The notes under the pieces: generated by a model
What the model was told of the DNA's origin: nothing
The model's input: the letters and a program-made list of their open reading frames with translations, nothing else
The model's database searches: none
Made by a program: the position numbers and the translations under genes
In this document: piece by piece, positions 1 to 64,000 of the stretch
How the letters are laid out: every line of letters starts with the position of its first letter
How positions within the stretch are numbered: the first letter of the stretch is position 1
Assembly: GCF_020723905.1 (NCBI RefSeq)
Contig: NZ_DYHZ01000007.1
Location: forward strand, 41,839 to 105,838
Direction: 5' to 3'
Length of the DNA stretch: 64,000 nucleotides
Source of the DNA: Anaerolinea thermophila
GTDB lineage: Bacteria; Chloroflexota; Anaerolineae; Anaerolineales; Anaerolineaceae

Positions 1-2
1 GT

Positions 3-3000
3 ACTGTCCCGGAAGGGTGCAATGTCGAAGCCCTGTTTGGTCAGCGAAATCCGCTCCGGCATTTGCTTCAGACGGGCACAGAGCAGGGCAATGCTCTGCT
101 GGTTGCCAGTGTGGATGCTCACCCGGACTGGCATCAGAGCGCCCTGCTCAACGGGCTGGAAGCAAGAAGTTTTGTGGGATTGTACCTGCCGGGGAGAAGC
201 GGAAAACGCTACGGAGTACTGGTGGTTGGGCGCCGCACGCTGGGCGCATTCTCGGAAGAAGATCGGCGCATCTTTGAACAGTTATCGCGACAGGTCAGCA
301 CAGGCTTGCAGAACCTGCAATTGCTGGAAGAGATGCGGCGGCGTCTGGAAGAGGTCAACTACCTGCTGGAGTTCAGCCTTAAACTGAGTACTCTCAAACC
401 TGAAGAAATTTATCGCTCTCTGGTGGAGAGCGTCCGCGAAGTCCTTCCGCAGGCGCAGGCGGGCTGGGTGGGTTTATTCGATCCCGAACGGGCATTGATT
501 CACCCGCAGGTGGCTTCTGGCTATGTGGACAATGAAGCCGCCCTCAAGACTACTTACAGTCTGGTCAGTACCACCGGTTTGCTGGGAGATACACCGCGCC
601 TGCTGATGTTGCGCGTATTGCGCACAGGTGAACCGTTGCGTGTAGCCGAAGTGGATTTCCCGACTCAGTACCACCTCTCTCCAGAAGATTTGTTGAGTTA
701 CCGTCAGGCTACCCGCGGACGGTTGCCCATTTCCTGTATGATGTTGCCCTTGCGCCTTGCTGATAAGGTCAGCGGTGTGCTGGTGCTGGAGAACTTTGAA
801 CAGCCTGACGCCTTCCATGAAGAAGATGAAGCCCTGGCATATTCTTTCACCCAGCAGGCAGGACTGGCACTGGAGAATGCCCGTCTGTATCAGACGGTAG
901 AGGTGCGCGCTACCCAACTGCAAAGCTTGACGCAGACCTCCAGCCGCCTGACTTCCAGCCTGAAGCGCGAGGAACTGGTTGCGCAATTGCTCGATTTGCT
1001 TTCCTCTGTGGTGCCGTACGATACAGCCACCCTCTGGTTGCGGGAAGGCGACTGGCTGACCGTGTTTTCGGCGCGGGGTTTTGAAGACGATCAAAGCCGC
1101 ATCGGGCTTTCTGCTGCGGTGGAAGACAGCCTGCTCTTTCGCGAGATGGTGGAAACGGGGGCGCCGATTGCCATCAAAGATGTGCGTTCAGATGCCCGCT
1201 TCCCCGCACTGGTGCCACCCGATCGTCTCTCATGGTTGGGTATCCCGCTCATTGTCAAGGGTGAAGTGATCGGGCTGATTGCCTGTGAGAAAAAGGAAGC
1301 CGGGTTCTTTACCGATGAATATCTTCAGGTGGCGACGACCTTTGCCGGACAGGCGGCGGTGGCGCTGGAAAATGCCCGCCTCTTTGAAGAATCGGTGCGC
1401 CGTGCCGCCGAACTGGATCAGCGGTCCCAGCGCCTGGCGTTGCTCAACCGTCTCTCCGGGGAACTGGGACAATCCCTCGATATCCCTTACATTTTGCGTG
1501 TCACCGGTCAGCATCTGCAGGAAGCGCTCCGGGCGGACATTGTTGCCTTTGTAATGGCATCTTCTGATGGAGAGAATCTCCTCGAACTGGAAGAGCCGCT
1601 TCAGCAGGATCTTACCCTTCCGGTTGTGGTGCAAGATGTGCCCTTACTCAAACATCTGAAAGACACGCAGGGTATTTTCAATTCCGATACCCTGTCGGCG
1701 GAGACTGAACTGGGCGACTGGTATGGGCAGTATTTTGAGAAGCGGGGCATTCAGTCGTTGCTGGTTGTGCCGTTGATTGCCGCCAGCACCCTGCATGGCT
1801 GGATTCTGTTGCAGAAGCGGGAAGCCTACCGTTTTGCAGTGGCAGAGATCGAACTGGCGCGCACGGTGGCGAATCAGGCGGCAATTGCCATTCAGAACGC
1901 CCGCCTGTTTGAGGAAACCCGCAGTCTCACCGAGACGCTTGAAAGACGGGTGGAGGAGCGCACCAGCGAACTGCGCCGCGAGCATCAAAACTCGCAAACC
2001 CTGTTGCGGGTCATCAGCGAACTCTCCACCAGTCTGGATATGGATCTGGTGCTTAACCGCGCTCTGGGTGTCATTAACGAGTCGCTCGGTTCGCATGAGA
2101 GCCTTGCCTTCATGTTGCAGGGTAATGGAAAGCCGTTCCGTGCAGGCGAAAATCTCGTTGCCGCATGGGAGAGTGCCGGTCGAAAGGTAGCGCTGGAACG
2201 CGAGATCACCATGCTGGTAGCAAAAAACCGCAAGGCGCTCCTGCTTTCTGATGTATTAGCCGATCCGCGCTGGCAAATTCCCGCTTCGGAAACGCCCACA
2301 TACCGCAGTGTGCTGGCGGTTCCCATTATTATGGGCGAGGAGGTGCTTGGCGCGCTTTTGCTCCTGCATCGCGACCCCGGTTACTTCTATGAGAATCAGA
2401 TTCCGCTGGCAGAAGCCACCGCGCGACAAATTGGTATTGCCATTAATAATGCGGAACTGTTCAACTTGATTCGGGATCAGTCGGAGCATCTGGGCAAGAT
2501 GTTGCGCGAACAGCAAATTGAAGCCAGCCGCTCGCGCGCTTTGCTCGAAGCCATTGCCGACGGGGTGCTGGTCACCGATGGCGAGGGTAAGATTACCCTC
2601 TTCAACGCCTCTGCTGAACGCATACTGGATCTCAGAGCGCAGGATGTGGTTGGGCGTCCGCTGGAGCAGTTTTCCGGTCTGTTTGGACGCACCGGCACCA
2701 ACTGGTTGCGCACCATCCGGAACTGGTCGAAGGAACCCAAGTCCTACGGTGGTGAATTCTTTGCCGATCAGTTTGATCTGGATAACGGCAAAGTCATTGC
2801 GGTGCATCTGGCACCGGTATTCTGGCGTTCTCAATTCCTCGGCACGGTGAGTATCTTCCGCGATATCACCCATGAGGTACAGGTAGATCGCATGAAGTCT
2901 GAGTTTGTCGCCAATGTCAGCCATGAACTGCGCACACCGATGACCTCGATCAAGGGCTATGTGGAAATCATGCTGTTGGGTGCTACTGGCGAACTGACCC

Positions 3001-3593
3001 CGCAACAGCGCCACTTCCTGGAAATTGTCAAGAATAATACCGAGCGCCTTGGGGTTTTAGTTAATGACCTGCTGGATCTGTCACGCATCGAGTCGGGGAA
3101 GATCACCCTGAACATGACCGATTTGAACCTGCGCCTGCTGGCAGAAGAGGTGATGGAGTATGTCTCCCGCCGCTCTCAGGAAGAGGAAAAGCCCATGAAC
3201 TTCTCCCTGGAGGTGGCGGATGATCTGCCGCCCGTGCGTGGAGACGAAGAACGCATCCGTCAGGTGCTGACCAATCTGGTGGTGAACGGTTACAACTACA
3301 CGCCAGAAAATGGGCACGTGTGGGTGCGGATTTTCCGTAATAACGGTGAAGTCCAGGTGGACGTACAGGATGACGGCATTGGCATCAGCATTGAAGATCA
3401 GGACCGCATCTTTGAGCGCTTCTACCGCGGCGAAGATCCGCTGGTGTTGAAAACCGCTGGCACCGGCCTGGGGCTGGCGGTGGCAAAGACCATCGTCACC
3501 ATGCACAACGGACGAATCTGGTTCAAGAGCAGTGGGATTCGTGGTGAAGGCAGTACATTCTCTTTCACATTACCGATTAATTCTGTGGAGTGA
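3..3593 (+). CDS. Multi-GAF/PAS sensor histidine kinase, 5'-truncated by the window edge
   Basis: The frame is open from position 3. It has about five GAF repeats ending in 'A(L/I)xNARL' motifs, a PAS-like segment (DGVLVTDGEGKITLFN), H-box FVANVSHELRTPMTSIKGY and an HATPase with G-boxes (DDGIGI, GTGLGL). Confidence 0.95.
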   Translation, partial: TVPEGCNVEALFGQRNPLRHLLQTGTEQGNALLVASVDAHPDWHQSALLNGLEARSFVGLYLPGRSGKRYGVLVVGRRTLGAFSEEDRRIFEQLSRQVSTGLQNLQLLEEMRRRLEEVNYLLEFSLKLSTLKPEEIYRSLVESVREVLPQAQAGWVGLFDPERALIHPQVASGYVDNEAALKTTYSLVSTTGLLGDTPRLLMLRVLRTGEPLRVAEVDFPTQYHLSPEDLLSYRQATRGRLPISCMMLPLRLADKVSGVLVLENFEQPDAFHEEDEALAYSFTQQAGLALENARLYQTVEVRATQLQSLTQTSSRLTSSLKREELVAQLLDLLSSVVPYDTATLWLREGDWLTVFSARGFEDDQSRIGLSAAVEDSLLFREMVETGAPIAIKDVRSDARFPALVPPDRLSWLGIPLIVKGEVIGLIACEKKEAGFFTDEYLQVATTFAGQAAVALENARLFEESVRRAAELDQRSQRLALLNRLSGELGQSLDIPYILRVTGQHLQEALRADIVAFVMASSDGENLLELEEPLQQDLTLPVVVQDVPLLKHLKDTQGIFNSDTLSAETELGDWYGQYFEKRGIQSLLVVPLIAASTLHGWILLQKREAYRFAVAEIELARTVANQAAIAIQNARLFEETRSLTETLERRVEERTSELRREHQNSQTLLRVISELSTSLDMDLVLNRALGVINESLGSHESLAFMLQGNGKPFRAGENLVAAWESAGRKVALEREITMLVAKNRKALLLSDVLADPRWQIPASETPTYRSVLAVPIIMGEEVLGALLLLHRDPGYFYENQIPLAEATARQIGIAINNAELFNLIRDQSEHLGKMLREQQIEASRSRALLEAIADGVLVTDGEGKITLFNASAERILDLRAQDVVGRPLEQFSGLFGRTGTNWLRTIRNWSKEPKSYGGEFFADQFDLDNGKVIAVHLAPVFWRSQFLGTVSIFRDITHEVQVDRMKSEFVANVSHELRTPMTSIKGYVEIMLLGATGELTPQQRHFLEIVKNNTERLGVLVNDLLDLSRIESGKITLNMTDLNLRLLAEEVMEYVSRRSQEEEKPMNFSLEVADDLPPVRGDEERIRQVLTNLVVNGYNYTPENGHVWVRIFRNNGEVQVDVQDDGIGISIEDQDRIFERFYRGEDPLVLKTAGTGLGLAVAKTIVTMHNGRIWFKSSGIRGEGSTFSFTLPINSVE

Positions 3594-3602
3594 GGCGAAA
3601 GA

Positions 3603-3983
3603 ATGGCGAAGATTCTGATTGCCGAAGATGAACCCGATATTCGCGATCTGGTGAAATTTACGCTTGGTTTTGCCGGGCATGAAGTCATAGCGGTGGGGAA
3701 TGGCGAGGACGCCGTTGAGGCGGCGCGCGCTGAGAAACCCGATTTAATCCTCATGGATGTGCGTATGCCGCGCATGACCGGATATGAAGCCTGTGCCGCC
3801 ATGAAAGCCGATCCTTCCATTGCCCATATTCCTGTGGTGTTCCTGTCTGCAAAAGGGCAGGAATCAGAAATTCAAACCGGGCTCAGCGTGGGGGCTTCGG
3901 AGTATTTGCTCAAGCCGTTTGCTCCCATGGAACTGGCTCAGCGGGTATCTGAACTGCTGGAAAAGTACGCAAGTAAAGGATAA
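3603..3983 (+). CDS. Single-domain CheY-like response regulator
   Basis: ILIAEDE, DLILMDVRMP (phosphoacceptor Asp), VVFLSA and YLLKPF are all intact; it starts 9 nt after the kinase. Confidence 0.95.
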   Translation: MAKILIAEDEPDIRDLVKFTLGFAGHEVIAVGNGEDAVEAARAEKPDLILMDVRMPRMTGYEACAAMKADPSIAHIPVVFLSAKGQESEIQTGLSVGASEYLLKPFAPMELAQRVSELLEKYASKG

Positions 3984-3992
3984 GGGAGAACC

Positions 3993-4781
3993 ATGAGCGC
4001 AATCCTGCTGGATGGGCAGATGGTGCATTACGAGGTGCTGGGGCGGGGTCGCCCGGTCATCTTCCTGCACGGCTGGATTGGCTCCTGGCGTTACTGGATT
4101 CCCACCATGCAGGCGGCGTCCATTGCCTACCGCACCTATGCGCTGGATTTCTGGGGCTATGGCGATAGCGCCAAGGTGCCCGAACGCTACAACCTGGATG
4201 CGCAGGTTAACCTGCTGAAAGGGTTCATGGATCAAATGGGTATGGGGCGGGTTGCGCTGATTGGGCATGGATTGGGGGCTACGGTAGCGGTGATGTTTGC
4301 TCTGCGCAACCCGGACGTTGTCGATCGCGTTCTGGCGGTATCTTATCCGCTGGATGAGTCCCGCCTTCACCCCCGTTTGCGTACCCAGTCTCCCGAAGAA
4401 CTGGTGGACTGGCTGCTGGAGCGCAATCCTACCACCGAGCCGGTGCGCGTTGAAGCCGCCAAGACCGATCCGCGAGCCATTCAGGACTCGCTGGAGGGTT
4501 TAGCCACCATTGAAGCCCACGAAGCCAGTCAAAAACTGACCTGTGCCTGTCTGCTGGTGTATGGCGAAAAAGATCCTGTTGTCCCGGCACCATCAGATGA
4601 AGTCTTCCTGAGTCTGCCGTTCCAGACCCATGGGATTGTGTTTGACCAGTCAGGACATTTTCCCATCCTGGAAGAAAGCAGTAAGTTCAATCGCCTGGTG
4701 ATGGATTTCCTTTCGCTTGGGGTGGGGGAGAGTCCACGAATGTTGCAGTTGAAGGAAGAATGGAAACGCCGTGTGCGCTAA
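3993..4781 (+). CDS. Alpha/beta-hydrolase-fold protein lacking the nucleophile Ser (GHGLG)
   Basis: HGWIGSW oxyanion loop, ALDFWGYGDS, elbow GHGLG (codon GGA at 4269-4271), GEKD acid and GHF His. An AGGGAG RBS lies upstream. Confidence 0.9.
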   Translation: MSAILLDGQMVHYEVLGRGRPVIFLHGWIGSWRYWIPTMQAASIAYRTYALDFWGYGDSAKVPERYNLDAQVNLLKGFMDQMGMGRVALIGHGLGATVAVMFALRNPDVVDRVLAVSYPLDESRLHPRLRTQSPEELVDWLLERNPTTEPVRVEAAKTDPRAIQDSLEGLATIEAHEASQKLTCACLLVYGEKDPVVPAPSDEVFLSLPFQTHGIVFDQSGHFPILEESSKFNRLVMDFLSLGVGESPRMLQLKEEWKRRVR

Positions 4782-4798
4782 AGCAAGCCTCTCCAGAA

Positions 4799-4844
4799 AA
4801 ATCAAACGCCCTCTGCCTTGCAAAGACCAGAGGGCGTTTGATTT
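4799..4844. terminator. Bidirectional intrinsic terminator between convergent operons
   Basis: Perfect 17-bp inverted repeat AAATCAAACGCCCTCTG / CAGAGGGCGTTTGATTT with a 12-nt loop. Confidence 0.85.
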
Positions 4845-4859
4845 ACCAGAGGCGTGTTT

Positions 4860-5678
4860 TTATAAGCCGGAATAGGTTACGGTTGAGAGATCCCAGGCTT
4901 CGTGAATCTTCGGCACATCGCTGATCAAACGCCTGGTGTATGGGTGATGGGGGGTGAGGATAACCTGATCGGCAGAGCCGGATTCGACAATTTTGCCGCG
5001 CTCCATGATGTAAACGGTATCCGATACGTAATACGCCAGACCAATGTCGTGGGTGATGAAGATGATGGTCATGCCCACTTCGTCGCGCAGTTTCATTAAC
5101 ATATCCAGAATGGTGGCGCGCGAACAGGCATCAATCATCGAAGTGGGTTCATCGGCGATGAGAATCTTGGGCTTCAGCAGGAAGATGCGGGCAATCATCA
5201 GGCGTTGCATTTGCCCGCCCGAAAGTTCGAAGGGGTACTTGTTGGTCAACTCTTTGTATTCCAGGTTGACGAAACTGCATGCCTCGCTCATCAGTTCGAT
5301 CTTCTTCTCGCGGGGTAACCAGAAATCCCCCCGCATGCGGATACAGTCCAGCAGAAGGGTATCAATCTTATTGAAGATGTTATAGGCGGAATAGGGGTCT
5401 TGAAAGATTGCCTGAATGTTCTTCCAGTACTCCCGTTTCTTCCGCTGGGTGCTGATGTCCCGCTTCTTCCCCTGGAAGTAAATTTCCCCTTCGGTGGGGT
5501 TGAGAAGCCCTAAAAGCATTTTTGCCAGGGTAGTCTTGCCGCTCCCTGATTCGCCCACGATGGAACACACCTCGCCTGCACGAATTTCAAAATTCACGTG
5601 GTCTACCGCAATGGTTTTCTGTTTCCCCCAGCCGAACACTTTGGTCAGGTTTACCCCTTGCAAAACAGTGTCATTCAT
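4860..5678 (-). CDS. oppF: Opp/Dpp-family ABC transporter ATP-binding subunit (OppF-like)
   Basis: Walker A GESGSGKT, signature LSGGQMQR, Walker B ILIADEP, HPYT tail. Confidence 0.9.
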
Positions 5679-6678
5679 TTTGGTACACCTTTCTTAATTG
5701 TTCCTCAGGAAAGATACAGCGGTAAGCCCGGTTGTTGGCAGCCTCGCGCATATAAATGGATTGCACCCGGCATTCTGCCTGCACGTACTTACAGCGGTCG
5801 GCAAAACGGCATCCTTGAGGTGGACGCTTGAGGTTGGGCGGGGCGCCTGGAATGGCGGTTAATTTCACATCCCGCACTCCGCTTTCGGGTACGATGATGG
5901 AGCCCATCAAGCCTTTGGAGTAAGGGTGCAGCGGATCAAACACCACCTGTTGAGCTGTCCCCTGTTCAACAATTTGTCCGGCATACATCACCATGATATC
6001 GTCGGTGACATTGTAGAGCAGGGGCAGTTCGTGGGTGATAAAGATCATCGCCTTGACCAGTCCCTTCTCCATCATGTCTTTCAGCATCTTAATGACCATT
6101 TTCTGCGAGGTCACATCCAGAGCCGAAGAGGGTTCATCGGCAATCAGGACTTTCGGCGAAAGGATAACTGAGGTGGCAATCACCGTGCGCTGTTTCATCC
6201 CGCCAGATAGTTCCACCGGATATTTTTGAAGTACCTCAGCAGGCAATCCCAGTTCCTCGAAGCGCTGCCGAGCCATATCGTGGATTTCTTTCTTGGGCAC
6301 TTTGGGATCGTGAGCGTGAATAACATCCTCAATGAAGTTGATGATCTTCAACGTGGGGTTGAGTGCGTTCATTGCCGCCTGTGGGATATAAGCAATTTCT
6401 TTTCCCAATATTTTTCGGCGCACTTCATCAGGGTGCATTTTGGAGATGTTTTGCCCGTCAATGATGATATCGCCGCTGATGTAATGAAGCGGGGCAAAAT
6501 AATATCCCATCAGGCTCAGGGCAAGGGTAGATTTTCCACACCCGGATTCTCCCGCAATCCCTAAGGACTTGCCTTCTTCCACCTTCAAGGAGACCCGGTC
6601 TACGGCATACACATTTTCCCCAAAGCGGGTGACGTACTTTGTGGAGAGTTCTCGAACTTCCAGAATAACTTTTCCCAT
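5671..6678 (-). CDS. oppD: Opp/Dpp-family ABC transporter ATP-binding subunit (OppD-like)
   Basis: [17 protein letters not shown]-terminal Cys cluster GCRFADRC. Start moved to ATG 6678 (MGKVILEV) after a GAGG RBS. Confidence 0.9.
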
Positions 6679-6686
6679 GTCAACCT

Positions 6687-7937
6687 CTATTCCCTCAATG
6701 CAGGATTGAACACCTGATCCAGACCGGTGTTCATCAGGTTCATCGAGAAGGTAATCAGCGCAATGGTCACCAGTACGGGGAGGTATGCCCACCATTTGCC
6801 TAAGACGTGCGCCTGATAAATCATCGCCCAGTTCATCATCAAGCCCAGGGTTGGCACCTCTGTGGTGCGCGGTCCCAGCCCCAGAATGGAAAGCCCCGCT
6901 TCTGCCAGAATGCCGGAAGAAATTTGCAGAATCAGCGCCATTACCACGTAGGACATGATGTAGGGCAGGATGTCGTTAAGGATGATGTAAACTGTTGAGT
7001 GTCCGGACAGGCGGGAAAGGTTGACGTGGTCGCGGTTGCGCAGGGAGAGTACCTGCGCGCGCACGGCTCTTGCCGTCCACACCCACGAAGTGAACCCGAT
7101 CACCGTTGCGATGGTTATGGCGCCGCGTTTATCCTGTCCAATGCTGAAGGAAATGAGAATCAGCAGAACGAACGAAGGGATGACAATCAGCAGGTTGGTA
7201 AAGAACATGATGATATCATCCACCATGCCGCCAAGGTACCCTGCCAGCAATCCCAGTACCAGACCAATGAGGGTGGCAATCAATCCTGCCACAAAACCGA
7301 TTTGCAGGGAGACCCCTGCGGCTTTAACCAGTTCGGTCAACACATCGCGGCCAAAGTTATCGGTTCCGAGCGGCAGGACGCGCACGTTAGGCACTTCATT
7401 TATATTGGCATAATCGGACTGTTCAATGACCTTGACCTGTTCTAACTGCCCGGTTTGAGCGTTGGGGAGAGCCACAATCAGTCCTTCTGTTGCCAGTAAC
7501 CCTTTGAGCGAATTGTTAAGCCGCTGGTAATAGCGCATTTTCGCCAGGGTCATTCCCTCGATGTTCTTGTTGGGGTCATAGTTCTTTTCCCATAAATCCA
7601 GCAGTTTGGCGGTGTCTTCAATGTCTATTTCCTCTTCGGGAATACCTGCTGCCAGTAAAAATTCCTTCATGTCCTGACGCTCTTTTGGCCCCAGTTTGTC
7701 GGCAATGCGTTTGGTGGTGGCATCAGGCAGGTTCAAAGTGTACGGAGAGACGTTCACGGAGTCGTACACGTTGACATAAATTCCGGGCGGGAAGAACGTA
7801 CCTAAACCAATAATCGCCAGCGGATCATCCGGAACAAGCAGGGGGTAAATCAGCACAATCAGCAGTAAACTGACAAAAATGACAAACCCTGTTACGAATT
7901 TTCCGGAACGAAAGACCTGTCGAAGGGTATGGATCAT
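6687..7937 (-). CDS. oppC: Opp/Dpp-family permease (OppC-like) with a large extracytoplasmic insertion
   Basis: [10 protein letters not shown] motif, EAA-like loop and [12 protein letters not shown]. About 150 hydrophilic residues are inserted after TM1. Confidence 0.9.
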
Positions 7938-7939
7938 GG

Positions 7940-8959
7940 CTATCCTCCTTGTTCTTCCGCCTGGGCGGCTTTGATGCGCGGGTCAATGATCCCGTAGAGA
8001 ATTTCTATCAGGAAGTTGGCAATCAGTGTCATGATGGTGATAATCAGCGTCACTGCTGAAATCAGCGGGTAGTCCTGTCCCATGACGCCGTTGAGCATGG
8101 TGTAACCCAGCCCCGGGTAACTGAAGACAATTTCCGCAACCAGCGCGCCGCTTACCATCGTGCCGATGGAAAGCGCCAAACCCGTAATCTGAGGAAGCAT
8201 GGCGTTGCGGAAGACATAGCGCACAATCACGCGGTCTTTAATCCCGAGGAAGCGCGCATACTTTACATAATCTGCATTCAGTTCATAAATGGACATGGAG
8301 CGCATGCCAATGGCTTGCCCCCCGATGATGATCAACACAATGGACCAGAAGGGTAACTGGTAGTGAACAATAACCGACCAGATGAACTCCCAACTGAAAT
8401 TGGGGATCAGGTTGTATCCGTACCCTCCGGATGTGGGGAACCATTTCAGGTTCACCGCAAAGATGACCATCAGGATGATCGCCATGCCGAATGCAGGGAA
8501 ATTGCTCACGAAAATGCTGATGGGCATAAGGACTTTATCAAAGCCCTTTTTCAGATACGCCGCCATCGCTCCCAGGGCGTTTCCAATGATCCACCCCACG
8601 ATGATGGCTGGAAACTGCAGGGCAATCGTCCAGACGATGGAAGCGCGGATAATATCTGCCACCGGTCTGGGATACTGGCTGAAAGACGTCCCGAAATTCC
8701 CCTGCAGAATGTTCTTCATGTATATGAGGAACTGCTCGTGGATGGGTTTATTGGTGCCAAATTGCTCGGCGTACCGCTCGTAAACCTCTTTCATGCCGGT
8801 GGTATTGGACATACCCTGGGCAATTCTGGCTGTAATGGCGGCTACCGGGTCGCCGGGCATGAGGCGGGGAAGGGTAAAGTTCAAAATAAACGCAAACACA
8901 GCGGTGACCAGCAACCAGGCAAGTTTGTTCAAAAAATACCGCAGGTAACTCTTTGACAC
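7940..8959 (-). CDS. oppB: Opp/Dpp-family permease (OppB-like)
   Basis: [41 protein letters not shown] start at 8959 follows a GAGGAGG RBS. Confidence 0.9.
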
Positions 8960-9019
8960 AGGGCCTCCTCTTTCACCACTCACTCAATCACTCATTTCAT
9001 TACATATCCATTATATAGT

Positions 9020-9057
9020 GAACAGCCATGTTCTGGGTTAACAGAACATGGCTGTTC
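9020..9057. other. Intra-operon stem-loop between the SBP and permease genes
   Basis: Perfect 16-bp inverted repeat GAACAGCCATGTTCTG-GGTTAA-CAGAACATGGCTGTTC. This position is typical for hairpins that stabilise SBP mRNA. Confidence 0.75.
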
Positions 9058-9073
9058 CTGAGGTTATGATTGT

Positions 9074-10990
9074 TTACGGATTGACGAGTTTGAGGTTATA
9101 GAGACCGGCGATGCTCCAGCCATCCGTCAGATTCAACGGTGGAACGGGCGGGTTGGTGCCGTCACCCTGGTGCGGGAAGTTGGTCCACACACCTTCGTAC
9201 ACCGTATGGAAGGACTGCGGGCGATACATGAGGGTGAAGGAAGGAACGTCGGTCAGGTAGATCTCAACCAGGCGCGTGTAGGCTTTCTTGATTTCTTCCT
9301 GGTCGGTCATGGTCGGGATCTTCTTGATCAGTTCATCCACCTCGGGGTTCTTGTAGCCGCCCCAGTTGCCGGTCCAGTTGTTGGTGGTCTCGGCGAATTC
9401 GGAGGACAGCAGGTTGCGGATGCGGCCCCAGGGCATGGTGGGTCCAGCGCCGGCGCTCCACATCATGAAGATGTCGTAACCCGTCTCGGGCAGCGGCCAG
9501 TTGGTGACCACAGTCTGATACACCGACCATTCAGGATAGTTGGTGGTGATGTCAATGCCGATCTTCTTACCGGCGGCAGCAACCACCTCGATGGCGGCTT
9601 GCCAGTCAGACCAACCGTTCGGGCAGGTGGCGACGTACTGCAGTTTCTTGCCGTTGTACTCGCGCCAGCCATCGCCGTCGGTGTCCACGATTCCAGCCTC
9701 ATCCAGCAGTTTCTTGGCGCCTTCGATGTCATTGCCTTCCCACTGCAGGCTCTTGACGGCTTCGCGGTCATAGAGGGCCTGTTCGCCGGGGGTCGGGTTC
9801 ATCAGTGAGCGCGGAACCTGCTTGAAGGTTGCCGACTGATTGGTCATGGCGTTCGCCACGATGGTGTCGTAATCCACTGCGATGGCAATGGCTTTGCGCA
9901 CGGCTACCTGATCCAGCCCGTAAGAGCGCAGGTTGTAGAAAGCGGTGGGCAGGCTGGCGCCGATGTTATAGGGCGGTTCGGGCAGGTAGGTGGAGATGGG
10001 CAGTCCGTCCTTCAGCCACAGATCCTGGACGTTGGAGTTGAACTGCTGGCTGACATCCACTTCCCCGGCTTTCAGCGCGGTGGTGCCGGCGGCATTGTCC
10101 TTGAAGATCACATGGGCGAGGTATTTCGGAGCCGGCAGTTTGCCCCACATGGAGGGATCTTTGCCCCAGTAATTGTCATCGCGCACGAGGACAACCTTGG
10201 TTTCATCCGTGTAGAACTTGTGATAGGGACCAGAGTACACCACATCCTCGGCGGGATCGGTGAGGAATTTCGCCGGATCGCCACCGGTGCGCTCTTCCAG
10301 TTTCTGGGTCCACGCCTTCTGGAGAACGTAGTTGCTGCTCACGTAAGCCGCAACGATCAGCGGGTTGACGGCTTTCCCGTCTGCGTCCAGTTTGGCTTTG
10401 ATCACCACCGTCTGAGGATCAACCGCTTCGATGGCTTCGATGTAGTCCTTGTTGGAAGCGCCGGTGGAGGTGTTGTACTTCACATGGGCGTACCAGGTGT
10501 AAGCCACGTCTTCAGCGGTCACCGGCGTGCCATCGCTCCAGCGGGCGGCGGGTTTAATCTTGAAGGTGATCTCGGTCATGGCGTCGTTCCAGGACCAGGG
10601 CCCATCCGCCAGCAGGGGGTACTGCTTGCCGTCCAGCATGTTGTACAGGTACGGCGTCTCAAACATGGTCACGCGGGCATTGTCACCCTGCGAAATCGCC
10701 ATGGCGTTGTTGCAGGATGAGGAATACGGGTTCCAGCACACCACCGGACCCCACTGTTGACCGTTGAAGTACAGGGTCTCCTTGCGGGGGAGGGCGGCGG
10801 CGATTTCAGCCGCGGACAGTTCCTTGGTGGGCTGCACTTCCGGCGCCTTGGTGGGTTCCTCTTGAGGAGCCTGAGTGGGCGCGGCAGTGGGCTCAGCGGG
10901 CGCCGCGGTGGGGGTTGCCGCAGGGGCGCACGAAGCCAGGAGCATGCTGAGCATCAGCAATGCAGACAAAAACCAGGTCAAACGTTTCAT
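9074..10990 (-). CDS. Family-5 ABC substrate-binding lipoprotein, probably oligosaccharide-binding
   Basis: Lipobox LASC, Ala/Pro/Thr linker and SBP_bac_5 motifs ([29 protein letters not shown]). The sugar substrate is inferred from resemblance to Thermotoga-type Opp sugar-binding proteins. Confidence 0.85.
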
Positions 10991-11140
10991 GTTCTCTTTC
11001 TCCTTCTTGAAGTCAAGTTAAGAAATGGTTGAATTGTTTAGATGAGAGAGATTCGGCTATTTTCTCGGGAGTCCATCACCTCCTTTCATCAGGGAGTAGA
11101 AAGCAAAAAGGTTTCCATCTCCCATTATCCGCAGGGAGTA

Positions 11141-11164
11141 TTTTCTGTTAAGGATAACAGAAAA
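11141..11164. promoter_or_regulatory. Perfect palindrome upstream of the SBP gene (candidate operator)
   Basis: TTTTCTGTTA-AGGA-TAACAGAAAA, about 150 bp upstream of the SBP start. Confidence 0.45.
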
Positions 11165-11461
11165 CAGCCCTTAAAAATCTTCGCCTGTGTCTGGGAATGG
11201 AAAAGGTTTGCCATTTTGCCAATTCAAAATTGAAACGGAAAAACACTCAATGCAGTTTTGCTGTCTTGAATAGACAACCAGATTTCCACAAGATGCCCTG
11301 ATCCTCTTCAAAAAATGACCCGAAAGGGTATTTTCATCTGAGTTTGTGGAAAACCTTCTAGGATATGTTACACCCTCTCCTGGAAAAAGTCAACAGAATC
11401 GCTGGAAATTTGAGTTTTAAAAAAAATATCCTTCGCGCGAAATTGTTTTGAATACACACAC

Positions 11462-11490
11462 TTGACAATCCAGGCGTCTGTAACTATACT
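11462..11490 (+). promoter_or_regulatory. Sigma70-type promoter of the thi operon
   Basis: TTGACA-17 bp-TATACT, immediately upstream of the TPP aptamer. Confidence 0.9.
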
Positions 11491-11502
11491 GAAAGTGCAA
11501 AA

Positions 11503-11590
11503 CGGGGAGCCCGGCGCACCGGGCTGAGAGGAAGACAGAAACGGTCTTCGACCCGCAGAACCTGATCCGGGTAATGCCGGCGGAGGGACG
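11503..11590 (+). ncRNA. TPP riboswitch aptamer
   Basis: Conserved GGGG..GCTGAGA..GACCCG..GAACCTGATCCGGGTAATGCCGGCGGAGGGA core, upstream of thiamine genes. Confidence 0.95.
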
Positions 11591-11618
11591 AGCGAGTTGT
11601 TTTCAGCGATTTTCCCTT

Positions 11619-11644
11619 GCCCTCCGCCAGTGGAGGGCTTTTTT
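11619..11644 (+). terminator. Riboswitch expression-platform hairpin (terminator that also contains the thiN RBS)
   Basis: GCCCTCC-GCCAGT-GGAGGGC-TTTTTT. The 3' arm GGAGG lies 9 nt before the ATG at 11646. Confidence 0.8.
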
Positions 11645-11645
11645 G

Positions 11646-12305
11646 ATGGTCTCACAACGCGCTTTAATTGTGGTTTCGGGCACATCCTGTCAGGAAGATG
11701 CCCTGCGCCGTTTTCGCCAGCCCGATGATGTCATCATCGCCGTTGATGGGGGAGCGCATCACTGTTTGCGTCTGGGCTGGCGCCCTCATGTGGTTATCGG
11801 AGATTTCGATTCCCTTTCCCCCGAATACTTGCAACAGTTTGAACAGGAGGGGGTGCTTCTGCTCCGTTACCCACCGGAAAAAGACGAAACCGATCTGGAA
11901 CTGGCGCTCCAGTATGCAGTCCAGCGAGGGTATCGCCATATCCGCATCCTTTGCGCGCTGGGAGGCAGGGTGGATCAGACGCTGGCAAATCTCTTTCTGC
12001 TGGGCTTGCCTGTGCTGAAAAACCTCGATGTGCGCCTGGAAGATGGAGAGGTTGAAGCCTTCCTGATCGACTCTGAAGCCGAATGGCAGGGTGTACCGGG
12101 GGAGACGGTTTCGCTCATCCCGCTGTTTGGTGTGGCGCAGGGAATCTGGACGGAAGGACTGCGTTACCCTCTGCGCGGCGAAACGCTTTACCCGGAGCGG
12201 TCGCGGGGAATCAGCAATGAGATGGTGGATCATCAAGCCCGGGTACGCCTGTCTCAGGGGGTATTGTTATGCATCCATTTTCATTCTGATACAGGAGGTT
12301 CATGA
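11646..12305 (+). CDS. thiN: Thiamine diphosphokinase
   Basis: IAVDGGA, IGDFDSL, EKDETDLELA, GGRVDQTLAN, SRGISNE. The start is ATG 11646, not the track's 11574, which lies inside the riboswitch. Confidence 0.93.
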   Translation: MVSQRALIVVSGTSCQEDALRRFRQPDDVIIAVDGGAHHCLRLGWRPHVVIGDFDSLSPEYLQQFEQEGVLLLRYPPEKDETDLELALQYAVQRGYRHIRILCALGGRVDQTLANLFLLGLPVLKNLDVRLEDGEVEAFLIDSEAEWQGVPGETVSLIPLFGVAQGIWTEGLRYPLRGETLYPERSRGISNEMVDHQARVRLSQGVLLCIHFHSDTGGS

Positions 12306-13384
12306 TGTTGCGAATAGTCTGGCTCTGGATACTGGTATTATTGATCGGGGTTACCGCCTGTACACCTCAGACAGCAACTCCGGCGGTAACGTCCGTCTCT
12401 CCTGCCGGGCAGCCGGTTGAGTTGCGGGTGATGACGCATGATTCTTTCGCGGTGAGCGAGGATATTGTGCGTGCCTTTGAAGCCGCGCATCAGGTTAAGG
12501 TCACCTTCATCAAGTCCGGAGATACTGGTGCAGCCCTCAACCGCGCCGTGCTGACCAGAGAAAATCCCCAGGCGGATGTCTTCTACGGGGTGGATAACAC
12601 GTTCCTCTCCCGCGCGCTGGATGAGGATATCTTCGAGCCGTATGCTTCCCCTCTGCTGGAAAAAATTCCTGCCGAATTTAAACTGGATCCGACCAATCGC
12701 GCTCTACCGGTGGATTATGGGGATGTATGCATCAACTACGATAAAGCCTATTTCAGGGAAAAGAATTTGCCCGTTCCCCAGTCGCTGGAGGAATTGACCA
12801 GACCCGAGTATCGCGGATTACTGGTGGTGGAAAATCCGGCGACCTCTTCACCGGGGCTGGCGTTTCTCTTTGCCACCATTGCGCATTTTGGAGAAGAGGG
12901 ATATCTGGACTACTGGAAAGCCCTGCGCGCCAATGAGGTGGTGGTTGCCAGCGACTGGGAAAGCGCCTACTATACCTACTTCAGCGCTTCATCAGGAAAA
13001 GGTCCTCAGCCCATGGTGGTTTCGTATGCATCCAGCCCGGCGGCAGAGGTCATTTTTGCTGAGAAGCCTCTGGAGGATGCGCCTACCGCTTCCCTCACGG
13101 CTCCGGGAATGTGTTACCGGCAAATCGAGTTTGTCGGTATCCTCAAGGGCACCCCTCAGCGGAAACTGGCTGAGGCTTTTGTGGATTTCATGCTTGGAAA
13201 GACCTTCCAGGAAGACATGCCCTTGCAGATGTTCGTCTTCCCGGTGAATCCGGAGGCGGTGCTCCCCGAGGCTTTTACCCGGTACGCGCAGGTTGCTGAA
13301 CAGCCCGCCACGCTGGATTCGGCACGGATCGCCGCCAGACGGGAAGCCTGGATCCAGGCATGGACTGAGGCGGTTCTGCGGTGA
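12302..13384 (+). CDS. thiB: Thiamine ABC transporter substrate-binding lipoprotein
   Basis: Lipobox VTAC, MTHDSF, DVFYGVDN, PVDYGDVCINYD, TSSPGLAF, SYASSP. Confidence 0.93.
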   Translation: MMLRIVWLWILVLLIGVTACTPQTATPAVTSVSPAGQPVELRVMTHDSFAVSEDIVRAFEAAHQVKVTFIKSGDTGAALNRAVLTRENPQADVFYGVDNTFLSRALDEDIFEPYASPLLEKIPAEFKLDPTNRALPVDYGDVCINYDKAYFREKNLPVPQSLEELTRPEYRGLLVVENPATSSPGLAFLFATIAHFGEEGYLDYWKALRANEVVVASDWESAYYTYFSASSGKGPQPMVVSYASSPAAEVIFAEKPLEDAPTASLTAPGMCYRQIEFVGILKGTPQRKLAEAFVDFMLGKTFQEDMPLQMFVFPVNPEAVLPEAFTRYAQVAEQPATLDSARIAARREAWIQAWTEAVLR

Positions 13385-15072
13385 ACGCCGCTCTTGCGCA
13401 GTCCTTCCGAAAGTTCCTCGGAGCAGGGTGGGTGATTCTCCCCCTGCTCTTTCTGGGGGTGTTTTTTCTCTATCCGTTAGGCGCAATTTTGGCGCTGGCA
13501 GGCAAAGCCGGGTGGCTGGAAGGAATGGGTGAGGCGGTCTGGCGGCAGATTGCCCGCCCTTTAAGTTTTACGGTGTATCAGGCTAGCCTTTCAACGCTCC
13601 TGACCCTTCTGCCGGGTTTGCCCATGGCGTGGGTGTTTGCACGTTTCCGTTTTCCCGGCAAACGTTTCCTGCGGGTGTTGATGACCCTGCCCTTCATCCT
13701 GCCCACTGTGGTCGTCGTTGCGGGGTTCACCGCTTTGCTCGGTCCACGCGGCTGGTTAAATCTCTGGCTGATGTCCTTCCTGGGGGTTTCAGAGCCACCC
13801 ATTCGTTTCCTGAACACCCTGGGAGCCATCTTAACGGTGCATGTGTTTTACAACCTTTCGGTGATTGTGCGTGTGGTGAGTGCAGCATGGGCAGGGCTGG
13901 ATGTGCGCCTGGAGCAGGCGGCGCGTACGCTGGGGGCTTCGCCGTGGCGGACTTTCTGGCGGGTCACCCTTCCTTTGCTTCTCCCTCACATTGCCGGTGC
14001 AACTTTACTGGTGTTTCTCTTTGACTTTACCAGTTTTGGCGTGGTGCTGTTGCTGGGGGGACCGCGTTTTGCCACACTGGAGGTGGAAATTTACATCCAG
14101 ACCATGCAGTTTCTGAATTTACCGCTGGCGGCGGTGCTTTCGGCAGTGCAGTTGCTTTGTACGCTGGCTGTGCTGGCACTCAGTCAGCATCTGACCGCTG
14201 GCGCCGGGGTGAGTTTGACCCCGCGGGTTAAGGGGGAGGGTATTTACTTTCCGCGCACCCGGGTACAGCGTCTGGCGGTGGCGTTTTCCGTGCTTTTGCT
14301 GATCGTTCTGGTGCTTTTTCCACTGGGGGCGCTGGTGACGCGCTCGCTGGTGCGTCTGGAAGCCAGCCGCGGAGAACGGGGAACAGTCCAGACGGGAGTG
14401 ACTCTGGATTACTACCGTGAACTGTTCGTTAATCGGCGTGGCTCGCTGTTTTATGTTCCACCGGTAAAAGCGGCGGTGAATTCGCTGGGCTATGCCTTTG
14501 CCACCATGTGGATTTCACTGGGGCTGGGATTTCCGGCAGCGTATGCTTTGAATCGGCGGGGGGCAAGCCGGAGGCTACTGGATGCCCTGCTGATGCTGCC
14601 TTTGGGCACTTCAGCGGTTTCACTGGGTCTGGGGTATGTGGTGGCATTTCAACGCCCGCCGCTGGATGTTGCCTCTTTTCCGTTGCTGATTCCCATAGCC
14701 CACAGCCTGGTAGCGCTTCCTTTCGTGGTGCGCACGCTTCAACCGGCGCTGGCGTCCATTCCGCGCTCCCTGAGAGATGCGGCGGCAGTGCTGGGCGCTT
14801 CTCCATGGCGGGTATGGTGGCATGTGGATTTGCCCATTGTCGGGCGGGCGGTGCTGGTCGGGGCGGTGTTTTCTTTTACAGTGTCCATGGGGGAGTTTGG
14901 GGCAACGGCGCTGTTAGCGCGTCCCGAAGCCCCCACTTTGCCGGTTGCCATTTACCGTTTTATCTCTCAACCCGGCGCGATGAATTATGGTCAAGCCATG
15001 GCAATGTCCACTCTGTTAATGGCGGTGTGTGCACTGGGGATGCTGGCGTTGGAGCGACTTCAACACGATTGA
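13381..15072 (+). CDS. thiP: Thiamine ABC transporter permease (double-domain)
   Basis: Two EAA loops (EQAARTLGAS, DAAAVLGAS), PFILP, FTSFG, SMGEFGA; follows thiB. Confidence 0.9.
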   Translation: MNAALAQSFRKFLGAGWVILPLLFLGVFFLYPLGAILALAGKAGWLEGMGEAVWRQIARPLSFTVYQASLSTLLTLLPGLPMAWVFARFRFPGKRFLRVLMTLPFILPTVVVVAGFTALLGPRGWLNLWLMSFLGVSEPPIRFLNTLGAILTVHVFYNLSVIVRVVSAAWAGLDVRLEQAARTLGASPWRTFWRVTLPLLLPHIAGATLLVFLFDFTSFGVVLLLGGPRFATLEVEIYIQTMQFLNLPLAAVLSAVQLLCTLAVLALSQHLTAGAGVSLTPRVKGEGIYFPRTRVQRLAVAFSVLLLIVLVLFPLGALVTRSLVRLEASRGERGTVQTGVTLDYYRELFVNRRGSLFYVPPVKAAVNSLGYAFATMWISLGLGFPAAYALNRRGASRRLLDALLMLPLGTSAVSLGLGYVVAFQRPPLDVASFPLLIPIAHSLVALPFVVRTLQPALASIPRSLRDAAAVLGASPWRVWWHVDLPIVGRAVLVGAVFSFTVSMGEFGATALLARPEAPTLPVAIYRFISQPGAMNYGQAMAMSTLLMAVCALGMLALERLQHD

Positions 15073-15192
15073 AAACCTTGTATCCAGACCTGATTCGCGA
15101 ATTTTCGGAACTGCCCGCTATTTGCAGGCGGTTCTTTTTTTTGGGGGAATTCAATAAAATAAAAGTTTTTATTAAAATTATTCAAAATTCTA

Positions 15193-15220
15193 TTGACAAA
15201 ATTTAATTATGTGCTATACT
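15193..15220 (+). promoter_or_regulatory. Sigma70 promoter of the DUF2089 operon
   Basis: TTGACA-16 bp-(TG)cTATACT with an AT-rich UP-like region at 15148-15190. Confidence 0.8.
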
Positions 15221-15293
15221 CTCTTTAGAAACAACAAAGTTGTCAAAATGAATTTCAAGTAGATGGGAGTGGATTGAGGATGGAGGTGCACGC

Positions 15294-15773
15294 ATGAACC
15301 CAATGTTGACCAAATGCCCGGTATGCGGCGGAGAGTTGATCGTGACGCGGTTGACCTGCCCCTCATGTGAAACCACGATCGAAGGTCATTTTCAATCTAC
15401 CGGTGGAGGGCTACAGGGAGCGTTTTCTGCCGAGCAGTTGCGCTGGCTGTTGCCGTTCACCCGTCTGAGTAATGAACAGATGCAGTTTATTCTAACCTTC
15501 ATCCGTTGTGAGGGGCGATTCAATCGCATGGAAGAAGAACTGGGACTGTCCTATCCGACCCTGCGTAACCGCATGAACGAAATTCTGCGCACAATGGGTT
15601 ATGAGCCCAGCCGCGAGGAAGGACAACCTGCGCCGGTCAAACTCAGCCCTGAGGAGCGCAAGCGTATTCTGGATGATCTTGATAAGGGCTTGATCACCTT
15701 GCAGGAAGCCAAACGACGGCTGAAGGGCATTCGCGAAGAGAGTAAACGCGAAAGTGAAGTGGCAGAGGATTAA
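15294..15773 (+). CDS. DUF2089-family protein (Zn ribbon + HTH + SHOCT-like tail), putative regulator
   Basis: CPVCG..CPSC, ETTIEG.F, EEELGLSYPTLRNRM, C-terminal EERKRILDDLDKGLIT. Confidence 0.85.
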   Translation: MNPMLTKCPVCGGELIVTRLTCPSCETTIEGHFQSTGGGLQGAFSAEQLRWLLPFTRLSNEQMQFILTFIRCEGRFNRMEEELGLSYPTLRNRMNEILRTMGYEPSREEGQPAPVKLSPEERKRILDDLDKGLITLQEAKRRLKGIREESKRESEVAED

Positions 15774-15787
15774 TGGAGAGGTGAGTC

Positions 15788-16207
15788 ATGGCGACAAATG
15801 AAGAACGCATGAAGATTTTGAAAATGGTGGCTGAGGGCAAAATCACCGCAGAAGAAGCCGATCAACTGCTGGAAGCCCTGGAAGAAAGTGAGCGTACATC
15901 CGGCGGGGGACGCCCGGGTGTTCCTCCAGTGCCTCCTGCTCCCGAACCACCTTTGTCCTCCGGTCGCAAGCCCCGCTGGCTGCATGTGCGCGTCACCGAT
16001 ACCAACACCGGTCGTGCCCGGGTGAATGTGCGCCTGCCGGTTTCGATGATCAACATTGGTTTGAAGATGGGGAGTAAATTTGCCCCTGAGGTTGAAGGAC
16101 TCAACATGGAAGACTTGATGCGCATGATTGAACTGGGCGAAATTGGACAAATCGTTGACGTCCATGATGAGGAAGATGGCGAGCACGTAGAAGTGTATCT
16201 GGAATAA
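15788..16207 (+). CDS. YvlB/LiaX-N (SHOCT-like) domain protein
   Basis: EERMKILKMVAEGKITAEEADQLLEAL, a Pro-rich linker, then LHVRV..VNVRLP..VEVYLE; a usual DUF2089 partner. Confidence 0.8.
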   Translation: MATNEERMKILKMVAEGKITAEEADQLLEALEESERTSGGGRPGVPPVPPAPEPPLSSGRKPRWLHVRVTDTNTGRARVNVRLPVSMINIGLKMGSKFAPEVEGLNMEDLMRMIELGEIGQIVDVHDEEDGEHVEVYLE

Positions 16208-16333
16208 AAATCCTTACCGTTTCCTCCCCTTTCTTAAAGCAATCTCCTTCCCCACAGGAAGACCCGGTCTTGCGTTCTGCTGTATGACCCTGACCGGGTC
16301 CTTTCTTGATGCTCTTTGTGGTTGAGGTGTGTG

Positions 16334-17614
16334 ATGACAGATATTCGTGAAGACTCCAACTGGAAACGCCCCTTTTTTACCATCTGGGTGGGGCAGGCAT
16401 TTTCGATTGTGGGTTCCATTCTGGTGCAGTTTGCGCTGGTGTGGTGGCTTACTCGCGAGACCGGCTCTGCCACTGTTCTGGCAACAGCAACCATTTTCTC
16501 CATGTTGCCCGGTATTTTCATTGGACCATTTTCGGGGGCGCTGGTGGATCGCTGGAATCGGAAAACCATCATGCTGGTTGCCGATAGCCTGATTGCACTG
16601 GTGACGGCAGGGCTGGTACTGGTGTTCTGGTTGGGGCAGGTGCAGGTCTGGCATGTGCTGGTGGTGATGTTGATTCGGGCGCTGGGCGGCACTTTCCACT
16701 TCCCTGCCATGCAGGCATCCACTTCGCTCATGGTGCCAGAAAAGCACCTCTCGCGGGTAGCGGGCTTGAATCAGGCCTTAAACGGGGTGTTGAATATTGC
16801 GGCTCCGCCTCTGGGGGCGCTTCTCATGAGCCTCCTGCCCATTTATCAGGTGCTGGCAATTGACATCCTCACCGCTACCGTGGCAGTCGGTACGCTGGCA
16901 TTGATTCGCATTCCGCAGCCCGAACGCCGCCCTGAAGGTGCTCTGACTCCTCGCGCGCTGTTGAGCGATGTGCGCGATGGCTTCCGCTATCTCGCCCACT
17001 GGCCCGGTATGTTGATCTTGCTGGGGCTGGCTACGCTGGTGAATTTATTGATGAACCCTGCGTTCAGCCTCATGCCCTTGATGGTCACGCGAATTTTCCA
17101 TGGAGAAGCCATGCACCTTGGGGTGATGAACTCGGCGGAAGGATTAGGGGTGATTCTGGGCGGGCTTGTATTGAGCGTTTGGGGCGGTTTCAAGCGTAAA
17201 GTGCACACCTCCATGGCTGGCTTGATCGGAATGGGGCTGGGGGTCATTGTGCTGGGCTCGGCGCCTGCTCAGATGTTTGGGGTTGCCCTGCTGGGAATCG
17301 GCATTGCCGGGTTTATGAATCCCATCACCAATGGTCCTTTGTTTGCGCTTTTGCAGGCAAAGATTGCTCCTGAAATGCAGGGGCGGGTATTCAATCTGGT
17401 AGGCGCCCTGGCTTCTGCCGCCAGTCCGTTAGGGCTGATGATCGCAGCGCCGGTTGCCGATCATCTGGGCATCCGGTTCTGGTTCTGGATTGCCGGAGCA
17501 TCCTGTCTGCTGATGGCAGGGGTGGCGCTGTCCATTCCGGCGGTGGTGCATCTGGAAGATCAACCTGCAATGAAGCGGACCGGGATGCCTTCTGCTCTTC
17601 CGGTTCAGGAATAG
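16334..17614 (+). CDS. MFS transporter, Mef(A)/DHA3-like efflux family
   Basis: 12 hydrophobic segments, GALVDRWNRK motif A, PEMQGRVF. The start follows a GAGGTG RBS. Confidence 0.9.
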   Translation: MTDIREDSNWKRPFFTIWVGQAFSIVGSILVQFALVWWLTRETGSATVLATATIFSMLPGIFIGPFSGALVDRWNRKTIMLVADSLIALVTAGLVLVFWLGQVQVWHVLVVMLIRALGGTFHFPAMQASTSLMVPEKHLSRVAGLNQALNGVLNIAAPPLGALLMSLLPIYQVLAIDILTATVAVGTLALIRIPQPERRPEGALTPRALLSDVRDGFRYLAHWPGMLILLGLATLVNLLMNPAFSLMPLMVTRIFHGEAMHLGVMNSAEGLGVILGGLVLSVWGGFKRKVHTSMAGLIGMGLGVIVLGSAPAQMFGVALLGIGIAGFMNPITNGPLFALLQAKIAPEMQGRVFNLVGALASAASPLGLMIAAPVADHLGIRFWFWIAGASCLLMAGVALSIPAVVHLEDQPAMKRTGMPSALPVQE

Positions 17615-17634
17615 TCCATCCCTTTCCCCAAAAT

Positions 17635-17669
17635 CAACCCCCCCGCAGGCGCTCTTCCTGCGGGGGTTG
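17635..17669. terminator. Probable terminator between convergent genes
   Basis: CAACCCCCCCGCAGG-loop-CCTGCGGGGGTTG, a bulged GC-rich stem. Confidence 0.7.
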
Positions 17670-17673
17670 CAAT

Positions 17674-18951
17674 TTACCAGCTTTCACTCCCCTTTTCCCC
17701 GGGGCGGGGGTACAGTCGGGGATGCAGGTGAGCATTGGGCAGGCGCAGGTGGTCGCTGTCTTCATAGTACAGATCGCGATCAATCACACGCCGCTCCTTG
17801 GTGGAGAAGATCACTACGTCCGACTCGATGGTGCGGGCAGGGTACACCAGCATTCCCGCGCCAATCCGGCAGTTGTGTCCCACACACCCACCCAGTACAA
17901 TGCGGTTGGAGTTGCGCAGGGCGCCCGTCCCATCTCTGGCTTTGATGGGAGCCGAAAGCAGGTTAAAATCCGTCCAGGTAGATCCTGCCCCGATGAAGGT
18001 ATTCCGTCCGACCACGCACATTTGCAGACAGGTGTTTTGGGCGATCAAACTGTTTTCCATTACCGTGGTCATGAACAGCGAGGCGCGGAAGGGCAGGAAA
18101 GTGCCATCGCCCACAACCGAAAGCATTAACTGACATCCCTGGGAGATGTTAACATTATCGCCAATGATGCAGTTCTCAATGACGGCATTGGCACCAATGG
18201 TGACATTATCGCCGATCGTGGTGGGACCGTGAATGATGGCGTCGGGGTCAATGACGCAGTTGCGTCCGATTTGCACCACTGCTGAGGAACGCAGTAATTG
18301 CCGCCCTTCATACAGGGCTGTTCCTAACACCTTTAATTTGAACCATACATCGCGGTTCAGGCGTTCCTCAAAACGGGCTCCCCGCCCGAATAATCCAAAC
18401 ACCTCGTCGGCAATGAAAATGTGTACCCAGGAGTCGATTGCCATCAGACTGCGCAAGGGCACCTGATAAACCAGGTCTCCCTGCGAGGGTGCCATATACA
18501 ACGGGATGTGGTAGTAACCAATCTCGCGGGAGAGCAGGTCAATCACCAGCGGCTCAGCGCCAGGCTCTGGACCGTTGGGATAGTACCATAAATCGGCAAG
18601 GTAAAGATTTCCCGCCGGGGTATAAGAGAGCGAGAGAGGAAGGATGTGTTCTCGAAAGCAGGGATCACTGGCATTGAAGGCGGCGCGCACGGCTTTCCCG
18701 CGTTTGCGGGCTTCCTGAATGAAGGCTTCCATGTAGGGAGCATCAAAAAACAAATTATCCCGATAGACGATGCAGGGCTCGTGGACTTGCGGCAGGGGCG
18801 CGCCGGGGGGGAGTTCGATTTCTCGGGTGGTGTATGGGGCAAGCACATCCCGTTGAAGCAGCCACAGCGGTTTATTCTGAATGCGTAAATCGCGCGCCGG
18901 TTCGTTGAACGGCACGATATGTTGGGGGTTCCGAAGGATGATTTTCAACAT
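17674..18951 (-). CDS. GlmU-like protein: degenerate nucleotidyltransferase-like N-terminus plus left-handed beta-helix
   Basis: The C-terminal half has hexapeptide repeats (IGRNCVIDPDAIIHGPTTIGDNVTIGANAVIENCIIGDNVNI). The N-terminal PFNEPARDLRIQNKPL resembles GlmU-like families but has no GxGTR motif. Confidence 0.75.
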   Translation of the reverse strand: MLKIILRNPQHIVPFNEPARDLRIQNKPLWLLQRDVLAPYTTREIELPPGAPLPQVHEPCIVYRDNLFFDAPYMEAFIQEARKRGKAVRAAFNASDPCFREHILPLSLSYTPAGNLYLADLWYYPNGPEPGAEPLVIDLLSREIGYYHIPLYMAPSQGDLVYQVPLRSLMAIDSWVHIFIADEVFGLFGRGARFEERLNRDVWFKLKVLGTALYEGRQLLRSSAVVQIGRNCVIDPDAIIHGPTTIGDNVTIGANAVIENCIIGDNVNISQGCQLMLSVVGDGTFLPFRASLFMTTVMENSLIAQNTCLQMCVVGRNTFIGAGSTWTDFNLLSAPIKARDGTGALRNSNRIVLGGCVGHNCRIGAGMLVYPARTIESDVVIFSTKERRVIDRDLYYEDSDHLRLPNAHLHPRLYPRPGEKGSESW

Positions 18952-18961
18952 GCTCGTTTAA

Positions 18962-19516
18962 TTATTCCAGCGGTTTGCGGGAAATTTCAAACCGACAGCA
19001 AGGCGCACCTTTTGTCCTGCACAAAGTTTCGCGGACGGGAAAGAACCGTCCACTGCCCACCCACTGCATGAATTCCTGAAACATTCCGGTGAGCAGGTAG
19101 CAGGTGATTGTGTTTGAATGTTCAGCGCATGCAGGTTTCTGAGTGACTTCAATCACCCAGAAATTGTCCTCTTCGCAAATGCTCATCCGCAAGGGCGCCT
19201 GTTCTTCCAGAAAACGGGCGATTTGTTCCAGTCCGACCTTGACGCGGCGATTGAAAGGCAACAGGCGATACTCCAGTGAGTACAACCCGAGTGTCTCTCC
19301 CCAGCGGCGCAGACCGGTCTGGAATCCACTCCTGCCCATGCGGATTGCCATGCCCTTACCTGTCAGACTGCCAAACCGGTCGTACAGAACACGTTCCAAG
19401 GCCTGTAAAAATTTTTTATTACCCGATAGGAAAGCCTCTTGCGGCTCAATGCCAGATACCTCATGCATGCTTTCTACCAGGATTTGATGGATTTCAGATG
19501 AAAGAATGGTCTCCAT
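18962..19516 (-). CDS. V4R (4-vinyl reductase) domain small-molecule-binding protein
   Basis: RMGRSGF, then PAC..CYLLTGMFQE..VRETLCRTKGAPCCRFEI, the V4R Cys/Glu pattern. ATG 19516 follows a GAGG immediately after the upstream stop. Confidence 0.85.
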   Translation of the reverse strand: METILSSEIHQILVESMHEVSGIEPQEAFLSGNKKFLQALERVLYDRFGSLTGKGMAIRMGRSGFQTGLRRWGETLGLYSLEYRLLPFNRRVKVGLEQIARFLEEQAPLRMSICEEDNFWVIEVTQKPACAEHSNTITCYLLTGMFQEFMQWVGSGRFFPVRETLCRTKGAPCCRFEISRKPLE

Positions 19517-19520
19517 AACC

Positions 19521-20333
19521 TCATGACTCTGCGGGAGGGATGGGCTCTGCCGGGGCATCCAGAAATTCTTTGATCTTACTCATGCACTCTTTGGGTTCGT
19601 CCAGCATGATGAAATGCCCTGCTCTGGGGAAGCGCTCAATGCGGGCATGGGGAACGCCTTTTTTGAGAGGCTCCCACTGACGGGGATGGACGATATTGTC
19701 ACGGTCTCCGTACATTCCCATCACCGGAATACGAATTTCATTCAGACGGGGGCGCAGGTCAGTGCGCCGCAGGGTGGCAATGCTGATCAGGAAGGATTCC
19801 AGCGTCGTCTGGGAGAGGTCGCGATCCATCATATCCGGAAAGCGCGGATCTTTGCAGATGGTGGGGGAGGCAATGCGCATGGCAGCGCGGAAGAGGGGGA
19901 AGAAGGTGAACAACAGCCAAGCGATGGGACGGTACCCTGCAAACTTCAGTGGTAATGCCAGCGAAGAACCCGCGATGGGCGAACCAATCACCACGACCTT
20001 TTGTGCCAGATGGGGATACTGAATCGCAACCGAAAGGCTCACTGTGCCGCCCATGGAATGCCCGATGAGCGGGGCAGAGAGGATACCCAGTTGATCCATA
20101 AATTGAGCCACCAGGCTGATGAAATCCTGCACGTTGTAGGTGTTGCGTTTGGTGCCCGATTCGCCAAATCCCCAGAAATCCAGCGCATAGGTGCGGTAAT
20201 ACTGTCCCAGAAAGGTCATGGTTTCCTGCCAGAGTCCCCACGAACCCAGCCATCCGTGTAAGAGGATGACGGGACGTCCACGCCCATACACTTCATAGTG
20301 AAGGATGCCCTGATCGGTAGTGATGGATGACAA
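19521..20333 (-). CDS. Alpha/beta hydrolase with an intact Ser-Asp-His triad
   Basis: HGWLGSW, ALDFWGFGES, GHSMG, GDRD, GHF; TTG start. Confidence 0.92.
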   Translation of the reverse strand: MSSITTDQGILHYEVYGRGRPVILLHGWLGSWGLWQETMTFLGQYYRTYALDFWGFGESGTKRNTYNVQDFISLVAQFMDQLGILSAPLIGHSMGGTVSLSVAIQYPHLAQKVVVIGSPIAGSSLALPLKFAGYRPIAWLLFTFFPLFRAAMRIASPTICKDPRFPDMMDRDLSQTTLESFLISIATLRRTDLRPRLNEIRIPVMGMYGDRDNIVHPRQWEPLKKGVPHARIERFPRAGHFIMLDEPKECMSKIKEFLDAPAEPIPPAES

Positions 20334-20355
20334 GGTCCCCCCTTTGGAACAGGAA

Positions 20356-20895
20356 TTACTTCCCGCCCTCTTCCATTTCAGCCAGAATGGAGTAAAGCAG
20401 TTCCAGCAGGACGTTCTTGACCGATTCCTTCTTGTGGGCTACACAGGGGAGGAGTTTGGCTTTGGGTTCCAGACGTAACGCCAGGCGCATATCCTCCAGG
20501 TCCCAGGCGTCGGGCAGGTCCTGCTTGTTGGCGGCAACCACGTATGGGGTGGGAGCATAGGCGCGGAAGGTTTGCAGGATACTGCGTGCTTCGCGGAAGG
20601 TTTCGGGACGGGTGCTGTCTACCATGACGATAAAGCCCAGCATCCCTTCTGAGAGAATTTCCCACATGAAATCAAACCGCCGCTGTCCCGGTGTGCCAAA
20701 CAGGTAAAGCACCAGATCGTCATCTACGGTGATGCGTCCAAAATCCATGGCGACGGTCGTGGTTTCTTTGACGCGCTCGGCATCCGAAGAAATTTTACGC
20801 TCGGTGGAGACAACATCAATCTCACTGACCGACCGGATGAAGGCTGTCTTGCCAGCGCTGAAGGGACCTGTGACTACCATCTTAACCGTTTGCAT
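20356..20895 (-). CDS. Small Ras-like GTPase of the MglA/CvnD type
   Basis: G1 GPFSAGKT, switch I TTTVAMDFG, G3 FGTPGQ, G4 ANKQD, G5 PCVA. Confidence 0.92.
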   Translation of the reverse strand: MQTVKMVVTGPFSAGKTAFIRSVSEIDVVSTERKISSDAERVKETTTVAMDFGRITVDDDLVLYLFGTPGQRRFDFMWEILSEGMLGFIVMVDSTRPETFREARSILQTFRAYAPTPYVVAANKQDLPDAWDLEDMRLALRLEPKAKLLPCVAHKKESVKNVLLELLYSILAEMEEGGK

Positions 20896-20934
20896 GAGTG
20901 CTTATCCTAACTCCATGATGAATAGAATAAAGGA

Positions 20935-21765
20935 TTATAAGGAGCGAATCCGGTTGATCAACCGATTCACCAGTGATTTCTGTTCTTCTTTGTCCGGGGT
21001 GGGGAACTGGCGCACCGTTTGCTGTGCAGGGGGGCGGGGTGCCGGCGCACCTTCCGGTCGGACAATTTCCACCAGCCCGGCTTGAATTAATCCATATACC
21101 ACCCGGCGAATTTCCAGGTCGTTCATCTTGGTGGCGCGGGCAATTTGCCGGATGGTATTCCTGGGGTTGACATACGAGACAACCCGCCACTCTTCCAGGC
21201 TGAGGTTGACTTTTTGAATGTTGGTGCCGGGGCGGTCTGTAAATTTCAACGCCATATCCAGACTGGGAATTTCTTCCTGCAATTGCTCCCACTCGCGCAA
21301 CTGCCTTGCGCCTTCAATGATCAGGTTTTCCAGATCCATGCGGATGGTGATTTTGCCATCCGGTGGGGTGACATCCTGATCGAAGCGGAAGAAGCCTTCA
21401 ACCCACGTGAACAACCGGCGCACCACATCAATGAAATAGGTCTGCAAACTGGTGAGGATGTCATCCTGCGTCAGGTAACCGGCGTTGATGAGAAGCAAAC
21501 CGAGTTCTTTATCGGTCATGCTGGAGGCGCGTTCCAGCAAGAGGCGGTACTGGCTCTGGGAGATTTTGCGAGTCTTGTACAGAATGGATGCCAGACTGCC
21601 GTCCTCGTTGCCCAGTTGGGCATAAGCCAGTTTACCCTGCCGGAAATTGATCCGGGCTGTTTCACCGGGTCCTTCAATGACCAGGAGTCCGGTCTTTTGA
21701 GCCAGATTAATCAAATTGAGCAATTGGGTAATGGTAAAATCGCGCAGGTTTCCTTTTAACGCCAT
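20935..21765 (-). CDS. DUF4388 (PATAN) domain protein with a helical insertion and a C-terminal winged-HTH-like domain
   Basis: MALKGNLRDFTITQLLNLINLAQKTGLL..INFRQGKLAYA and WVEGFFRF (PATAN). C-terminal LSLEEWRVVSYVN..IRQIARAT..VYGLIQAGLVEIV. Confidence 0.88.
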   Translation of the reverse strand: MALKGNLRDFTITQLLNLINLAQKTGLLVIEGPGETARINFRQGKLAYAQLGNEDGSLASILYKTRKISQSQYRLLLERASSMTDKELGLLLINAGYLTQDDILTSLQTYFIDVVRRLFTWVEGFFRFDQDVTPPDGKITIRMDLENLIIEGARQLREWEQLQEEIPSLDMALKFTDRPGTNIQKVNLSLEEWRVVSYVNPRNTIRQIARATKMNDLEIRRVVYGLIQAGLVEIVRPEGAPAPRPPAQQTVRQFPTPDKEEQKSLVNRLINRIRSL

Positions 21766-21928
21766 AGCGCCTCGTTGAGGTTGGGGCTTGCTTCAATTAT
21801 ATCTGATTTATGCAAAATGCCCATTACGATTGCCTTACAGAAAATTGTCCTGATACCGATGAAAGATGTTTTTTTTTATCATACAATACCGGTAAGCCGA
21901 CTCTCTGCGGGAATGGTTGAGGCTGGAG

Positions 21929-22816
21929 ATGAAACACTCTTTTTCTGAGGTATGGCAAAAACATGTTCCGGTGATTCTGGACGGAGCAACAGCCACAAAT
22001 CTTCAACGGCGGGGGTTGCCTCTGGGCGTTCCATCAGACCTGTGGACGCTGGAGCGCCCCGATGAAGTCCTGCGCCTTCATCGAGAATTTCTGATGGCGG
22101 GGGCGCAGATCATCTTGACCAATACGTTTGGTTCATCCCGTTTCCGGTTGCGACAGGCAGGCGTGGAGGATCGTTTTGAAGCCACTCTTCAAAAAGCAGT
22201 GGCGCTGGCACGTCAGGCAACCCGGGGGGGTGATTTCGTCTGGGTTGCCGCCTCTCTGGGTCCGCTGGGGGAATGGCTGGAGCCTGTAGGGTCCTTGAGC
22301 CCTGAACAGGCCCGCGTGTTTTATCGGGAACAGGCGCTGGCGCTGGTACAGGCTGGGGTGGACATGCTGGTGATCGAGACTCAAATGGATTTGCGGGAAG
22401 CGCTTGTTGCGGTGGATGCCTGCCGTTCGGTGGGAGAGATCCCGGTGGTTTGTTCCTTTTCCTTTGATGCGCATGGGTGCCTTCTCTCGGGTGAACGTCC
22501 GGCGCAGGTGGCGCGGGCTCTGGAATCGAGCGGGGTGTTGGCATTGGGGGTCAATTGCGGATATGGTTTGGAAGGAAATTTACAAGTCCTTGAGGAGATG
22601 CGCGCTGTCACCGCCTTGCCGCTCTGGTTCAAGCCCAATGCGGGTTTGCCAGTGCTGGACGAAAAGGGGCAAATCGTGTATCCGGTCACGCCGGAGCAAA
22701 TGGGGGCATGTGCCCGGCGCGCGGTTCAGATTGGCGCGCAGTTTGTGGGTGGGTGTTGCGGCACCACGCCGGACCATCTTCGCGCCATTGCGCAGGCGCT
22801 GAGAAAAGCCCGATGA
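21929..22816 (+). CDS. Homocysteine S-methyltransferase family protein (stand-alone MetH Hcy-binding domain)
   Basis: LDGATAT, TNTFG, GVNC, KPNAGLP, GGCCGTTPDH. Confidence 0.9.
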   Translation: MKHSFSEVWQKHVPVILDGATATNLQRRGLPLGVPSDLWTLERPDEVLRLHREFLMAGAQIILTNTFGSSRFRLRQAGVEDRFEATLQKAVALARQATRGGDFVWVAASLGPLGEWLEPVGSLSPEQARVFYREQALALVQAGVDMLVIETQMDLREALVAVDACRSVGEIPVVCSFSFDAHGCLLSGERPAQVARALESSGVLALGVNCGYGLEGNLQVLEEMRAVTALPLWFKPNAGLPVLDEKGQIVYPVTPEQMGACARRAVQIGAQFVGGCCGTTPDHLRAIAQALRKAR

Positions 22817-22817
22817 A

Positions 22818-23507
22818 TCAATAAGGAGAGGTTTCTTCGATATCCAGCCGGTAGCCGACGCCGCGAATAGTTTTGATGAACTGGGGGTGGCGGTAGTCTG
22901 TCTCAATGGCGCGGCGAAGCCATGAGATGTGCACATCCAGGGTGCGGGTGTCTTCAGTGTAATCGGTGTTCCAGGCTTGCTGGAAAAGGCTGTTTCGTTC
23001 GATGACCTCGCCGGGGTGCTCCATCAAAATCCGCAGGATGGTGACCAGCCGGGGGGTTAAACTGGTCTGTCGGTTGCCCACCCGCACCAATCGCTGGGCG
23101 GGGTCCAGCCAGATGGGACCTGCCTGAAGGACGTGTTTGCTTTGCGCGGGAACGAGGGGGCGCAGACGGTTGAGCAACTTCTGCAGGGAGAGAGGAGTGG
23201 TCAGCACCACATCTGCCAGCGATTCGCGGGGATTTTTCCCCCCAGATTGCGGGTCTACGATGAGCAGGATGGGGATATCTCCGGCGTGCAGGCGGATAGC
23301 ATGGCAGATGCGCTTGCCACTGGTGCGCATGGAAGCGGCATCAATGAGAATGACATCGGGGTCAAAAGATTCGATTTGCTCCAAAGCCGCAGAACCATTA
23401 GGAACACTTTCAACATCATAGCCTTTGCGGGTTAAACCCGGCAAGAAGGAAGGATGATCGGACCGTTTTCCTTCAATCAGGAGAATTTTGGCTTTATCGG
23501 GACTCAC
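22818..23507 (-). CDS. OmpR/PhoB-family regulator with an atypical receiver domain
   Basis: The wHTH is intact (LTPR, RTLDVHISWLRRAI, IKTIRGVGYRL). The receiver lacks the second acidic residue, the Thr/Ser switch and the conserved Lys (LTTP instead of xxKP). Confidence 0.88.
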   Translation of the reverse strand: MSPDKAKILLIEGKRSDHPSFLPGLTRKGYDVESVPNGSAALEQIESFDPDVILIDAASMRTSGKRICHAIRLHAGDIPILLIVDPQSGGKNPRESLADVVLTTPLSLQKLLNRLRPLVPAQSKHVLQAGPIWLDPAQRLVRVGNRQTSLTPRLVTILRILMEHPGEVIERNSLFQQAWNTDYTEDTRTLDVHISWLRRAIETDYRHPQFIKTIRGVGYRLDIEETSPY

Positions 23508-23732
23508 AGGTTCTTTTTTCTCCCATGTCGAAGCAAAGTTATGTGCCCTTGCACCCCCGGGCTATCCAGACGGCTTGGCATTGGAGCGTTCAAGGTTGTC
23601 CAGACCCAGTTTCATGGCATTATAATCGAAAACCTTAAAAAAATCCAAAGAAATGTTTCCCAATTTTTTAAGATAACCACAGGAGATTTTGTAAACCTCG
23701 CTTGCAGGTTTCAGCGCAATCGTGAGACTTGC

Positions 23733-24191
23733 TTACTTTCTGGTGTTTTCTTCTTCAATCAGTTTAATAATCGCATTCAGCCCTTCTTTGATGGCATTCA
23801 TTTGAGTCCATCCGATTTGACTGCTCCATTCGTTTTCGATATCTTGAAGAACTTCACGCGCTGCATGATTTAGAGCCTCACCTTTATTGCTTAATCGGAC
23901 AATACTGGCTCTCCGGTCTTTAGGATCCGGTTGTCGTTCCAGGTATCCCCTGGCTTCCAGGTAGTTCACCAGTTCACTCATGGATTGTTTGGTCATTTGC
24001 GCCCGTTCTGCCAGTTCGGTAATGCGCGAACCCTCTGGGTGGATATGCTGGAACACGACAAAATGAGCTGGTCTCAGGTCTGTAAATCCCTTTGCCCGCA
24101 ATCCGGCATCAATTTTTGCCACAATTGCCTGGAAAGGGATGCGTAACATTGCTCCAAGCATGCGCGGATATTCCTGATTGCTTTCCATCAT
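23733..24191 (-). CDS. MarR-family transcriptional regulator
   Basis: ITELAERAQMTKQSMSELVNYLEARGYLERQPDPKDRRA. Confidence 0.93.
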   Translation of the reverse strand: MMESNQEYPRMLGAMLRIPFQAIVAKIDAGLRAKGFTDLRPAHFVVFQHIHPEGSRITELAERAQMTKQSMSELVNYLEARGYLERQPDPKDRRASIVRLSNKGEALNHAAREVLQDIENEWSSQIGWTQMNAIKEGLNAIIKLIEEENTRK

Positions 24192-24204
24192 AGAAAATTC
24201 CCTC

Positions 24205-24256
24205 TTGACAATATAGTCAGGATACCTTACTATTTAGTCAGTTAATCTGACTAAAT
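24205..24256 (+). promoter_or_regulatory. Cupin promoter overlapped by tandem palindromic operators
   Basis: TTGACA(24205)-17-TACTAT(24228). Perfect ATTTAGTCAG-N5-CTGACTAAAT at 24232-24256, and a degenerate copy ATATAGTCAG-N5-CTTACTATTT at 24211-24235. Confidence 0.8.
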
Positions 24257-24277
24257 TGTACTACAGGAGATATAGAG

Positions 24278-24760
24278 ATGGAGTCAAAAACGGGTTTCTT
24301 TTTTTCAGAAAGAGGGCAGGGGGTAACCGTCTGGTTCTTGGGTACCCGGATGCAGTTAAGGGCAAATGGCGATCACACCAATGGATCTTTTGGACTCATT
24401 GAACAGGTTCTTCCCCCGGGCTTTTCCCCTCCAGTTCATGTCCATCATGGGGAAGATGAAGCCTTCTATCTACTGGAAGGGGAGGCTTCTTTTACCTGTG
24501 GCGATGAAACTGTTCACGCTCACCCGGGTACCCTGATCTTCTTTCCTCGTGGTATACCCCACTGGTTTCGAATCACAGGAGACCAGCAGGCACGCTTGAT
24601 CCAGTTTAATTTCCCTGCAGGGCTCGAAAATTTCTTTATCGAAGCGGGCGAAGTATGCGAAGATTCCAAACCTCATCCCATTACACAGGAAGGCATCGAA
24701 AAAATGCTTCACACCGCCATAAAGTATCAGATTGAAATTCTGGGACCTCCTCCTCAGTAG
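24278..24760 (+). CDS. Cupin-domain protein (QueD/quercetinase-like)
   Basis: Metal-binding cupin motifs PVHVHHGEDEAFYLLEG and PRGIPHWF. Confidence 0.8.
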   Translation: MESKTGFFFSERGQGVTVWFLGTRMQLRANGDHTNGSFGLIEQVLPPGFSPPVHVHHGEDEAFYLLEGEASFTCGDETVHAHPGTLIFFPRGIPHWFRITGDQQARLIQFNFPAGLENFFIEAGEVCEDSKPHPITQEGIEKMLHTAIKYQIEILGPPPQ

Positions 24761-24811
24761 ATTCCGGGTAGAATACCCTCCTCAGACCGTGTAATCTTCG
24801 CCGGATAGCAG

Positions 24812-24840
24812 TTGCATCCCCCTTGACGGCATGATAGAAT
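24812..24840 (+). promoter_or_regulatory. Probable promoter of the DUF151 gene
   Basis: TTGCAT-17-(TG)aTAGAAT. Confidence 0.6.
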
Positions 24841-24889
24841 ATGCATAGCACTCCTTAGTTAAATTTCCCGTTTGAGGAAGGGTGATCTC

Positions 24890-25495
24890 ATGTCTAAAAT
24901 GGTTGAGGTGGTCATAGATAGCGTGCGGGTGAGTTTAACGAACCAGCAACGCATCGTTGTCTTACGTGAGGTGAACACCGAACGATATTTACCGATCTGG
25001 ATTGGACCATACGAAGCAGAAGCCATCACCATTGCCCTGCAGGAAATTGAAGTTGCCCGTCCTCAAACCCACGATTTATTGAAGAACGTCCTTACTGCCC
25101 TGAACGCGCGTTTACTGCGCATTGAAGTGGTTGCCCTGCGCGATGAAGTGTTTTTTGGAAATCTCGTGGTAGAAGTCAATGGACGCATTCTGAATATCGA
25201 CTCTCGCCCATCCGATGCGCTGGCGCTGGCGGTGCGTGCTCATGTACCCATCCTGGTTGCCCGCGAAGTGATGGATGTGGCAGGGGTGACCCCGGAAGAT
25301 GATCTGCGCAGTGCCACCTCGCGCACCTCGTCGGCTCCGCTGGCTCCGCCCAGCCCGTCTTCAACTGCCGAAACTGAAGTGGATGCCAGTGAAGAGCGCC
25401 TCTCCGTGTTTGAGGATTTTCTGGCAAATCTCAATCTGGATAAACTGGAAGATGAAGAGGATGAGGGCGACGAGGACGAAAAACCGGATAAATAA
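24890..25495 (+). CDS. Bifunctional nuclease family (DUF151) protein
   Basis: LPIWIGPYEAEAI, RPQTHDL, IDSRPSDALALA; acidic tail. Confidence 0.92.
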   Translation: MSKMVEVVIDSVRVSLTNQQRIVVLREVNTERYLPIWIGPYEAEAITIALQEIEVARPQTHDLLKNVLTALNARLLRIEVVALRDEVFFGNLVVEVNGRILNIDSRPSDALALAVRAHVPILVAREVMDVAGVTPEDDLRSATSRTSSAPLAPPSPSSTAETEVDASEERLSVFEDFLANLNLDKLEDEEDEGDEDEKPDK

Positions 25496-25516
25496 CAACA
25501 GTCGGTTTGAAACGTG

Positions 25517-25545
25517 CGCCCCACAACCTTTGTGGGGCGTTTTTT
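25517..25545 (+). terminator. Intrinsic terminator
   Basis: CGCCCCACAA-cct-TTGTGGGGCG-TTTTTT. Confidence 0.8.
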
Positions 25546-25612
25546 CACCGGAGATGAGAATTTCATCTGGAGCGCCCAAAATCCGATACAATCAAAGCGG
25601 GTAAAGAGAGAA

Positions 25613-26989
25613 ATGATGTCTGACTGGATGCCAGAAGAAGATTCTTCAAATCAAATACAGGGTCCGCCCCACAGCCGCGAAGCCGAAGAAGCGGTTCTGG
25701 GCGCCATTTTAATTGATCCTGAGGCGTACTACAACATTGCCCAGTTTCTGAGGGCGGAAGATTTTTATCTGGTGCGCAACCGCTGGATTTGGGAAGCCTA
25801 CACCCGCCTGCATGAACGCCGCATTCCGGTGGACCTGCTCACCCTTCAGCAGGAACTGGAACAGCAGGGCAGGCTGGCAGAAGTGGGGGGATTGCCCTAT
25901 CTGATGTCGCTGGTCAATCAAACGCCATCCTCCATGAATGCCGAAGCCTATGCCCGCGTGGTCGAAGAACACTCACTGCGCCGCAAGATGATTGCCGCCG
26001 CCAATGAAATGGCGCAAATGGCATACGATCGCCGCACCTCGGTGGATACGCTCATTGATCAGGCGGAAAAGTCCATCTTTACGGTGAGTGAGCGCCGCGT
26101 GCGTCGGGATTTACAGCCCATCCAGACGGTACTCAGCGAGGTGTACGACCGGGTGGATAAACTCTCCCAGCGCAGTGATGAGATCATGGGCGTGCCCACT
26201 GGTCTGGTGGATCTCGACCGCCTCCTGGGTGGATTGCAAAAGTCTGATCTGCTGATTGTCGCCGGACGTCCGGGCATGGGTAAAACCGGCTTTATGCTCT
26301 CGGTGATGAAAAACGCCGCCCAGAAATACAAGAAGCATGTTGCCATGTTCTCGCTGGAAATGTCCAACGAGCAACTGGTTCAGCGCCTCATTGCGCAGGA
26401 AACCGGCATTGATACCCAGCGCTTGCGTACTGGCAAACTTAACGAAGATGAATGGCCTCGTTTCATTCATGCCATTGAGGTGCTGTCCGAAACCCATATC
26501 TTCCTGGACGATACCCCCGCCATCACCCCCATGCAGTTGCGCACCAAGTGCCGCCGTCTGCACATGGAGTACGAACTGGATCTCATCATCGTGGACTACC
26601 TGCAGTTAATGAGCGGAGATGTGCGCACCGATAACCGCGTTCAGGAAGTTTCGTACATCTCCCGCAACCTGAAAATTCTGGCGCGCGAACTGAATGTGCC
26701 TGTGCTGGCGGCGGCGCAGTTGTCTCGCGCTGTCGAACAGCGCGCTGACAAGCGCCCGGTGCTTTCCGACCTGCGCGAATCGGGTAGTCTGGAACAGGAT
26801 GCTGATGTGGTCATGTTCATTCATCGCCCGGATGCGCTGGACAAAGACAGCCCGCGCGCCAATCTGGCAGAGATCATCGTTGCCAAGCACCGCAACGGTC
26901 CAACTCACGGCGGCATTGAACTGGTCTTCCTGAACAATCTGGCACGTTTTGAAAATGCCGCCCCCGCTCCGGGAGCAGGAAGGAGATAA
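25613..26989 (+). CDS. dnaB: Replicative DNA helicase
   Basis: PPHSREAEEAVLGAIL, AGRPGMGKT, FSLEM, IVDYLQL, QLSRAVEQR, LRESGSLEQDAD, KHRNGPT. No intein. Confidence 0.97.
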   Translation: MMSDWMPEEDSSNQIQGPPHSREAEEAVLGAILIDPEAYYNIAQFLRAEDFYLVRNRWIWEAYTRLHERRIPVDLLTLQQELEQQGRLAEVGGLPYLMSLVNQTPSSMNAEAYARVVEEHSLRRKMIAAANEMAQMAYDRRTSVDTLIDQAEKSIFTVSERRVRRDLQPIQTVLSEVYDRVDKLSQRSDEIMGVPTGLVDLDRLLGGLQKSDLLIVAGRPGMGKTGFMLSVMKNAAQKYKKHVAMFSLEMSNEQLVQRLIAQETGIDTQRLRTGKLNEDEWPRFIHAIEVLSETHIFLDDTPAITPMQLRTKCRRLHMEYELDLIIVDYLQLMSGDVRTDNRVQEVSYISRNLKILARELNVPVLAAAQLSRAVEQRADKRPVLSDLRESGSLEQDADVVMFIHRPDALDKDSPRANLAEIIVAKHRNGPTHGGIELVFLNNLARFENAAPAPGAGRR

Positions 26990-26993
26990 TCCC

Positions 26994-27680
26994 ATGGCGT
27001 TTCAAGGCTTTCCATCGGGTAAGGTGCGCATGGTGCCCATCCCGGAGCCGTTCTTTACCGAACTGCTTCCGCAGGTGGATCATCTGGGCGAATTGAAGGT
27101 GATTCTTTTTGCGCTATGGTATGTTTCACGCATGGAAGCCCCTATTCGTTTCCTTGCCTACCAGGATTTTGCCCGTGATGAAATGCTGATGCACACACTG
27201 GGCGATTGGCATCAACTGGATGATGCGCTTGAGCGGGCGGTGCAGCGTGGCGTGTTTCTGCGGGTGCTTCCAGAGGGACGGGGGCTCAAAGAAGCCCTTT
27301 ATTTCCTCAACACCCCGCGTGGACGCGCCGCCGTTGAAGCCATCCAGCGCGGTGAATGGCATCCTGAAGAGGAGCCCCATCCGACGGTTACGCTTGTGGT
27401 GGAGCGTCCCAACATTTACCGCCTGTATGAAGACAATATCGGTCCGCTCACCCCACTGATTGCCGATCTACTGGAAGAGGCTGAAAAAACCTATCCGCAC
27501 TCGTGGATCGAAGAGGCGTTTCAAATTGCCGTGGAACGCAATGTGCGCAACTGGAAGTATATCCAGGCAATACTCAAATCTTGGCAGGAGGAAGGTCGGG
27601 ATGGAGAAAATAGACGGTCCTCTGAAGAGAATCGCCGACGCTATATCGAAGGGAAATACGCCGACTTCATCGAACACTGA
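26994..27680 (+). CDS. DnaD-domain replication protein
   Basis: IYRLYEDNIGPLTP..AFQIAVERNVRNWKYIQAILKSW (DnaD/DnaB_2 domain). An AGGAG RBS precedes ATG 26994. Confidence 0.9.
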   Translation: MAFQGFPSGKVRMVPIPEPFFTELLPQVDHLGELKVILFALWYVSRMEAPIRFLAYQDFARDEMLMHTLGDWHQLDDALERAVQRGVFLRVLPEGRGLKEALYFLNTPRGRAAVEAIQRGEWHPEEEPHPTVTLVVERPNIYRLYEDNIGPLTPLIADLLEEAEKTYPHSWIEEAFQIAVERNVRNWKYIQAILKSWQEEGRDGENRRSSEENRRRYIEGKYADFIEH

Positions 27681-29025
27681 ACCTCAGCCTTCCACCATGT
27701 ATCGCGGGGATCCCAATTGCCCGATTTGTGGTGGAATCGGATATGTGCGTCGCGACCTTCCCATTGACCACCCGGATTTCGGGAAGGTGGAAATTTGTTC
27801 CTGCCGTTCCGCTGAGGTGGTTCGGGCAACCTTCCAGCGTGCCTACCGCGCCAGTAATTTGCAGGCGCTGGAAAAAATGACCTTTGCCACATTCAATCCG
27901 CGGGGGCGACATGGGCAGGGTGATGCCATGGTGCGCTCGCTGGAAAATGCTTACGAACAGGCGCAGAAGTATGCTCATTCGCTCAATGGCTGGCTGTTGC
28001 TCATTGGCGGTTATGGGGTGGGGAAGACCCATCTGGCGGCGGCAATTGCCCACGAGGCGGTATCTCTGGGCGTGCCTACCCTTTTCCTCACCGTCCCCGA
28101 TTTGCTGGACTGGCTGCGCTATGCTTACGATGCCCCCGATGATACATTTGAAGCCCGCTTTGAGGAAATTCGCAACATTCGTTTGCTGGTGCTGGATGAT
28201 CTCGGAACGCAAAACGCCACTGCCTGGGCGCAGGAAAAACTCTATCAAATCTTCAATCACCGCTACATTCACCGCCTGCCTACGGTGATTACCACCAATC
28301 AGGCGCTGGAAGAAATTGAAGGGCGCATTCAATCTCGCCTGCGCGATGTGGAACTGGTCACCACAGTGCGCATTGAGGCGCAGGATTATCGTCAGCCTCT
28401 CGAAGATACCACCAGACCGCGTCTGTCTGCTCTGCCGCTCTACAGCCGGATGACCTTTGGTACTTTCCACTTCCGCGAGAAAGAAAAGGGCATCACCCCT
28501 GAAGACCGCGCCAACTTGCGCAAAGCCTTTGAGATTGCCTACGAGTTTGCCGAACATCCCCGCGGCTGGCTGGTGCTTTCGGGCGACTATGGCTGTGGCA
28601 AGACCCATCTCGCTGCGGCAATTGGCAATTATCAAGCCAGTCTGGGAAATCCCCCTCTGTTTGTGGTGGTTCCCGATTTGCTCGATCACCTGCGCTCTAC
28701 CTTCAGCCCCACTTCCAATATCTCTTATGATGAGGTGTTTGAAGAGGTGCGTTCGGCTAAGTTGTTGATTCTGGACGATTTGGGTACGCAAAGCGCAACG
28801 CCGTGGGCGCGCGAAAAACTCTATCAGATCATCAATCACCGTTACATTGCCGAGTTACCCACCGTGATTACCACCTCCAGCAAGCCCGATGAGATTGATC
28901 CGCGCATTCGCAGCCGTATGCTGGATCGCCGCCTGTGCACGTGGTTTGCCATCCAGGCGCCTACTTACCTGCCCTCAGAAGAACGTCGCCCGGTGCGCGG
29001 ACGGAAGCCTTCCTCTTCCGGCTAA
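27601..29025 (+). CDS. DnaC/DnaI/IstB-like helicase loader with a Zn-binding N-terminus and two tandem AAA+ domains
   Basis: CPICGG..CSC, then two repeats: GGYGVGKTHL/LVLDDLG/TVITTN/RIQSRL and GDYGCGKTHL/LILDDLG/TVITTS/RIRSRM. A GGAGG RBS lies 9 nt before ATG 27601. Confidence 0.9.
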   Translation: MEKIDGPLKRIADAISKGNTPTSSNTEPQPSTMYRGDPNCPICGGIGYVRRDLPIDHPDFGKVEICSCRSAEVVRATFQRAYRASNLQALEKMTFATFNPRGRHGQGDAMVRSLENAYEQAQKYAHSLNGWLLLIGGYGVGKTHLAAAIAHEAVSLGVPTLFLTVPDLLDWLRYAYDAPDDTFEARFEEIRNIRLLVLDDLGTQNATAWAQEKLYQIFNHRYIHRLPTVITTNQALEEIEGRIQSRLRDVELVTTVRIEAQDYRQPLEDTTRPRLSALPLYSRMTFGTFHFREKEKGITPEDRANLRKAFEIAYEFAEHPRGWLVLSGDYGCGKTHLAAAIGNYQASLGNPPLFVVVPDLLDHLRSTFSPTSNISYDEVFEEVRSAKLLILDDLGTQSATPWAREKLYQIINHRYIAELPTVITTSSKPDEIDPRIRSRMLDRRLCTWFAIQAPTYLPSEERRPVRGRKPSSSG

Positions 29026-30053
29026 TAGCCTCTTTCTGGTTCGTATAGATTAAAGAGTTTTTCTCCCTGAATGTATCGCCGGAGATTGGCGGCAAACAGT
29101 GCCATGGCACGTTCGTCATAATGCGCACTGAGCCCTGCAATGTGTGGGCTGATGATGAGGTTGGGGGCTTTCCACAGAGGGCTGGTGGGTGCCAGCGGTT
29201 CTTCGGCAAAGACATCCAGCGCCGCGCCGCCCAGCCGTTTATCCTGCAAGGCTTCCAGAAGGGCTGTTTCATCCACTACACCGCCTCGCCCAATGACGAC
29301 CAGAAACGCTCCGGGTTTGAGCGCCGACAGTTCGCTGGCGCCGATCATCCCCCGTGTCTGAGGGGTAAGTGGCACGGTGATGACCGCAAAGTCGCACTCC
29401 CGGAACATGGTTCGCAGTGCCTGATAGGGATAGAGGCGGGTGAAGTAAATTCCCTGAGGATCTCCCAACCCTTCGGGGATGTACTCCTCATCTTGAGGGT
29501 GGCGCACATCGCGCTTGCATGCCAGTACCCGTACACCCAGCGGTTGAAGCAGGCGTGCCAGTTCTCGCCCGATGGAGCCATACCCTACAATGCCTACCGT
29601 GCTGGAGCGCAGTTCCACGGGACGAAAGCGTTCCCAGCGGTCATGTGCCCATTCCGCGCGGTTTTGAGCGCTCATTAATGCCGGCAGGCGATGCGCCAGT
29701 GCCAGCATCATGGTGAGGGCAAACTCAGCGGTCTGTGCCGCCGCCGCGCCGCTGAGGTTGGTGACCTTTAACTCAGGTTTCTGCAAAAGGGGGGAATCTA
29801 CCGCAAAATCAATGCCGGCAAAATGAAATTGAATCCATCGCAGGGAGGGTACCTGTTCGGGCGCAGGCAGGACGCGGTCGGTGTACAGTACTTCAGTTTT
29901 TGCCCACACCTCGGCGGGGATATCCTCCGGGCGGCGGGCTGGTATGATAGAAAGGTTGACGTTGGGGCTGAATTCTCGAATGGGTTCCAGGACCTCTTCC
30001 CGCAGAGGGAGGGTGATCAGGATCTCGATGGGGGCACGCAGGTTGATCTCCAT
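29022..30053 (-). CDS. D-2-hydroxyacid dehydrogenase (NAD-binding)
   Basis: GIVGYGSIG, IGRGGVVDE, LDVFAEEP, SPHIAG. Confidence 0.92.
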   Translation of the reverse strand: MEINLRAPIEILITLPLREEVLEPIREFSPNVNLSIIPARRPEDIPAEVWAKTEVLYTDRVLPAPEQVPSLRWIQFHFAGIDFAVDSPLLQKPELKVTNLSGAAAAQTAEFALTMMLALAHRLPALMSAQNRAEWAHDRWERFRPVELRSSTVGIVGYGSIGRELARLLQPLGVRVLACKRDVRHPQDEEYIPEGLGDPQGIYFTRLYPYQALRTMFRECDFAVITVPLTPQTRGMIGASELSALKPGAFLVVIGRGGVVDETALLEALQDKRLGGAALDVFAEEPLAPTSPLWKAPNLIISPHIAGLSAHYDERAMALFAANLRRYIQGEKLFNLYEPERGY

Positions 30054-30206
30054 GTTTTGATTATACAATTGGAATCGCCTTGAAGACGGCGCCCAGGGAA
30101 CAGGTTTGGGAACAGCCGGCTTTTCTGAAGACATTTTTGCAATTTTTGGGTAACTTTTCTGTTTTCAAAATATGCTATACTCTCAAAAAGGGGTTGGAAG
30201 AGTGCC

Positions 30207-31785
30207 ATGGATGAAACCTCGCGAACCACGCTAACTGCTGTACAACATCAGCCGGGAACTCACCTCGGATCTGGATTTGCGCACGGTGCTTTCGCGGGTG
30301 CTGATGCTTTCCAGTCGCCATGTGGGCGCAGAGCGCGCCAGCATCATTGTTCTGGATGGCAATCAGGCGGTGGAGGGGGCGCTCATTGTCAACGATTTTC
30401 TTCTGGAGCGCAGCGTTGAGCATTGGAACAATGTATTGCAGGATGGTCTGGCAGGGTGGGTCTTGCGTAACCGCCAGGCAGTGATGCTCAGCGATACCAG
30501 CCGGGATGAGCGTTGGGCGCAGCGTCCCGATGATGCGGCTAGCCGAACAGGAGCAAAATCGGCTATTTGTGTGCCTGTGATGGCACGCGAGCAGGTTGTG
30601 GGGATTCTCACCATTGTTCACCCCAAACCGCTTTTCTTCAATCAGGAGCATCTCGCGCTGGTGCAGTCTATCGCCGATCAGGCGGGGATTGCCATCTACA
30701 ATGCGCGTTTGTATAACTCTTTGCAGGCGGTCACCCGCCGCTATCGAGAACTGTTTGACGACAGCATTGATCCGATCTGCATAACCAGTTTGAACGGACA
30801 GATCCTGGAAGCCAACCGCCAGGCAATTTCACTGACCGGCTATCCTGCTGAAGTGCTGGCGGAAAAATCCATTCTGGAATTGCTTAAACTTCCCGCCGAC
30901 TGGTTGAGCGTGAACGCCGAACCTCTTGGGGCAGGGCAGACTTTGCGCCAGGAAGGGTTGCTCTGGACAGCAGATCAATCGGCTGTACCGGTTGAGGTGC
31001 ATGTGCGCAAAGTGGCGTTTCCCAGCGGAGATGTCCTGCAGTGGATTTTGCAGGACATTACCGAGCGCAAGCAACTGGATGCCCTGCGTGATGACCTGAT
31101 GGCAATGGTTTATCACGACCTGCGTTCTCCGCTTTCCAATATTATTTCCAGTTTGGAAATGCTGAATATGCTCTTACCGGTGAGCGATGATGAGAACCTG
31201 CGGGCTTTGCTCAGCATCGCCATCCGCTCCACCGGGCGTATGCAACGGTTGATTAACACCCTGCTGGATATTTACCGTCTGGAAGCCGGTCAACCTATCA
31301 CCAATCGAACCAGAACCGAGGTGGCTCCGCTGGTTTATGAAGCGGTGGATACCATTCTGCCGGTAGCCGAGAACAAAGGCCAGCAGGTGGATGTCCAAAT
31401 CGAACCTAACCTGCCGCCTCTGGATATTGACACGGATATGATTCGCCGTGTGCTGATTAATTTGATGGATAATGCCACCAAATATACCTCCTTCAAGGGA
31501 AAAATTTTCCTCTCGGTGTGCCGGAAAGGGGATCGGGTGGAGTTTTCCGTTTGCGATAACGGTCCCGGCATCCCTCCCGATGCGCTGGAAGTCATCTTTG
31601 ATAAATTTGCCCGTTTGCAATCTGAACGTTTCCCGAAAGGGATTGGTCTGGGACTGGCTTTTTGTCGCCTGGCAGTTCGCTCGCATGGGGGAGAAATCTG
31701 GGTGGAAAGCAAAGTGAATGAAGGCAGTTGCTTTACCTTTGCCCTGCCCGTTTCACCCGGTGATGGCGAATCGCCTTCCGGTTAA
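30207..31785 (+). pseudogene. GAF-PAS sensor histidine kinase with an apparent frameshift at about 30234 (or a sequencing error); possibly expressed from TTG 30277
   Basis: ATG 30207 reads MDETSRTTL in one frame, and LLYNISRELTSDLDLRTV continues in the +1 frame after a lone A at 30234. Downstream are GAF, PAS, H-box YHDLRSPL and GIGLGL. Confidence 0.7.
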
Positions 31786-31899
31786 CTGACCTTTGACCCT
31801 CTGTTTTGGGGACGGATCCCAGCATATACCTTGCTGTTAAGAAAAGGATTTCTCTCTATGGATCTCCCTTCTGTTTACACCCCCTCCAATTGAACCGGT

Positions 31900-32349
31900 A
31901 TGAACACGCAAGCCTCTCTTAAGAAAATTTTGTTAAATGATTATGGCGCTTTTTTAGGCTGGGTGGCTCCCCTTTTTTACCTGGGGGTCATTTTCCTGCA
32001 GTTCTTCCTGGGAGAAAATCTGGTCACCATTCAGAGTCTGGCGCTGGTACTGCTTCCGGTTTCCCTGATTTTTCTCGCGGTGCTTTTCTGGCGTGTGTAT
32101 ACCATTCGCCGGGTGTTTGAGGAAGGCACCCAGGTATCTGCTACGGTGGTACGGGTTTCTTTTTATCGCGACCGCGGCAGGGTAGAAGTGGTGTACATGT
32201 TTCAGGGCGAGCGATATCTTTCCCGGAATATAGTCGTGAAGAATAAAACGACCCGTGCTCTGGTTGAGGGAATGCCGGTAATCGTACTGGTGGATCAGGG
32301 AAACCCGCGCCGTGCATTTATTCGAGAATTGTATGCAGGAGATGAATAA
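31900..32349 (+). CDS. Two-TM membrane protein with a DUF3592-like C-terminal domain
   Basis: Two hydrophobic helices, then G..V.A.V..RVEVVYMFQG..V.VLVDQGNPRRA. Confidence 0.65.
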   Translation: MNTQASLKKILLNDYGAFLGWVAPLFYLGVIFLQFFLGENLVTIQSLALVLLPVSLIFLAVLFWRVYTIRRVFEEGTQVSATVVRVSFYRDRGRVEVVYMFQGERYLSRNIVVKNKTTRALVEGMPVIVLVDQGNPRRAFIRELYAGDE

Positions 32350-32351
32350 GG

Positions 32352-32615
32352 ATGGAAGTTCGGTTTCAAGGGCGTTACACACCGATATCCATTTTACGAG
32401 GGGCTGTTTTACTCTCAGGGTCTTCACCAGTCTGGTATTTTCTGCGTCTGGCGGCTTTCGTTGCATTTCTGGGGCTGTTTGTGGTTTATGGGGTGGACGT
32501 ATTGACCGCACCGGGAGACTCTTCTGTCCGCTGGATGCGTTTATTTTTCAGGGATAAGCCATTTGCCGGAGTAATTTCTCATCATTTTTTGAGGTGTGTA
32601 TGCGTCTGGCGCTGA
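32352..32615 (+). CDS. Short hydrophobic ORF, possibly a truncated membrane-protein remnant
   Basis: Starts 2 nt after the previous stop, has a hydrophobic stretch and overlaps the next start. No family was recognised with confidence. Confidence 0.3.
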   Translation: MEVRFQGRYTPISILRGAVLLSGSSPVWYFLRLAAFVAFLGLFVVYGVDVLTAPGDSSVRWMRLFFRDKPFAGVISHHFLRCVCVWR

Positions 32616-33319
32616 TTCCGCTTGCCATTACCCCCCGCAAACGGGAACAGAATTTTCATCGGTTTGAGTGTATTCTGGAAGATGTCCTCCGGCACCAGCC
32701 CGATTTGATTTGTCTTCCGGAGTGCGCCTTCACGGGTTATCTCTATGAAGAATCTGACCTGCGCGAATTTGCCGAACCGCTGGATGGGGTTTCCATCTCT
32801 GCAATGGCGAATCTTGCCCGCCGGCATGGGGTCTTTCTTGTCTTTGGTTTCCTGGAGCGCACACCCGATGGGGTATACGACTCGGCAGTTTTGCTGAATC
32901 CTTTGGGGGAAATCTGCCTGATTCATCGCAAGGTGATGGAACATGCTCCCTTTTTACGTGGGAGGAATGCTTCGGTTGCTGAAACCGAAGTGGGCAAACT
33001 GGGACTGCTGATTTGCGGAGACCTCTTTCATGAAGAAGTGCTGGCAACCCTGCCCCGGGATGTGCGCCTGTTACTGGTGCCCATGTCGCGGGGATTTGAT
33101 GGACGCTCTCCCGACATGCAGCGCTGGGAAAACGAAGAGCGTGCTGCCTACAGCGATGCGATTCGACAGGCAGGCGTACTCACGGCGCTGGTGAACTGCC
33201 TGGAACAGAATACCCCTGAAGGGGCGTTTGGCGGGGCAATGCTGGTGAATGCACAGGGCAGGGTGCTGGCGGAATCGCCACACGGGAGTGATATGCCTCT
33301 GATCGTGTCTCTTCAGTAA
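32600..33319 (+). CDS. Carbon-nitrogen hydrolase (nitrilase superfamily)
   Basis: Glu-Lys-Cys triad: LPEC, HRK, ICGD. Confidence 0.92.
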   Translation: MRLALIPLAITPRKREQNFHRFECILEDVLRHQPDLICLPECAFTGYLYEESDLREFAEPLDGVSISAMANLARRHGVFLVFGFLERTPDGVYDSAVLLNPLGEICLIHRKVMEHAPFLRGRNASVAETEVGKLGLLICGDLFHEEVLATLPRDVRLLLVPMSRGFDGRSPDMQRWENEERAAYSDAIRQAGVLTALVNCLEQNTPEGAFGGAMLVNAQGRVLAESPHGSDMPLIVSLQ

Positions 33320-34167
33320 TTGGTGGTGATGTCCAGATTGCCTCGCTCGCGGGCGATGAAGTCACAGCGGCGGAAGATGAACACTGAAGCTGTTCCAAAC
33401 ACCAGTGATGCCGCAATCAGCACCAGGAAAAGGGTTTCGTTGGAAAGCGCTGCAAATGTTGGAAAGGCTTGTGCCACTTCTCCCACCAGCGCGCGGCGGA
33501 GCAGTTCCAGCCAGTAGGTGATGGGTAGAGCGTACCCCACCGGTCTGAGCCAGACAGGCAGGATCTCCAGTGGAAAGATGGCGCCTGTAAAGAGGAACAG
33601 CCCTCCTGCCACCACATCTCCAATATAGTAGGAATGGCGCGCCGTCAACAGGGTGATACCCGCCAGAATCAATCCCAGAAGCGCCATCATGATAATGCCC
33701 AGCGCCAGCGAGAGCAGGAACACCCCCCAGTGCACCTGCGCCCAGTTAATGCGGACGTGCAGGAAGAGCACTCCCGCGGCGATGGTGATGATCACCCCGA
33801 TTGTGGCGATGATAAACTTGGCAACAGCCCGCCCGAACAGATAAAACGGGATGTTCACCGGTGCGACATAGATGTACTTGAGCGTGCGGTAGTGTTCCCG
33901 GTCATCAATGATGGTCCACGAAACGCCGCTCAGCACCGCCGGGACATACTGATAAAAGGCATTTCCCAGAAACAGATAGGCAAATACCGGCGAGTCAAAC
34001 TGTCCCTGGGTGACAATGGCGTACATGATGACCAGAATTGCCGCACCTGCCACTGGCTTGATGATGGAATATGTGGCAAACAGGAAAGGATCCGTCCAGT
34101 TGGATTCAATTTGCCAGCCCAGCCAGGCGGCGGTGAGGAAAGAGCGCAGAGGAATCGAACGGTTCAT
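33313..34167 (-). CDS. ABC-2 type exporter permease
   Basis: Six TMs, DREHYRTLKYIYVAP, TGAIFPLEILP..LPITY. Confidence 0.88.
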   Translation of the reverse strand: MNRSIPLRSFLTAAWLGWQIESNWTDPFLFATYSIIKPVAGAAILVIMYAIVTQGQFDSPVFAYLFLGNAFYQYVPAVLSGVSWTIIDDREHYRTLKYIYVAPVNIPFYLFGRAVAKFIIATIGVIITIAAGVLFLHVRINWAQVHWGVFLLSLALGIIMMALLGLILAGITLLTARHSYYIGDVVAGGLFLFTGAIFPLEILPVWLRPVGYALPITYWLELLRRALVGEVAQAFPTFAALSNETLFLVLIAASLVFGTASVFIFRRCDFIARERGNLDITTNY

Positions 34168-34182
34168 GAGACCTGTATCCTT

Positions 34183-35022
34183 TTACCGGCGGTTTTCCGT
34201 CAACCGCCCTTCCTGAATGGCAAGTTTTTCGATAAACGCCAGTAAATAGCGCGCGCCAATCAGGAATACCACACTGAGCACAATCAGCACGAGGATTTCC
34301 ACCTCTACGCTGAGAAAGCCCAGTGCCGCTCCGTTGACGAAGATCAACTGGCGCATGGCATCCAGCCCCAGAGTCAACGGGATGAGCGAGGCTCCCGCCG
34401 CCGCCCAGAAGCCCAGATTCTTCACCGGAAAGTACATACCCGTGACCAGATAGACGGGTTCCATTGCCAGATTTGCCAGGTGCCACGCTTCCCGGCTGAA
34501 CAGCAGGAACAAAGAGGCGCTCATCATGCCCAGTCCGTACAAAGCCACCATGCTCAGCGAGAACACTGCAAACAGTTTCCAGAAGGAAACAACAGTGTAT
34601 TGCACCTGAAACAGCCATGAACCAATCCATAAAATTGCCACTGCGCGGAGCAGGGTTGCCACCAGCCCGCCAATTGCCATGCCCAGCAAAATTGCCATCA
34701 TACTGGCAGGGGAGATGATGTACAGCGCCAGATTGCCCTGTTCCTTTTCCCAGTACAACTGGCTGGACATGCTCCATAGAATGTTCATCCAGAACGCTGT
34801 CATGGCGCCGCCCAGCACGACGAAACCCACATACTCTTCCGGCGCGCGGATGGCGCGGTACACGAAGACGTACGCCGCCACGCTCAGCAGAGGCAGGAAG
34901 ACATCGAAGAACACCCACGAGCGTTCCCTCTGCATGCCCACCACACGGGGATAGGCTCTGCCCCACACGGTCATCCAGAAAAGACGCGCTCCGCTGGCAC
35001 GCCGCTCAATCGGCGGGAGCAT
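34183..35022 (-). CDS. ABC-2 type exporter permease
   Basis: WEKEQGNLALYIISP, TGMYFPV..LIPLTLGLDAMR. Confidence 0.88.
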   Translation of the reverse strand: MLPPIERRASGARLFWMTVWGRAYPRVVGMQRERSWVFFDVFLPLLSVAAYVFVYRAIRAPEEYVGFVVLGGAMTAFWMNILWSMSSQLYWEKEQGNLALYIISPASMMAILLGMAIGGLVATLLRAVAILWIGSWLFQVQYTVVSFWKLFAVFSLSMVALYGLGMMSASLFLLFSREAWHLANLAMEPVYLVTGMYFPVKNLGFWAAAGASLIPLTLGLDAMRQLIFVNGAALGFLSVEVEILVLIVLSVVFLIGARYLLAFIEKLAIQEGRLTENRR

Positions 35023-36034
35023 GGGATTCACCTTCCACCTCCTCCAGACGCTGTCCCACCAGATGGACAAACACATCTTCCAGTGTGGGTTGACGTTTCT
35101 CCAATCGCAGAATGCGGGCTTGCGATTCCACCAGCCGGTTCAGCACCGCGGTTAACAGGTTTTCTTCATCCAGAATGAGTTCAAGGCGCAGGGCGCCGTT
35201 TTCAAAAGTCTGGTGAAAATGGCGCAGCCCCCCAAGGGTTTTAAATGCCTGTTCTTCCAGAAGGTTTTCCCGCTGTACCCATACCTGAAAGATGGCTTCG
35301 TGCTGCAATTGTTGTTTCAGGTTGCCGGGTGTGTCGCATGCCAGTACCCGCCCCTGGTTGATAATCGCCACCCGATCACACAACTCTTCGGCTTCTACCA
35401 TATAGTGCGTGGTAAGCAGAAGGGTGCGCTGTGGGTTTTCGTCCATCCACCGACGGATGAAGGCACGTACATCGCGCGAGGCGCCCACGTCCAGTCCCAG
35501 GGTAGGTTCATCCAGAAAGAGAACCTCCGGGTCGGTGAGGAAACCGCGCACAATGTTCATCTTCTGGCGCAGCCCTGTGGAAAGGTCGGCTGATTTGGTG
35601 TTCAGGCGGTCTTTCATGCCCACGATTTCCATCAACATGTCAATACGCCGGTAGGCTTCTTTGCTTTCGATGCCGTAAAACTGTGCGAACATCCACAGGT
35701 TTTCACGTACGGTCAGTAAACCGTAGCCCGAGGTTTCACCGCCGGACACCATGTTGATCCGCTTGCGCACTTCTCCAGCCTGAGTGAGCACGTCATACCC
35801 TGCCACGCTGGCTTTACCGCTGGTAGGTGCCAGCAGGGTGGTGAGGATCTTAATCAGGGTCGTTTTTCCGGCGCCGTTAGGACCCAGTAATCCAAACAGT
35901 TCTCCCCGCTGGACCTCCAGGTTGACATCCTGCAGGGCAACCAGTTCGCGAAAGGCTTCTTTGCGGTTATTGCGGATTTTGTACACCCGCCCGAGGTGTT
36001 CGGTGCGAATTGCAGAAGGTTCTTCCATTTCCAT
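35006..36034 (-). CDS. ABC exporter ATP-binding protein (DrrA-like)
   Basis: GPNGAGKTT, LSTGLRQK, LFLDEPTLGLD, TTHYM, PTLEDVF. Confidence 0.93.
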   Translation of the reverse strand: MEMEEPSAIRTEHLGRVYKIRNNRKEAFRELVALQDVNLEVQRGELFGLLGPNGAGKTTLIKILTTLLAPTSGKASVAGYDVLTQAGEVRKRINMVSGGETSGYGLLTVRENLWMFAQFYGIESKEAYRRIDMLMEIVGMKDRLNTKSADLSTGLRQKMNIVRGFLTDPEVLFLDEPTLGLDVGASRDVRAFIRRWMDENPQRTLLLTTHYMVEAEELCDRVAIINQGRVLACDTPGNLKQQLQHEAIFQVWVQRENLLEEQAFKTLGGLRHFHQTFENGALRLELILDEENLLTAVLNRLVESQARILRLEKRQPTLEDVFVHLVGQRLEEVEGESHAPAD

Positions 36035-36164
36035 TCCGATTCATGAACCCAGTAATGATACGAATGGGGCGCATTCTCGCGCCCCGATGACGCCCGGTTT
36101 TCTTTCCATGAGAGATTGTAGAATTTATGTTCTGAATTGTCAAGGTTGAAAAATTACCCTGCTT

Positions 36165-37880
36165 TCAAGGCGCTATCCGTTCCAGCACCAGCCCCTGGGA
36201 ATCACGGTATACGATCTTCCAACGTTTCCAGAAATCTTCCGATGGCTGGAAAGGGTCTCCGTGAGGAATCACCACCAGATATTGCGGATCCAGTTGAGGT
36301 ACCATGTGTTCCCGTCCCAGCGGATACTGCCTTTTGGTGGGGAAGTTGGTGTATCCGGGACCATACAGGTAGTAAAATACGCCGCCTTCAACCTGAATCA
36401 CTTTATGACGAAGGTTGCGTTGCACGAAATCGTAGGCGCTGTGATATCCATCCACTCCGACCGACTCGCGGAATTCATCTCGCAGGACGATGGCATTCTG
36501 GGGGTTCAACCGGTACAGGTCGCGGGTGTAGATGACCAGTCCACACGCAATGAGGATGGCGGGAACAGCAATCCACACCGGCGGGAGACGCTTGAGGACG
36601 GCGTTCAGGAAAGGCTCGATCAGCGCCAGCAGGACAACAACCTCGTATGCCACCAGGGCAATCCCCAGCCGCCATGCGGTTTGTGTGGGCACCTGGGTGG
36701 TCTTCATAAAGCCCGATTCGGGGGTGAAAATGAACCCGATGAACAGGAGCAGGAAAGCCACAGGAATGCGCCAGTACGGCTTTTTCCTCAGCAGGGTAAG
36801 CGCAAGGCTGACGCCGAGGACAACCAGCAGGAAGACAAAATTGCGTGGCAGGTAGTTGTAAAAGTAAGGGTTGGTCAGGTTGTTAGCAATGCTCCATTCA
36901 TTCATCTCCCATACCCCTTCAGGGAAGATGGTGTGAATGATGAACAGGTTGCGCACTGCCCATAACCCTCCGGGGATGATAAACAGCGCAGAAAAGCCCA
37001 GTTCGCGCCAGCGCGGTGTGGTTTTCCATCCTTTGAGCCATTCCCACAGCACTGCAAGCCATAGTGGGGCGACTGCAAACATGCCTCCCGGCTTGGTTGC
37101 CAGCACCAGCAGTGTGGCGTATACCAGCCCGGGCAGATGGATACGGCTGTTCTGTGGGGTGCGTCCCAGCGGGGCATGGGCGAATGCGGCAATCACCCCC
37201 GTGGCAAGAAAGAGGTCATTCTTGCCGATCATATGGGATTGATCCAGAAAAATATAGAAAGGGTTCCCCCGCACAGTTATGGCTTCGCTGACGAAAATCA
37301 ATCCGGCAAGAAACATTAAAACCCCATCCGGAAGGGTGGTAGCCCGCCGCGCCAGAAGCCACAGCCCCAGAAAGGCGGTCAGTGCTGTGAGTGCATGGAT
37401 CAGCCCGAAGAAAGTTTCTTTCCCAGCCAGCAGTAGAGCAAAAGAAAGCATGGATTCATATCCAAATGGAAATTCCCCGTAAGGAATAGACAGATCCCAG
37501 ACATTGCCGCTTTTGTACAGTTCCACTGCTTTGGGGAAGTGGTATGCGCCGGCATCCCAGTGCAGGGTCTCGCTGACCGGCGAGAGGGGCCAGAGTGCGG
37601 TGGGGATAACGGCAATTGCCAGCACCAGTAGTATCCCCGCTACAGCCAGAACGTGGTTAGCCCATGCGGGTAAGGGGCGTTCTTCAGGAAGTTGGGCGAG
37701 AAAAGCCTCTCCTCCCCAGCGCCAGTAAATTCGCACTGCCAGAACGGTCAGTAAAACGGTGAGGGGAATGACAGCAATGGCGCGGTAAATCCCGGCAAGC
37801 CCCAGTACCTGCGCAGTGAATACCTGTGCAAAGAAGAATGCCAGCAGTCCAGCATAGAGGCTGAGGAAAAAGCGTCTCAC
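36165..37880 (-). CDS. Polytopic membrane protein, possibly a GT-C-fold glycosyltransferase
   Basis: About 13 TM segments, a WDAGAYH motif in the first large loop, GKND and ATKP motifs, and a soluble C-terminal domain. Confidence 0.55.
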   Translation of the reverse strand: MRRFFLSLYAGLLAFFFAQVFTAQVLGLAGIYRAIAVIPLTVLLTVLAVRIYWRWGGEAFLAQLPEERPLPAWANHVLAVAGILLVLAIAVIPTALWPLSPVSETLHWDAGAYHFPKAVELYKSGNVWDLSIPYGEFPFGYESMLSFALLLAGKETFFGLIHALTALTAFLGLWLLARRATTLPDGVLMFLAGLIFVSEAITVRGNPFYIFLDQSHMIGKNDLFLATGVIAAFAHAPLGRTPQNSRIHLPGLVYATLLVLATKPGGMFAVAPLWLAVLWEWLKGWKTTPRWRELGFSALFIIPGGLWAVRNLFIIHTIFPEGVWEMNEWSIANNLTNPYFYNYLPRNFVFLLVVLGVSLALTLLRKKPYWRIPVAFLLLFIGFIFTPESGFMKTTQVPTQTAWRLGIALVAYEVVVLLALIEPFLNAVLKRLPPVWIAVPAILIACGLVIYTRDLYRLNPQNAIVLRDEFRESVGVDGYHSAYDFVQRNLRHKVIQVEGGVFYYLYGPGYTNFPTKRQYPLGREHMVPQLDPQYLVVIPHGDPFQPSEDFWKRWKIVYRDSQGLVLERIAP

Positions 37881-38016
37881 AACAATCCTCCTGTGGTTCT
37901 GGAAGAAATTGAAAAATGGTACTTTTTCTCAAGCATGATACCACGAAAATCCTTTCCTTCTACAGGAGCAGGCGTAAAATGGAGATGTTTCCCAACGTTT
38001 TTTCAAGGAGGATTGC

Positions 38017-39060
38017 ATGGATGAAGTACGCATTGGTGTGATCGGTCTGGGGATGGGGCGCAACCATGTGGCAGGATTTCAGAGCCATCCCCGGGCGCGG
38101 GTGGTCGCGGTAGCAGACATGAATGAGCGCTTGCTTCATGAATTGGCTGACCGTTATGGTGTGGAAAAGCGGTATACCAGCGCCGAAGAGATGCTGGAAA
38201 TGGAGCGTCTGGATGCCGTGAGTATTGCCACGCCGAACAAATTCCACGCACCGCTGACACTGGCGGCACTGGCGGCAGGGTGTCATGTCCTTTGTGAAAA
38301 GCCGATGGCAATGAGTGCTTCAGAAGCACGTCAGATGCTGAATGCCGCCCAACAGGCTGGCAAGCGATTGATGATTAACTTTTCTTACCGCTTTACCGAG
38401 CAAAGCATGGTGCTCAAACAGCAGGTTGATGCCGGGGTACTGGGTGAAATTTACTTCGGGCGTACTGTCTGGCATCGGCGGCGCGGTTTACCCGGTTTTG
38501 GCGGCTGGTTTGGACAAAAAGCCCTTTCAGGTGGAGGACCGCTGATTGATCTGGGAGTGCACCGCCTGGATTTAGCCCTCTGGCTGATGGGGTATCCCCA
38601 GCCGGTCTGGGTGATGGGAAGCGCCTATCAATACATCGGTGCAGAACTGGCGCAAAAACAGGGCAAGACCTTTGACGTGGAAGACCTGGCTGCAGGGATG
38701 ATTCGCTTTGAGAATGGAGCAACCCTGATACTCGAAGCCTCATGGGCAGCAAACATTAAAGAAAGCGAATTCATGGAAACCCGCCTGTATGGGACGCGCG
38801 CCGGGCTGGTACAGAGGAATCTGGATGAGGGGTACCGCTTTGAGGCAGAGATTTTCCTTGAGAAGGATGGTGCACACTTTGATATGAAACTGCACCCGCC
38901 CTACCCGCCGGTGACCTCGTCGTATTACCATTTTGTGGATTGCCTTCTCACTGGCAAGCCGCACATTGCCACCGGAGAGGAAGGCTTAAAGGTCATGCAG
39001 ATTCTCGATGCGCTGTATCAAAGCGCCGCGGCGGGCAAGCCGGTAAAAATTGAGAATTGA
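38017..39060 (+). CDS. Gfo/Idh/MocA family oxidoreductase
   Basis: GVIGLGMG, CEKP, GGGPLIDLGVH. Confidence 0.93.
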   Translation: MDEVRIGVIGLGMGRNHVAGFQSHPRARVVAVADMNERLLHELADRYGVEKRYTSAEEMLEMERLDAVSIATPNKFHAPLTLAALAAGCHVLCEKPMAMSASEARQMLNAAQQAGKRLMINFSYRFTEQSMVLKQQVDAGVLGEIYFGRTVWHRRRGLPGFGGWFGQKALSGGGPLIDLGVHRLDLALWLMGYPQPVWVMGSAYQYIGAELAQKQGKTFDVEDLAAGMIRFENGATLILEASWAANIKESEFMETRLYGTRAGLVQRNLDEGYRFEAEIFLEKDGAHFDMKLHPPYPPVTSSYYHFVDCLLTGKPHIATGEEGLKVMQILDALYQSAAAGKPVKIEN

Positions 39061-39087
39061 GAACAACAGAGAGCCCAGATGGCAAAC

Positions 39088-39123
39088 AAAAAACCGGCTT
39101 TCTTTGATGGAAGCCGGTTTTTT
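39088..39123. terminator. Bidirectional intrinsic terminator
   Basis: AAAAAACCGGCTT-loop-AAGCCGGTTTTTT between convergent genes. Confidence 0.88.
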
Positions 39124-39140
39124 CCCTCTATATTCAGGCT

Positions 39141-40643
39141 TTACAACCCGTAAATTTCTCTGTATTTGCTTTCCAGATAACGCAGATACGGCTGGGGCGT
39201 GATGCGCGAGCCGGTCACCTTCTCAACCAGTTCCTGCGGTTCGTATAAACGTCCCCAGCGGTGTACGTTGTCCCTTAGCCAGCCCAGCAGGGCGCTAAAT
39301 TCGCCTTTTTCAATTTGTCCATCCAGGTCGGGAATATCGGCGTGAATCTTTTCCCACAATTGCGCCGAGACCAGATTGCCCAGTGCGTAGGTGGGGAAGT
39401 AGCCAAAGTACCCGCTTGACCAGTGAATGTCCTGCAGAACGCCCAGGGCATCGTTGGGCGGGGTGAGCCCCAGGTAGGACTGGAACTTTTCGTTCCAGGC
39501 GGCGGGCAGGTCTTTCACTTCCAGACTGCCTTCCAGCAGGGCAATTTCCAGTTCCAGCCTCAGCATGATGTGCAGGTTGTAGGTGGCTTCATCGGCTTCC
39601 ACGCGGATGAACGAAGGCTGGACTTTGTTAATGGCTTTATAGAAGGCTTCCAGCGGCACGTTGCCCAGTTGAGTGGGGAAGTACTCCTGCAGGCGCGGGT
39701 AGAAGAAACGCCAGAACGGTAGAGAACGCCCGACCAGATTCTCCCACATGCGCGATTGAGACTCATGAATTGCCATTGAAGCCCCCTGGCGCAGGGGAGT
39801 GCGGTGATAGGCAGGGTCCAGTCCCAGATCGTACAGGGCATGACCGCATTCGTGCATTGTGCCAAAGAGTGCTGTCCCCAGCCGGCGGGTATCCACGCGG
39901 GTGGTGATGCGCACATCACCCACGCCAAAACTGGTGGTGAAGGGGTGCGCTGCTTTATCCTGCCGTCCCTTCTGCCAGTCGTAGCCAAAGCGGGTGATGA
40001 CTTCCACGCCGAAATCCCACTGGGCTTTCTCGGGAAATTCCTGTTGCAGGAAGGAATCATCTACCTGAGGGTGGGCTTGAATGGCTTTGAGCAGGGTAAC
40101 CTGCCTCGGGCGCACTTCATCAAAGATCGCCTGTACTTCAGCAGTTTTCATGCCCGGTTCAAAATCATCCAGTTGCGGGTCGTACACATGGGTGTATGGT
40201 TTGAAGAACTCCGAGTACTCACGGCGCATTTCAACGATGCGTTCCAGATGCGGCTGGAACTGGCGGAAATCTGCCTGCTGGCGGGCTTTCACCCAGGCTT
40301 CCTGTGCCAGGGTGGTCACCTCGGTGAACTCTGTGACCCACTTTGCCGGCACACGGGTGCGTTTCTGGTAGTCTCGCAGCGTCACTCGAACCAGGGCCCG
40401 CTCGAAAGAATCGGCGGGCAGGTGAGCCGTTTCTTTTTCGAGGTCAGCGAGTAATTCGCCCATCTCGCTGGAAACCCAGCGCTCATGCTCCAGACGCGCC
40501 AGCAAAGCCAGTTGACTGCCGCGGTCTTCAGCGCCGCCGGGGGGCATGTAGGTCTGCTGGTCCCAACTGAGGATGGCGGCAGTGGCTGTCAGGTCGGTAA
40601 TTTCACCTAACAGGGTCTTCAATTTTGCAAGTTTTTCTTCCAT
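39141..40643 (-). CDS. Carboxypeptidase M32 (Taq-type)
   Basis: HPFT, HECGH (HEXXH), HESQS, IRVEADE, QDIHW, GYFPTYALG. Confidence 0.96.
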   Translation of the reverse strand: MEEKLAKLKTLLGEITDLTATAAILSWDQQTYMPPGGAEDRGSQLALLARLEHERWVSSEMGELLADLEKETAHLPADSFERALVRVTLRDYQKRTRVPAKWVTEFTEVTTLAQEAWVKARQQADFRQFQPHLERIVEMRREYSEFFKPYTHVYDPQLDDFEPGMKTAEVQAIFDEVRPRQVTLLKAIQAHPQVDDSFLQQEFPEKAQWDFGVEVITRFGYDWQKGRQDKAAHPFTTSFGVGDVRITTRVDTRRLGTALFGTMHECGHALYDLGLDPAYHRTPLRQGASMAIHESQSRMWENLVGRSLPFWRFFYPRLQEYFPTQLGNVPLEAFYKAINKVQPSFIRVEADEATYNLHIMLRLELEIALLEGSLEVKDLPAAWNEKFQSYLGLTPPNDALGVLQDIHWSSGYFGYFPTYALGNLVSAQLWEKIHADIPDLDGQIEKGEFSALLGWLRDNVHRWGRLYEPQELVEKVTGSRITPQPYLRYLESKYREIYGL

Positions 40644-40721
40644 GGGACACCTTTCTAAATAAACTGAAGTTGTAAATTTGTCTTCCGCCTTTGGGGTGGA
40701 ATTCCATTCAAAGGAAGGCGC

Positions 40722-41666
40722 TCAGGCGCACTTCCAGCGCAGGGGGTCACCCTTCAAAGCGGCAACGACCTCGGTTGCAATGTCATACCCTGCCCGTGCC
40801 TGGGCTTCATGAGTCTGGGCGCCCATATGAGGGGTGCAGATGACGTGCGGGTGCATCACCAGCGGGTTGTTTTCGCTGGGCGGTTCGACTGAAAAGACAT
40901 CCAGGGCGGCGCCGGCAACTTTGCCAGAGTTGAGTGCTGCCAGCAGGGCTTCTTCGTCCACAATGCCGCCGCGCGCAGCATTGATCAGATAAACGCCGTC
41001 TTTCATTTTCGCAAACTGTTCATGGCTGAGCAGGTTTCTGGTTTCAGCGGTCAGGGGCAGGTGCAGAGAGAGGAAATCAGAGCGTGCCAGCAGGTCGTCG
41101 AGTTCTTCGACCGGTTCACTGCACTGGCACAGTTCGTCTTTGGGGCGGAAACGATCGAACGCCAGCACATGCATGCCGAAAGCCTGGGCGCGTTCGGCTA
41201 CCGCAGAGCCAATCCGTCCACACCCGATAATGCCCAGGGTTTTCTGATAGAGTTCGTGTCCTTCAAACTCTTTCTTCAGCCATTTTCCCTGTTTCATGCT
41301 GGCATCAGCGCGGGGAATTTCGCGCACCAGCGCCAGCATCAATCCCATCGCCAGTTCGGCGACGGAAACGGTGGTTGCCAGTGGAGAGTTGACCACAGTG
41401 ACGCCGGCGGCGCGGGCAGCGTTGAGGTCAATGTTGTCCACACCAATGCCGGCACGTCCGACTACTTTCAGGCGTTTGCCCGCTTCGAATACGGCCGCAT
41501 TGACTTTGGTGCGACTGCGCACGATGAGCGCGTCAACCTCGCCCACTTCTTTCAGCAAATCTTCCGGTGAGATGCCACTGCGATCGATCACTTCGGCATG
41601 TTCGCGTAAATAGGCTTTGCCTTTTTCTGCCAGCCCATCGGTGATCATGATCTTAAAAGTTGCCAT
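40722..41666 (-). CDS. D-3-phosphoglycerate dehydrogenase-like hydroxyacid dehydrogenase (no ACT domain)
   Basis: GRAGIGVDNID, GIIGCGRIG, INAARGG, TPHMGAQT. Confidence 0.88.
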   Translation of the reverse strand: MATFKIMITDGLAEKGKAYLREHAEVIDRSGISPEDLLKEVGEVDALIVRSRTKVNAAVFEAGKRLKVVGRAGIGVDNIDLNAARAAGVTVVNSPLATTVSVAELAMGLMLALVREIPRADASMKQGKWLKKEFEGHELYQKTLGIIGCGRIGSAVAERAQAFGMHVLAFDRFRPKDELCQCSEPVEELDDLLARSDFLSLHLPLTAETRNLLSHEQFAKMKDGVYLINAARGGIVDEEALLAALNSGKVAGAALDVFSVEPPSENNPLVMHPHVICTPHMGAQTHEAQARAGYDIATEVVAALKGDPLRWKCA

Positions 41667-41756
41667 GAGACACTTCTCCTTGGGATGATTTCATCGAGGG
41701 GAGTTCCCCGTTTGATTGTACCCTGAGTTGTGTCATAATTCCAATCCGGTCTTTGC

Positions 41757-42203
41757 TCACTCTTTCCCGAGGTCCAGATCCTCGATAACTTGCAGACAGG
41801 CATCGTCTTGCGGGTTGGGCTGGTACAAAGTGCCAAACCAGGCATCCAGAATTTCCACTGCTACTGGCTCGCTGGTCAGACGCATGGCCAGGCATAACAC
41901 ATTGGCATTGTTCCACTTTCGCGCTCCTCGGGCGGTCTCGGCATCTGCGCACAGCGCGGCGCGAATGCCGCGCACCTTATTGGCGGCAATGCTGACTCCA
42001 GTACCTGTCCAGCACAGCAGGATGCCCTCGTCAGCATCCCCGTGCGCCACCGCCCTTGCGGTATCGCGCGCCACCGCTGACCACTGCCAGGTTTCTCCGA
42101 CTGGCGGTCCAAAGGATTGAATTTCGTGCCCATGCTCGGTGAGGTAAGCCAGCAGACGATCTACGATAGGCAGATGTTCATCCCAGCCTATGGCAATTCG
42201 CAT
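41757..42203 (-). CDS. RpiB/LacA/LacB family sugar-phosphate isomerase
   Basis: CWTGTGVSIAANKVRGIRAA, ARKWNNANVLCL. ATG at 42203. Confidence 0.88.
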   Translation of the reverse strand: MRIAIGWDEHLPIVDRLLAYLTEHGHEIQSFGPPVGETWQWSAVARDTARAVAHGDADEGILLCWTGTGVSIAANKVRGIRAALCADAETARGARKWNNANVLCLAMRLTSEPVAVEILDAWFGTLYQPNPQDDACLQVIEDLDLGKE

Positions 42204-42261
42204 ATTCCCTCCGGGTTCATGTGATAGACTGATTATAATAAGCATCGGGTTGAGGACGAAA

Positions 42262-42642
42262 GTGGAATCAGCGCATCTTGTTGAGTACATCCGGCAAAAA
42301 ATGGCTGAGGTGGAAGCCAGTTATCAGCATCAGTCGGCAGGTTCTTCGTTCTGCCAGATCCAGAAAGATGGACGCGTATCCGGTGGTTTGAAGTACGAAG
42401 AAGGGCGTCTGGTTGCGTTGCAGTGGGTTTTGCGCACGCTTCAAAAGCAGGGAGATGCAGGGTTTTTGGCTGTTGCAGCAGAACGGGATCACTGGTTGAA
42501 GGCGCTGGCTGATGTGCAGGCAAAATCTCCTCCTCCCATCCTCTGGGTTGCCTATCGCCAGGGCGGGGTGGATGCTCTGACCTGGGTCATGGAAATGATC
42601 CGGGCGGAGAAAAGTTTTCCTGAACAGAGCGATGAGATATAA
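42262..42642 (+). CDS. Hypothetical protein
   Basis: A TATAAT and a GAGG RBS precede GTG 42262; the next gene starts 8 nt after its stop. No family recognised. Confidence 0.6.
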   Translation: MESAHLVEYIRQKMAEVEASYQHQSAGSSFCQIQKDGRVSGGLKYEEGRLVALQWVLRTLQKQGDAGFLAVAAERDHWLKALADVQAKSPPPILWVAYRQGGVDALTWVMEMIRAEKSFPEQSDEI

Positions 42643-42650
42643 TCTACTGC

Positions 42651-43073
42651 ATGGCTGAATTTCGTTTTTCCATCCCCCTTGAAACTCGTTATGGTGACCT
42701 TGACCCGCAGTGGCATCTGAATAATGCGCGTTTCCTGACCTTTTTTGAGCATGCCCGCATGGCATATCTGGTGCATCTGGGACTGTGGGACGGCAAGGAT
42801 TTCTTCAAACTTGGCTTGATTGTTGCCGATGTGCACGTTTCTTACCTGGCGCCAGTAGAAATTTTCCGCAAATGCCGGGTAGAATTGCGCGTTTCCCGTC
42901 TGGGCAACAAAAGCATGACCTTTGAATACCGTCTGGTAGATGAAGAGGACGGCACCCTCTACGCCACTGCTGAAACGGTGATGGTCTCTTACGATTATTA
43001 TGCCCGCAAGAGCATTCCCATTCCTTCCGAATGGCGCGAGAAAATTGCTGCCTTTGAAGGCTTGACCGTCTGA
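42651..43073 (+). CDS. Acyl-CoA thioesterase (4HBT/YbgC hot-dog fold)
   Basis: RYGDLDPQWHLNNARFLTFFEHAR, RLGNKS. Confidence 0.9.
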   Translation: MAEFRFSIPLETRYGDLDPQWHLNNARFLTFFEHARMAYLVHLGLWDGKDFFKLGLIVADVHVSYLAPVEIFRKCRVELRVSRLGNKSMTFEYRLVDEEDGTLYATAETVMVSYDYYARKSIPIPSEWREKIAAFEGLTV

Positions 43074-43088
43074 AGAAAGGAACCCGGC

Positions 43089-44135
43089 ATGACTTTACCT
43101 GCAATTGATACTGCGGATCTGGTAAGTTTTCTTACCCGATTACTGAACACGCCCAGCCCGACGGGATTCACCCATCGAGCCATCAGCGTGACTGAACAGG
43201 CACTGGAAGGGTTGCCCGTTACTCTTCGGCGCACGCGTAAAGGTGCGCTGGTGATTCGCTGGGAAGGCGAGCGCAATACCGCTCCCCGGGGCTTAACCGC
43301 GCATGTGGATACCCTTGGAGCAATGGTCAAGGAAATCAAGCCTAACGGACGGCTTAAACTGACCAAAGTGGGCGGGTTTGCCTGGAACACGGTAGAGGGC
43401 GAGAACTGCACCGTTTTTACCCGCGGTGGGCGGGAAATCCGCGGGACTCTGCTCCTTACCAAAGCCTCGGCTCACGTGCACAGCAGCGCCGTAAATGACA
43501 CAAAACGGGAAGATGATGTCATGGAAGTGCGTCTGGACGAGCGTACCACGTCTGCCAGTGAGACCCGTGCGCTGGGAATTGAGGTGGGCGATTTTGTGGC
43601 ATTCGATCCCCGCGTGGAGGTGATTAACGGGTTTGTACGCTCGCGTCACCTGGATGATAAAGCCTGTGTGGCGTGCATTGTGGCAGCCTTCAAAGCCCTG
43701 TATGCTGCCGGGAAGAAGCCCACCCAGACCACCATCGCGCTCATCAGTAATTATGAGGAAGTGGGGCATGGTGCGGCTGCCGGCTTCCCGCCGGAGATGA
43801 GCGAACTGCTGGTGGTGGACATGGCGGCTGTGGGGGAGGGGCAAAATTCGGATGAATTTCATGCCTCGCTGTGTGTTAAGGATTCACACGGTCCCTATCA
43901 TCATGAGATGAGCAACCGTCTGCGAGAGATTGCCGAGGCGCACCAGATTCCCTACAAAGTGGATATCTATCCCTACTACGGTTCGGATGGAGAGGCGTAC
44001 TGGTATGCGGGTGGTGATGTGGCAGTGGCGCTGATTGGTCCCGGAGTAGACGCTTCCCACAATTATGAGCGCACTCACATCGAGGCGCTGGAAGCCACTG
44101 CACGCTGGGTTCTGGCATACCTGCTGGCGGAGTGA
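43089..44135 (+). CDS. M42-family metallopeptidase
   Basis: AHVDTLG, RHLDDK, YEEVGHG, VDM, SHNYERTH. Confidence 0.93.
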   Translation: MTLPAIDTADLVSFLTRLLNTPSPTGFTHRAISVTEQALEGLPVTLRRTRKGALVIRWEGERNTAPRGLTAHVDTLGAMVKEIKPNGRLKLTKVGGFAWNTVEGENCTVFTRGGREIRGTLLLTKASAHVHSSAVNDTKREDDVMEVRLDERTTSASETRALGIEVGDFVAFDPRVEVINGFVRSRHLDDKACVACIVAAFKALYAAGKKPTQTTIALISNYEEVGHGAAAGFPPEMSELLVVDMAAVGEGQNSDEFHASLCVKDSHGPYHHEMSNRLREIAEAHQIPYKVDIYPYYGSDGEAYWYAGGDVAVALIGPGVDASHNYERTHIEALEATARWVLAYLLAE

Positions 44136-44208
44136 GCCATTTTTTGCCAAAGAACGAAGATTTTATGATATAATCGCTGTGCGCTGAGGGAGACGCCTCG
44201 CGCCCTCA

Positions 44209-44294
<86 letters not shown>

Positions 44295-44309
44295 TCAAAA
44301 GATGCACCC

Positions 44310-44404
44310 GGGGAGGTGCCAGAGAGGTCGAATGGGGCCGCCTGCTAAGTGGTTGTCGGGAGCTAAACTCTCGACCGCGGGTTCGAATCCCGCCCTCCCC
44401 GCCA
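44310..44404 (+). tRNA. tRNA-Ser (anticodon GCT)
   Basis: Acceptor GGGGAGG/CCTCCCC + GCCA, anticodon loop CT-GCT-AA, long variable arm, GGGTTCGAATCCC. Confidence 0.97.
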
Positions 44405-44640
44405 GGAAAAATACACCCGCCGATTCTGGCGGGTTTTAGTTTGGCTGTGCGGGTTCGAACCCCATTGAGGGACACGTCCCGCCCTCCCCGCCAGGAAAAA
44501 TACACCCGCCGATTCTGGCGGGTTTTAGTTTGGCTGTGCGGGTTCGAACCCCATTGAGGGACACGTCCCGCCCTCCCCGCCAGGAAAAATACACCCGCCG
44601 ATTCTGGCGGGTTTTAGTTTGGCTGTGCGGGTTCGAACCC
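44388..44640 (+). repeat. tRNA-linked 89-bp tandem repeat (about 2.8 identical copies), each starting with the last 17 nt of tRNA-Ser(GCT)
   Basis: TCCCGCCCTCCCCGCCA starts at 44388, 44477 and 44566. Each unit has the hairpin ACCCGCC-GATTCT-GGCGGGT-TTT and a T-arm copy GCGGGTTCGAA. Confidence 0.95.
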
Positions 44641-44654
44641 TATCTCCTTTTCAT

Positions 44655-45572
44655 TTACGGCAGCGTATTACCGGCTGCCAGATAAATCTCATACCATTCT
44701 TCACGGGTAAGGTGGACCTCTGCGGCTTTTACGCTGTCTTTCAACCGTTGCAGGTTGGTCGTACCGATCACCGGTTGCATTCTGGCTGGATGGCGCAACA
44801 GCCAGGCGATGGCAATAGTCGTGCTCGATACGCCGTACCGGGCGGCAATTTCATCCATTTTGGCGTTCAGAACCGGGAATTTTTCGTTGCCTACAAAAAC
44901 GCCTTCGAAGAACCCGTACAGGAAGGGCGACCAGGGCTGAATGGTGATGTCGTGCAACCGACAGTAGTCCAGAACGCTGCCATCGCGGTCATACGCTGCA
45001 GGCACATCCATGTTGACGTGCATCCCGTTTGCAATCATGTGAGCATGCATGATGCTCAATTGCAATTGATTGGCGACAACAGGTTGTTTAACAAATTTTT
45101 TCAACAGCTCAATCTGCATGGGTTTGTGATTGGATACGCCAAAATACTTCACTTTCCCTTTTGATTGCAGGAGATCAAATGCCTCTGCCACTTCTTCTGG
45201 TTCAACCAGTGCATCCGGACGGTGGAGCAGAAGCACATCCAGATAATCGGTTCGCAGGCGCCTGAGAATGCCGTCCACAGAATTAAGAATGTGTTCTTTG
45301 GAAAAGTCGTAACAATCCCTGCGGATGCCACACTTGGATTGCAGAATCACCTTTTCACGCACCTGTTCATTCATGTGTATCGCCTGAGCGAAAATTTCCT
45401 CACAGGCGCCGTCACCGTAAATATCGGCATGGTCAAAGAAGTTTGCGCCCAGATCCAGAGCCGTCTGGACGAACTCTTCGGCCTGTCGGGGTTGTAATTG
45501 ATTGATGCGCATGCATCCGATTGCCACCACCGGTACTTCCAGATCGCTGGACCCCAGTCTTATTTTTCTCAT
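44655..45572 (-). CDS. Aldo/keto reductase (YdhF/YcsN-like)
   Basis: FDHADIYG, SKCG, LLLHRPD, GVSNH, NQLQLS, PWSP, PVIGTT. Confidence 0.93.
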   Translation of the reverse strand: MRKIRLGSSDLEVPVVAIGCMRINQLQPRQAEEFVQTALDLGANFFDHADIYGDGACEEIFAQAIHMNEQVREKVILQSKCGIRRDCYDFSKEHILNSVDGILRRLRTDYLDVLLLHRPDALVEPEEVAEAFDLLQSKGKVKYFGVSNHKPMQIELLKKFVKQPVVANQLQLSIMHAHMIANGMHVNMDVPAAYDRDGSVLDYCRLHDITIQPWSPFLYGFFEGVFVGNEKFPVLNAKMDEIAARYGVSSTTIAIAWLLRHPARMQPVIGTTNLQRLKDSVKAAEVHLTREEWYEIYLAAGNTLP

Positions 45573-45654
45573 ATTGCACCTCTCTCTGATCAGTGGAAAA
45601 GACTGTCTTTATTGTATATGCTGTTCGTTGTCTGTGTGCGTTTTTCTCAAAACA

Positions 45655-45683
45655 TTGACGCTGATTCAAGGGCGTGATAGAAT
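45655..45683 (+). promoter_or_regulatory. Promoter of tRNA-Lys
   Basis: TTGACG-17-TAGAAT, with an extended -10 TG. Confidence 0.8.
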
Positions 45684-45693
45684 TTGCTCCGTC

Positions 45694-45765
45694 GGGCGTG
45701 TAGCTCAACGGCAGAGCAGTGGCCTTTTAAGCCATTGGTTCAGGGTTCGAATCCCTGCACGCTCA
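45694..45765 (+). tRNA. tRNA-Lys (anticodon TTT)
   Basis: GGGCGTG/CACGCTC + A, D-arm TAGCTCAACGGCAGAGC, anticodon loop CT-TTT-AA, GGTTCGAATCC. CCA is not encoded. Confidence 0.97.
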
Positions 45766-45804
45766 CTTTTTATTTAACGAGGGAATGGTTCATGTAAAAA
45801 AGGG

Positions 45805-45845
45805 GGACAGAGCATTCAATGAGGTGTTGAGATCTGGCTCTGTCC
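45805..45845. terminator. Probable terminator between tRNA-Lys and the convergent LysM gene
   Basis: GGACAGAGC...GCTCTGTCC stem flanked by A and T runs. Confidence 0.55.
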
Positions 45846-45893
45846 GCTCCTTTTATCTCGAAACGGTTTACTTTTCTTTAGAAACTAATTCTG

Positions 45894-47312
45894 TCAGGCT
45901 CTTTTCCTCGAAAAGAGCCACACCAGTCCTCCCCCTGCCACAGCCAGAATCAGGAATACCCACAGCCACGGCGCAGATGGAGTGCTCTGGGGGCTCGCTT
46001 CAGGGGTAGGCGTTGCCACCACGGGTGTAGGCGTTGGGCTGGGGGTAGCGGTAGGGGGATGCGGGGTAGCCGTAGGCGGTAGGGTCGGGCTGGGGGTGAA
46101 GGTGGGGGTGACCGGTGGAGTGACCTGTAGCAGAATCCGGTCACCGGGATGGATGATAGACGTGGCGTTCAGCCCGTTCCATACCATCAGGTCGTTTAAA
46201 CTTACCTCATACAGTCTGGCAATCCATGCCAGGGTTTCGCCACTCTGGACGGTGTGGTAATATTTGCCGTCACTGGCGGGGGTGAGTTTTTCGATGGGCG
46301 TCAACGGGCGCGGAGTTGGGCTGGGGGTGATGTTTCCGGGATAGATGATCAACTTTTGCCCGATTTGCAGGGGCCAGTCTGCCTGAATGCCGTTATATGC
46401 CAGCAGGGCATCTATGGTAGTACCGTAAGCCTCAGCGATTCGTATCAGAGTCTGATAGGCTTTGACTTCATGAACAATTCTTCCATCGGCATCGGGCGTG
46501 GCAATCTGGATCATCCATGCGGGTGTAGGAGTGGCATATCCCGCTGTATTACTGCCGGGGATGAACAACTTTTGTCCTACCTGTAAAGGAGCGTTGCGGG
46601 AGATGTTGTTCCAGATTTCCAGGTCCCGGATCGTTACTTTGTATGCCACGGCAATTGCCCACAGCGATTGCCCGTTTTGCACCACGTGAAACACCTTTCC
46701 GTCAGCATCCGGTGTAGCCACTTTGACCGGCACGATAATTTGTGGAACACCCGCGTTTACCGGCGTTTCACCCGGTTTTGGGGTGTAATTGGCGGGCGGG
46801 CGGTACTCGCCGCAGGATCTCCCTGCCACATAAGCCGCCTGAAGCACATAGTACGTCATGCCATTTGCTGCTTTGGCAACTCCTGCACCTACATGACAGT
46901 AGGCTGGATTGACAGCCGGAATCATGTGGTCAGGGTCTGCCCATGCCAGCATAATTTCGTCAATGGTGAATGTGCTGCCGACAGCAAAATTTTCGGTGGC
47001 GTAAACTTTCGCGCCCCCGCCATATCCTGCTGATTGCAATCGCCCGGACACGTTACCGATATGCCAGGACATCTGATTCGCTGCCATGATTTCAGCGGTT
47101 GCCTGGGCTACGGCATTGATGATGGGGTCTTCAATCAGGGGCGATAGTCCATTCGACACCCGCAGAGTATTCATGGCAAGAATCAGATCGTAAGCGGTAA
47201 CGCTCGACTGCGGGCTGAAGTTGGCTTTTTCTGCCTGAACCGGCACCGTTGAGTGAAACGAAGCCGCCAGGATGCCAGAGAGAAGGATCAAGCGTATCCA
47301 GATGGTTTTCAC
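45894..47312 (-). CDS. Secreted CAP/SCP + 3xLysM protein with a Pro/Thr linker and C-terminal membrane anchor
   Basis: Signal peptide; CAP motifs (LNTLRVSNGLSPL, SWH, TENFA, PDH, VGAGVA); three LysM repeats (GQSLWAIA, QTLIRIA, GETLAWIA); TM followed by SRKRA. Confidence 0.9.
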   Translation of the reverse strand: MKTIWIRLILLSGILAASFHSTVPVQAEKANFSPQSSVTAYDLILAMNTLRVSNGLSPLIEDPIINAVAQATAEIMAANQMSWHIGNVSGRLQSAGYGGGAKVYATENFAVGSTFTIDEIMLAWADPDHMIPAVNPAYCHVGAGVAKAANGMTYYVLQAAYVAGRSCGEYRPPANYTPKPGETPVNAGVPQIIVPVKVATPDADGKVFHVVQNGQSLWAIAVAYKVTIRDLEIWNNISRNAPLQVGQKLFIPGSNTAGYATPTPAWMIQIATPDADGRIVHEVKAYQTLIRIAEAYGTTIDALLAYNGIQADWPLQIGQKLIIYPGNITPSPTPRPLTPIEKLTPASDGKYYHTVQSGETLAWIARLYEVSLNDLMVWNGLNATSIIHPGDRILLQVTPPVTPTFTPSPTLPPTATPHPPTATPSPTPTPVVATPTPEASPQSTPSAPWLWVFLILAVAGGGLVWLFSRKRA

Positions 47313-47351
47313 GCCGTAATTATAACGGGAAAGTCAAGGCTTTTTCGAGCC

Positions 47352-48227
47352 TCAGTCATGGTAATAAATTGCCATGTTGCCGAGTACCTTCCAGGAGTTT
47401 TCGAATACCTCAATGGGAACATCGTAAAACGCGCCATTGCTGATATACCGAAGGTGTGTTTTGCTGTAACCCGTGACCAGAACCGCATGCTCGTATGCCG
47501 CCACGATGACGGTGTTGCCTTCTTTGTCGGTATACTCATAAGGCACGCCCCCAACCACATTGCCAATCACCCAGGCAATCACCGGTTGATCGTTTGCCAG
47601 TTCGGCTTTCATTTCCTCTACGGACCAGCCTTTCACCGCGCGTGCGGGAAGACCATAACGGTTTAATAAAGCCGCGACCGGTGGAGCATGGACACCATAT
47701 CCGTAAGGGGGAACCTGTCCCCACGGCGCGTTTACATCGCCTACGAAGCCTTTTTCTGGATTATCCGATCGGGGTAACTCAAACTGAAAGTTGTACTCCG
47801 AGATGGTTACACCAAAGTATGCCGCCCAATCGGTAGCGACCGCCGCTTCACAACTCAATGAAAAATATTGAGGATGTCCGGAAATTTTGCGGATGAAATG
47901 CTCTTCGGGTAGCGCTGGCGGGGGTGGTTCTGTGGCTGTGGCAGTTGGGGTAGGAGATGGAGGAATGGGAGTGGCAGTCGGTGGGATGGGCTGAAAAGGC
48001 GTTGCGGTTTGTGTTGGGCGAGGGGCAAGGGTTGGGGTAGAAAACATTCCCAGTAACGAGGCTCCCGCACCCATTCCGCCCTGCAGGCTTGAACCAGGCA
48101 GGGAACCATTTCCTGCCGGAAATCCCAGAGAAGGTTCGCGGGAAGCCGTTTCCATTCCGGTGCAGGTGGTCAGGAAGAGACATATCAGAACGGAGAGGAA
48201 ACAACGGAATGGGATTGGTTTGGGCAT
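47352..48227 (-). CDS. C39-like cysteine peptidase lipoprotein
   Basis: Lipobox LTTC, Pro/Thr linker, Q..SLSCEAA (Cys), EHAVLVTGY (His). Confidence 0.82.
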   Translation of the reverse strand: MPKPIPFRCFLSVLICLFLTTCTGMETASREPSLGFPAGNGSLPGSSLQGGMGAGASLLGMFSTPTLAPRPTQTATPFQPIPPTATPIPPSPTPTATATEPPPPALPEEHFIRKISGHPQYFSLSCEAAVATDWAAYFGVTISEYNFQFELPRSDNPEKGFVGDVNAPWGQVPPYGYGVHAPPVAALLNRYGLPARAVKGWSVEEMKAELANDQPVIAWVIGNVVGGVPYEYTDKEGNTVIVAAYEHAVLVTGYSKTHLRYISNGAFYDVPIEVFENSWKVLGNMAIYYHD

Positions 48228-48305
48228 ATCCTTCGTGGCGTTCTGAGGAATGAGTTGACCCTTTCATTGTACAGGATTTATCCCGGAGGAGAAGGAAATT
48301 TTTCA

Positions 48306-48334
48306 TTGACAAAACCACCTTTCATGGGTAACAT
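48306..48334 (+). promoter_or_regulatory. his operon promoter
   Basis: TTGACA-17-TAACAT; the predicted TSS is at about 48341-48342. Confidence 0.85.
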
Positions 48335-48341
48335 TGTTGTC

Positions 48342-48410
48342 ATGATGAATATTCGTTTTGCGCTGCATCATCATACCAGCCTCCACGAACCTTTGGGCGG
48401 AGGTCGGTAG
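48342..48410 (+). CDS. hisL: his operon leader peptide MMNIRFALHHHTSLHEPLGGGR
   Basis: A 22-aa ORF with CAT-CAT-CAT plus one CAC, between the promoter and the attenuator terminator. Not in the ORF track. Confidence 0.88.
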   Translation: MMNIRFALHHHTSLHEPLGGGR

Positions 48411-48438
48411 CGCTTACCTGTTATACCCCTGAAAGCAT

Positions 48439-48464
48439 ACCCCCGGTCCGCCGGGGGTTTTTTT
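48439..48464 (+). terminator. Attenuator terminator of the his operon
   Basis: ACCCCCGG-TCCG-CCGGGGGT-TTTTTT. An alternative pairing GGCGGA(48396)/TCCGCC(48447) forms an antiterminator. Confidence 0.9.
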
Positions 48465-48496
48465 ATTCTTGTAAAAAGAAATTGAGGAGTTGATGA

Positions 48497-49513
48497 ATGA
48501 ATGCGAGGCAATCGAATCAAAATGCAGTGAGGCTTTCTTTACCTTCCAAAGGGAGGCTCGCCGAGGATGCGCTGGCTTTTTTACAATCGTGCGGTTTGAG
48601 GGTATATAAACCCAATCCCCGTCAGTATGAAGCCACCATTCCTGCTTTGCCGGATCTGACTGTCCTGTTTCAGCGCCCTGCCGATATTGTGGTGAGTGTA
48701 CGCGATGGCAGTGTGGATTTTGGAATTACCGGTATTGATGTCATCGAAGAGCGCCGGGGAGAGAACGGCAATGTGATGGTGCTCCATGATGCGCTGGGGT
48801 TTGGCGCCTGTGCACTTTGTCTGGCTGTGCCGGAAGCCTGGAGCGGAGTAGAAACTGTGGCGCATTTACGTCAATATGTGGAGCAGTTGGGGCGTCCTCT
48901 TCGGGTTGCCACCAAGTATCCGGTGCTGACCGCCCGGTTTTTGCGCGAGGCTGGTATTTCTCATGTGCTCATCTCCGCAGAGGGGACGCTGGAAACCGCT
49001 CCCGCCATTGGATATGCGGATATGATCTCGGATCTGGTCTCTTCCGGTCAGACTCTGCGAGATAACCGCCTGCGTCCGCTAACCGATGGCGTGATTCAGC
49101 CTTCTCAGGCAGCCCTGATTGCCAATCGTTCCTCACTGCAACGTTCTCCCCAGGCACTGCAAATTGCCCGCCAGTTGCTGGAATACATTGAAGCCTACCT
49201 TCGCGCTCGCGATGAAGTTGCCATTTTTGCCAACATGCGGGGCACCTCGCCCGAGGAACTTGCCGCGCGTATCTTTACCCAACCCACTATTGCCGGTTTG
49301 CAGGGACCAACGATTTCCCGGGTCATTGTGCGTTCAGGAGATCCTAACTGGTATGCGGTTAATGTGATTGTCCCGCGATCGCGTTTATTCCAGGCCATCA
49401 GCGAACTCCGCGCAATTGGCGGAAGCGGCGTTGTGGTGGTGCCGGTCAACTATATTTTTGAAGAAGAACCACCACGTTATACTGCCATGCTCAAATCGCT
49501 GGAAGAATTGTAG
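48497..49513 (+). CDS. hisG: ATP phosphoribosyltransferase (long form)
   Basis: LPSKGRL, DFGITGID, LGFGAC, ATKYP, GTLETAP, DLVSSGQTL, and a C-terminal regulatory domain. Confidence 0.96.
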   Translation: MNARQSNQNAVRLSLPSKGRLAEDALAFLQSCGLRVYKPNPRQYEATIPALPDLTVLFQRPADIVVSVRDGSVDFGITGIDVIEERRGENGNVMVLHDALGFGACALCLAVPEAWSGVETVAHLRQYVEQLGRPLRVATKYPVLTARFLREAGISHVLISAEGTLETAPAIGYADMISDLVSSGQTLRDNRLRPLTDGVIQPSQAALIANRSSLQRSPQALQIARQLLEYIEAYLRARDEVAIFANMRGTSPEELAARIFTQPTIAGLQGPTISRVIVRSGDPNWYAVNVIVPRSRLFQAISELRAIGGSGVVVVPVNYIFEEEPPRYTAMLKSLEEL

Positions 49514-49524
49514 AGGAGGAAGAT

Positions 49525-50847
49525 ATGTTGAGAAAATTAAACGTAGCCGAAGCCCGGGAGACCCTGCTGAAACGGGCTTCACTGGATGAGGTTGAAGTTT
49601 CTCCGGTAGTTCTGGAGCGTACTGCCGGGTTATTGGGTGAGCCTCTTTCGCCGGAGCAAGCCGTGACCCGCATTTTGAAAGATGTGCGCCAGCGCGGGGA
49701 TACTGCCCTGCGGGAGTGGATGCAAAAACTGGATGGCGTGACATTGAACACATTCCGCGTTCCAAAAGAAGATATTCAATCTGCACTTCAGACCCTGAGC
49801 GATGCGCAGTTAAATGCCTTGCGCCTTGCCGCCGAGCGCATTCGCCGGTTTCACCAGGCACAGCCGCTGACTTCCTGGTTAACCCAGTCCCTTGGAGGTA
49901 CACTGGGACAACTGGTGCGCCCCATTCGCCGGGTAGGAGTGTATGTGCCGGCAGGGAGTGCGCCGCTTCCCTCTTCCGTGCTGATGTCTGTCATTCCGGC
50001 ACAGGTTGCCGGTGTGCCGGAGATTGTTGTGGTGGCTCCCCCTGTGCGCCAGACCGGGAAAGTGGATCCTGTCATTCTGGCGGCATGTGCGCTGTGCGGG
50101 GTGGATGAGGTGTATGCGCTGGGAGGCGCGCAAGCCATTGCTGCTCTGGCTTACGGAACTGAAAGCATCCCTCCGGTAGATAAAATTTTCGGCCCCGGCA
50201 ACCTCTTTGTGACTCTGGCAAAAAAGCAGGTCTTTGGGGTGGTGGGCATTGATGGACTGGCGGGACCCACGGAGACAATGGTGATTGCCGATGACTCCGC
50301 TAACCCGGAGTGGGTGGCGGCAGACTTGCTGGCTCAGGCGGAACATGATCCGCTGGCTTCTGCCATTTTGCTGACCCCCTCAGAATCCCTGATTGCTCAG
50401 GTTCAGGAAGCCGTCACCCGTCAATTGCGGGAACGCCAGCGCGCAACTATCATTCAGCAATCACTGGAGTTCCGCAGTGGCGCTGTTCTGACCATTGATC
50501 TGGAAGAAGCCGTGCGCATTGCCAATGAGTTTGCCCCTGAGCATCTGTGTTTGTCGGTACGCGATCCCTGGGCGCTTGTCCCAAAGATTAACGCCGCGGG
50601 TGGCATTTTTGTTGGCGAACACAGTTTCGAAGTCCTTGGGGACTATGTAGCAGGTCCCAGCCATGTCATGCCTACCGGCAGAACTGCCCGCTTTGCTTCT
50701 CCATTGAATGTGTGGGATTTTGTCCATCTGATTCACCTTGTGGCTCTGGATGAAGCCACCACGCAAGAAATTGCCCCGGCAGCATCCGTGATTGCCGAGC
50801 GGGAAGGGTTAGATGCACATGCTTTCTCTGCGAGGTGCCGATGTTAA
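49525..50847 (+). CDS. hisD: Histidinol dehydrogenase
   Basis: GGAQAIAALAYG, GPGN, AGPTE, QAEHD, APEHL, DYVAGPSHVMPT. Confidence 0.97.
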   Translation: MLRKLNVAEARETLLKRASLDEVEVSPVVLERTAGLLGEPLSPEQAVTRILKDVRQRGDTALREWMQKLDGVTLNTFRVPKEDIQSALQTLSDAQLNALRLAAERIRRFHQAQPLTSWLTQSLGGTLGQLVRPIRRVGVYVPAGSAPLPSSVLMSVIPAQVAGVPEIVVVAPPVRQTGKVDPVILAACALCGVDEVYALGGAQAIAALAYGTESIPPVDKIFGPGNLFVTLAKKQVFGVVGIDGLAGPTETMVIADDSANPEWVAADLLAQAEHDPLASAILLTPSESLIAQVQEAVTRQLRERQRATIIQQSLEFRSGAVLTIDLEEAVRIANEFAPEHLCLSVRDPWALVPKINAAGGIFVGEHSFEVLGDYVAGPSHVMPTGRTARFASPLNVWDFVHLIHLVALDEATTQEIAPAASVIAEREGLDAHAFSARCRC

Positions 50848-51941
50848 GAGGCTCTTCCCGCTTCAATGATTTTCCCCCTTATACCCCCATTGAGCCGTAT
50901 GAGGTTCTCTCGGCGCGCATGGGCATCCCGATGGAACGCATTGTCAAACTGGATGCCAACGAGAACCCTTATGGACCCTCGCCAAAGGTGCGGGAAGCGC
51001 TGGCGTCTTTGCCGTTTGTGCATATTTACCCGGACCCTGAAAGCCGTTCCCTGCGTCAGGCGTTGGCGGATTTCACCGGAGTACCTGCGGAAAATCTCAT
51101 GGCAGGGGCAGGCGCTGATGAACTGATTGACCTGATTTTACGGGTCATGATTGAGCCGGGTGATTGTGTGCTGACCTTTCCGCCCACTTTTGGCATGTAT
51201 GCTTTCGATACCCGTCTGAACGCAGGCCAGGTGGTGGAAATTCCCCGCCGGGCAGATTTTTCCATCGACCTTGAACGGGCGCTCGACGCAGTCAGGCGAT
51301 ATCGCCCGCGGGTGATTTTCCTGACTGCGCCTAACAACCCCGATGGGCAACTCCCCCGTTTCGAAGAGGTGGAGGCATTGCTGGCAGGCGATGCTCTGGT
51401 GGTGATTGACGAAGCCTACATCGAATTTGCCAGCGCGGGCGGCAGGCTGGGTGAGCGCTTGAGCCGCATTCGGCAGGTGGTTGAGCGGGAAAATCTGGTT
51501 GTGCTGCGCACCTTCAGCAAATGGGCGGGGCTGGCGGGGTTGCGGGTTGGTTATGGCGCTTTTCCAAACTGGCTCCTGCCAGTGCTGTGGAAAGCCAAAC
51601 AGCCCTATAACGTCAACGTTGCCGCCTCTGCTGCCGCGCTTGCCTCATTGCAGGATCTGGACTATCTGGCGGAAAATGTGGAAAAGATTCGCCAGCAGCG
51701 TCAGGACCTCTTTGAGCAACTATCTGCCGTTTCTTTCCTGCAGCCTGTGCCTTCAGATGCCAATTTCATCCTTTGCAGGGTGGAAGGAAAAGATGCGCGC
51801 GGACTGAAGCAGTCCCTGATGCAAGGGGGAATTTTCATCCGTTATTACGATACCCCTCTCTTGCGGAATTTCATCCGTATTTCTGTCGGACGTCCACAGG
51901 ATCATGAGGTGTTGATGGACGCGCTCCGCCGATTGGCATAA
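50841..51941 (+). CDS. hisC: Histidinol-phosphate aminotransferase
   Basis: KLDANENP, PNNPDG, DEAYIEF, RTFSKWAGLAGLRVGY. ATG 50841 overlaps the hisD stop. Confidence 0.96.
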   Translation: MLRGSSRFNDFPPYTPIEPYEVLSARMGIPMERIVKLDANENPYGPSPKVREALASLPFVHIYPDPESRSLRQALADFTGVPAENLMAGAGADELIDLILRVMIEPGDCVLTFPPTFGMYAFDTRLNAGQVVEIPRRADFSIDLERALDAVRRYRPRVIFLTAPNNPDGQLPRFEEVEALLAGDALVVIDEAYIEFASAGGRLGERLSRIRQVVERENLVVLRTFSKWAGLAGLRVGYGAFPNWLLPVLWKAKQPYNVNVAASAAALASLQDLDYLAENVEKIRQQRQDLFEQLSAVSFLQPVPSDANFILCRVEGKDARGLKQSLMQGGIFIRYYDTPLLRNFIRISVGRPQDHEVLMDALRRLA

Positions 51942-51953
51942 CAGGAGGAACTT

Positions 51954-53096
51954 ATGAAATGTGCCATTGTAGTTTTTGAAGGCTTTTCCAGTCTGGATTT
52001 TTACATGTTCGTAGAGCCGCTTCTTTCCCGCAAAAACACGGCTCTGAAAGCGCTGGATATTTGTGCCCGGGTGGGGGAGGTATACGACTCCAGTGATTTG
52101 CACGTCTTTGCTTCCCGAATTGCTCCGGATTTGTCCGGTTACGATTGGGTGGTCGTCCCCGGCGGGGAAGGGGTCTGGGCGTTGCTCGACAACCCTGCTT
52201 TCCTGCGCTGGTTGGGCACAGCCGCCGATGCCGGGCACATTGTTGCGTTCCGGGAAGGAATTTTGCTGGCATCAGCGGCAGGGTTAATGAGAGGCAAAAC
52301 CGTTGCATCGCTTCCCGGGTGGGAGGAGCGGCTTCGGCAGTCAGGCGCGATTCCCGTGGTGCAATCCAGCACCATGGATGCCGGTTGCCTCACCGCCGTA
52401 GACCGTCAGGCAGTGCTGGCGCTCGGGGAAGCCATTGCCTCGTCCATTGCCCTGAATCAACCTCTCCGTCTGATTCAGGGCGGCTCGGGTGAAGCTGTCT
52501 TCTCCTCACGTGAAGTCACCGTAGAGCGCAAAACGGGCGAGACGCAGGTACAGGTACGCCTGAATCTGGATGGCAGTGGAAAGTGCCAGGTCCAAACCGG
52601 GTTGGGTTTCTTAAACCACATGCTGGAGCAGGTTGCCGTTCACGGTCTGTTTGATCTGACGCTTCAAGCCAGCGGTGACTTGCAGGTTGATCCGCACCAC
52701 ACGGTAGAAGATGTCGCACTTACGTTGGGCATGGCATTTCAGCAAGCCCTGGGGGAACGGAAAGGCATCGTGCGTATGGCATCGTTTACAACACCGATGG
52801 ATGAAAGCCTGGCGTTTGTGGCGCTGGATTTTTCCGGCAGACCATTCTGTGTCTTTGATACCGTCTGGACTGCCCCGGAGGTGGGCGGAATTCCTGTGAC
52901 ATTAATTGAACATTTCTTCCAGAGTTTTGCCCAGATGGCTCGCTGTACCCTGCATGCCCGGGTACAGTATGGAAAAGATAATCATCACAAAGCCGAAGCG
53001 CTTTTCAAAGCCTTTGCCCGGGCATTAACCCAGGCTGTCCAGGTGGATGCCCGGCGTCAGGGTAAAGTGCCCTCCAGTAAGGGGATGCTGGTTTAG
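51954..53096 (+). CDS. hisB: DJ-1/PfpI-like domain fused to imidazoleglycerol-phosphate dehydratase
   Basis: The N-terminal 170 or so residues are DJ-1-like (AIVVFEGF..D, YDWVVVPGG, AGLMRGK). The C-terminus is IGPD (RKTGETQV, FLNHML, HHTVED, PMDE, NHHKAEALFKA). It is one uninterrupted ORF. Confidence 0.92.
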   Translation: MKCAIVVFEGFSSLDFYMFVEPLLSRKNTALKALDICARVGEVYDSSDLHVFASRIAPDLSGYDWVVVPGGEGVWALLDNPAFLRWLGTAADAGHIVAFREGILLASAAGLMRGKTVASLPGWEERLRQSGAIPVVQSSTMDAGCLTAVDRQAVLALGEAIASSIALNQPLRLIQGGSGEAVFSSREVTVERKTGETQVQVRLNLDGSGKCQVQTGLGFLNHMLEQVAVHGLFDLTLQASGDLQVDPHHTVEDVALTLGMAFQQALGERKGIVRMASFTTPMDESLAFVALDFSGRPFCVFDTVWTAPEVGGIPVTLIEHFFQSFAQMARCTLHARVQYGKDNHHKAEALFKAFARALTQAVQVDARRQGKVPSSKGMLV

Positions 53097-53110
53097 GGGA
53101 TGGAGGGACA

Positions 53111-53719
53111 ATGTCCGAAGTCATTCTGATTGACGCGGGAACGGGCAATTTGCGTTCTGTTGCCAATGCCCTGCTCCGCCTGAATGTCTCCCTTCGGGTA
53201 ACCCAGAGCCCTGCCGATTGGAAGGGTCAGCGAGCAGTATTGCCGGGGGTGGGAGCCTTTTCAGCCTTCATGGAGGGTTTACGTCAAAACGGCTGGATTG
53301 AGGTGCTGAATGAACATGTTCAGCGCAGATATCCACTGCTGGGAATTTGCGTAGGGATGCAGGCACTTTTTCAATGGAGTGAGGAGGGCGGACAGGTCGC
53401 CGGACTGGGCTTGTTGCCCGGACAGGTGAAGCGTTTTCCCTCCCTCGAAGGATTGAAAATTCCTCACACCGGCTGGAATCAGTTGCGGTTTTGCCGTCCT
53501 TCGGGTTTGTTTCAAAACCTGACTGAAGGCGAGTATGTGTATTTCAACCATTCTTATTACTGTGTGCCGGAGCGAGAGGAAGATTGCATTGCCCGGACAG
53601 ATTATGGCTTAACCTTTTGCAGCGCAGTGCAGCGAGATGCTCTTTGGGGAGTGCAGTTTCATCCTGAAAAGAGCCAGACCGTTGGTAAACAGATTCTGGA
53701 GAATTTCTTGAGCCTATGA
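53111..53719 (+). CDS. hisH: Imidazole glycerol phosphate synthase, glutaminase subunit
   Basis: LPGVGAF, LGICVGMQ, PHTGWN, YFNHSY, QFHPEKS. Confidence 0.97.
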   Translation: MSEVILIDAGTGNLRSVANALLRLNVSLRVTQSPADWKGQRAVLPGVGAFSAFMEGLRQNGWIEVLNEHVQRRYPLLGICVGMQALFQWSEEGGQVAGLGLLPGQVKRFPSLEGLKIPHTGWNQLRFCRPSGLFQNLTEGEYVYFNHSYYCVPEREEDCIARTDYGLTFCSAVQRDALWGVQFHPEKSQTVGKQILENFLSL

Positions 53720-54465
53720 ACGCATCCTTCACTATTTTTCCCGCCATTGATTTGCGCGCCGGACAGGTGGTGCGGTTGCAAGAAGGCGATCCGGCGCGCC
53801 AAACCGTGTTCAGCCATGATCCTGCAGAAATGGCGTATCGTTTCCTCAGCCAGGGCGCGCGCTGGCTTCACGTGGTCAATCTGGATGGAGCATTTGGTGA
53901 GGAGCGCTCGGCGCGCCAGAATCTGCGTGCCATCGAACAGATGCTGGAAATCACACCGGAATTTTCTGCCAGTTTGCAGACAGGCGGGGGCATGCGTTCG
54001 CTCCAGTCCATCCGAGAGTTGCTCGTCCGTGGCGTTCGGCGGGTTGTGGTTGGAACGATGGCAATGGAACGCCCTGATTTGCTGGAACAAGCCATCCGGG
54101 AATGGGGAGCCGAACGCATTGCCGTCAGCCTGGACGCGCGCGGCGGAATGGTGTATGTACGCGGATGGCAGGAAAGCGGGGGAATTTCAGTTGAAGATGC
54201 TGCCCGTCTCATTCAATCCTGTGGGGTTCGCTGGGTGGTGTTCACCGATATTTCCCGGGATGGTATGCAAACCGGACTGGCGCTGGAGCAGGCGAGCGCT
54301 CTGGCTGACAGGTTTGGTTTTCAGGTGATTGCCTCAGGGGGAGCGCGCAGTCTTGAGGATGTGCGCCAGGCTCGTGAGCGGGGACTGGCTGGGGTAATTC
54401 TCGGGCGCGCGCTTTACGAAGGGGCAATTCTGCTGGAAGAGGTATTGCAGGAGGAAAGATGTTAG
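53716..54465 (+). CDS. hisA: ProFAR isomerase
   Basis: [40 protein letters not shown]. Confidence 0.96.
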
Positions 54466-55238
54466 CCCGACGCATCATCCCGTGTATGGATATTGCCAAC
54501 GGACGTATTGTCAAGGGGGTGAACTTTGTTAACCTGCGGGATGCCGGAGATCCGGTGGAGCAGGCACAGATCTATGATCAGGCAGGCGCCGATGAACTGG
54601 CGTTTCTGGATATTTCTGCCACGCAGGAAGGGCGGGAAACCGTGCTGGACATGGTGCGCCGTGTTGCCGATGTTGTTTTTTTGCCTTTTACCGTGGGGGG
54701 AGGTATCCGCACGGTGGAAGATGTCCGCCGCATCCTGCTGGCAGGCGCCGATAAAGTGACCATCAACTCTGCGGCAGTGCGCAACCCGGATTTGATCAGC
54801 GAATGCGCCGACCGCTTTGGCAGTCAATGCATTGTTCTGGCGGTGGATGCCCGGCGGGTCACTCCACTCGCGGAGCCCCCCCGCTGGGAGGTGGTGATTC
54901 AGGGAGGGCGCGTGCCCACTGGCAGAGATGTTCTGGAATGGGTTGTAGAAGGGGTGGAACGCGGCGCAGGGGAAATTCTCCTGACCAGCATGGATGCCGA
55001 TGGCACACGTCAGGGGTTCGACCTTTTACTCACCCGCCAGGTGGCTGAAGCAGTCTCCGTGCCGGTCATTGCCTCTGGTGGGGCAGGAGCCATAGAGCAT
55101 TTTGCCCGGGTATTGACCGAAGGCAAAGCGGATGCTGCGCTGGCGGCTTCGCTCTTCCATGATGGGTTTTTGCGCATTCCTGAATTAAAACAAGCCCTGT
55201 GGGAACAGGGTATTCCCGTGCGGAGGGTCCAGGGATGA
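54459..55238 (+). CDS. hisF: Imidazole glycerol phosphate synthase, cyclase subunit
   Basis: [40 protein letters not shown]. Confidence 0.97.
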
Positions 55239-55552
55239 AGGAAATTCGTTTCGATGAACGTGGGCTTATCCCTGCTGTTGTGCAGGATGCCCGCACCGGT
55301 CAGGTGTTAACCCTGGCGTACATGAACCGCGAATCGTTGCAGAAGACCCTTGAACTGGGTGAGACGGTGTTCTGGTCGCGCAGTCGCCAGCAATTATGGC
55401 ACAAAGGGGAAACTTCCGGGAACACTCAGCGAGTGGTAAAAATTATGCTGGATTGCGATGGCGATGCGCTACTGGTTCAGGTCATCCCATCGGGACCGGC
55501 ATGTCATACCGGGGCGGTTTCGTGCTTTTTTCAAAATCTGGAGGGAGAATGA
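55235..55552 (+). CDS. hisI: Phosphoribosyl-AMP cyclohydrolase
   Basis: [32 protein letters not shown] 55235 overlaps the hisF stop. Confidence 0.96.
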
Positions 55553-55833
55553 ACATACAGGAACTGTACAGGATTATTTGTGAGCGCCGCGATCACCCTG
55601 TGCCGCAATCCTATACAGCAAAGTTACTGGCGCAGGGGGAAGATGAAATCCTCAAAAAAATTGGGGAAGAAGCCGTCGAGGTGATTCTGGCAGGAAAAGC
55701 CCAGGGAGATCAGCGGTTAATTGAAGAGATTGCCGACCTGACTTACCATACCCTTGTTTTACTGGCAAGCCGGGGACTTACCCCTCAACAGATAGCCAAT
55801 GAACTGGAGAAACGTCATCGGACTCCCCGTTGA
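55549..55833 (+). CDS. hisE: Phosphoribosyl-ATP pyrophosphatase
   Basis: [27 protein letters not shown] 55549. Confidence 0.95.
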
Positions 55834-55858
55834 TGGAGTACCGCATCGGGCAATAAAA

Positions 55859-56029
55859 GACCCCACCGTGCCGTGTGCTGCGAAGTTTTGAACCTGCTTT
55901 CGCAGGTGGGAGCCGCCCCGGTGGCTTTGCCTTGGCCTAAGCCTATCGCATCGCGCCCGTGAGATTGGCTCCCTTTTTATAGGTGTTGGCTCAAAACCGG
56001 TTTTGCGGCATCACGAGCACAGCAGGGCT
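55859..56029 (-). ncRNA. ssrS: 6S RNA
   Basis: The minus strand reads CCCTGCTGTGCTCGTG..TTTGAGCCAACA..GGGAGCC..GGCTCCC-ACCTGCGAAAGCAGGTTCAAAAC..ACACGGCACGGTGGGG. This is a roughly 170-nt rod with a central bubble matching Firmicutes-type 6S. An extended -10 TGTGGTATCTT lies upstream. Confidence 0.88.
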
Positions 56030-56086
56030 GATGTAAAGATACCACAATTTAACGGGTTTGGGTAGGTAAAAATTAAGAGCGTCAAG

Positions 56087-56308
56087 TTACTCTGAGCGAA
56101 TTTCTCCCCGTAAACGCGCTAATTGCAATTCCAGTTCCTCGCGGCGTTTCTGTGCCGCTTCTTCGACTTCGCGCTTGACCTCTTCTACGTATTCACGGGC
56201 TTCTTCGCGAAGTTGTCGCCCAGAAGCCGGGGCTAACAGCAAACCCAGCGCAGCGCCTAAAACCGCGCCGGTTAAAAATCCTAAAACAAGGTTAACTGCT
56301 CGGGACAT
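56087..56308 (-). CDS. YtxH-domain protein
   Basis: GFLTGAVLGAALGLLLAPASGRQLR followed by a coiled coil; GAGGAGG RBS. Confidence 0.92.
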   Translation of the reverse strand: MSRAVNLVLGFLTGAVLGAALGLLLAPASGRQLREEAREYVEEVKREVEEAAQKRREELELQLARLRGEIRSE

Positions 56309-56327
56309 ATGTACCACCTCCTCATTA

Positions 56328-57299
56328 TTATTTTACCAAATTCAGTTTGCGAAAGAGAACAGGTGCGAATACGGAAACCCAACTGCCAATCAAAGCATAA
56401 CGGATATACCGCAGTATATAACTGATGGCGCTGGCATCATCGGGGAAAATTTTACCCAGCCCGTACCACAGAATGATTAAGCCTGCCAGTCCCAGCAGGT
56501 ATCGCAGAAGGCGTTGTTCCCAGGTGCCTCCGGCAGGTATCCTTCCCCGGCGAATGAGCCATGCCGAGCCCGTTCCAAACCCAAACAGGATTCCTCCCAG
56601 CGTGAATCCACCTTCGATATTGCGTGGATCAATGGGAGTGTCGGGAGTTTGTTGTTGTGCCGTCTTCACCCATTCGGCAGGGAGCGTCCAGTCTCCTAAC
56701 AGGACGTTGCTCAGGGTGATTCCGGCAATCACCACAAGGGAAGCAAGAAAAATCACCATGCCAAGATTGCGCAGGGATTGGCGGCCTGCCCAGCGGAGAA
56801 TCGCGGGTTCCAGTCGAACAAACAGCCAGACGAGAACAGCCCCAATTGCCCAGCCAGCCAGCACATCCCCGGCAAAATGCATTCCCAGATAGATGCGTGA
56901 AAGCCCGATTAATACGATGATTGCGAGACTCAACCACCGAAACCAGCGCCAGATGACCTGTGTGGATGCCAGCCCCCACAGAGCCGCGGCGTTCTGGGCG
57001 TGCCCTGAGGGCATCCCGAAGGAGGTCTCGCTGGAAAGCGCTTTCACCTCGGTGCTGACCCAGTACGGACGCGGCGCATGGAATGCCAGTTTTGCCATCC
57101 CGTTCACCCAGTTGGTCAGTACCAGCATCCAGCCCAGTCGCATGCCCAGTCTGGGGTCAACGCTCCAGTACAGCGCCGGCATAACGATGAGAAAAAATTC
57201 TTCTGTCCCCAGGAAAGAGAAAAACTGCATGATCGGGGCAAGCCATATACCCAGCGACTGAAAGAACAGATTAATGGGGATTTGAAGGTTTTCTAACAT
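56328..57299 (-). CDS. PAP2-family membrane phosphatase
   Basis: KLAFHAPRP, PSGH, SRIYLGMHF..D. ATG 57299. Confidence 0.92.
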   Translation of the reverse strand: MLENLQIPINLFFQSLGIWLAPIMQFFSFLGTEEFFLIVMPALYWSVDPRLGMRLGWMLVLTNWVNGMAKLAFHAPRPYWVSTEVKALSSETSFGMPSGHAQNAAALWGLASTQVIWRWFRWLSLAIIVLIGLSRIYLGMHFAGDVLAGWAIGAVLVWLFVRLEPAILRWAGRQSLRNLGMVIFLASLVVIAGITLSNVLLGDWTLPAEWVKTAQQQTPDTPIDPRNIEGGFTLGGILFGFGTGSAWLIRRGRIPAGGTWEQRLLRYLLGLAGLIILWYGLGKIFPDDASAISYILRYIRYALIGSWVSVFAPVLFRKLNLVK

Positions 57300-57368
57300 G
57301 GGATGTTTCCTCAGCAGAGATTGTCTAAGTCGTTGACGGAACCGTTTAACGTATTGTACACTGAGAAT

Positions 57369-59687
57369 ATGCGTGAGACGAAAGAACGGATGTGGGATTT
57401 TCCGGCAGGCGTGCTGTTCTGGCTGGCGCTTTTCTTTGCGGCTGTGCGGGTGCAAACCACCAACTGGACGGTGAATCTGGGATTAATTCAGGTTGAAGTC
57501 TTCCTTTCTGTGACGATCGGTTTAGCCCTGGGGGCAAGCCGTTTTCATCCGCGTTGGAGCACCCTGATGGGGTTTATCTATACCATAACAATTCTTCCAT
57601 GGACGCTGGCGGGGCTTTTACGTGCGGAAACCTGGCTGGACCGGGTGTTAATCATGGGAAGCCGCCTGCAGAGCGCCATCGTATCGATTGTTCAAAACCA
57701 GCCGGTGCGCGATCCTTTCTTTTTTCTGGGATTGATGTGTTTGATTTTCTGGCTGGCGGGAATCATTGGGGGGTATCAACTTGCCCGGTATGGACGTCCC
57801 TGGGTGGGATTGAGCCTGGCAGGGATCATGGTGCTGATCGTGGATTATTCCTTCGAAATGTATGCCGCACCCGATACCGGTTCCGCGTTCAGTTTTCTGT
57901 ACTTTCTGGTAGCGCTGATCCTCATTGGACGGGTCTTTTATGTGAATGCCCATTCCGAATGGAAACGGCGCGGTGAAATGGTGGAAAGCGAAGTGGGTTT
58001 TGATATCAGCCGGGGGGCGGCGCTGGTGGCGTTGTTGCTGGTTTTAATGGGCTGGTACAGTCCTGCAGTGGTAAACTCTTTCATCCCCGGAACCAGAGAA
58101 CAGCGCGAACTCTCCCAGCGCTTCAGCCGATTCCGCGAGCGCATTTCCAACGCGGTATTTTCGCTTAACAGCCCGGCACCGGTGTATGTCGAAAGTCTGG
58201 GAGAAACGCTGGCGCTGGGGCAGGGTTCTGAATTGAGCGATGATGAAGTCCTGCGCATCAAAACCGAACGCGGCAGGCTGGCAGGAGGGCGTTTTTACTG
58301 GGCGGGGCGCATCTATGATTCCTATCTGGATGGACAGTGGGTGGCAACCGATGTTTCCCCTCAGGGTTTCGGGGCAGGGTATGCGCTGGCTGAATATAAC
58401 TGGGAAGGGCGTACTGAAATCGGGGTTGACATCACTAATCGCATTTCTCTTTTGCGTACGCTGTATTTTCCGGGTGCCCCCGTGTCTATCAACCGGGTGG
58501 TCACGGCAATGGTGGGCCCGGATGGCACAGATGGGCCCGATATCACCGCCTTGATTCTGGATCCACCTCTGGGGGCAGGTGAGTCTTACTCTCTGCGGGT
58601 CTCAGTGCCGGTTCCTACTCAGATCCAGTTACAAGCCTCAGCGGATCTTCCTTACCCCGATTGGGTAAAAGAACGCTTTTTGCAATTACCTCCCGATTTT
58701 TCGCCGCGCATTCAGCGTCTGGCGATGCAGATTACTGCGGACGCGAATACTCCCTTTGAAAAAGCAGATGCCATTACCCGCTGGTTGCGCACCAGCATTA
58801 ACTATCAAACCGTCATCCCGCCGATTCCCGAAAATGCAGATCCCATGGAGTGGTTTTTGTTTGATTATCGGGCGGGATTTTGTAATTACTATGCCACTGC
58901 TGAGGTATTGATGCTGCGCGCTGTGGGAGTGCCAGCAAGGATGGTGGTGGGTTATGCCGAGGGTACGTATCTGCGCGATGAAGAAGTCTTCTCGGTGATT
59001 GGCAAGGATTATCATGCCTGGCCCGAGGTGTATTTCCCCGGCGTAGGATGGGTGCCTTTCGAGCCTACGGCATCACAACCCGAGTTGCGCTTTTCTCTGG
59101 GGGAAGGTGAACCTTCGCCGGGAGGTGCTATCATCCCGCCCACGCCGGTTATCCCCAGCGGAGCAGGTCCGGTGGGTGAGGTTGAGCCTCCGACTCTTCT
59201 CGAAGAACCGCCTACCCCTGCAGAGGTAGCAGGGCGCTGGTTGAGCGTTCTTCTGGGAGTGGCGGCGGCAACCGCGCTGGCACTGGGTCTGCGCCGCTGG
59301 CAAACCACCATTTTGAAAGAAACCCCCTTCCCGGTTTGGCTGGAACGGGTGCTGGAAAAACGCGGTTTCCACCCCCCTGCATGGCTGAAACGCTGGTCAG
59401 AGCGTGTTGTACGCACGCCCATGGAACGGCTTTTTGCCGTTGTCCCCGAAATGTTGAGCGTATGGGGAATCCCCCCGAAAGTCGAAATGACCCCTGCCGA
59501 GCAGGTGGCGCGCCTGAAAAATGTTTTACCAGAACTGGCTGAACAGGCTCAGGTGTTGCTGGAGGAATATCAGTTCGCCATGTATAGTCAGCGGAGATAT
59601 AATATATCTCGGGCTCGTCAAGCCGCCGCAACATTGCGGTTACGCGGGTATCAACGCTGGATTGCGCGGCTGATGGGAATTCAGTGA
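57369..59687 (+). CDS. TgpA-like membrane protein with a transglutaminase-like domain
   Basis: Multi-TM N-terminus, GFCNYYA (Cys), YHAWPEVY (His), WVPFEPT, and a C-terminal DUF4129-like region. Confidence 0.88.
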   Translation: MRETKERMWDFPAGVLFWLALFFAAVRVQTTNWTVNLGLIQVEVFLSVTIGLALGASRFHPRWSTLMGFIYTITILPWTLAGLLRAETWLDRVLIMGSRLQSAIVSIVQNQPVRDPFFFLGLMCLIFWLAGIIGGYQLARYGRPWVGLSLAGIMVLIVDYSFEMYAAPDTGSAFSFLYFLVALILIGRVFYVNAHSEWKRRGEMVESEVGFDISRGAALVALLLVLMGWYSPAVVNSFIPGTREQRELSQRFSRFRERISNAVFSLNSPAPVYVESLGETLALGQGSELSDDEVLRIKTERGRLAGGRFYWAGRIYDSYLDGQWVATDVSPQGFGAGYALAEYNWEGRTEIGVDITNRISLLRTLYFPGAPVSINRVVTAMVGPDGTDGPDITALILDPPLGAGESYSLRVSVPVPTQIQLQASADLPYPDWVKERFLQLPPDFSPRIQRLAMQITADANTPFEKADAITRWLRTSINYQTVIPPIPENADPMEWFLFDYRAGFCNYYATAEVLMLRAVGVPARMVVGYAEGTYLRDEEVFSVIGKDYHAWPEVYFPGVGWVPFEPTASQPELRFSLGEGEPSPGGAIIPPTPVIPSGAGPVGEVEPPTLLEEPPTPAEVAGRWLSVLLGVAAATALALGLRRWQTTILKETPFPVWLERVLEKRGFHPPAWLKRWSERVVRTPMERLFAVVPEMLSVWGIPPKVEMTPAEQVARLKNVLPELAEQAQVLLEEYQFAMYSQRRYNISRARQAAATLRLRGYQRWIARLMGIQ

Positions 59688-59703
59688 AGCGGAGAGGTCT
59701 TCC

Positions 59704-61419
59704 TTGATTAGTTCTCTGACAACATCCACACTGGTATCGCTGGATGCGCAGTTAGCCGCGCTTATCGCGCTGTTTAATGAAGTTCATTCCTACATTTCCG
59801 TACACCGCCCCGCTTTTATCCCCGACCGTGTCTATCAGGCGGTGGGGGAGATGGCGAAAGAACTCCCTGAATTACGCAAACAGGTCAACGCGCTGGAAGG
59901 GGAGTGGCGTAACCTGCGCGCTCTGGCGCAGGTGGGACAGGTAGTTAATTCCTCGCTCGAACTGGATCAGGTCTTGCAGGTGGTGATGGACACCATCATC
60001 CGCCTGACCGGTGCGGAGCGGGGCTTTTTGATGATGCGCAACGCACACTCCGGCGAACTGGAAGTGCTCATCGGGCGAAACTGGGATCGGGAAACCCTCT
60101 CCAAATCTGAGTTTGCTGTCAGCCGCACGATTATCAATCGGGTGATCCGGGAAGGACAACCCATCCTGACCACGGATGCGCAGGAAGATCCCCGCTTTCA
60201 CACCCAGGATAGCGTTATTTCTCATAATCTACGGGCTATCCTGTGCGTGCCTTTGTGGGTCAAACAGGAACTGGTGGGAGTTATCTATGCCGATAACCGC
60301 GTGCGCAGTGGGGTGTTTACCCGCCGTCATCTTGAATTGCTCACGGGATTTGCCCATCAGGCGGCGGTTGCCATCGAGAATGCCCGTCTGTTTGCCTCGG
60401 TTCGCCAGACCCTGGATCAGGTTACCCAGTTGAAAACCCTGATGGACAATGTCCTGGCGTCCATTCCCAGTGGAGTGATTACCACCGACCCGGATAAACG
60501 CATTTTGCTGTGCAACCGCGCTGCCGCAGAAATTCTTCACCAGCCCATATCTGCTCTCGAAGGGGCAAACCTCACCACCATCTTGCCCGCGCTGGATGAA
60601 CATGTTCATCAAGTGTTACGGTTTGGACACACCGTGATGGGTTTAGAGATTTTCCCCGAATTGAAGGGCAAAGGACGGGTGGCATTGCGGTTTAATCTCT
60701 CCCCTTTACGCAATGAACAGAAAGTTTTACAGGGTGTTGCCATTGTAGTGGAAGACCTGACCGAACAGCGCCGCCTTGAAGCCCAGCAGAGGCTGTTTGA
60801 ACGCATGGTTTCTCCAGCGGTGATTGAACAGATTGACACTGAAGAAATCAAGCCCGGCGGGCAGAAGCGAGAAATCACTACCCTTTTTGCCGATATTCGC
60901 GGATTTACCAGTTATGGCGAAATGGTCTCGCCGGAAGAACTGGTGCAGGTGCTTAACCGTTATCTGGGGCTGGCAGCGGAGATCATTCTTGCCGAAGGGG
61001 GCACGGTGGATAAATTCCTCGGCGATGCTGTCATGGCATGGTTCAATGCCCCTGTGCCTCAACCCGATCATGCCTTACGGGCGGTTCGGGCGGGGCTTCG
61101 TCTGAAGGAAGCCGTGGAACGGTTGAATCGAGAAATGCCTGTGGCGGCAAAACTCTCTTTTGGTGTGGGAATTCATACAGGCGAAGCCGTTCTGGGGTTG
61201 ATCGGTACCGAAAAACGCATGGACTACACTGCCATTGGTGATTGTGTGAACACTGCCAGGCGTATTCAGGAAAACGCCAGTGCGGGGCAGGTGCTTATCA
61301 GCCGCAGTGTGTACCAGCGGATTGCCGATTCTGTCGAGGTGGGTGGGGTTTTCCCCATCCAGGCGTATGGGAAGCGTCAACCGGTAGTGGTAGTAGAAGT
61401 GTTAAAATTAAAGTCGTGA
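59704..61419 (+). CDS. GAF-PAS class III adenylate cyclase
   Basis: GAF ending AVAIENARLF, PAS, then LFADIRGFT, DKFLGDAVM (the Lys points to ATP specificity), YTAIGDCVNTARR. Confidence 0.92.
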   Translation: MISSLTTSTLVSLDAQLAALIALFNEVHSYISVHRPAFIPDRVYQAVGEMAKELPELRKQVNALEGEWRNLRALAQVGQVVNSSLELDQVLQVVMDTIIRLTGAERGFLMMRNAHSGELEVLIGRNWDRETLSKSEFAVSRTIINRVIREGQPILTTDAQEDPRFHTQDSVISHNLRAILCVPLWVKQELVGVIYADNRVRSGVFTRRHLELLTGFAHQAAVAIENARLFASVRQTLDQVTQLKTLMDNVLASIPSGVITTDPDKRILLCNRAAAEILHQPISALEGANLTTILPALDEHVHQVLRFGHTVMGLEIFPELKGKGRVALRFNLSPLRNEQKVLQGVAIVVEDLTEQRRLEAQQRLFERMVSPAVIEQIDTEEIKPGGQKREITTLFADIRGFTSYGEMVSPEELVQVLNRYLGLAAEIILAEGGTVDKFLGDAVMAWFNAPVPQPDHALRAVRAGLRLKEAVERLNREMPVAAKLSFGVGIHTGEAVLGLIGTEKRMDYTAIGDCVNTARRIQENASAGQVLISRSVYQRIADSVEVGGVFPIQAYGKRQPVVVVEVLKLKS

Positions 61420-61428
61420 GGGTGTGGA

Positions 61429-62040
61429 TTGAAAATAGATTTACATGTTCATTGTAGCGAACGTTCCTCTTGTGCGGTCAGCGATGCAGACAGTCAAATT
61501 CGCGCCGCAATTGAAATGGGGCTGGATGCCCTGGCATTTACCGATCATTTTCGGCTGGTTCCCCCCGATGAGTTAATTGCCCTGAATGAGCGCTTTGCTC
61601 CCTTTCGGGTATACAGCGGGATTGAAATTACCGCAGATAAAGAAGACTGGCTTGTCTTTGGCATTCAAGATCCAAAAATTGAACGCCGTTTATGGACTTA
61701 CCCGGATTTGTGGAATTTTGTACGGGAACGTCAGGGTGTGATGATTTTAGCCCATCCCTTCCGCTGGGAGCCGCTCATTCACGTGGATCTGGCGACCTAT
61801 CCCCCCGACGGGGTGGAGTTTCGTTCGCACAATACACCTGCTGAACGGGAAGAGGAAATTATCCGGCTGGCTTGCCAGTATGGTCTGGGGCTGTTTCAAA
61901 ATTCTGACTCTCACCATGTCCGGATGATTGGACAGTTCTACAATGACCTTCCCGGCAGACCGGACAGCGAATCATCTCTGCTGGAAAGTTTACGGGCATT
62001 AAAAGCCCTGACCCCCTGTGCAGAAAAGCAACGGAGATGA
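61429..62040 (+). CDS. PHP-domain metallophosphoesterase
   Basis: DLHVH, FTDH, GIE, AHP, SDSH. Confidence 0.88.
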   Translation: MKIDLHVHCSERSSCAVSDADSQIRAAIEMGLDALAFTDHFRLVPPDELIALNERFAPFRVYSGIEITADKEDWLVFGIQDPKIERRLWTYPDLWNFVRERQGVMILAHPFRWEPLIHVDLATYPPDGVEFRSHNTPAEREEEIIRLACQYGLGLFQNSDSHHVRMIGQFYNDLPGRPDSESSLLESLRALKALTPCAEKQRR

Positions 62041-62065
62041 GGGGGATGCCTCATCTCCGTTGAGG

Positions 62066-62569
62066 TTAGAATCGCAACGCCCAGATCAGCCACAGAATGA
62101 TCATCACCACGCCGATACCGGCGCGAATCAACACGGCGCTGCCGCATCCCAACGCCATTCCCGTGGTAGTGTCCAGGGCTTTCCGCCAGTCCCGTTGTCG
62201 GTAGTACTCCAATCCGAATAACCCCAGCAGGGCAGCAATCACTCCGCCGAAGGGGGGAAACACAATACTGCCCACAATGCCTAAAACCAGTGCCACCAGG
62301 ATAGTCGTCCAGGGAGCGCCTTTCTGTCGGGCGCTGGCGCCCATGATGAAGTTATCAATGACGCTCCCCACCAGCATCAGCACAGTCATGACTGCAAAGA
62401 AAACCCATCCGGCTGATGAGAAGCCCTCAACGATGCCAAACACCAGCGCAGCAACCCAGATGATAACCAGACCGGGCAGGATGGGAATAATCAGTCCCAT
62501 CAATCCGAAGAGCATCACCGAGAGGATGATGGCGTAGAAAGAGTACCTTAACAGTTCGTTGAATTCCAT
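62066..62569 (-). CDS. DUF456-family membrane protein
   Basis: IPILPG..IW, GARQKGA, G.LG.FG.EY; ATG 62569. Confidence 0.85.
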   Translation of the reverse strand: MEFNELLRYSFYAIILSVMLFGLMGLIIPILPGLVIIWVAALVFGIVEGFSSAGWVFFAVMTVLMLVGSVIDNFIMGASARQKGAPWTTILVALVLGIVGSIVFPPFGGVIAALLGLFGLEYYRQRDWRKALDTTTGMALGCGSAVLIRAGIGVVMIILWLIWALRF

Positions 62570-62573
62570 AGGA

Positions 62574-63848
62574 TTATTCCGGGCGGATAATGTCCACCCC
62601 GCCCATCCATGGACGGAGCACTTCGGGAACAACGATAGAGCCGTCGGCTTGCTGATAGTTTTCCATTACCGCAATCAGCGTGCGCGGTAAGCCCAGCCCC
62701 GAACCGTTCAACGTGTGCAAAAGGCGCGGTTTTCCGCCATCTTCCGGGCGGTACTTAATGCCCGCGCGGCGCGCCTGGAAATCTGTATCGTTTGACACCG
62801 AAGAAACTTCCAGCCACTCGCCGCAACCGGGCGCCCAAACCTCTAAATCGTAGGTGATTGCCGCGCCAAAGCCCAGATCGCCGGTGCATAATTGCACCAC
62901 GCGATAAGCCAGCCCCAGTTCGGCGCAGGTTTGTTCGGCATCTGCCAGCATCTTTTGCAATTCGTTCATGGAGTCTTCCGGCTTGCTGTAAATGTACATT
63001 TCCACCTTGTCGAACTGATGCCCGCGTTTAATGCCACGCACATCGCGTCCGGCGCTCATCTTCTCCCGGCGGAAGCAGGGGGTGTAAGCGGTGTAGCGCA
63101 GAGGCAGTTGTTTTTCTTCCAGCACTTCACCCATGTGCAAGCCCGTCAGCGGAACTTCAGCGGTGGGCACCATCCACAGGTCTTCCTCGATGTCGTGGTA
63201 AAGGTTGTCGCGGAACTTGGGGAGTTGTCCGGAGGCGTACAGGGTATCGCCTTTGACCATGAAGGGCAGGTAGGCTTCGCGGTATCCCTGCCGGATGTGC
63301 AGATCGAGCATCCAGGCAATCAGAGCGCGTTGCAGGCGCGCGCCTGCGCCGCTCAGCACGTAGAAACGCGAGCCAGTAATTTTTACCCCGCGCTCGAAGT
63401 CCAGGATTCCCAGTTTCGGTCCCAATTCCCAGTGGGGCAGGGGGGTGAAGTCAAAAGATTTAGGGGTTCCCACGGTCTTAATGACCTGATTTTGATGTTC
63501 GCTTTCCCCGATGGGAATCTCTGGCAGGGGGAGATTGGGAATCTGCGCCAGGGTGCTTTCCAGTTCTTCTTCAATCTTACGCACCGATTCGTCCAGGGCA
63601 GTGATTTCATCGCCAACCCGGCGCATGGCTTCGATTTTTGCCTGCCGTTCGGCAGGGTCTTTGGTTTTGCCAATTTCTTTGGATACACTGTTGCGTTCGG
63701 CTTTCAGCGCTTCTACCCGTGTCAGCGTGGCACGGCGTTGCTGGTCCAGTTCAATCACACGGTCCACGATGTCCGGGTCCATTTGACGATGGCGCAAAGC
63801 CTCACGGACTACTTCCGGGGTTTCCCGAAACAGGTTGATATCTAACAT
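62574..63848 (-). CDS. serS: Seryl-tRNA synthetase
   Basis: N-terminal coiled coil, [31 protein letters not shown]. Confidence 0.98.
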
Positions 63849-63864
63849 CAGCACCTCCGCTTAA

Positions 63865-64000
63865 AAAGGATGGTTGTAAATCAAACGCCCCCATCGCGTT
63901 GCAGGACGAGGGGGGCGCTCGTGGTGCCACCTGCTTTTGCTGTGAGAAAAGTCACAGCCTCTTTGTGCCGATAACGGGATGCGCCGGTCTTCTTACAGCC
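63865..64000 (-). ncRNA. T-box leader of serS (3' part only; stem I and specifier lie beyond the window)
   Basis: The minus strand has CCCGTTATC (stem IIA/B), AAAAGCAGGTGGCACCACGAG (T-box), the antiterminator partner CTCGTCC, and a GCGCCCCC..GGGGGCGT-TTGATTT terminator. Confidence 0.9.

Follow-up and report, generated by a model that had tools for sequence, protein, structure and literature searches.

How should an alpha/beta-hydrolase-fold protein that lacks a catalytic nucleophile be understood when its gene closes an operon for a giant histidine kinase? This question is raised by an open reading frame near the start of the window, by which we mean the whole 64,000-nucleotide stretch of DNA that was analyzed. 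We refer to its product as ABH*, a name of our own for the tail-bearing hydrolase-fold family that includes the product of ORF 3993-4781. The gene, its salient sites, and the genes directly upstream are as follows.

3993..4781, plus strand: ABH* ORF, encoding a 262-aa alpha/beta-hydrolase-fold protein with no nucleophile, in a frame free of stops
4263..4277, plus strand: nucleophile elbow G91-H92-G93-L94-G95, with the Gly93 codon GGA at 4269-4271
4572..4574, plus strand: catalytic-acid position Asp194, retained and aligned with the acid of the active paralog
4656..4658, plus strand: catalytic His222, retained in the motif G-H-F-P and aligned with the His of the active paralog
4743..4778, plus strand: tail L-Q-L-K-E-E-W-K-R-R-V-R, residues 251-262, a proposed docking helix
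1..3593, plus strand: histidine kinase, C-terminal 1,197 codons of 2,323 aa, with about ten GAF domains, PAS, HisKA, and HATPase_c
3603..3983, plus strand: single-domain CheY-like receiver of 126 aa (Pfam Response_reg, 6.6e-29)
3984..3992, plus strand: intergenic 9 nt with the Shine-Dalgarno sequence GGGAGA, directly after the TAA stop of the receiver

ABH* has the hydrolase fold. Pfam places it in Abhydrolase_1 (1.3e-20, 74.6 bits against a cut-off of 25.8) and Abhydrolase_6 (1.3e-17, 65.6 bits), and a Foldseek search of the PDB with the AlphaFold2 monomer model (pLDDT 85.9, pTM 0.89) returned 1,650 matches at E<=1e-3, with TM scores of up to 0.80. All of the PDB matches listed are hydrolase folds, with generic esterases and C-C hydrolases at a TM of about 0.79. 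When the PDB was searched by sequence and by fold, no specific solved relative of ABH* emerged, and the matches were confined to generic esterases, C-C hydrolases, and epoxide hydrolases. A PADLOC search for defense systems gave 0 matches for ABH* or for its paralog ABHser, which is described below.

The preliminary description of this DNA had read the nucleophile elbow as GHGLG, with a glycine encoded by GGA at 4269, and our codon reading is identical. It had also proposed that orthologs be aligned to learn whether this glycine is conserved. The glycine is not private, as evidenced by its presence in 120/120 of the best ABH* homologs (60 to 94% identity) and by the use of all four GGN codons: across approximately 100 orthologs, Gly93 is encoded by GGC in 37, GGG in 20, GGA in 13, and GGT in 12. 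A private mutation or a read error is ruled out by the same data.

Beyond these closest homologs, the elbow is far from uniform. On a 165-sequence tree, which was obtained by a quick IQ-TREE search without bootstraps, the residue switches among Gly, Ala, Ser, Asp, Asn, and Thr, with at least 30 changes. The window protein belongs to a well-supported clade of 76 sequences, in which the elbow is Gly in 53, Asp in 13, Asn in 5, and Ser in 5. In a basal ABH* branch (n = 118), it is Ala in 59, Ser in 51, Thr in 7, and Gly in 1; the tail is present in all but 4 of these sequences, and Asp and His are kept in all of them. Depending on the branch, about 15 to 45% of tail-bearing relatives have a complete Ser-Asp-His triad, and therefore the family may be enzymatic in some lineages. 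The term "dead copy" from the preliminary description thus suits the window's own lineage, where the glycine is conserved, but not the family, since some tail-bearing relatives possess Ser together with Asp and His. That the family is uniformly dead is ruled out by relatives whose elbow residue is Ser, Ala, Thr, Asp, or Asn.

The other catalytic positions have been retained. Among 101 Chloroflexota orthologs, 95 have Asp at the position of Asp194 and 100 have His at that of His222, and the family as a whole retains both residues in about 95% or more of its members. Asn or Thr at the Asp194 position is confined to the clade that has Asp as its elbow residue; within this genus-level clade, Asp or Asn replaces Gly at the elbow, and most Asp-elbow members have lost Asp194 (to Asn or Thr). 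With the exception of the nucleophile, the active-site frame is near-invariant (H26-G27-W28, G91-H92-x-L94-G95, D194, and H222-F223-P224), and the oxyanion-loop residues are nearly invariant. Compared with a serine hydrolase, ABH* therefore has the acid and the histidine and is without a Ser, Cys, or Asp nucleophile in an sm-x-Nu-x-sm elbow. Because glycine at the elbow makes covalent serine catalysis impossible, ABH* of the window's lineage, as predicted from its sequence, cannot be a classical serine hydrolase. Moreover, the elbow drifts among small residues family-wide, which argues that the nucleophile is dispensable for whatever function has been conserved. The near-invariance of Asp194, His222, and the oxyanion loop goes beyond the needs of a pure scaffold, so ligand binding or His/Asp chemistry is possible.

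The operon encodes, in order, a receiver protein with a degenerate GGDEF domain, the 2,323-aa multi-GAF kinase, the small receiver, and ABH*. ABH* is accordingly the fourth and last gene and not the third, as had been stated before the receiver-GGDEF gene that precedes the kinase was counted. The kinase gene begins 3,379 nt before position 1 of the window (own genome, L054:14461-18999). Its product matches GAF_2 (3.9e-60), HisKA (5e-22), and HATPase_c (7.5e-29) in Pfam; GAF domains make up the N-terminal 1,500 aa, and a single PAS domain lies just before HisKA. The acidic pocket of the small receiver is intact (D9/E10, D52, S82, and K104). Gaps of 9 nt separate both the kinase from the receiver and the receiver from ABH*, and a search for promoter-like sites between the operon genes found none; the short gaps suggest that kinase, receiver, and ABH* are co-transcribed. 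This context is conserved. In 78/80 Anaerolineales loci, ABH* directly follows the receiver (62 to 84% identical) and the multi-GAF kinase, and in 20/20 loci sampled phylum-wide, it lies downstream of a multi-GAF kinase, with or without the receiver. The kinase and ABH* are also neighbors in four further lineages of the phylum at family level, and a long-form ABH* relative has the same kinase context. The receiver and ABH* ORFs are in frame in 50 of approximately 98 loci, and a programmed read-through fusion was considered and rejected: because the in-frame loci are related and the Shine-Dalgarno sequence is strong, translational coupling is the simpler reading.

The C-terminal tail is the best-conserved segment of ABH*, with a mean column conservation of 0.90, versus 0.47 for the cap. 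The window protein ends in ...LQLKEEWKRRVR, and the family signature, [LIV]-K-[ED]-E-W-[KR]-R-R-x-R, is near-invariant. The pattern [LIV]-K-[ED]-x-W-x-R-R-x-R occurs in about 135/164 representatives and loci and in all 80 Anaerolineales species loci, and only once in the 3.29-Mb genome. None of L251, W257, R259, R260, and R262 varies across 80 species, in which each is encoded by 5 to 6 synonymous codons (one for W). Retention of these residues through saturated synonymous change demonstrates, at the codon level, that the tail is under purifying selection. The charged tail noted in the preliminary description is therefore present, and it matters. Its pattern is amphipathic, basic, and helical, and in the AlphaFold2 monomer its pLDDT is below 50 (about 48). 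As a probe of whether the tail docks on the receiver, the receiver-ABH* read-through fusion was modeled with AlphaFold2 using 38 paired sequences (pTM 0.67), and the pLDDT of the tail went only from about 48 to 66. Lineages that have no small receiver between the kinase and ABH* still keep the tail, and therefore that receiver cannot be its sole partner. The possibility that the tail binds c-di-GMP supplied by the GGDEF protein of the operon was set aside: the GGDEF motif is degenerate (GGDNF in the window's genome and SNDTF in genome G250), and there is no RxxD site.

A second locus in the window encodes the closest paralog of ABH* beside a small GTPase.

17674..21765, minus strand: GTPase module, from DUF4388/PATAN to LbH (Pfam matches)
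20935-21765, minus strand: DUF4388/PATAN gene (Pfam)
20356-20895, minus strand: Ras/MglA-like GTPase (Pfam ATP_bind_1 [PF03029]/Ras)
19521..20333, minus strand: ABHser, a 270-aa paralog with GHSMG and an intact Ser-Asp-His triad, third gene of the GTPase operon
18962-19558, minus strand: V4R gene, which adjoins ABHser (Pfam)
17674-18951, minus strand: GlmU-like LbH protein (Pfam)

The location of this paralog and its GHSMG motif had been given correctly, but not its strand, which is minus; the plus frame is full of stops. ABHser and ABH* are 32% identical (E 1e-40), and a pairwise alignment bears out the motifs said to be common to both, HGW(I/L)GSW, TYALDFWG(Y/F)G(D/E)S, and GHF. The closest tail-less relatives of ABH* all have GHSMG with Asp and His, and on the tree, a branch with an SH-aLRT of 94 separates the 159 tail-bearing sequences from 6 GHSMG outgroup sequences. 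ABH* arose by duplication of ABHser within the same ancestral signaling cluster.

The genes of both loci are collinear on one strand, in the order DUF4388-GTPase-ABH(Ser)-V4R-LbH-receiver/GGDEF-kinase-receiver-ABH*, in at least 35 other genomes of the Chloroflexota, and G250 too has all nine genes in a collinear cluster. Among 401 genomes of the phylum, 64 encode ABH*, 66 have the LbH gene, and 71 have the GTPase, and 64/64 genomes with ABH* also hold the LbH gene and the GTPase. Eight small genomes from the window's own family contain none of the three. The LbH gene is present without a strong ABH* match in G002 and G015; the second match in G002 is an unrelated fusion of a Ser hydrolase to GNAT, and the Roadblock-V4R-LbH-ABHser cluster of this genome sits on a 5.4-kb contig. 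Because of the collinearity in at least 35 genomes and the 64/64 co-occurrence, the kinase and GTPase operons belong together, and the link that the preliminary description drew between the two loci is supported. In the window, the GTPase module is on the opposite strand, and genes for Opp and thiamine transporters lie between the loci, an arrangement that the gene orders mark as a derived split of the collinear cluster. The spacing of 13 to 15 kb between ABH* and ABHser was also considered as a functional distance and rejected, since the similar spacing of 12 to 13 kb in the sister family of Anaerolineales is the length of the collinear cluster.

We propose that ABH* is probably a nucleophile-independent accessory subunit of the kinase/GTPase pathway, serving as an adaptor or receptor that docks via its tail and would have no enzymatic activity of its own. 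The folded core, which has kept the oxyanion-loop, His, and Asp regions, would supply a binding surface or pocket. The tail would dock onto a partner, with the receiver, the kinase, and the Ras-like GTPase module as candidates, and docking would either tether ABH* to the flow of the signal or modulate that flow. Relatives without the tail form direct fusions with TIR or CHAT domains, which fits a portable binding module.

A bolder version of this proposal, which we consider speculative and rather unlikely, is that the ABH* adaptor physically couples the two-component phosphorelay to the Ras/MglA-like GTPase switch. The W-x-R-R-x-R tail would dock on the GTPase or on one of its partners (PATAN, V4R, or LbH), or would give one or more arginines to it, and a change in the state of the receiver or the kinase would trigger this action. 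The role of the tail arginines would be analogous to that of the C-terminal LPxR motif of conservon kinases (PMC4316618). If this version is true, ABH* would become the first pseudo-hydrolase of bacteria known to link histidine kinase with small-GTPase signaling, and TIR and CHAT effectors would have adopted the same Gly-type module as their sensor domain.

Other explanations for ABH* have to be weighed against the accessory subunit. One is a decaying or neutral relic, in which the glycine is a sequencing artifact or a private mutation, or the gene has no function and is on its way to becoming a pseudogene. The missing serine, and nothing else, speaks for it; we regard it as already refuted, and its probability as negligible, given the intact reading frame, the glycine in 120/120 of the closest homologs with its four codons, and the invariance of the tail under saturated synonymous change. 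Moreover, identity among ABH* proteins has been held at 50 to 69% across an order and 35 to 43% across classes, and ABH* has been under purifying selection since the divergence of classes within Chloroflexota, the only phylum in which the family has so far been seen. The same long-standing selection could be cited for an enzyme that works without a nucleophile by using the His-Asp pair as a general base, such as a decarboxylase, a lyase, a cofactor-free oxygenase, or a water-activating hydrolase. Tomato MKS1 and the HOD/QDO dioxygenases are precedents for nucleophile-independent activity. Retention of Asp and His in about 95% or more of the family, with small residues alone at the elbow, would suit such chemistry. 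However, a charged Asp or a polar Asn replaces Gly in one genus-level clade, which is unlikely to be neutral beside a catalytic base, and Asp194 itself has gone in most of the Asp-elbow members of that clade. The cap is variable and broken by disordered insertions, and no metabolic gene adjoins ABH*, whose context is purely signaling. We therefore hold a nucleophile-independent enzyme to be improbable.

A small-molecule receptor would bind in its pocket, without cleavage, the substrate of ABHser, as the preliminary description had supposed, or a related compound. It would then report occupancy to the kinase pathway in the manner of GID1, or of a D14, KAI2, or RsbQ that did not hydrolyze its ligand. 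ABH* and ABHser are mutual closest relatives from one ancestral cluster, the active-site frame is near-invariant apart from the nucleophile, and the V4R domain, whose annotation is small-molecule binding, adjoins ABHser. Receptors with the hydrolase fold are established too, for example, RsbQ with butenolides (bioRxiv 10.1101/2023.12.05.570042) and the RsbQ-PAS modules (PMC3183031). Nevertheless, the pocket-shaping cap, which defines the substrate, is just 13% identical between the paralogs and is 18 residues shorter in ABH*, and this divergence weakens the idea of a shared molecule. The cap is also the least conserved region of the family (mean column conservation of 0.47, with 3% of columns at >=0.9), and in orthologs with the same gene context it takes disordered, low-complexity insertions of 70 to 250 aa. 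Finally, the residue at the elbow, whose side chain projects into the pocket, differs between closely related proteins (Gly, Ala, Ser, Thr, Asp, or Asn). We view a receptor for the ABHser substrate or a related compound as a tentative alternative with a minor share of the probability.

Hydrolase folds that signal rather than catalyze are well known in plants and animals. To our knowledge, RsbQ is the only bacterial case that has been studied, and it is still triad-dependent. ABH* is a bacterial family, phylum-wide in range, whose nucleophile is dispensable; repeated losses of it contrast with the 12-residue tail and the position in the operon, both of which have been fixed since the divergence of classes within Chloroflexota. 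It thus offers a natural experiment on an enzyme turning into a signaling subunit. It also provides a handle on an undescribed nine-gene system of filamentous Chloroflexota with a giant multi-GAF kinase and a Ras-like GTPase: literature searches returned nothing specific on the nine-gene cluster, the ABH* family, or a hydrolase-fold component of such clusters. The invariant tail residues W257, R259, R260, and R262 are easily mutated.

Among known systems, RsbQ-RsbP(PAS) of Bacillus subtilis, together with 45 homologous pairs, constitutes a bipartite sensing module (PMC3183031; bioRxiv 10.1101/2023.12.05.570042). RsbQ is a receptor for butenolides (bioRxiv 10.1101/2023.12.05.570042); the RsbQ-PAS modules are coupled to kinases and require an intact triad for signaling (PMC3183031). 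A further mark of these modules is that the hydrolase touches the PAS domain directly. Like RsbQ, ABH* is a stand-alone hydrolase-fold protein encoded in an operon with a signaling protein, with a histidine kinase or GGDEF domain as a possible output, and each would be an input or accessory part of a pathway and not a metabolic enzyme. However, RsbQ needs its triad and hydrolyzes butenolides, whereas ABH* has no nucleophile. The rsbQ gene lies immediately upstream of the N-terminal PAS domain of its partner, whereas ABH* comes last, behind the kinase and receiver genes; neither the intact triad nor the position upstream of an N-terminal-PAS partner, by which RsbQ-PAS pairs are recognized, is found for ABH*. 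The N terminus of its kinase consists of GAF domains and that of the RsbQ partner is an RsbP-type PAS domain, and RsbQ has no conserved basic C-terminal tail of the kind present in ABH*. RsbQ was also absent among the 50 PDB fold matches listed for ABH*.

The plant receptors KAI2 and D14, which are homologs of RsbQ, appear at ranks 36 to 48 of those 50 matches, below generic esterases, with TM scores of 0.71 to 0.76, so that the likeness in fold is only generic. D14/KAI2, GID1, and ABH* share the alpha/beta-hydrolase fold and a signaling role, which for ABH* is proposed. In the D14/KAI2/GID1 group, the signal is carried by protein-protein interactions and not by product release. GID1 signals without catalysis, and it keeps Ser and loses His; in contrast, ABH* loses Ser and keeps His and Asp. 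D14 and KAI2 keep Ser-His-Asp and hydrolyze their ligand, a reaction coupled to a conformational change, whereas ABH*, without Ser, is not a receptor-enzyme of this type. The Foldseek alignments show 13 to 19% identity between the plant receptors and ABH*, with no specific sequence relationship, and the ABH* cap is poorly conserved.

Animal hydrolase folds without a nucleophile include the neuroligins (with Gly at the elbow), NDRG, and CGI-58/ABHD5, which have adhesion, adaptor, and co-activator roles. ABH* resembles these pseudoenzymes in that the catalytic Ser has been replaced and the fold kept. Nevertheless, they are eukaryotic proteins from unrelated subfamilies with other partners, and none is known to have a tie to two-component systems or the ABH* tail.

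The gene cluster as a whole is best compared with the actinobacterial conservon, which consists of the kinase CvnA, the Roadblock protein CvnB, the DUF742 protein CvnC, and the GTPase CvnD, and with the MglA group 5 GTPases, which have PATAN neighbors (PMC4316618). No Roadblock or DUF742 gene is found in the two loci of the window, which thus do not constitute the four-gene conservon, and this GTPase survey reports no hydrolase-fold component, with "hydrolase" occurring 0 times (PMC4316618). The likeness lies in the pairing of a Ras/MglA-like GTPase with a histidine kinase and in the PATAN/DUF4388 gene beside the GTPase. Unlike the conservon kinase, the kinase of the ABH* cluster is a soluble, giant multi-GAF protein. 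Conservon kinases bear a conserved C-terminal Arg motif, LPxR (PMC4316618), which recalls the ABH* tail but is on the kinase itself, whereas the Arg-rich motif here is borne by a separate protein, ABH*.

The open reading frame at 3993-4781 on the plus strand translates into 262 amino acids with an alpha/beta-hydrolase fold, as evidenced by matches to the Pfam models Abhydrolase_1 (1.3e-20) and Abhydrolase_6 (1.3e-17); no NCBIfam model scored above its cut-off for this frame. As the preliminary description stated, the nucleophile elbow reads G-H-G-L-G, with Gly93 encoded by GGA at 4269-4271. Two further active-site residues are present in the protein:

4572-4574, plus strand: Asp194
4656-4658, plus strand: His222

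The active-type paralogue, here called ABHser, also exists with its GHSMG elbow at 19521-20333, on the minus strand. The two proteins are 32% identical (E 1e-40), and pairwise alignment showed that all of the motifs earlier listed for the pair are common to both. An AlphaFold2 model gave a confident canonical core (pLDDT 85.9, pTM 0.89). When the PDB was searched by fold (Foldseek) and by sequence, the matches listed were generic esterases, meta-cleavage hydrolases, epoxide hydrolases, or haloperoxidases, with KAI2 and D14 lower in the list, and included no solved or characterized close relative.

The nearest named relative is an Anaerolinea thermophila protein at 94% identity, and the best homologues (60 to 94% identity, almost all exactly 262 amino acids) carry GHG[LF]G in 120 of 120 cases. 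Taxonomic names here follow the titles of the matched records. Among about 100 locus-derived orthologues, Gly93 is encoded by GGC (37), GGG (20), GGA (13), and GGT (12), and therefore Gly has been retained through saturating synonymous change. These homologues and the four GGN codons exclude a read error or a private mutation as its source; in the window's lineage, a side chain is absent at the nucleophile position. Family-wide, however, the elbow residue varies.

Within Anaerolineales, the elbow reads GHSLG in one genus (with Asp and His), GHDLG in one clade, and GHNLG in another. In most members of the GHDLG clade, Asp194 is replaced by Asn or Thr, which suggests that the partner of His may have been swapped and not merely lost. 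The replacement occurs at loci L023-L025, L027, L028, L041, L042, L121, L125, and L126, and Asp194 is kept in L111 and L115. Across tail-bearing representatives at 50% identity plus the loci, the elbow residue is G in 87, S in 21, A in 12, D in 9, and T in 2; on the basal branch, with named sources in Chloroflexi, Thermoflexia, and Anaerolineae, the counts are A 59, S 51, T 7, and G 1. When 159 tail-bearing sequences were placed with 6 GHSMG outgroups on a maximum-likelihood tree (165 in all; rapid search, branch support by SH-aLRT alone), at least 30 changes were required at this position. The clade that contains the window protein is well supported and numbers 76 sequences, with 53 G, 13 D, 5 N, and 5 S at the elbow; its ancestral state was likely Gly, while Ser, Ala, and Gly are mixed in the basal branches. 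Some 95% or more of all members keep Asp194 and His222. That the elbow drifts while these residues stay argues that the family can function without the nucleophile but not without the remainder of the active-site frame.

The charged C-terminal tail was noticed in the preliminary description but undervalued, as it defines the family. Residues 251-262 have a mean column conservation of 0.90; the N-terminal core reaches 0.71, the C-terminal core 0.62, and the cap 0.47. The tail aligns as G-x-S-P-x-x-L-Q-L-K-E-E-W-K-R-R-V-R-COOH; the wider-family consensus is [LIV]-K-[ED]-x-W-x-R-R-x-R, and other classes of the phylum have a longer version, I-K-E-E-W-R-R-R-V-x-Q-R-E-Y-L. L251, W257, R259, R260, and R262 are invariant in 80 Anaerolineales species, with Leu and Arg each specified by five or six codons, so selection acts on the protein rather than on an element in the RNA or DNA. 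The 3.29-Mb genome contains a single instance of the pattern E-W-x-R-R-x-R-stop. Judging from conservation, the tail and the His, Asp, and oxyanion regions are under strong selection and the cap is under weak selection. A decaying gene is excluded by the intact frame, the Gly in every best homologue, and a tail that is invariant under synonymous change.

Residues 253-262 fall below pLDDT 50 in the AlphaFold2 model, which therefore does not place the tail confidently on the core. Every third or fourth position of the tail is hydrophobic (M/L-L-W-V), with Glu and Lys/Arg on either side, a spacing typical of an amphipathic helix that may serve in docking. Long forms of 330 to 500 amino acids (P0167, P0155, P0194, P0143, and L140:8424-9584) contain Pro/Ala/Ser/Thr-rich low-complexity insertions of 70 to 250 amino acids that follow roughly residue 122, where the cap begins, and retain the tail and the giant-kinase/receiver context. 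In one of 386 amino acids with such an insertion in the cap, the kinase-receiver-hydrolase order is unchanged.

Upstream of the hydrolase-fold gene lie a histidine kinase gene and then a single-domain receiver (3603-3983), with gaps of 9 nt each. A ribosome-binding site, GGGAGA, directly follows the receiver stop codon, and no promoter-like site was found between the genes of this operon. Reading the assembly upstream of the window gave a full kinase of 2,323 amino acids with about ten GAF domains, one PAS domain, HisKA, and HATPase. The operon begins 18 nt upstream of the kinase with a receiver-GGDEF gene (L054:13540-14442; G000:C4:37539-38441), so the hydrolase-fold gene is fourth and last, not third as previously described. 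Because the GGDEF signature is degenerate (GGDNF in this genome, SNDTF in G250 at L055:6712-7605) and no RxxD site was found, the encoded protein is probably not a diguanylate cyclase.

The receiver (62 to 84% identical) and a multi-GAF kinase are directly upstream in 78 of 80 Anaerolineales species loci, and the kinase adjoins the hydrolase-fold gene in all 20 loci spread over the phylum. The small receiver between them is present in Anaerolineae and one other lineage and absent in three others. The receiver and hydrolase-fold frames are in phase in 50 of about 98 loci (window 3603-4781; L034-L053, L060-L139), a count inflated by relatedness, and in several loci the receiver stop codon abuts the ATG. 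This junction looks like translational coupling; beyond the shared frame, these loci gave no support for a read-through fusion.

In at least 35 loci, the genes of the window's GTPase operon lie directly upstream of the kinase operon on the same strand, in a nine-gene order: DUF4388(PATAN), Ras/MglA-like GTPase, ABHser, V4R, GlmU-like LbH, receiver-GGDEF, kinase, receiver, and the tail-bearing hydrolase-fold gene. In the window, the first five have an inverted orientation and are separated from the kinase operon by genes for oligopeptide and thiamine transporters. The collinear cluster argues that the window's arrangement is a derived split. Among 401 genomes of the phylum, 64 carry the tail-bearing gene, 66 the LbH gene, and 71 the GTPase gene, and all 64 fall within both other sets; 330 lack all three, and 335 lack the tail-bearing and LbH genes (Fisher's exact test for these two, 1e-72, uncorrected for phylogeny). 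Operon position is fixed and linkage to the GTPase module is established, and the earlier idea of one pathway spanning both loci is thus well supported, if indirectly, by conserved neighborhood and co-occurrence (64 of 64 genomes).

Eight genomes of 2.0 to 2.8 Mb from the window's own family (G076, G130, G148, G184, G202, G242, G266, and G394) have none of the three genes and have lost the whole system as a unit. The two genomes that carry LbH but gave no strong hit to the tail-bearing gene, G002 and G015, show the order Roadblock-V4R-LbH-ABHser on a short contig. In G002, from another family (L146; G002:C347:1-5443), the contig is 5.4 kb long and encodes, all on one strand, Roadblock/LC7-like, V4R, LbH, and a Ser-type hydrolase (GHSTG); no tail-bearing copy was found in this genome. 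Within the order, identity is much lower for the kinase (35 to 69%) and the tail-bearing protein (46 to 69%) than for LbH (17674-18951, minus strand; 68 to 78%) and the GTPase (20356-20895, minus strand; 83 to 90%).

Among 1.84 billion proteins, only 156 representative clusters match at E<=1e-30, and the nearest tail-less relatives of the tail-bearing family are GHSMG proteins of the ABHser type. Between the paralogues, the N-terminal core is 46% identical, the C-terminal core 21%, and the cap 13%; the cap is 18 residues shorter in the tail-bearing protein. The simplest history would be duplication of an active hydrolase within the cluster, then gain of the tail, then repeated loss of the nucleophile. 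Other tail-less relatives are fused to TIR (at either end) or CHAT, all with elbow Gly, Asp, and His. The metagenomic fusions P0136, P0170, P0219, P0224, and P0217 (loci L143 and L144) are 38 to 47% identical to the Gly-type module and have a GHG[LFI]G elbow, and their TIR parts match Thoeris/argonaute-associated TIR models in PADLOC. These fusions fit a portable binding module, wired by a tail or by fusion.

We propose that the protein works without covalent catalysis, as an accessory subunit whose tail would dock on a partner in the kinase/GTPase pathway. The co-translated receiver was the most obvious candidate, and since its frame is in phase with the hydrolase-fold frame, a read-through fusion was modeled with 38 paired orthologous sequences; the single-chain model scored pLDDT 87.9 but pTM 0.67, and tail pLDDT rose only from about 48 to 66. 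The tail is retained in lineages without the small receiver, which makes the partner more likely a component common to all lineages: the kinase, the receiver-GGDEF protein, or proteins of the GTPase module. The reading in the preliminary description, that the protein is a receptor binding what ABHser cleaves, is plausible given the retained active-site frame and the precedent of RsbQ, D14, and KAI2 (PMC3183031; bioRxiv 10.1101/2023.12.05.570042), but it loses weight because the cap is divergent, variable, and tolerant of insertions and the elbow side chain drifts. An enzyme using His/Asp as a general base is possible but unlikely, as Gly-Asp-Asn exchanges beside that base and a purely signaling context fit it poorly. 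Overall, the earlier observation holds and its interpretation stands in part: the Gly is conserved and the two loci are linked, but the elbow is not fixed and the third-gene position was incorrect.

Literature searches yielded no description of the family or of the nine-gene cluster. On the GTPase side, the window resembles MglA group 5 with PATAN neighbors; its resemblance to the actinobacterial conservon is looser. No hydrolase-fold component is mentioned in the survey in which the MglA groups were defined (PMC4316618). Functionally, the nearest analogue is the RsbQ-PAS module, which differs in its defining triad, as the tail-bearing protein has no nucleophile, and in a gene order beside an N-terminal PAS that is not found at this locus. 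The gene belongs to an undescribed family, found to date in Chloroflexota alone, whose members are tail-bearing hydrolase-fold proteins and probable signaling partners that can dispense with the nucleophile; it is a variation on the hydrolase-fold receptors and pseudoenzymes already known.

Follow-up and report, generated by a model that had tools for sequence, protein, structure and literature searches.

Imidazoleglycerol-phosphate dehydratase (IGPD) is known as a fused protein from E. coli and Salmonella, where (as here) an N-terminal accessory domain of ~165 aa precedes the C-terminal IGPD and the gene occupies the hisB position of the hisGDC[B]HAF(IE) operon. The accessory domain of that protein (HisNB) is a histidinol-phosphatase of the HAD family, itself an enzyme of the histidine pathway, and we know of no other fusion partner of HisB. 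At the locus described below the partner has an unrelated DJ-1/class-I-glutamine-amidotransferase-like fold, is without the DxDxT motif, does not belong to the pathway and lacks catalytic residues. The consulted part of the catalogue of his-gene fusions names hisNB and hisIE, gives hisNB a distribution that is (as in our case) narrow and patchy, and holds no mention of a DJ-1 partner (PMC1963479). As a full-text literature search for an IGPD-DJ-1 fusion returned no paper either, the architecture appears to be undescribed.

The closest solved relative of the N-terminal domain (hereafter N-domain), in both structure and sequence, is the isocyanide hydratase (ICH/InhA) of Pseudomonas fluorescens (3non, 6ni6), whose 'SVCTG' elbow and 'TTH' strings recur in those fusions that carry the nucleophile Cys. 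In contrast to ICH, the domain in the window (the whole stretch of DNA analysed, 64,000 nucleotides of an Anaerolinea thermophila contig) carries Arg in place of Cys101, Glu in place of Thr102 and Leu in place of the His, is without the C-terminal extension and is joined to IGPD. The nearest non-fused relatives (33-38% identity) are stand-alone DJ-1/PfpI proteins of ~193-195 aa ('DG[MV]T.LDF...SVCTG...ATTHP...MDYP'), which share the invariant residues of the Cys-type fusions and, unlike the window domain, are catalytically intact in nearly all the cases read; no his-pathway link was found in their gene neighbourhoods, and no other member of this subfamily was found elsewhere in the window's genome. 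DJ-1-like sensor domains of AraC-family regulators provide a precedent for non-enzymatic ligand binding by this fold, and those of FtrA and GbdR are the highest-scoring NCBIfam models for the Cys-type relatives (51-81 bits, against cut-offs of 425-480 bits). The fusions differ from these regulators in having no helix-turn-helix domain and, in the Cys-less forms, no conserved pocket.

The features of the fused hisB and of the surrounding operon are collected in Table 1. An identical his gene order was recovered in five further loci (L096, L097, L098, L110 and L111).

Table 1. Positions (within the window) of the fused hisB, its parts and the neighbouring his genes
Feature	Position	Strand	Basis or context
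hisG (long form)	48497-49513	+	upstream of hisB
hisD	49525-50847	+	upstream of hisB
hisC	50835-51941	+	upstream of hisB
hisC stop codon TAA, upstream of hisB	51939-51941	+	direct sequence reading
Ribosome-binding site AGGAGGA, 4 nt 5' of the hisB ATG	51943..51949	+	direct sequence reading
hisB, 380 aa (DJ-1-like domain, linker, IGPD)	51954..53096 (stop codon included)	+	single ATG-started ORF
N-terminal DJ-1/PfpI-fold domain, residues 1-165, isocyanide-hydratase-like subfamily, catalytically degenerate by its residues	51954..52448	+	Pfam PF01965, Foldseek, phmmer, conservation
Arg100 codon CGG, at the nucleophile elbow of the N-domain	52251..52253	+	
Inter-domain linker, residues 166-185, predicted disordered	52449..52508	+	pLDDT, alignment gaps
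IGPD domain, residues 186-380, complete, both Mn-binding D-x-H-H-x-x-E motifs	52509..53093	+	
hisH	53111-53719	+	downstream of hisB
hisA	53716-54465	+	downstream of hisB
hisF	54459-55238	+	downstream of hisB
hisI	ends 55552	+	downstream of hisB
hisE	about 55549-55833	+	downstream of hisB

A preliminary description of this DNA had read hisB as one uninterrupted frame uniting a DJ-1/PfpI domain with HisB, and the profile searches agree: Pfam places DJ-1_PfpI (PF01965) on residues 2-161 (34.2 bits, E = 2.8e-8, gathering cut-off 26.6) and IGPD (PF00475) on residues 215-358 (205.7 bits, E = 4e-61, cut-off 27), and the NCBIfam HisB equivalog NF002116 is matched at 283.6 bits (cut-off 269). Its reading of the elbow as 'AFREG' instead of 'SVCTG', with Arg for the catalytic Cys, was likewise correct (see below), and its view that such a fusion is no standard architecture accords with the catalogue and the literature search cited above. 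The C-terminal half is best explained as a normal and presumably active IGPD; its manganese-binding motifs (DPHHTVED, 246-253; DNHHKAEA, 342-349) are invariant columns of the family alignment and its model superimposes on the IGPD structures 6fwh, 2f1d and 4mu0 with TM scores of 0.93-0.96 (Foldseek). Because no in-frame ATG, GTG or TTG was found around residues 176-200, IGPD is produced solely as the fusion.

The fold of the N-domain is predicted with high confidence (pLDDT mostly 93-98 per 10-residue block, and 79 for residues 21-30), and ICH is its top non-IGPD structural match (Foldseek, 6ni6/3non, E = 3e-12, 26% identity), in the company of PfpI and ThiJ-family structures; in a phmmer search of PDB sequences ICH is matched at E = 1.4e-10. 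Both the length and the sequence of the linker differ between family members. In the model the linker drops below pLDDT 50 at residues 174-183, and the whole-model pTM is 0.55. Thus, AF2 predicts neither a fixed packing nor an interface between the N-domain and IGPD. Among the Pfam and NCBIfam profiles, none of those for HAD (the histidinol-phosphatase models TIGR01261 and TIGR01656 included), PHP or IMPase proteins gives a hit on the N-domain.

Where active members of the DJ-1/PfpI family have the nucleophile Cys at the strand-helix elbow, the window domain reads A98-F99-R100-E101-G102, and the phmmer alignment sets its 'vafreg' opposite 'tsvctg' of ICH, with R100 facing the nucleophile Cys101. 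Of the partner residues D15 is kept (the equivalent of DJ-1 E18 and ICH D17), but Leu120 stands in for the His found 20 residues past the Cys. The family at large (113 full-length fusions, 41-97% identical) is divided at this elbow: Gly is present in 59 sequences, Cys in 40 (with an elbow of exactly 'SVCTG'), Ser in 5, Arg in 4, Asn in 4 and Ala in 1. All 40 Cys forms have H120 as well as invariant T12, D15, R25 and R138, R75 is found in 93% of them, and the full catalytic set (D15, R25, R75, C100-T101, H120, R138) occurs in 40 of the 113 fusions and is missing from the other 73, the window protein among them. What the 73 retain in common are core residues only (C37, L60, D64, P69, G70, W86, G110, L157); most of them also keep S12, an acid at position 15 and, as elements of the pocket, P69-G70 (PGG loop), the former pocket positions 75, 101, 120, 138 and 149-151 are unconserved, and conservation analysis found no polar residue set shared by the Cys-less fusions. 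In the window genus Cys100 is replaced by Arg, Thr101 by Glu, His120 by Leu, both Arg25 and Arg138 by Ser, and Arg75 by Trp, leaving Asp15 alone; from these missing residues we infer that the window N-domain lacks catalytic function. A C145-LTAVD-R151 string resembling a PTP-like C-x5-R P-loop was considered and rejected as a chance match, since residue 145 is Tyr in the sister species and the alignment shows no conservation at this column.

Within the order Anaerolineales the fusion is rare (4 of the 401 species genomes sampled). A scan of genome contigs with the full-length fusion alignment, a profile keyed on universal IGPD motifs, retrieved only IGPD matches (from many phyla). In the IGPD tree (FastTree, 195 columns only) no fewer than 4 changes of Cys state are required by the branches with good support, so that the catalytic Cys was lost at least four separate times among the fusions. 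The N-domain has also been cleanly deleted: P0096 is a truly unfused IGPD (73% identical) whose syntenic operon reads hisC, a 14-nt gap and hisB, and, of the two cases checked (P0096 and P0097), it represents the sole verified clean deletion. Another seemingly unfused IGPD nested among the fusions (P0097) was rejected, being a frameshift-split fusion on an error-prone long-read contig where hisD is split too; long stop-to-stop frames around the unfused hisB of G175, G082 and G027 were considered as possible divergent fusions and dismissed, since Pfam recognises IGPD only. The N-domain of the window genus is still under purifying selection, weaker than that on IGPD (dN/dS 0.12 versus 0.047 against L098; pN/pS 0.19 versus 0.067 against L109). 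It is hence not freely decaying, for which the binding of a ligand or partner could be an explanation.

The preliminary description had also stated that a histidinol-phosphate phosphatase (HolPase) gene is lacking, and this stands for the operon (hisG, D, C, B, H, A, F, I and E; no phosphatase gene within 48497..55833) and falls for the genome, which encodes an unlinked candidate of the IMPase family (P0289, G000:C5:266795-267532). P0289 reaches 259.6 bits on the HisN model TIGR02067, ~15 bits short of the equivalog cut-off of 275.15, and the next family (SuhB/IMPase) 103 bits. It is closest to known HisN enzymes (from C. glutamicum and M. tuberculosis, and 5eq7), from which it differs in scoring below the equivalog cut-off and in lying outside the his operon. 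Its best two PDB relatives are 5yht/5zon, the histidinol-phosphatase of M. tuberculosis, and 5eq7; the latter carries the label 'Inositol monophosphatase' in the PDB table, and we take it to be the Medicago histidinol-phosphate phosphatase. Six motifs are diagnostic of HisN, notably motif 5 (G-D-x-aromatic-x-aromatic) together with the absence of Gly at 219 (Kulis-Horn et al. 2017, PMC5516325), and P0289 has all six (KADSSPVTLAD, GEE, DPIDGTK, RGIPLY..L, GWGDAYGY as motif 5, and WDCAPF). Among the four fusion-bearing GTDB genomes in which co-occurrence with HisN was examined, equally strong matches are present in G962 (Arg type, 259.6 bits) and G926 (Cys type, 250.5 bits); in G837 (Cys type) neither a high-scoring HisN nor a PHP-type HolPase was found. 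No PHP-type HolPase (HisJ/HisK, TIGR01856) exceeded the cut-off of 90.2 bits in the window's genome; the best match (43.7 bits), the PHP domain within a PolX-like polymerase of 606 aa, was rejected as HisK. The sole genomic protein above the TIGR01656 cut-off, a HAD 'Histidinol-ppas' match, was set aside as a GmhB adjoining a heptose kinase. Most probably, then, the HolPase step is carried out by an unlinked HisN-type enzyme, for which P0289 is the candidate.

We reason, with a probability of roughly 0.6, that the window hisB carries a dead DJ-1-like domain that is kept through co-translation with the essential IGPD, the HolPase step being left to the unlinked HisN-type enzyme. In an ancestor within Anaerolineales a domain of the DJ-1 superfamily (of the 'SVCTG...ATTHP...MDYP' subfamily) would have been fused to IGPD before it lost its Cys-His enzyme activity. 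With the catalytic set gone in the window genus (Asp15 excepted) the ancestral chemistry would be impossible; the N-domain, which displays no residue constellation expected of a phosphatase, would represent a pseudoenzyme domain on a flexible linker. The purifying selection may reflect that a domain made in the same polypeptide as an essential enzyme must fold and remain soluble, and across evolutionary time the domain would seem to be dispensable. Its role in the window would be at most structural or ligand-binding: the N-domains may form dimers, as is usual for the DJ-1 fold, and could decorate or brace the IGPD 24-mer.

Among the alternatives, it is unlikely, though worth weighing, that the Cys-less domain acts as a ligand-sensing or regulatory module that tunes IGPD activity or 24-mer assembly to a metabolite, in the manner of AraC-type sensors. 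Three points are consistent with such a function: among the NCBIfam models the subfamily scores best (albeit far below the cut-offs) on the sensor halves of FtrA and GbdR, the N-domain is under purifying selection, and the pocket, which in most Cys-less forms keeps the PGG loop, S12 and an acid at position 15, could still bind something. The idea is, however, hard to reconcile with the remaining pocket positions being unconserved, with a disordered linker of variable length and no AF2 interface, and with the deletion of the domain in P0096; moreover, the pathway already has feedback through the regulatory C-domain of its long-form HisG.

A doubtful alternative holds that the DJ-1/ICH-like domain was recruited as a dedicated enzyme that deals with a reactive or phosphorylated side product of IGPD chemistry, in some lineages perhaps even as a Cys-based HolPase, and that the Arg form of the window has decayed to mere scaffolding or binding on the 24-mer. 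The catalytic set is intact in about one third of the family (D15, R25, C100-T101, H120 and R138 invariant, R75 nearly so). Methylglyoxal formation from DHAP and the hydrolysis of cyclic 3-phosphoglyceric anhydride by DJ-1 offer analogies for such a by-product, by which the compound left when the enol intermediate or imidazole-acetol phosphate eliminates phosphate might be a candidate substrate.

We give little credence to an enzyme of new chemistry, in which Arg100, Glu101 and Asp15 would replace the Cys-His pair. Purifying selection, and the 'REG' elbow and 'AVDR' strings common to both species of the genus, speak for it; but Arg is confined to this one genus (two distinct species-level sequences), the closest relatives of the Arg forms have Gly, and a single base separates CGG from GGG, so that drift after loss of function fits better.

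That the N-domain fills the gap in the operon, as a novel histidinol-phosphate phosphatase or a phosphate-binding module (the solution put forward in the preliminary description), is very unlikely, because the unlinked HisN-type candidate most probably covers the step. The idea is understandable from an operon without a HolPase gene, from the enterobacterial precedent of a HolPase as N-terminal partner, from Arg100 and Arg151 in or near the former pocket, and from several Anaerolineales genomes (the fused G837 included) without a recognisable high-scoring HisN or PHP HolPase. Yet this gap is equally common in relatives with unfused hisB and thus not tied to the fusion, HisN-type candidates occur in fused G962 and G926 as well, and the domain, which P0096 does without, has no phosphatase model match, no polar residue set shared with other Cys-less forms, an Arg100 restricted to one genus and a sole C-x5-R string that even the sister species does not share. 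The same description had reckoned with a known HolPase elsewhere and with an inactive, dispensable domain, and at the level of sequence both are what we encountered.

An artefact, in which a frameshift or the loss of a stop codon merged two genes, is virtually out of the question, even if such errors occur (on the long-read metagenome contig L110 a frameshift cuts the fusion into two ORFs and splits hisD too), because relatives retain the fusion as an unbroken ORF in independent assemblies: an identical protein on 4 contigs, a 97% variant, an 82% variant on 24 contigs, the closed one-contig genome G962 of the same genus, and >100 protein clusters, among them the RefSeq protein of the cultured Ornatilinea apprima.

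For annotation, the locus carries the warning that a gap in an operon is by itself no basis for proposing a new phosphatase, as the gene for the HolPase step often lies apart from the operon. For gene fusion in the evolution of pathways HisB serves as a textbook example, to which the DJ-1 family adds a second, unrelated partner. Within one order, and at one conserved operon position, the fused domain is met in intact, dead (at least four times) and deleted stages, a series that offers a natural means to ask what holds a dead domain on an essential enzyme. Of greater interest as targets are the relatives that retain the Cys; they provide a testable lead to what an uncharacterised DJ-1 subfamily acts on.

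The hisB gene of the window is a real ORF whose ATG lies 4 nt past a ribosome-binding site (AGGAGGA) and 12 nt past the hisC stop, and it encodes a DJ-1/PfpI domain (residues 2-161, 34.2 bits versus a Pfam gathering score of 26.6) followed by an imidazoleglycerol-phosphate dehydratase (IGPD; Pfam, residues 215-358, E 4e-61), the C-terminal half scoring above the cut-off of the HisB equivalog NF002116 (283.6 vs 269 bits). Since the window sequence has no in-frame start codon close to where the IGPD part begins, the dehydratase can be made only as a fusion. Upstream on the same strand lie hisG (long form, with regulatory C-domain), hisD and hisC, and downstream hisH, hisA, hisF, hisI and hisE; as stated in the preliminary description, no phosphatase gene was found among these operon genes. 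Unlike the many bacteria that have a fused hisIE, the window and every related locus examined keep hisI and hisE as separate genes, overlapping in the window. The sole phosphatase near the operon, just downstream on the opposite strand and in the same position in three relatives (loci L098, L110, L111), belongs to the PAP2 superfamily and is probably a membrane lipid-phosphate phosphatase unrelated to the pathway. The operon flanks encode LysM/CAP-domain, Peptidase_C39_2-like and transglutaminase-core proteins and a GAF-PAS-nucleotidyl-cyclase; these genes are mostly syntenic in relatives (L097, L098, L110, L111), and this synteny favours a vertically inherited operon within the lineage.

Coordinates of the features discussed (window positions unless a contig or locus is named)
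Feature	Position	Strand	Remark
hisB fusion ORF	51954-53096	+	ATG start
Arg100 codon CGG	52251-53	+	position of the isocyanide hydratase nucleophile Cys101
hisI and hisE	55199-55833	+	
PAP2-superfamily gene	56328-57455	-	
Operon flanks	45894-48227	-	
Operon flanks	57303-61419	+	
P0289, IMPase-family gene (272 aa), unlinked, outside the window	G000:C5:266795-267532 = L002:1486-2304	-	profile match and motifs
Split hisD, relative L096	5509-6832		
Split hisD, relative L110	2140-3463, 4577-5741		

The AlphaFold2 model (51 homologs as input; mean pLDDT 90.9) consists of two separate confident domains, and as the linker (residues 174-183) falls below pLDDT 50 and the whole-model pTM is 0.55, no fixed inter-domain packing is predicted. 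Foldseek aligned the C-half with solved IGPDs (TM 0.93-0.96) and gave as best match of the N-half the isocyanide hydratase (ICH) of Pseudomonas fluorescens, a DJ-1-superfamily enzyme (E 3e-12, 26% identity). The PDB sequence search agreed (E 1.4e-10) and aligned 'vaFREGill' with 'tsVCTGslv' of ICH, placing Arg100 opposite the nucleophile Cys101. The early observation of a DJ-1/PfpI domain and HisB in one ORF, with Cys replaced by Arg at the elbow, was thus borne out in every particular by Pfam, NF002116, Foldseek and the PDB alignment. Among curated models, the N-domain subfamily scored best on those for DJ-1 glyoxalase III and for the sensor halves of two regulators, FtrA and GbdR, but fell far short of each cut-off; its closest stand-alone relatives have 193-195 aa and end in 'MDYP'.

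In an alignment of 113 full-length fusions (residues in window-protein numbering), the elbow residue is most often Gly (59) or Cys (40), with Ser in 5, Asn and Arg in 4 each (Arg confined to the window's genus) and Ala in 1. Each of the 40 Cys forms pairs 'SVC[TS]G', or a near variant of it, with His120 ('A[TA]THP'); T12, D15, R25, R138, G150 and V151 are likewise invariant among them, while R75 is found in 93% and T101, like R75, in at least 90%. Judged by sequence, the ICH/DJ-1-like active site is complete in these forms and its pocket is rich in arginine. Most of the closest stand-alone relatives examined share this full residue set. D15, R25, C100, H120 and R138 are invariant in a DJ-1 subfamily that includes Cys-type fusions (P0044, P0060 and those of genomes G926 and G837) and stand-alone proteins (P0131, P0143, P0152), and its D-to-R (+10) and C-to-H (+20) spacings echo E18/R28 and C106/H126 of human DJ-1. 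Among the 73 Cys-less forms the catalytic positions are unconstrained and conservation is that of the fold core (C37, L60, D64, P69, G70, W86, G110, L157); in addition, position 15 stays acidic. The window protein carries S25, W75, R100, E101, L120 and S138, and shares with other fusions 30-45% identity in the N-domain versus 60-70% in the IGPD.

More than 100 protein-database clusters (41-97% identity) contain both Pfam domains, and the hisG-D-C-[B]-H-A-F-I-E operon surrounds all fusions whose neighbourhood was examined (P0060, P0021, P0003 and the frameshift-split P0097). The identical protein occurs on 4 contigs, a 97% variant in another assembly and an 82% variant on 24 contigs, which disposes of a stop codon lost in one assembly. 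Species-representative genomes carried the fusion in 1 of 301 (phylum sample), 1 of 401 (class sample) and 4 of 401 cases (order sample: the window's genome, the closed G962 of the same genus, G926 of another genus in the family, and G837 of another family); the fusion is no assembly artefact, but it is rare. The top IGPD matches that bear a name come from Anaerolineales and Leptolinea, and they place the organism in Anaerolineales. In L096 and L110, contigs from a single long-read metagenome project, hisD is split into two ORFs, and in L110 the fusion is also frameshift-split; these are probably indel errors, able to mimic gene fission. A separate HisB fusion, aminotransferase (HisC, PF00155) with IGPD, occurs in other Chloroflexota, seen as proteins of about 580-590 aa (P0114, P0118, P0119) and as long frames in families f39 and f110. 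Most small-genome members (2.0-2.9 Mb) of the window's family gave no IGPD match (G076, G130, G148, G184, G202, G242, G266 and others), so that close relatives of a prototrophic lineage may be histidine auxotrophs.

The window protein belongs among the HisB fusion proteins. A review of his-gene fusions names hisNB and hisIE, counts at least seven his genes as having undergone fusion, and sampled only Dehalococcoidetes among Chloroflexi; those of its passages that were searched contain no DJ-1 term (PMC1963479). Our literature search found no paper linking IGPD with DJ-1 as a fusion, and the fusion proteins carry the plain database name 'HisB', as does WP_082390372.1 of the cultured Ornatilinea apprima, a member of one fusion cluster.

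On the well-supported branches of the IGPD-domain tree (FastTree, 195 columns), the Cys state must have changed at least four times; we read these changes as losses because regain of a seven-residue catalytic set is implausible. Gly forms (P0115, P0088) are nested within Cys clades, and the window's Arg clade is nearest to Gly forms, CGG being one step from GGG. Unfused IGPDs are nested in the window's clade (95% local support). Of these, P0097 was rejected, being a fusion that a frameshift has broken in two on a long-read contig prone to errors; P0096 is truly unfused (a 213-aa hisB, 14 nt after hisC, with 73% identity to the IGPD domain of the window), and synteny of its locus with the window extends through the downstream PAP2 and transglutaminase genes. 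Repeated Cys losses and the P0096 deletion point to a series from intact to (repeatedly) dead to deleted.

The dead domain is constrained, roughly two- to threefold less than the IGPD. Against the syntenic 82% relative L098 (dS about 1.2, near saturation) dN/dS was 0.12 for the N-domain (dN 0.146), 0.047 for the IGPD and 0.045-0.07 for hisG, hisD and hisF, with a dN of 0.126 for hisH; against the 97% variant L109 pN/pS was 0.19 for the N-domain (5 non-synonymous, 9 synonymous changes) and 0.067 for the IGPD. Any domain joined in cis to an essential enzyme has to fold and would be expected to show such constraint, which on its own is therefore no proof of a separate function.

For the histidinol-phosphate phosphatase (HolPase) step, the 99.96% complete genome offers P0289, which reaches 259.6 bits on the HisN equivalog model (15 below the cut-off of 275.15; next family 103 bits). 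Its best two solved relatives are the M. tuberculosis histidinol-phosphatase (5yht/5zon) and 5eq7, titled 'Inositol monophosphatase' in the PDB table, which we take to be the Medicago histidinol-phosphate phosphatase. Six motifs, the fifth decisive, were validated by Kulis-Horn et al. for separating HisN from other IMPases (PMC5516325); P0289 has 6/6, including motif 5 'GWGDAYGY', and lacks Gly at position 219. In automatic annotation it would probably be labelled a generic inositol monophosphatase. Two other candidates were rejected: the HAD 'Histidinol-ppas' match is GmhB beside a heptose kinase, and the sole PHP match in the genome is a PolX-like polymerase. Of the other fused genomes, the Arg-type G962 (259.6 bits) and the Cys-type G926 (250.5 bits) match the HisN model equally well, and the Cys-type G837 has no such match; 5 of 28 genomes of the order reach 240 bits. 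At least seven genomes of the same order or family with unfused hisB (G043, G055, G067, G218, G258, G274, G234) lack both a high-scoring HisN and a PHP enzyme; thus, an unassigned HolPase seems to be general in the order and is not linked to the fusion.

The best-supported explanation is that the window encodes an ordinary HisB carrying an inherited, catalytically dead DJ-1/ICH-like domain, the HolPase step being presumably supplied in trans by a HisN-type enzyme. The N-domain may be kept by the needs of folding and solubility in cis, by a pairing of N-domains on the outside of the IGPD 24-mer, or by ligand binding that it has retained. We consider a regulatory role unlikely. The earlier proposal that the N-domain is a new solution for the missing phosphatase step is very improbable, as it matches no phosphatase family, its sole C-x5-R string is not shared by the sister species, the gap is equally present without the fusion, and P0289 is encoded elsewhere in the genome. 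A damage-control role of the Cys-bearing relatives, tied to IGPD chemistry, is a speculation to which we give small odds. With their intact arginine-lined active site, these relatives pose the more interesting question, that of the substrate.
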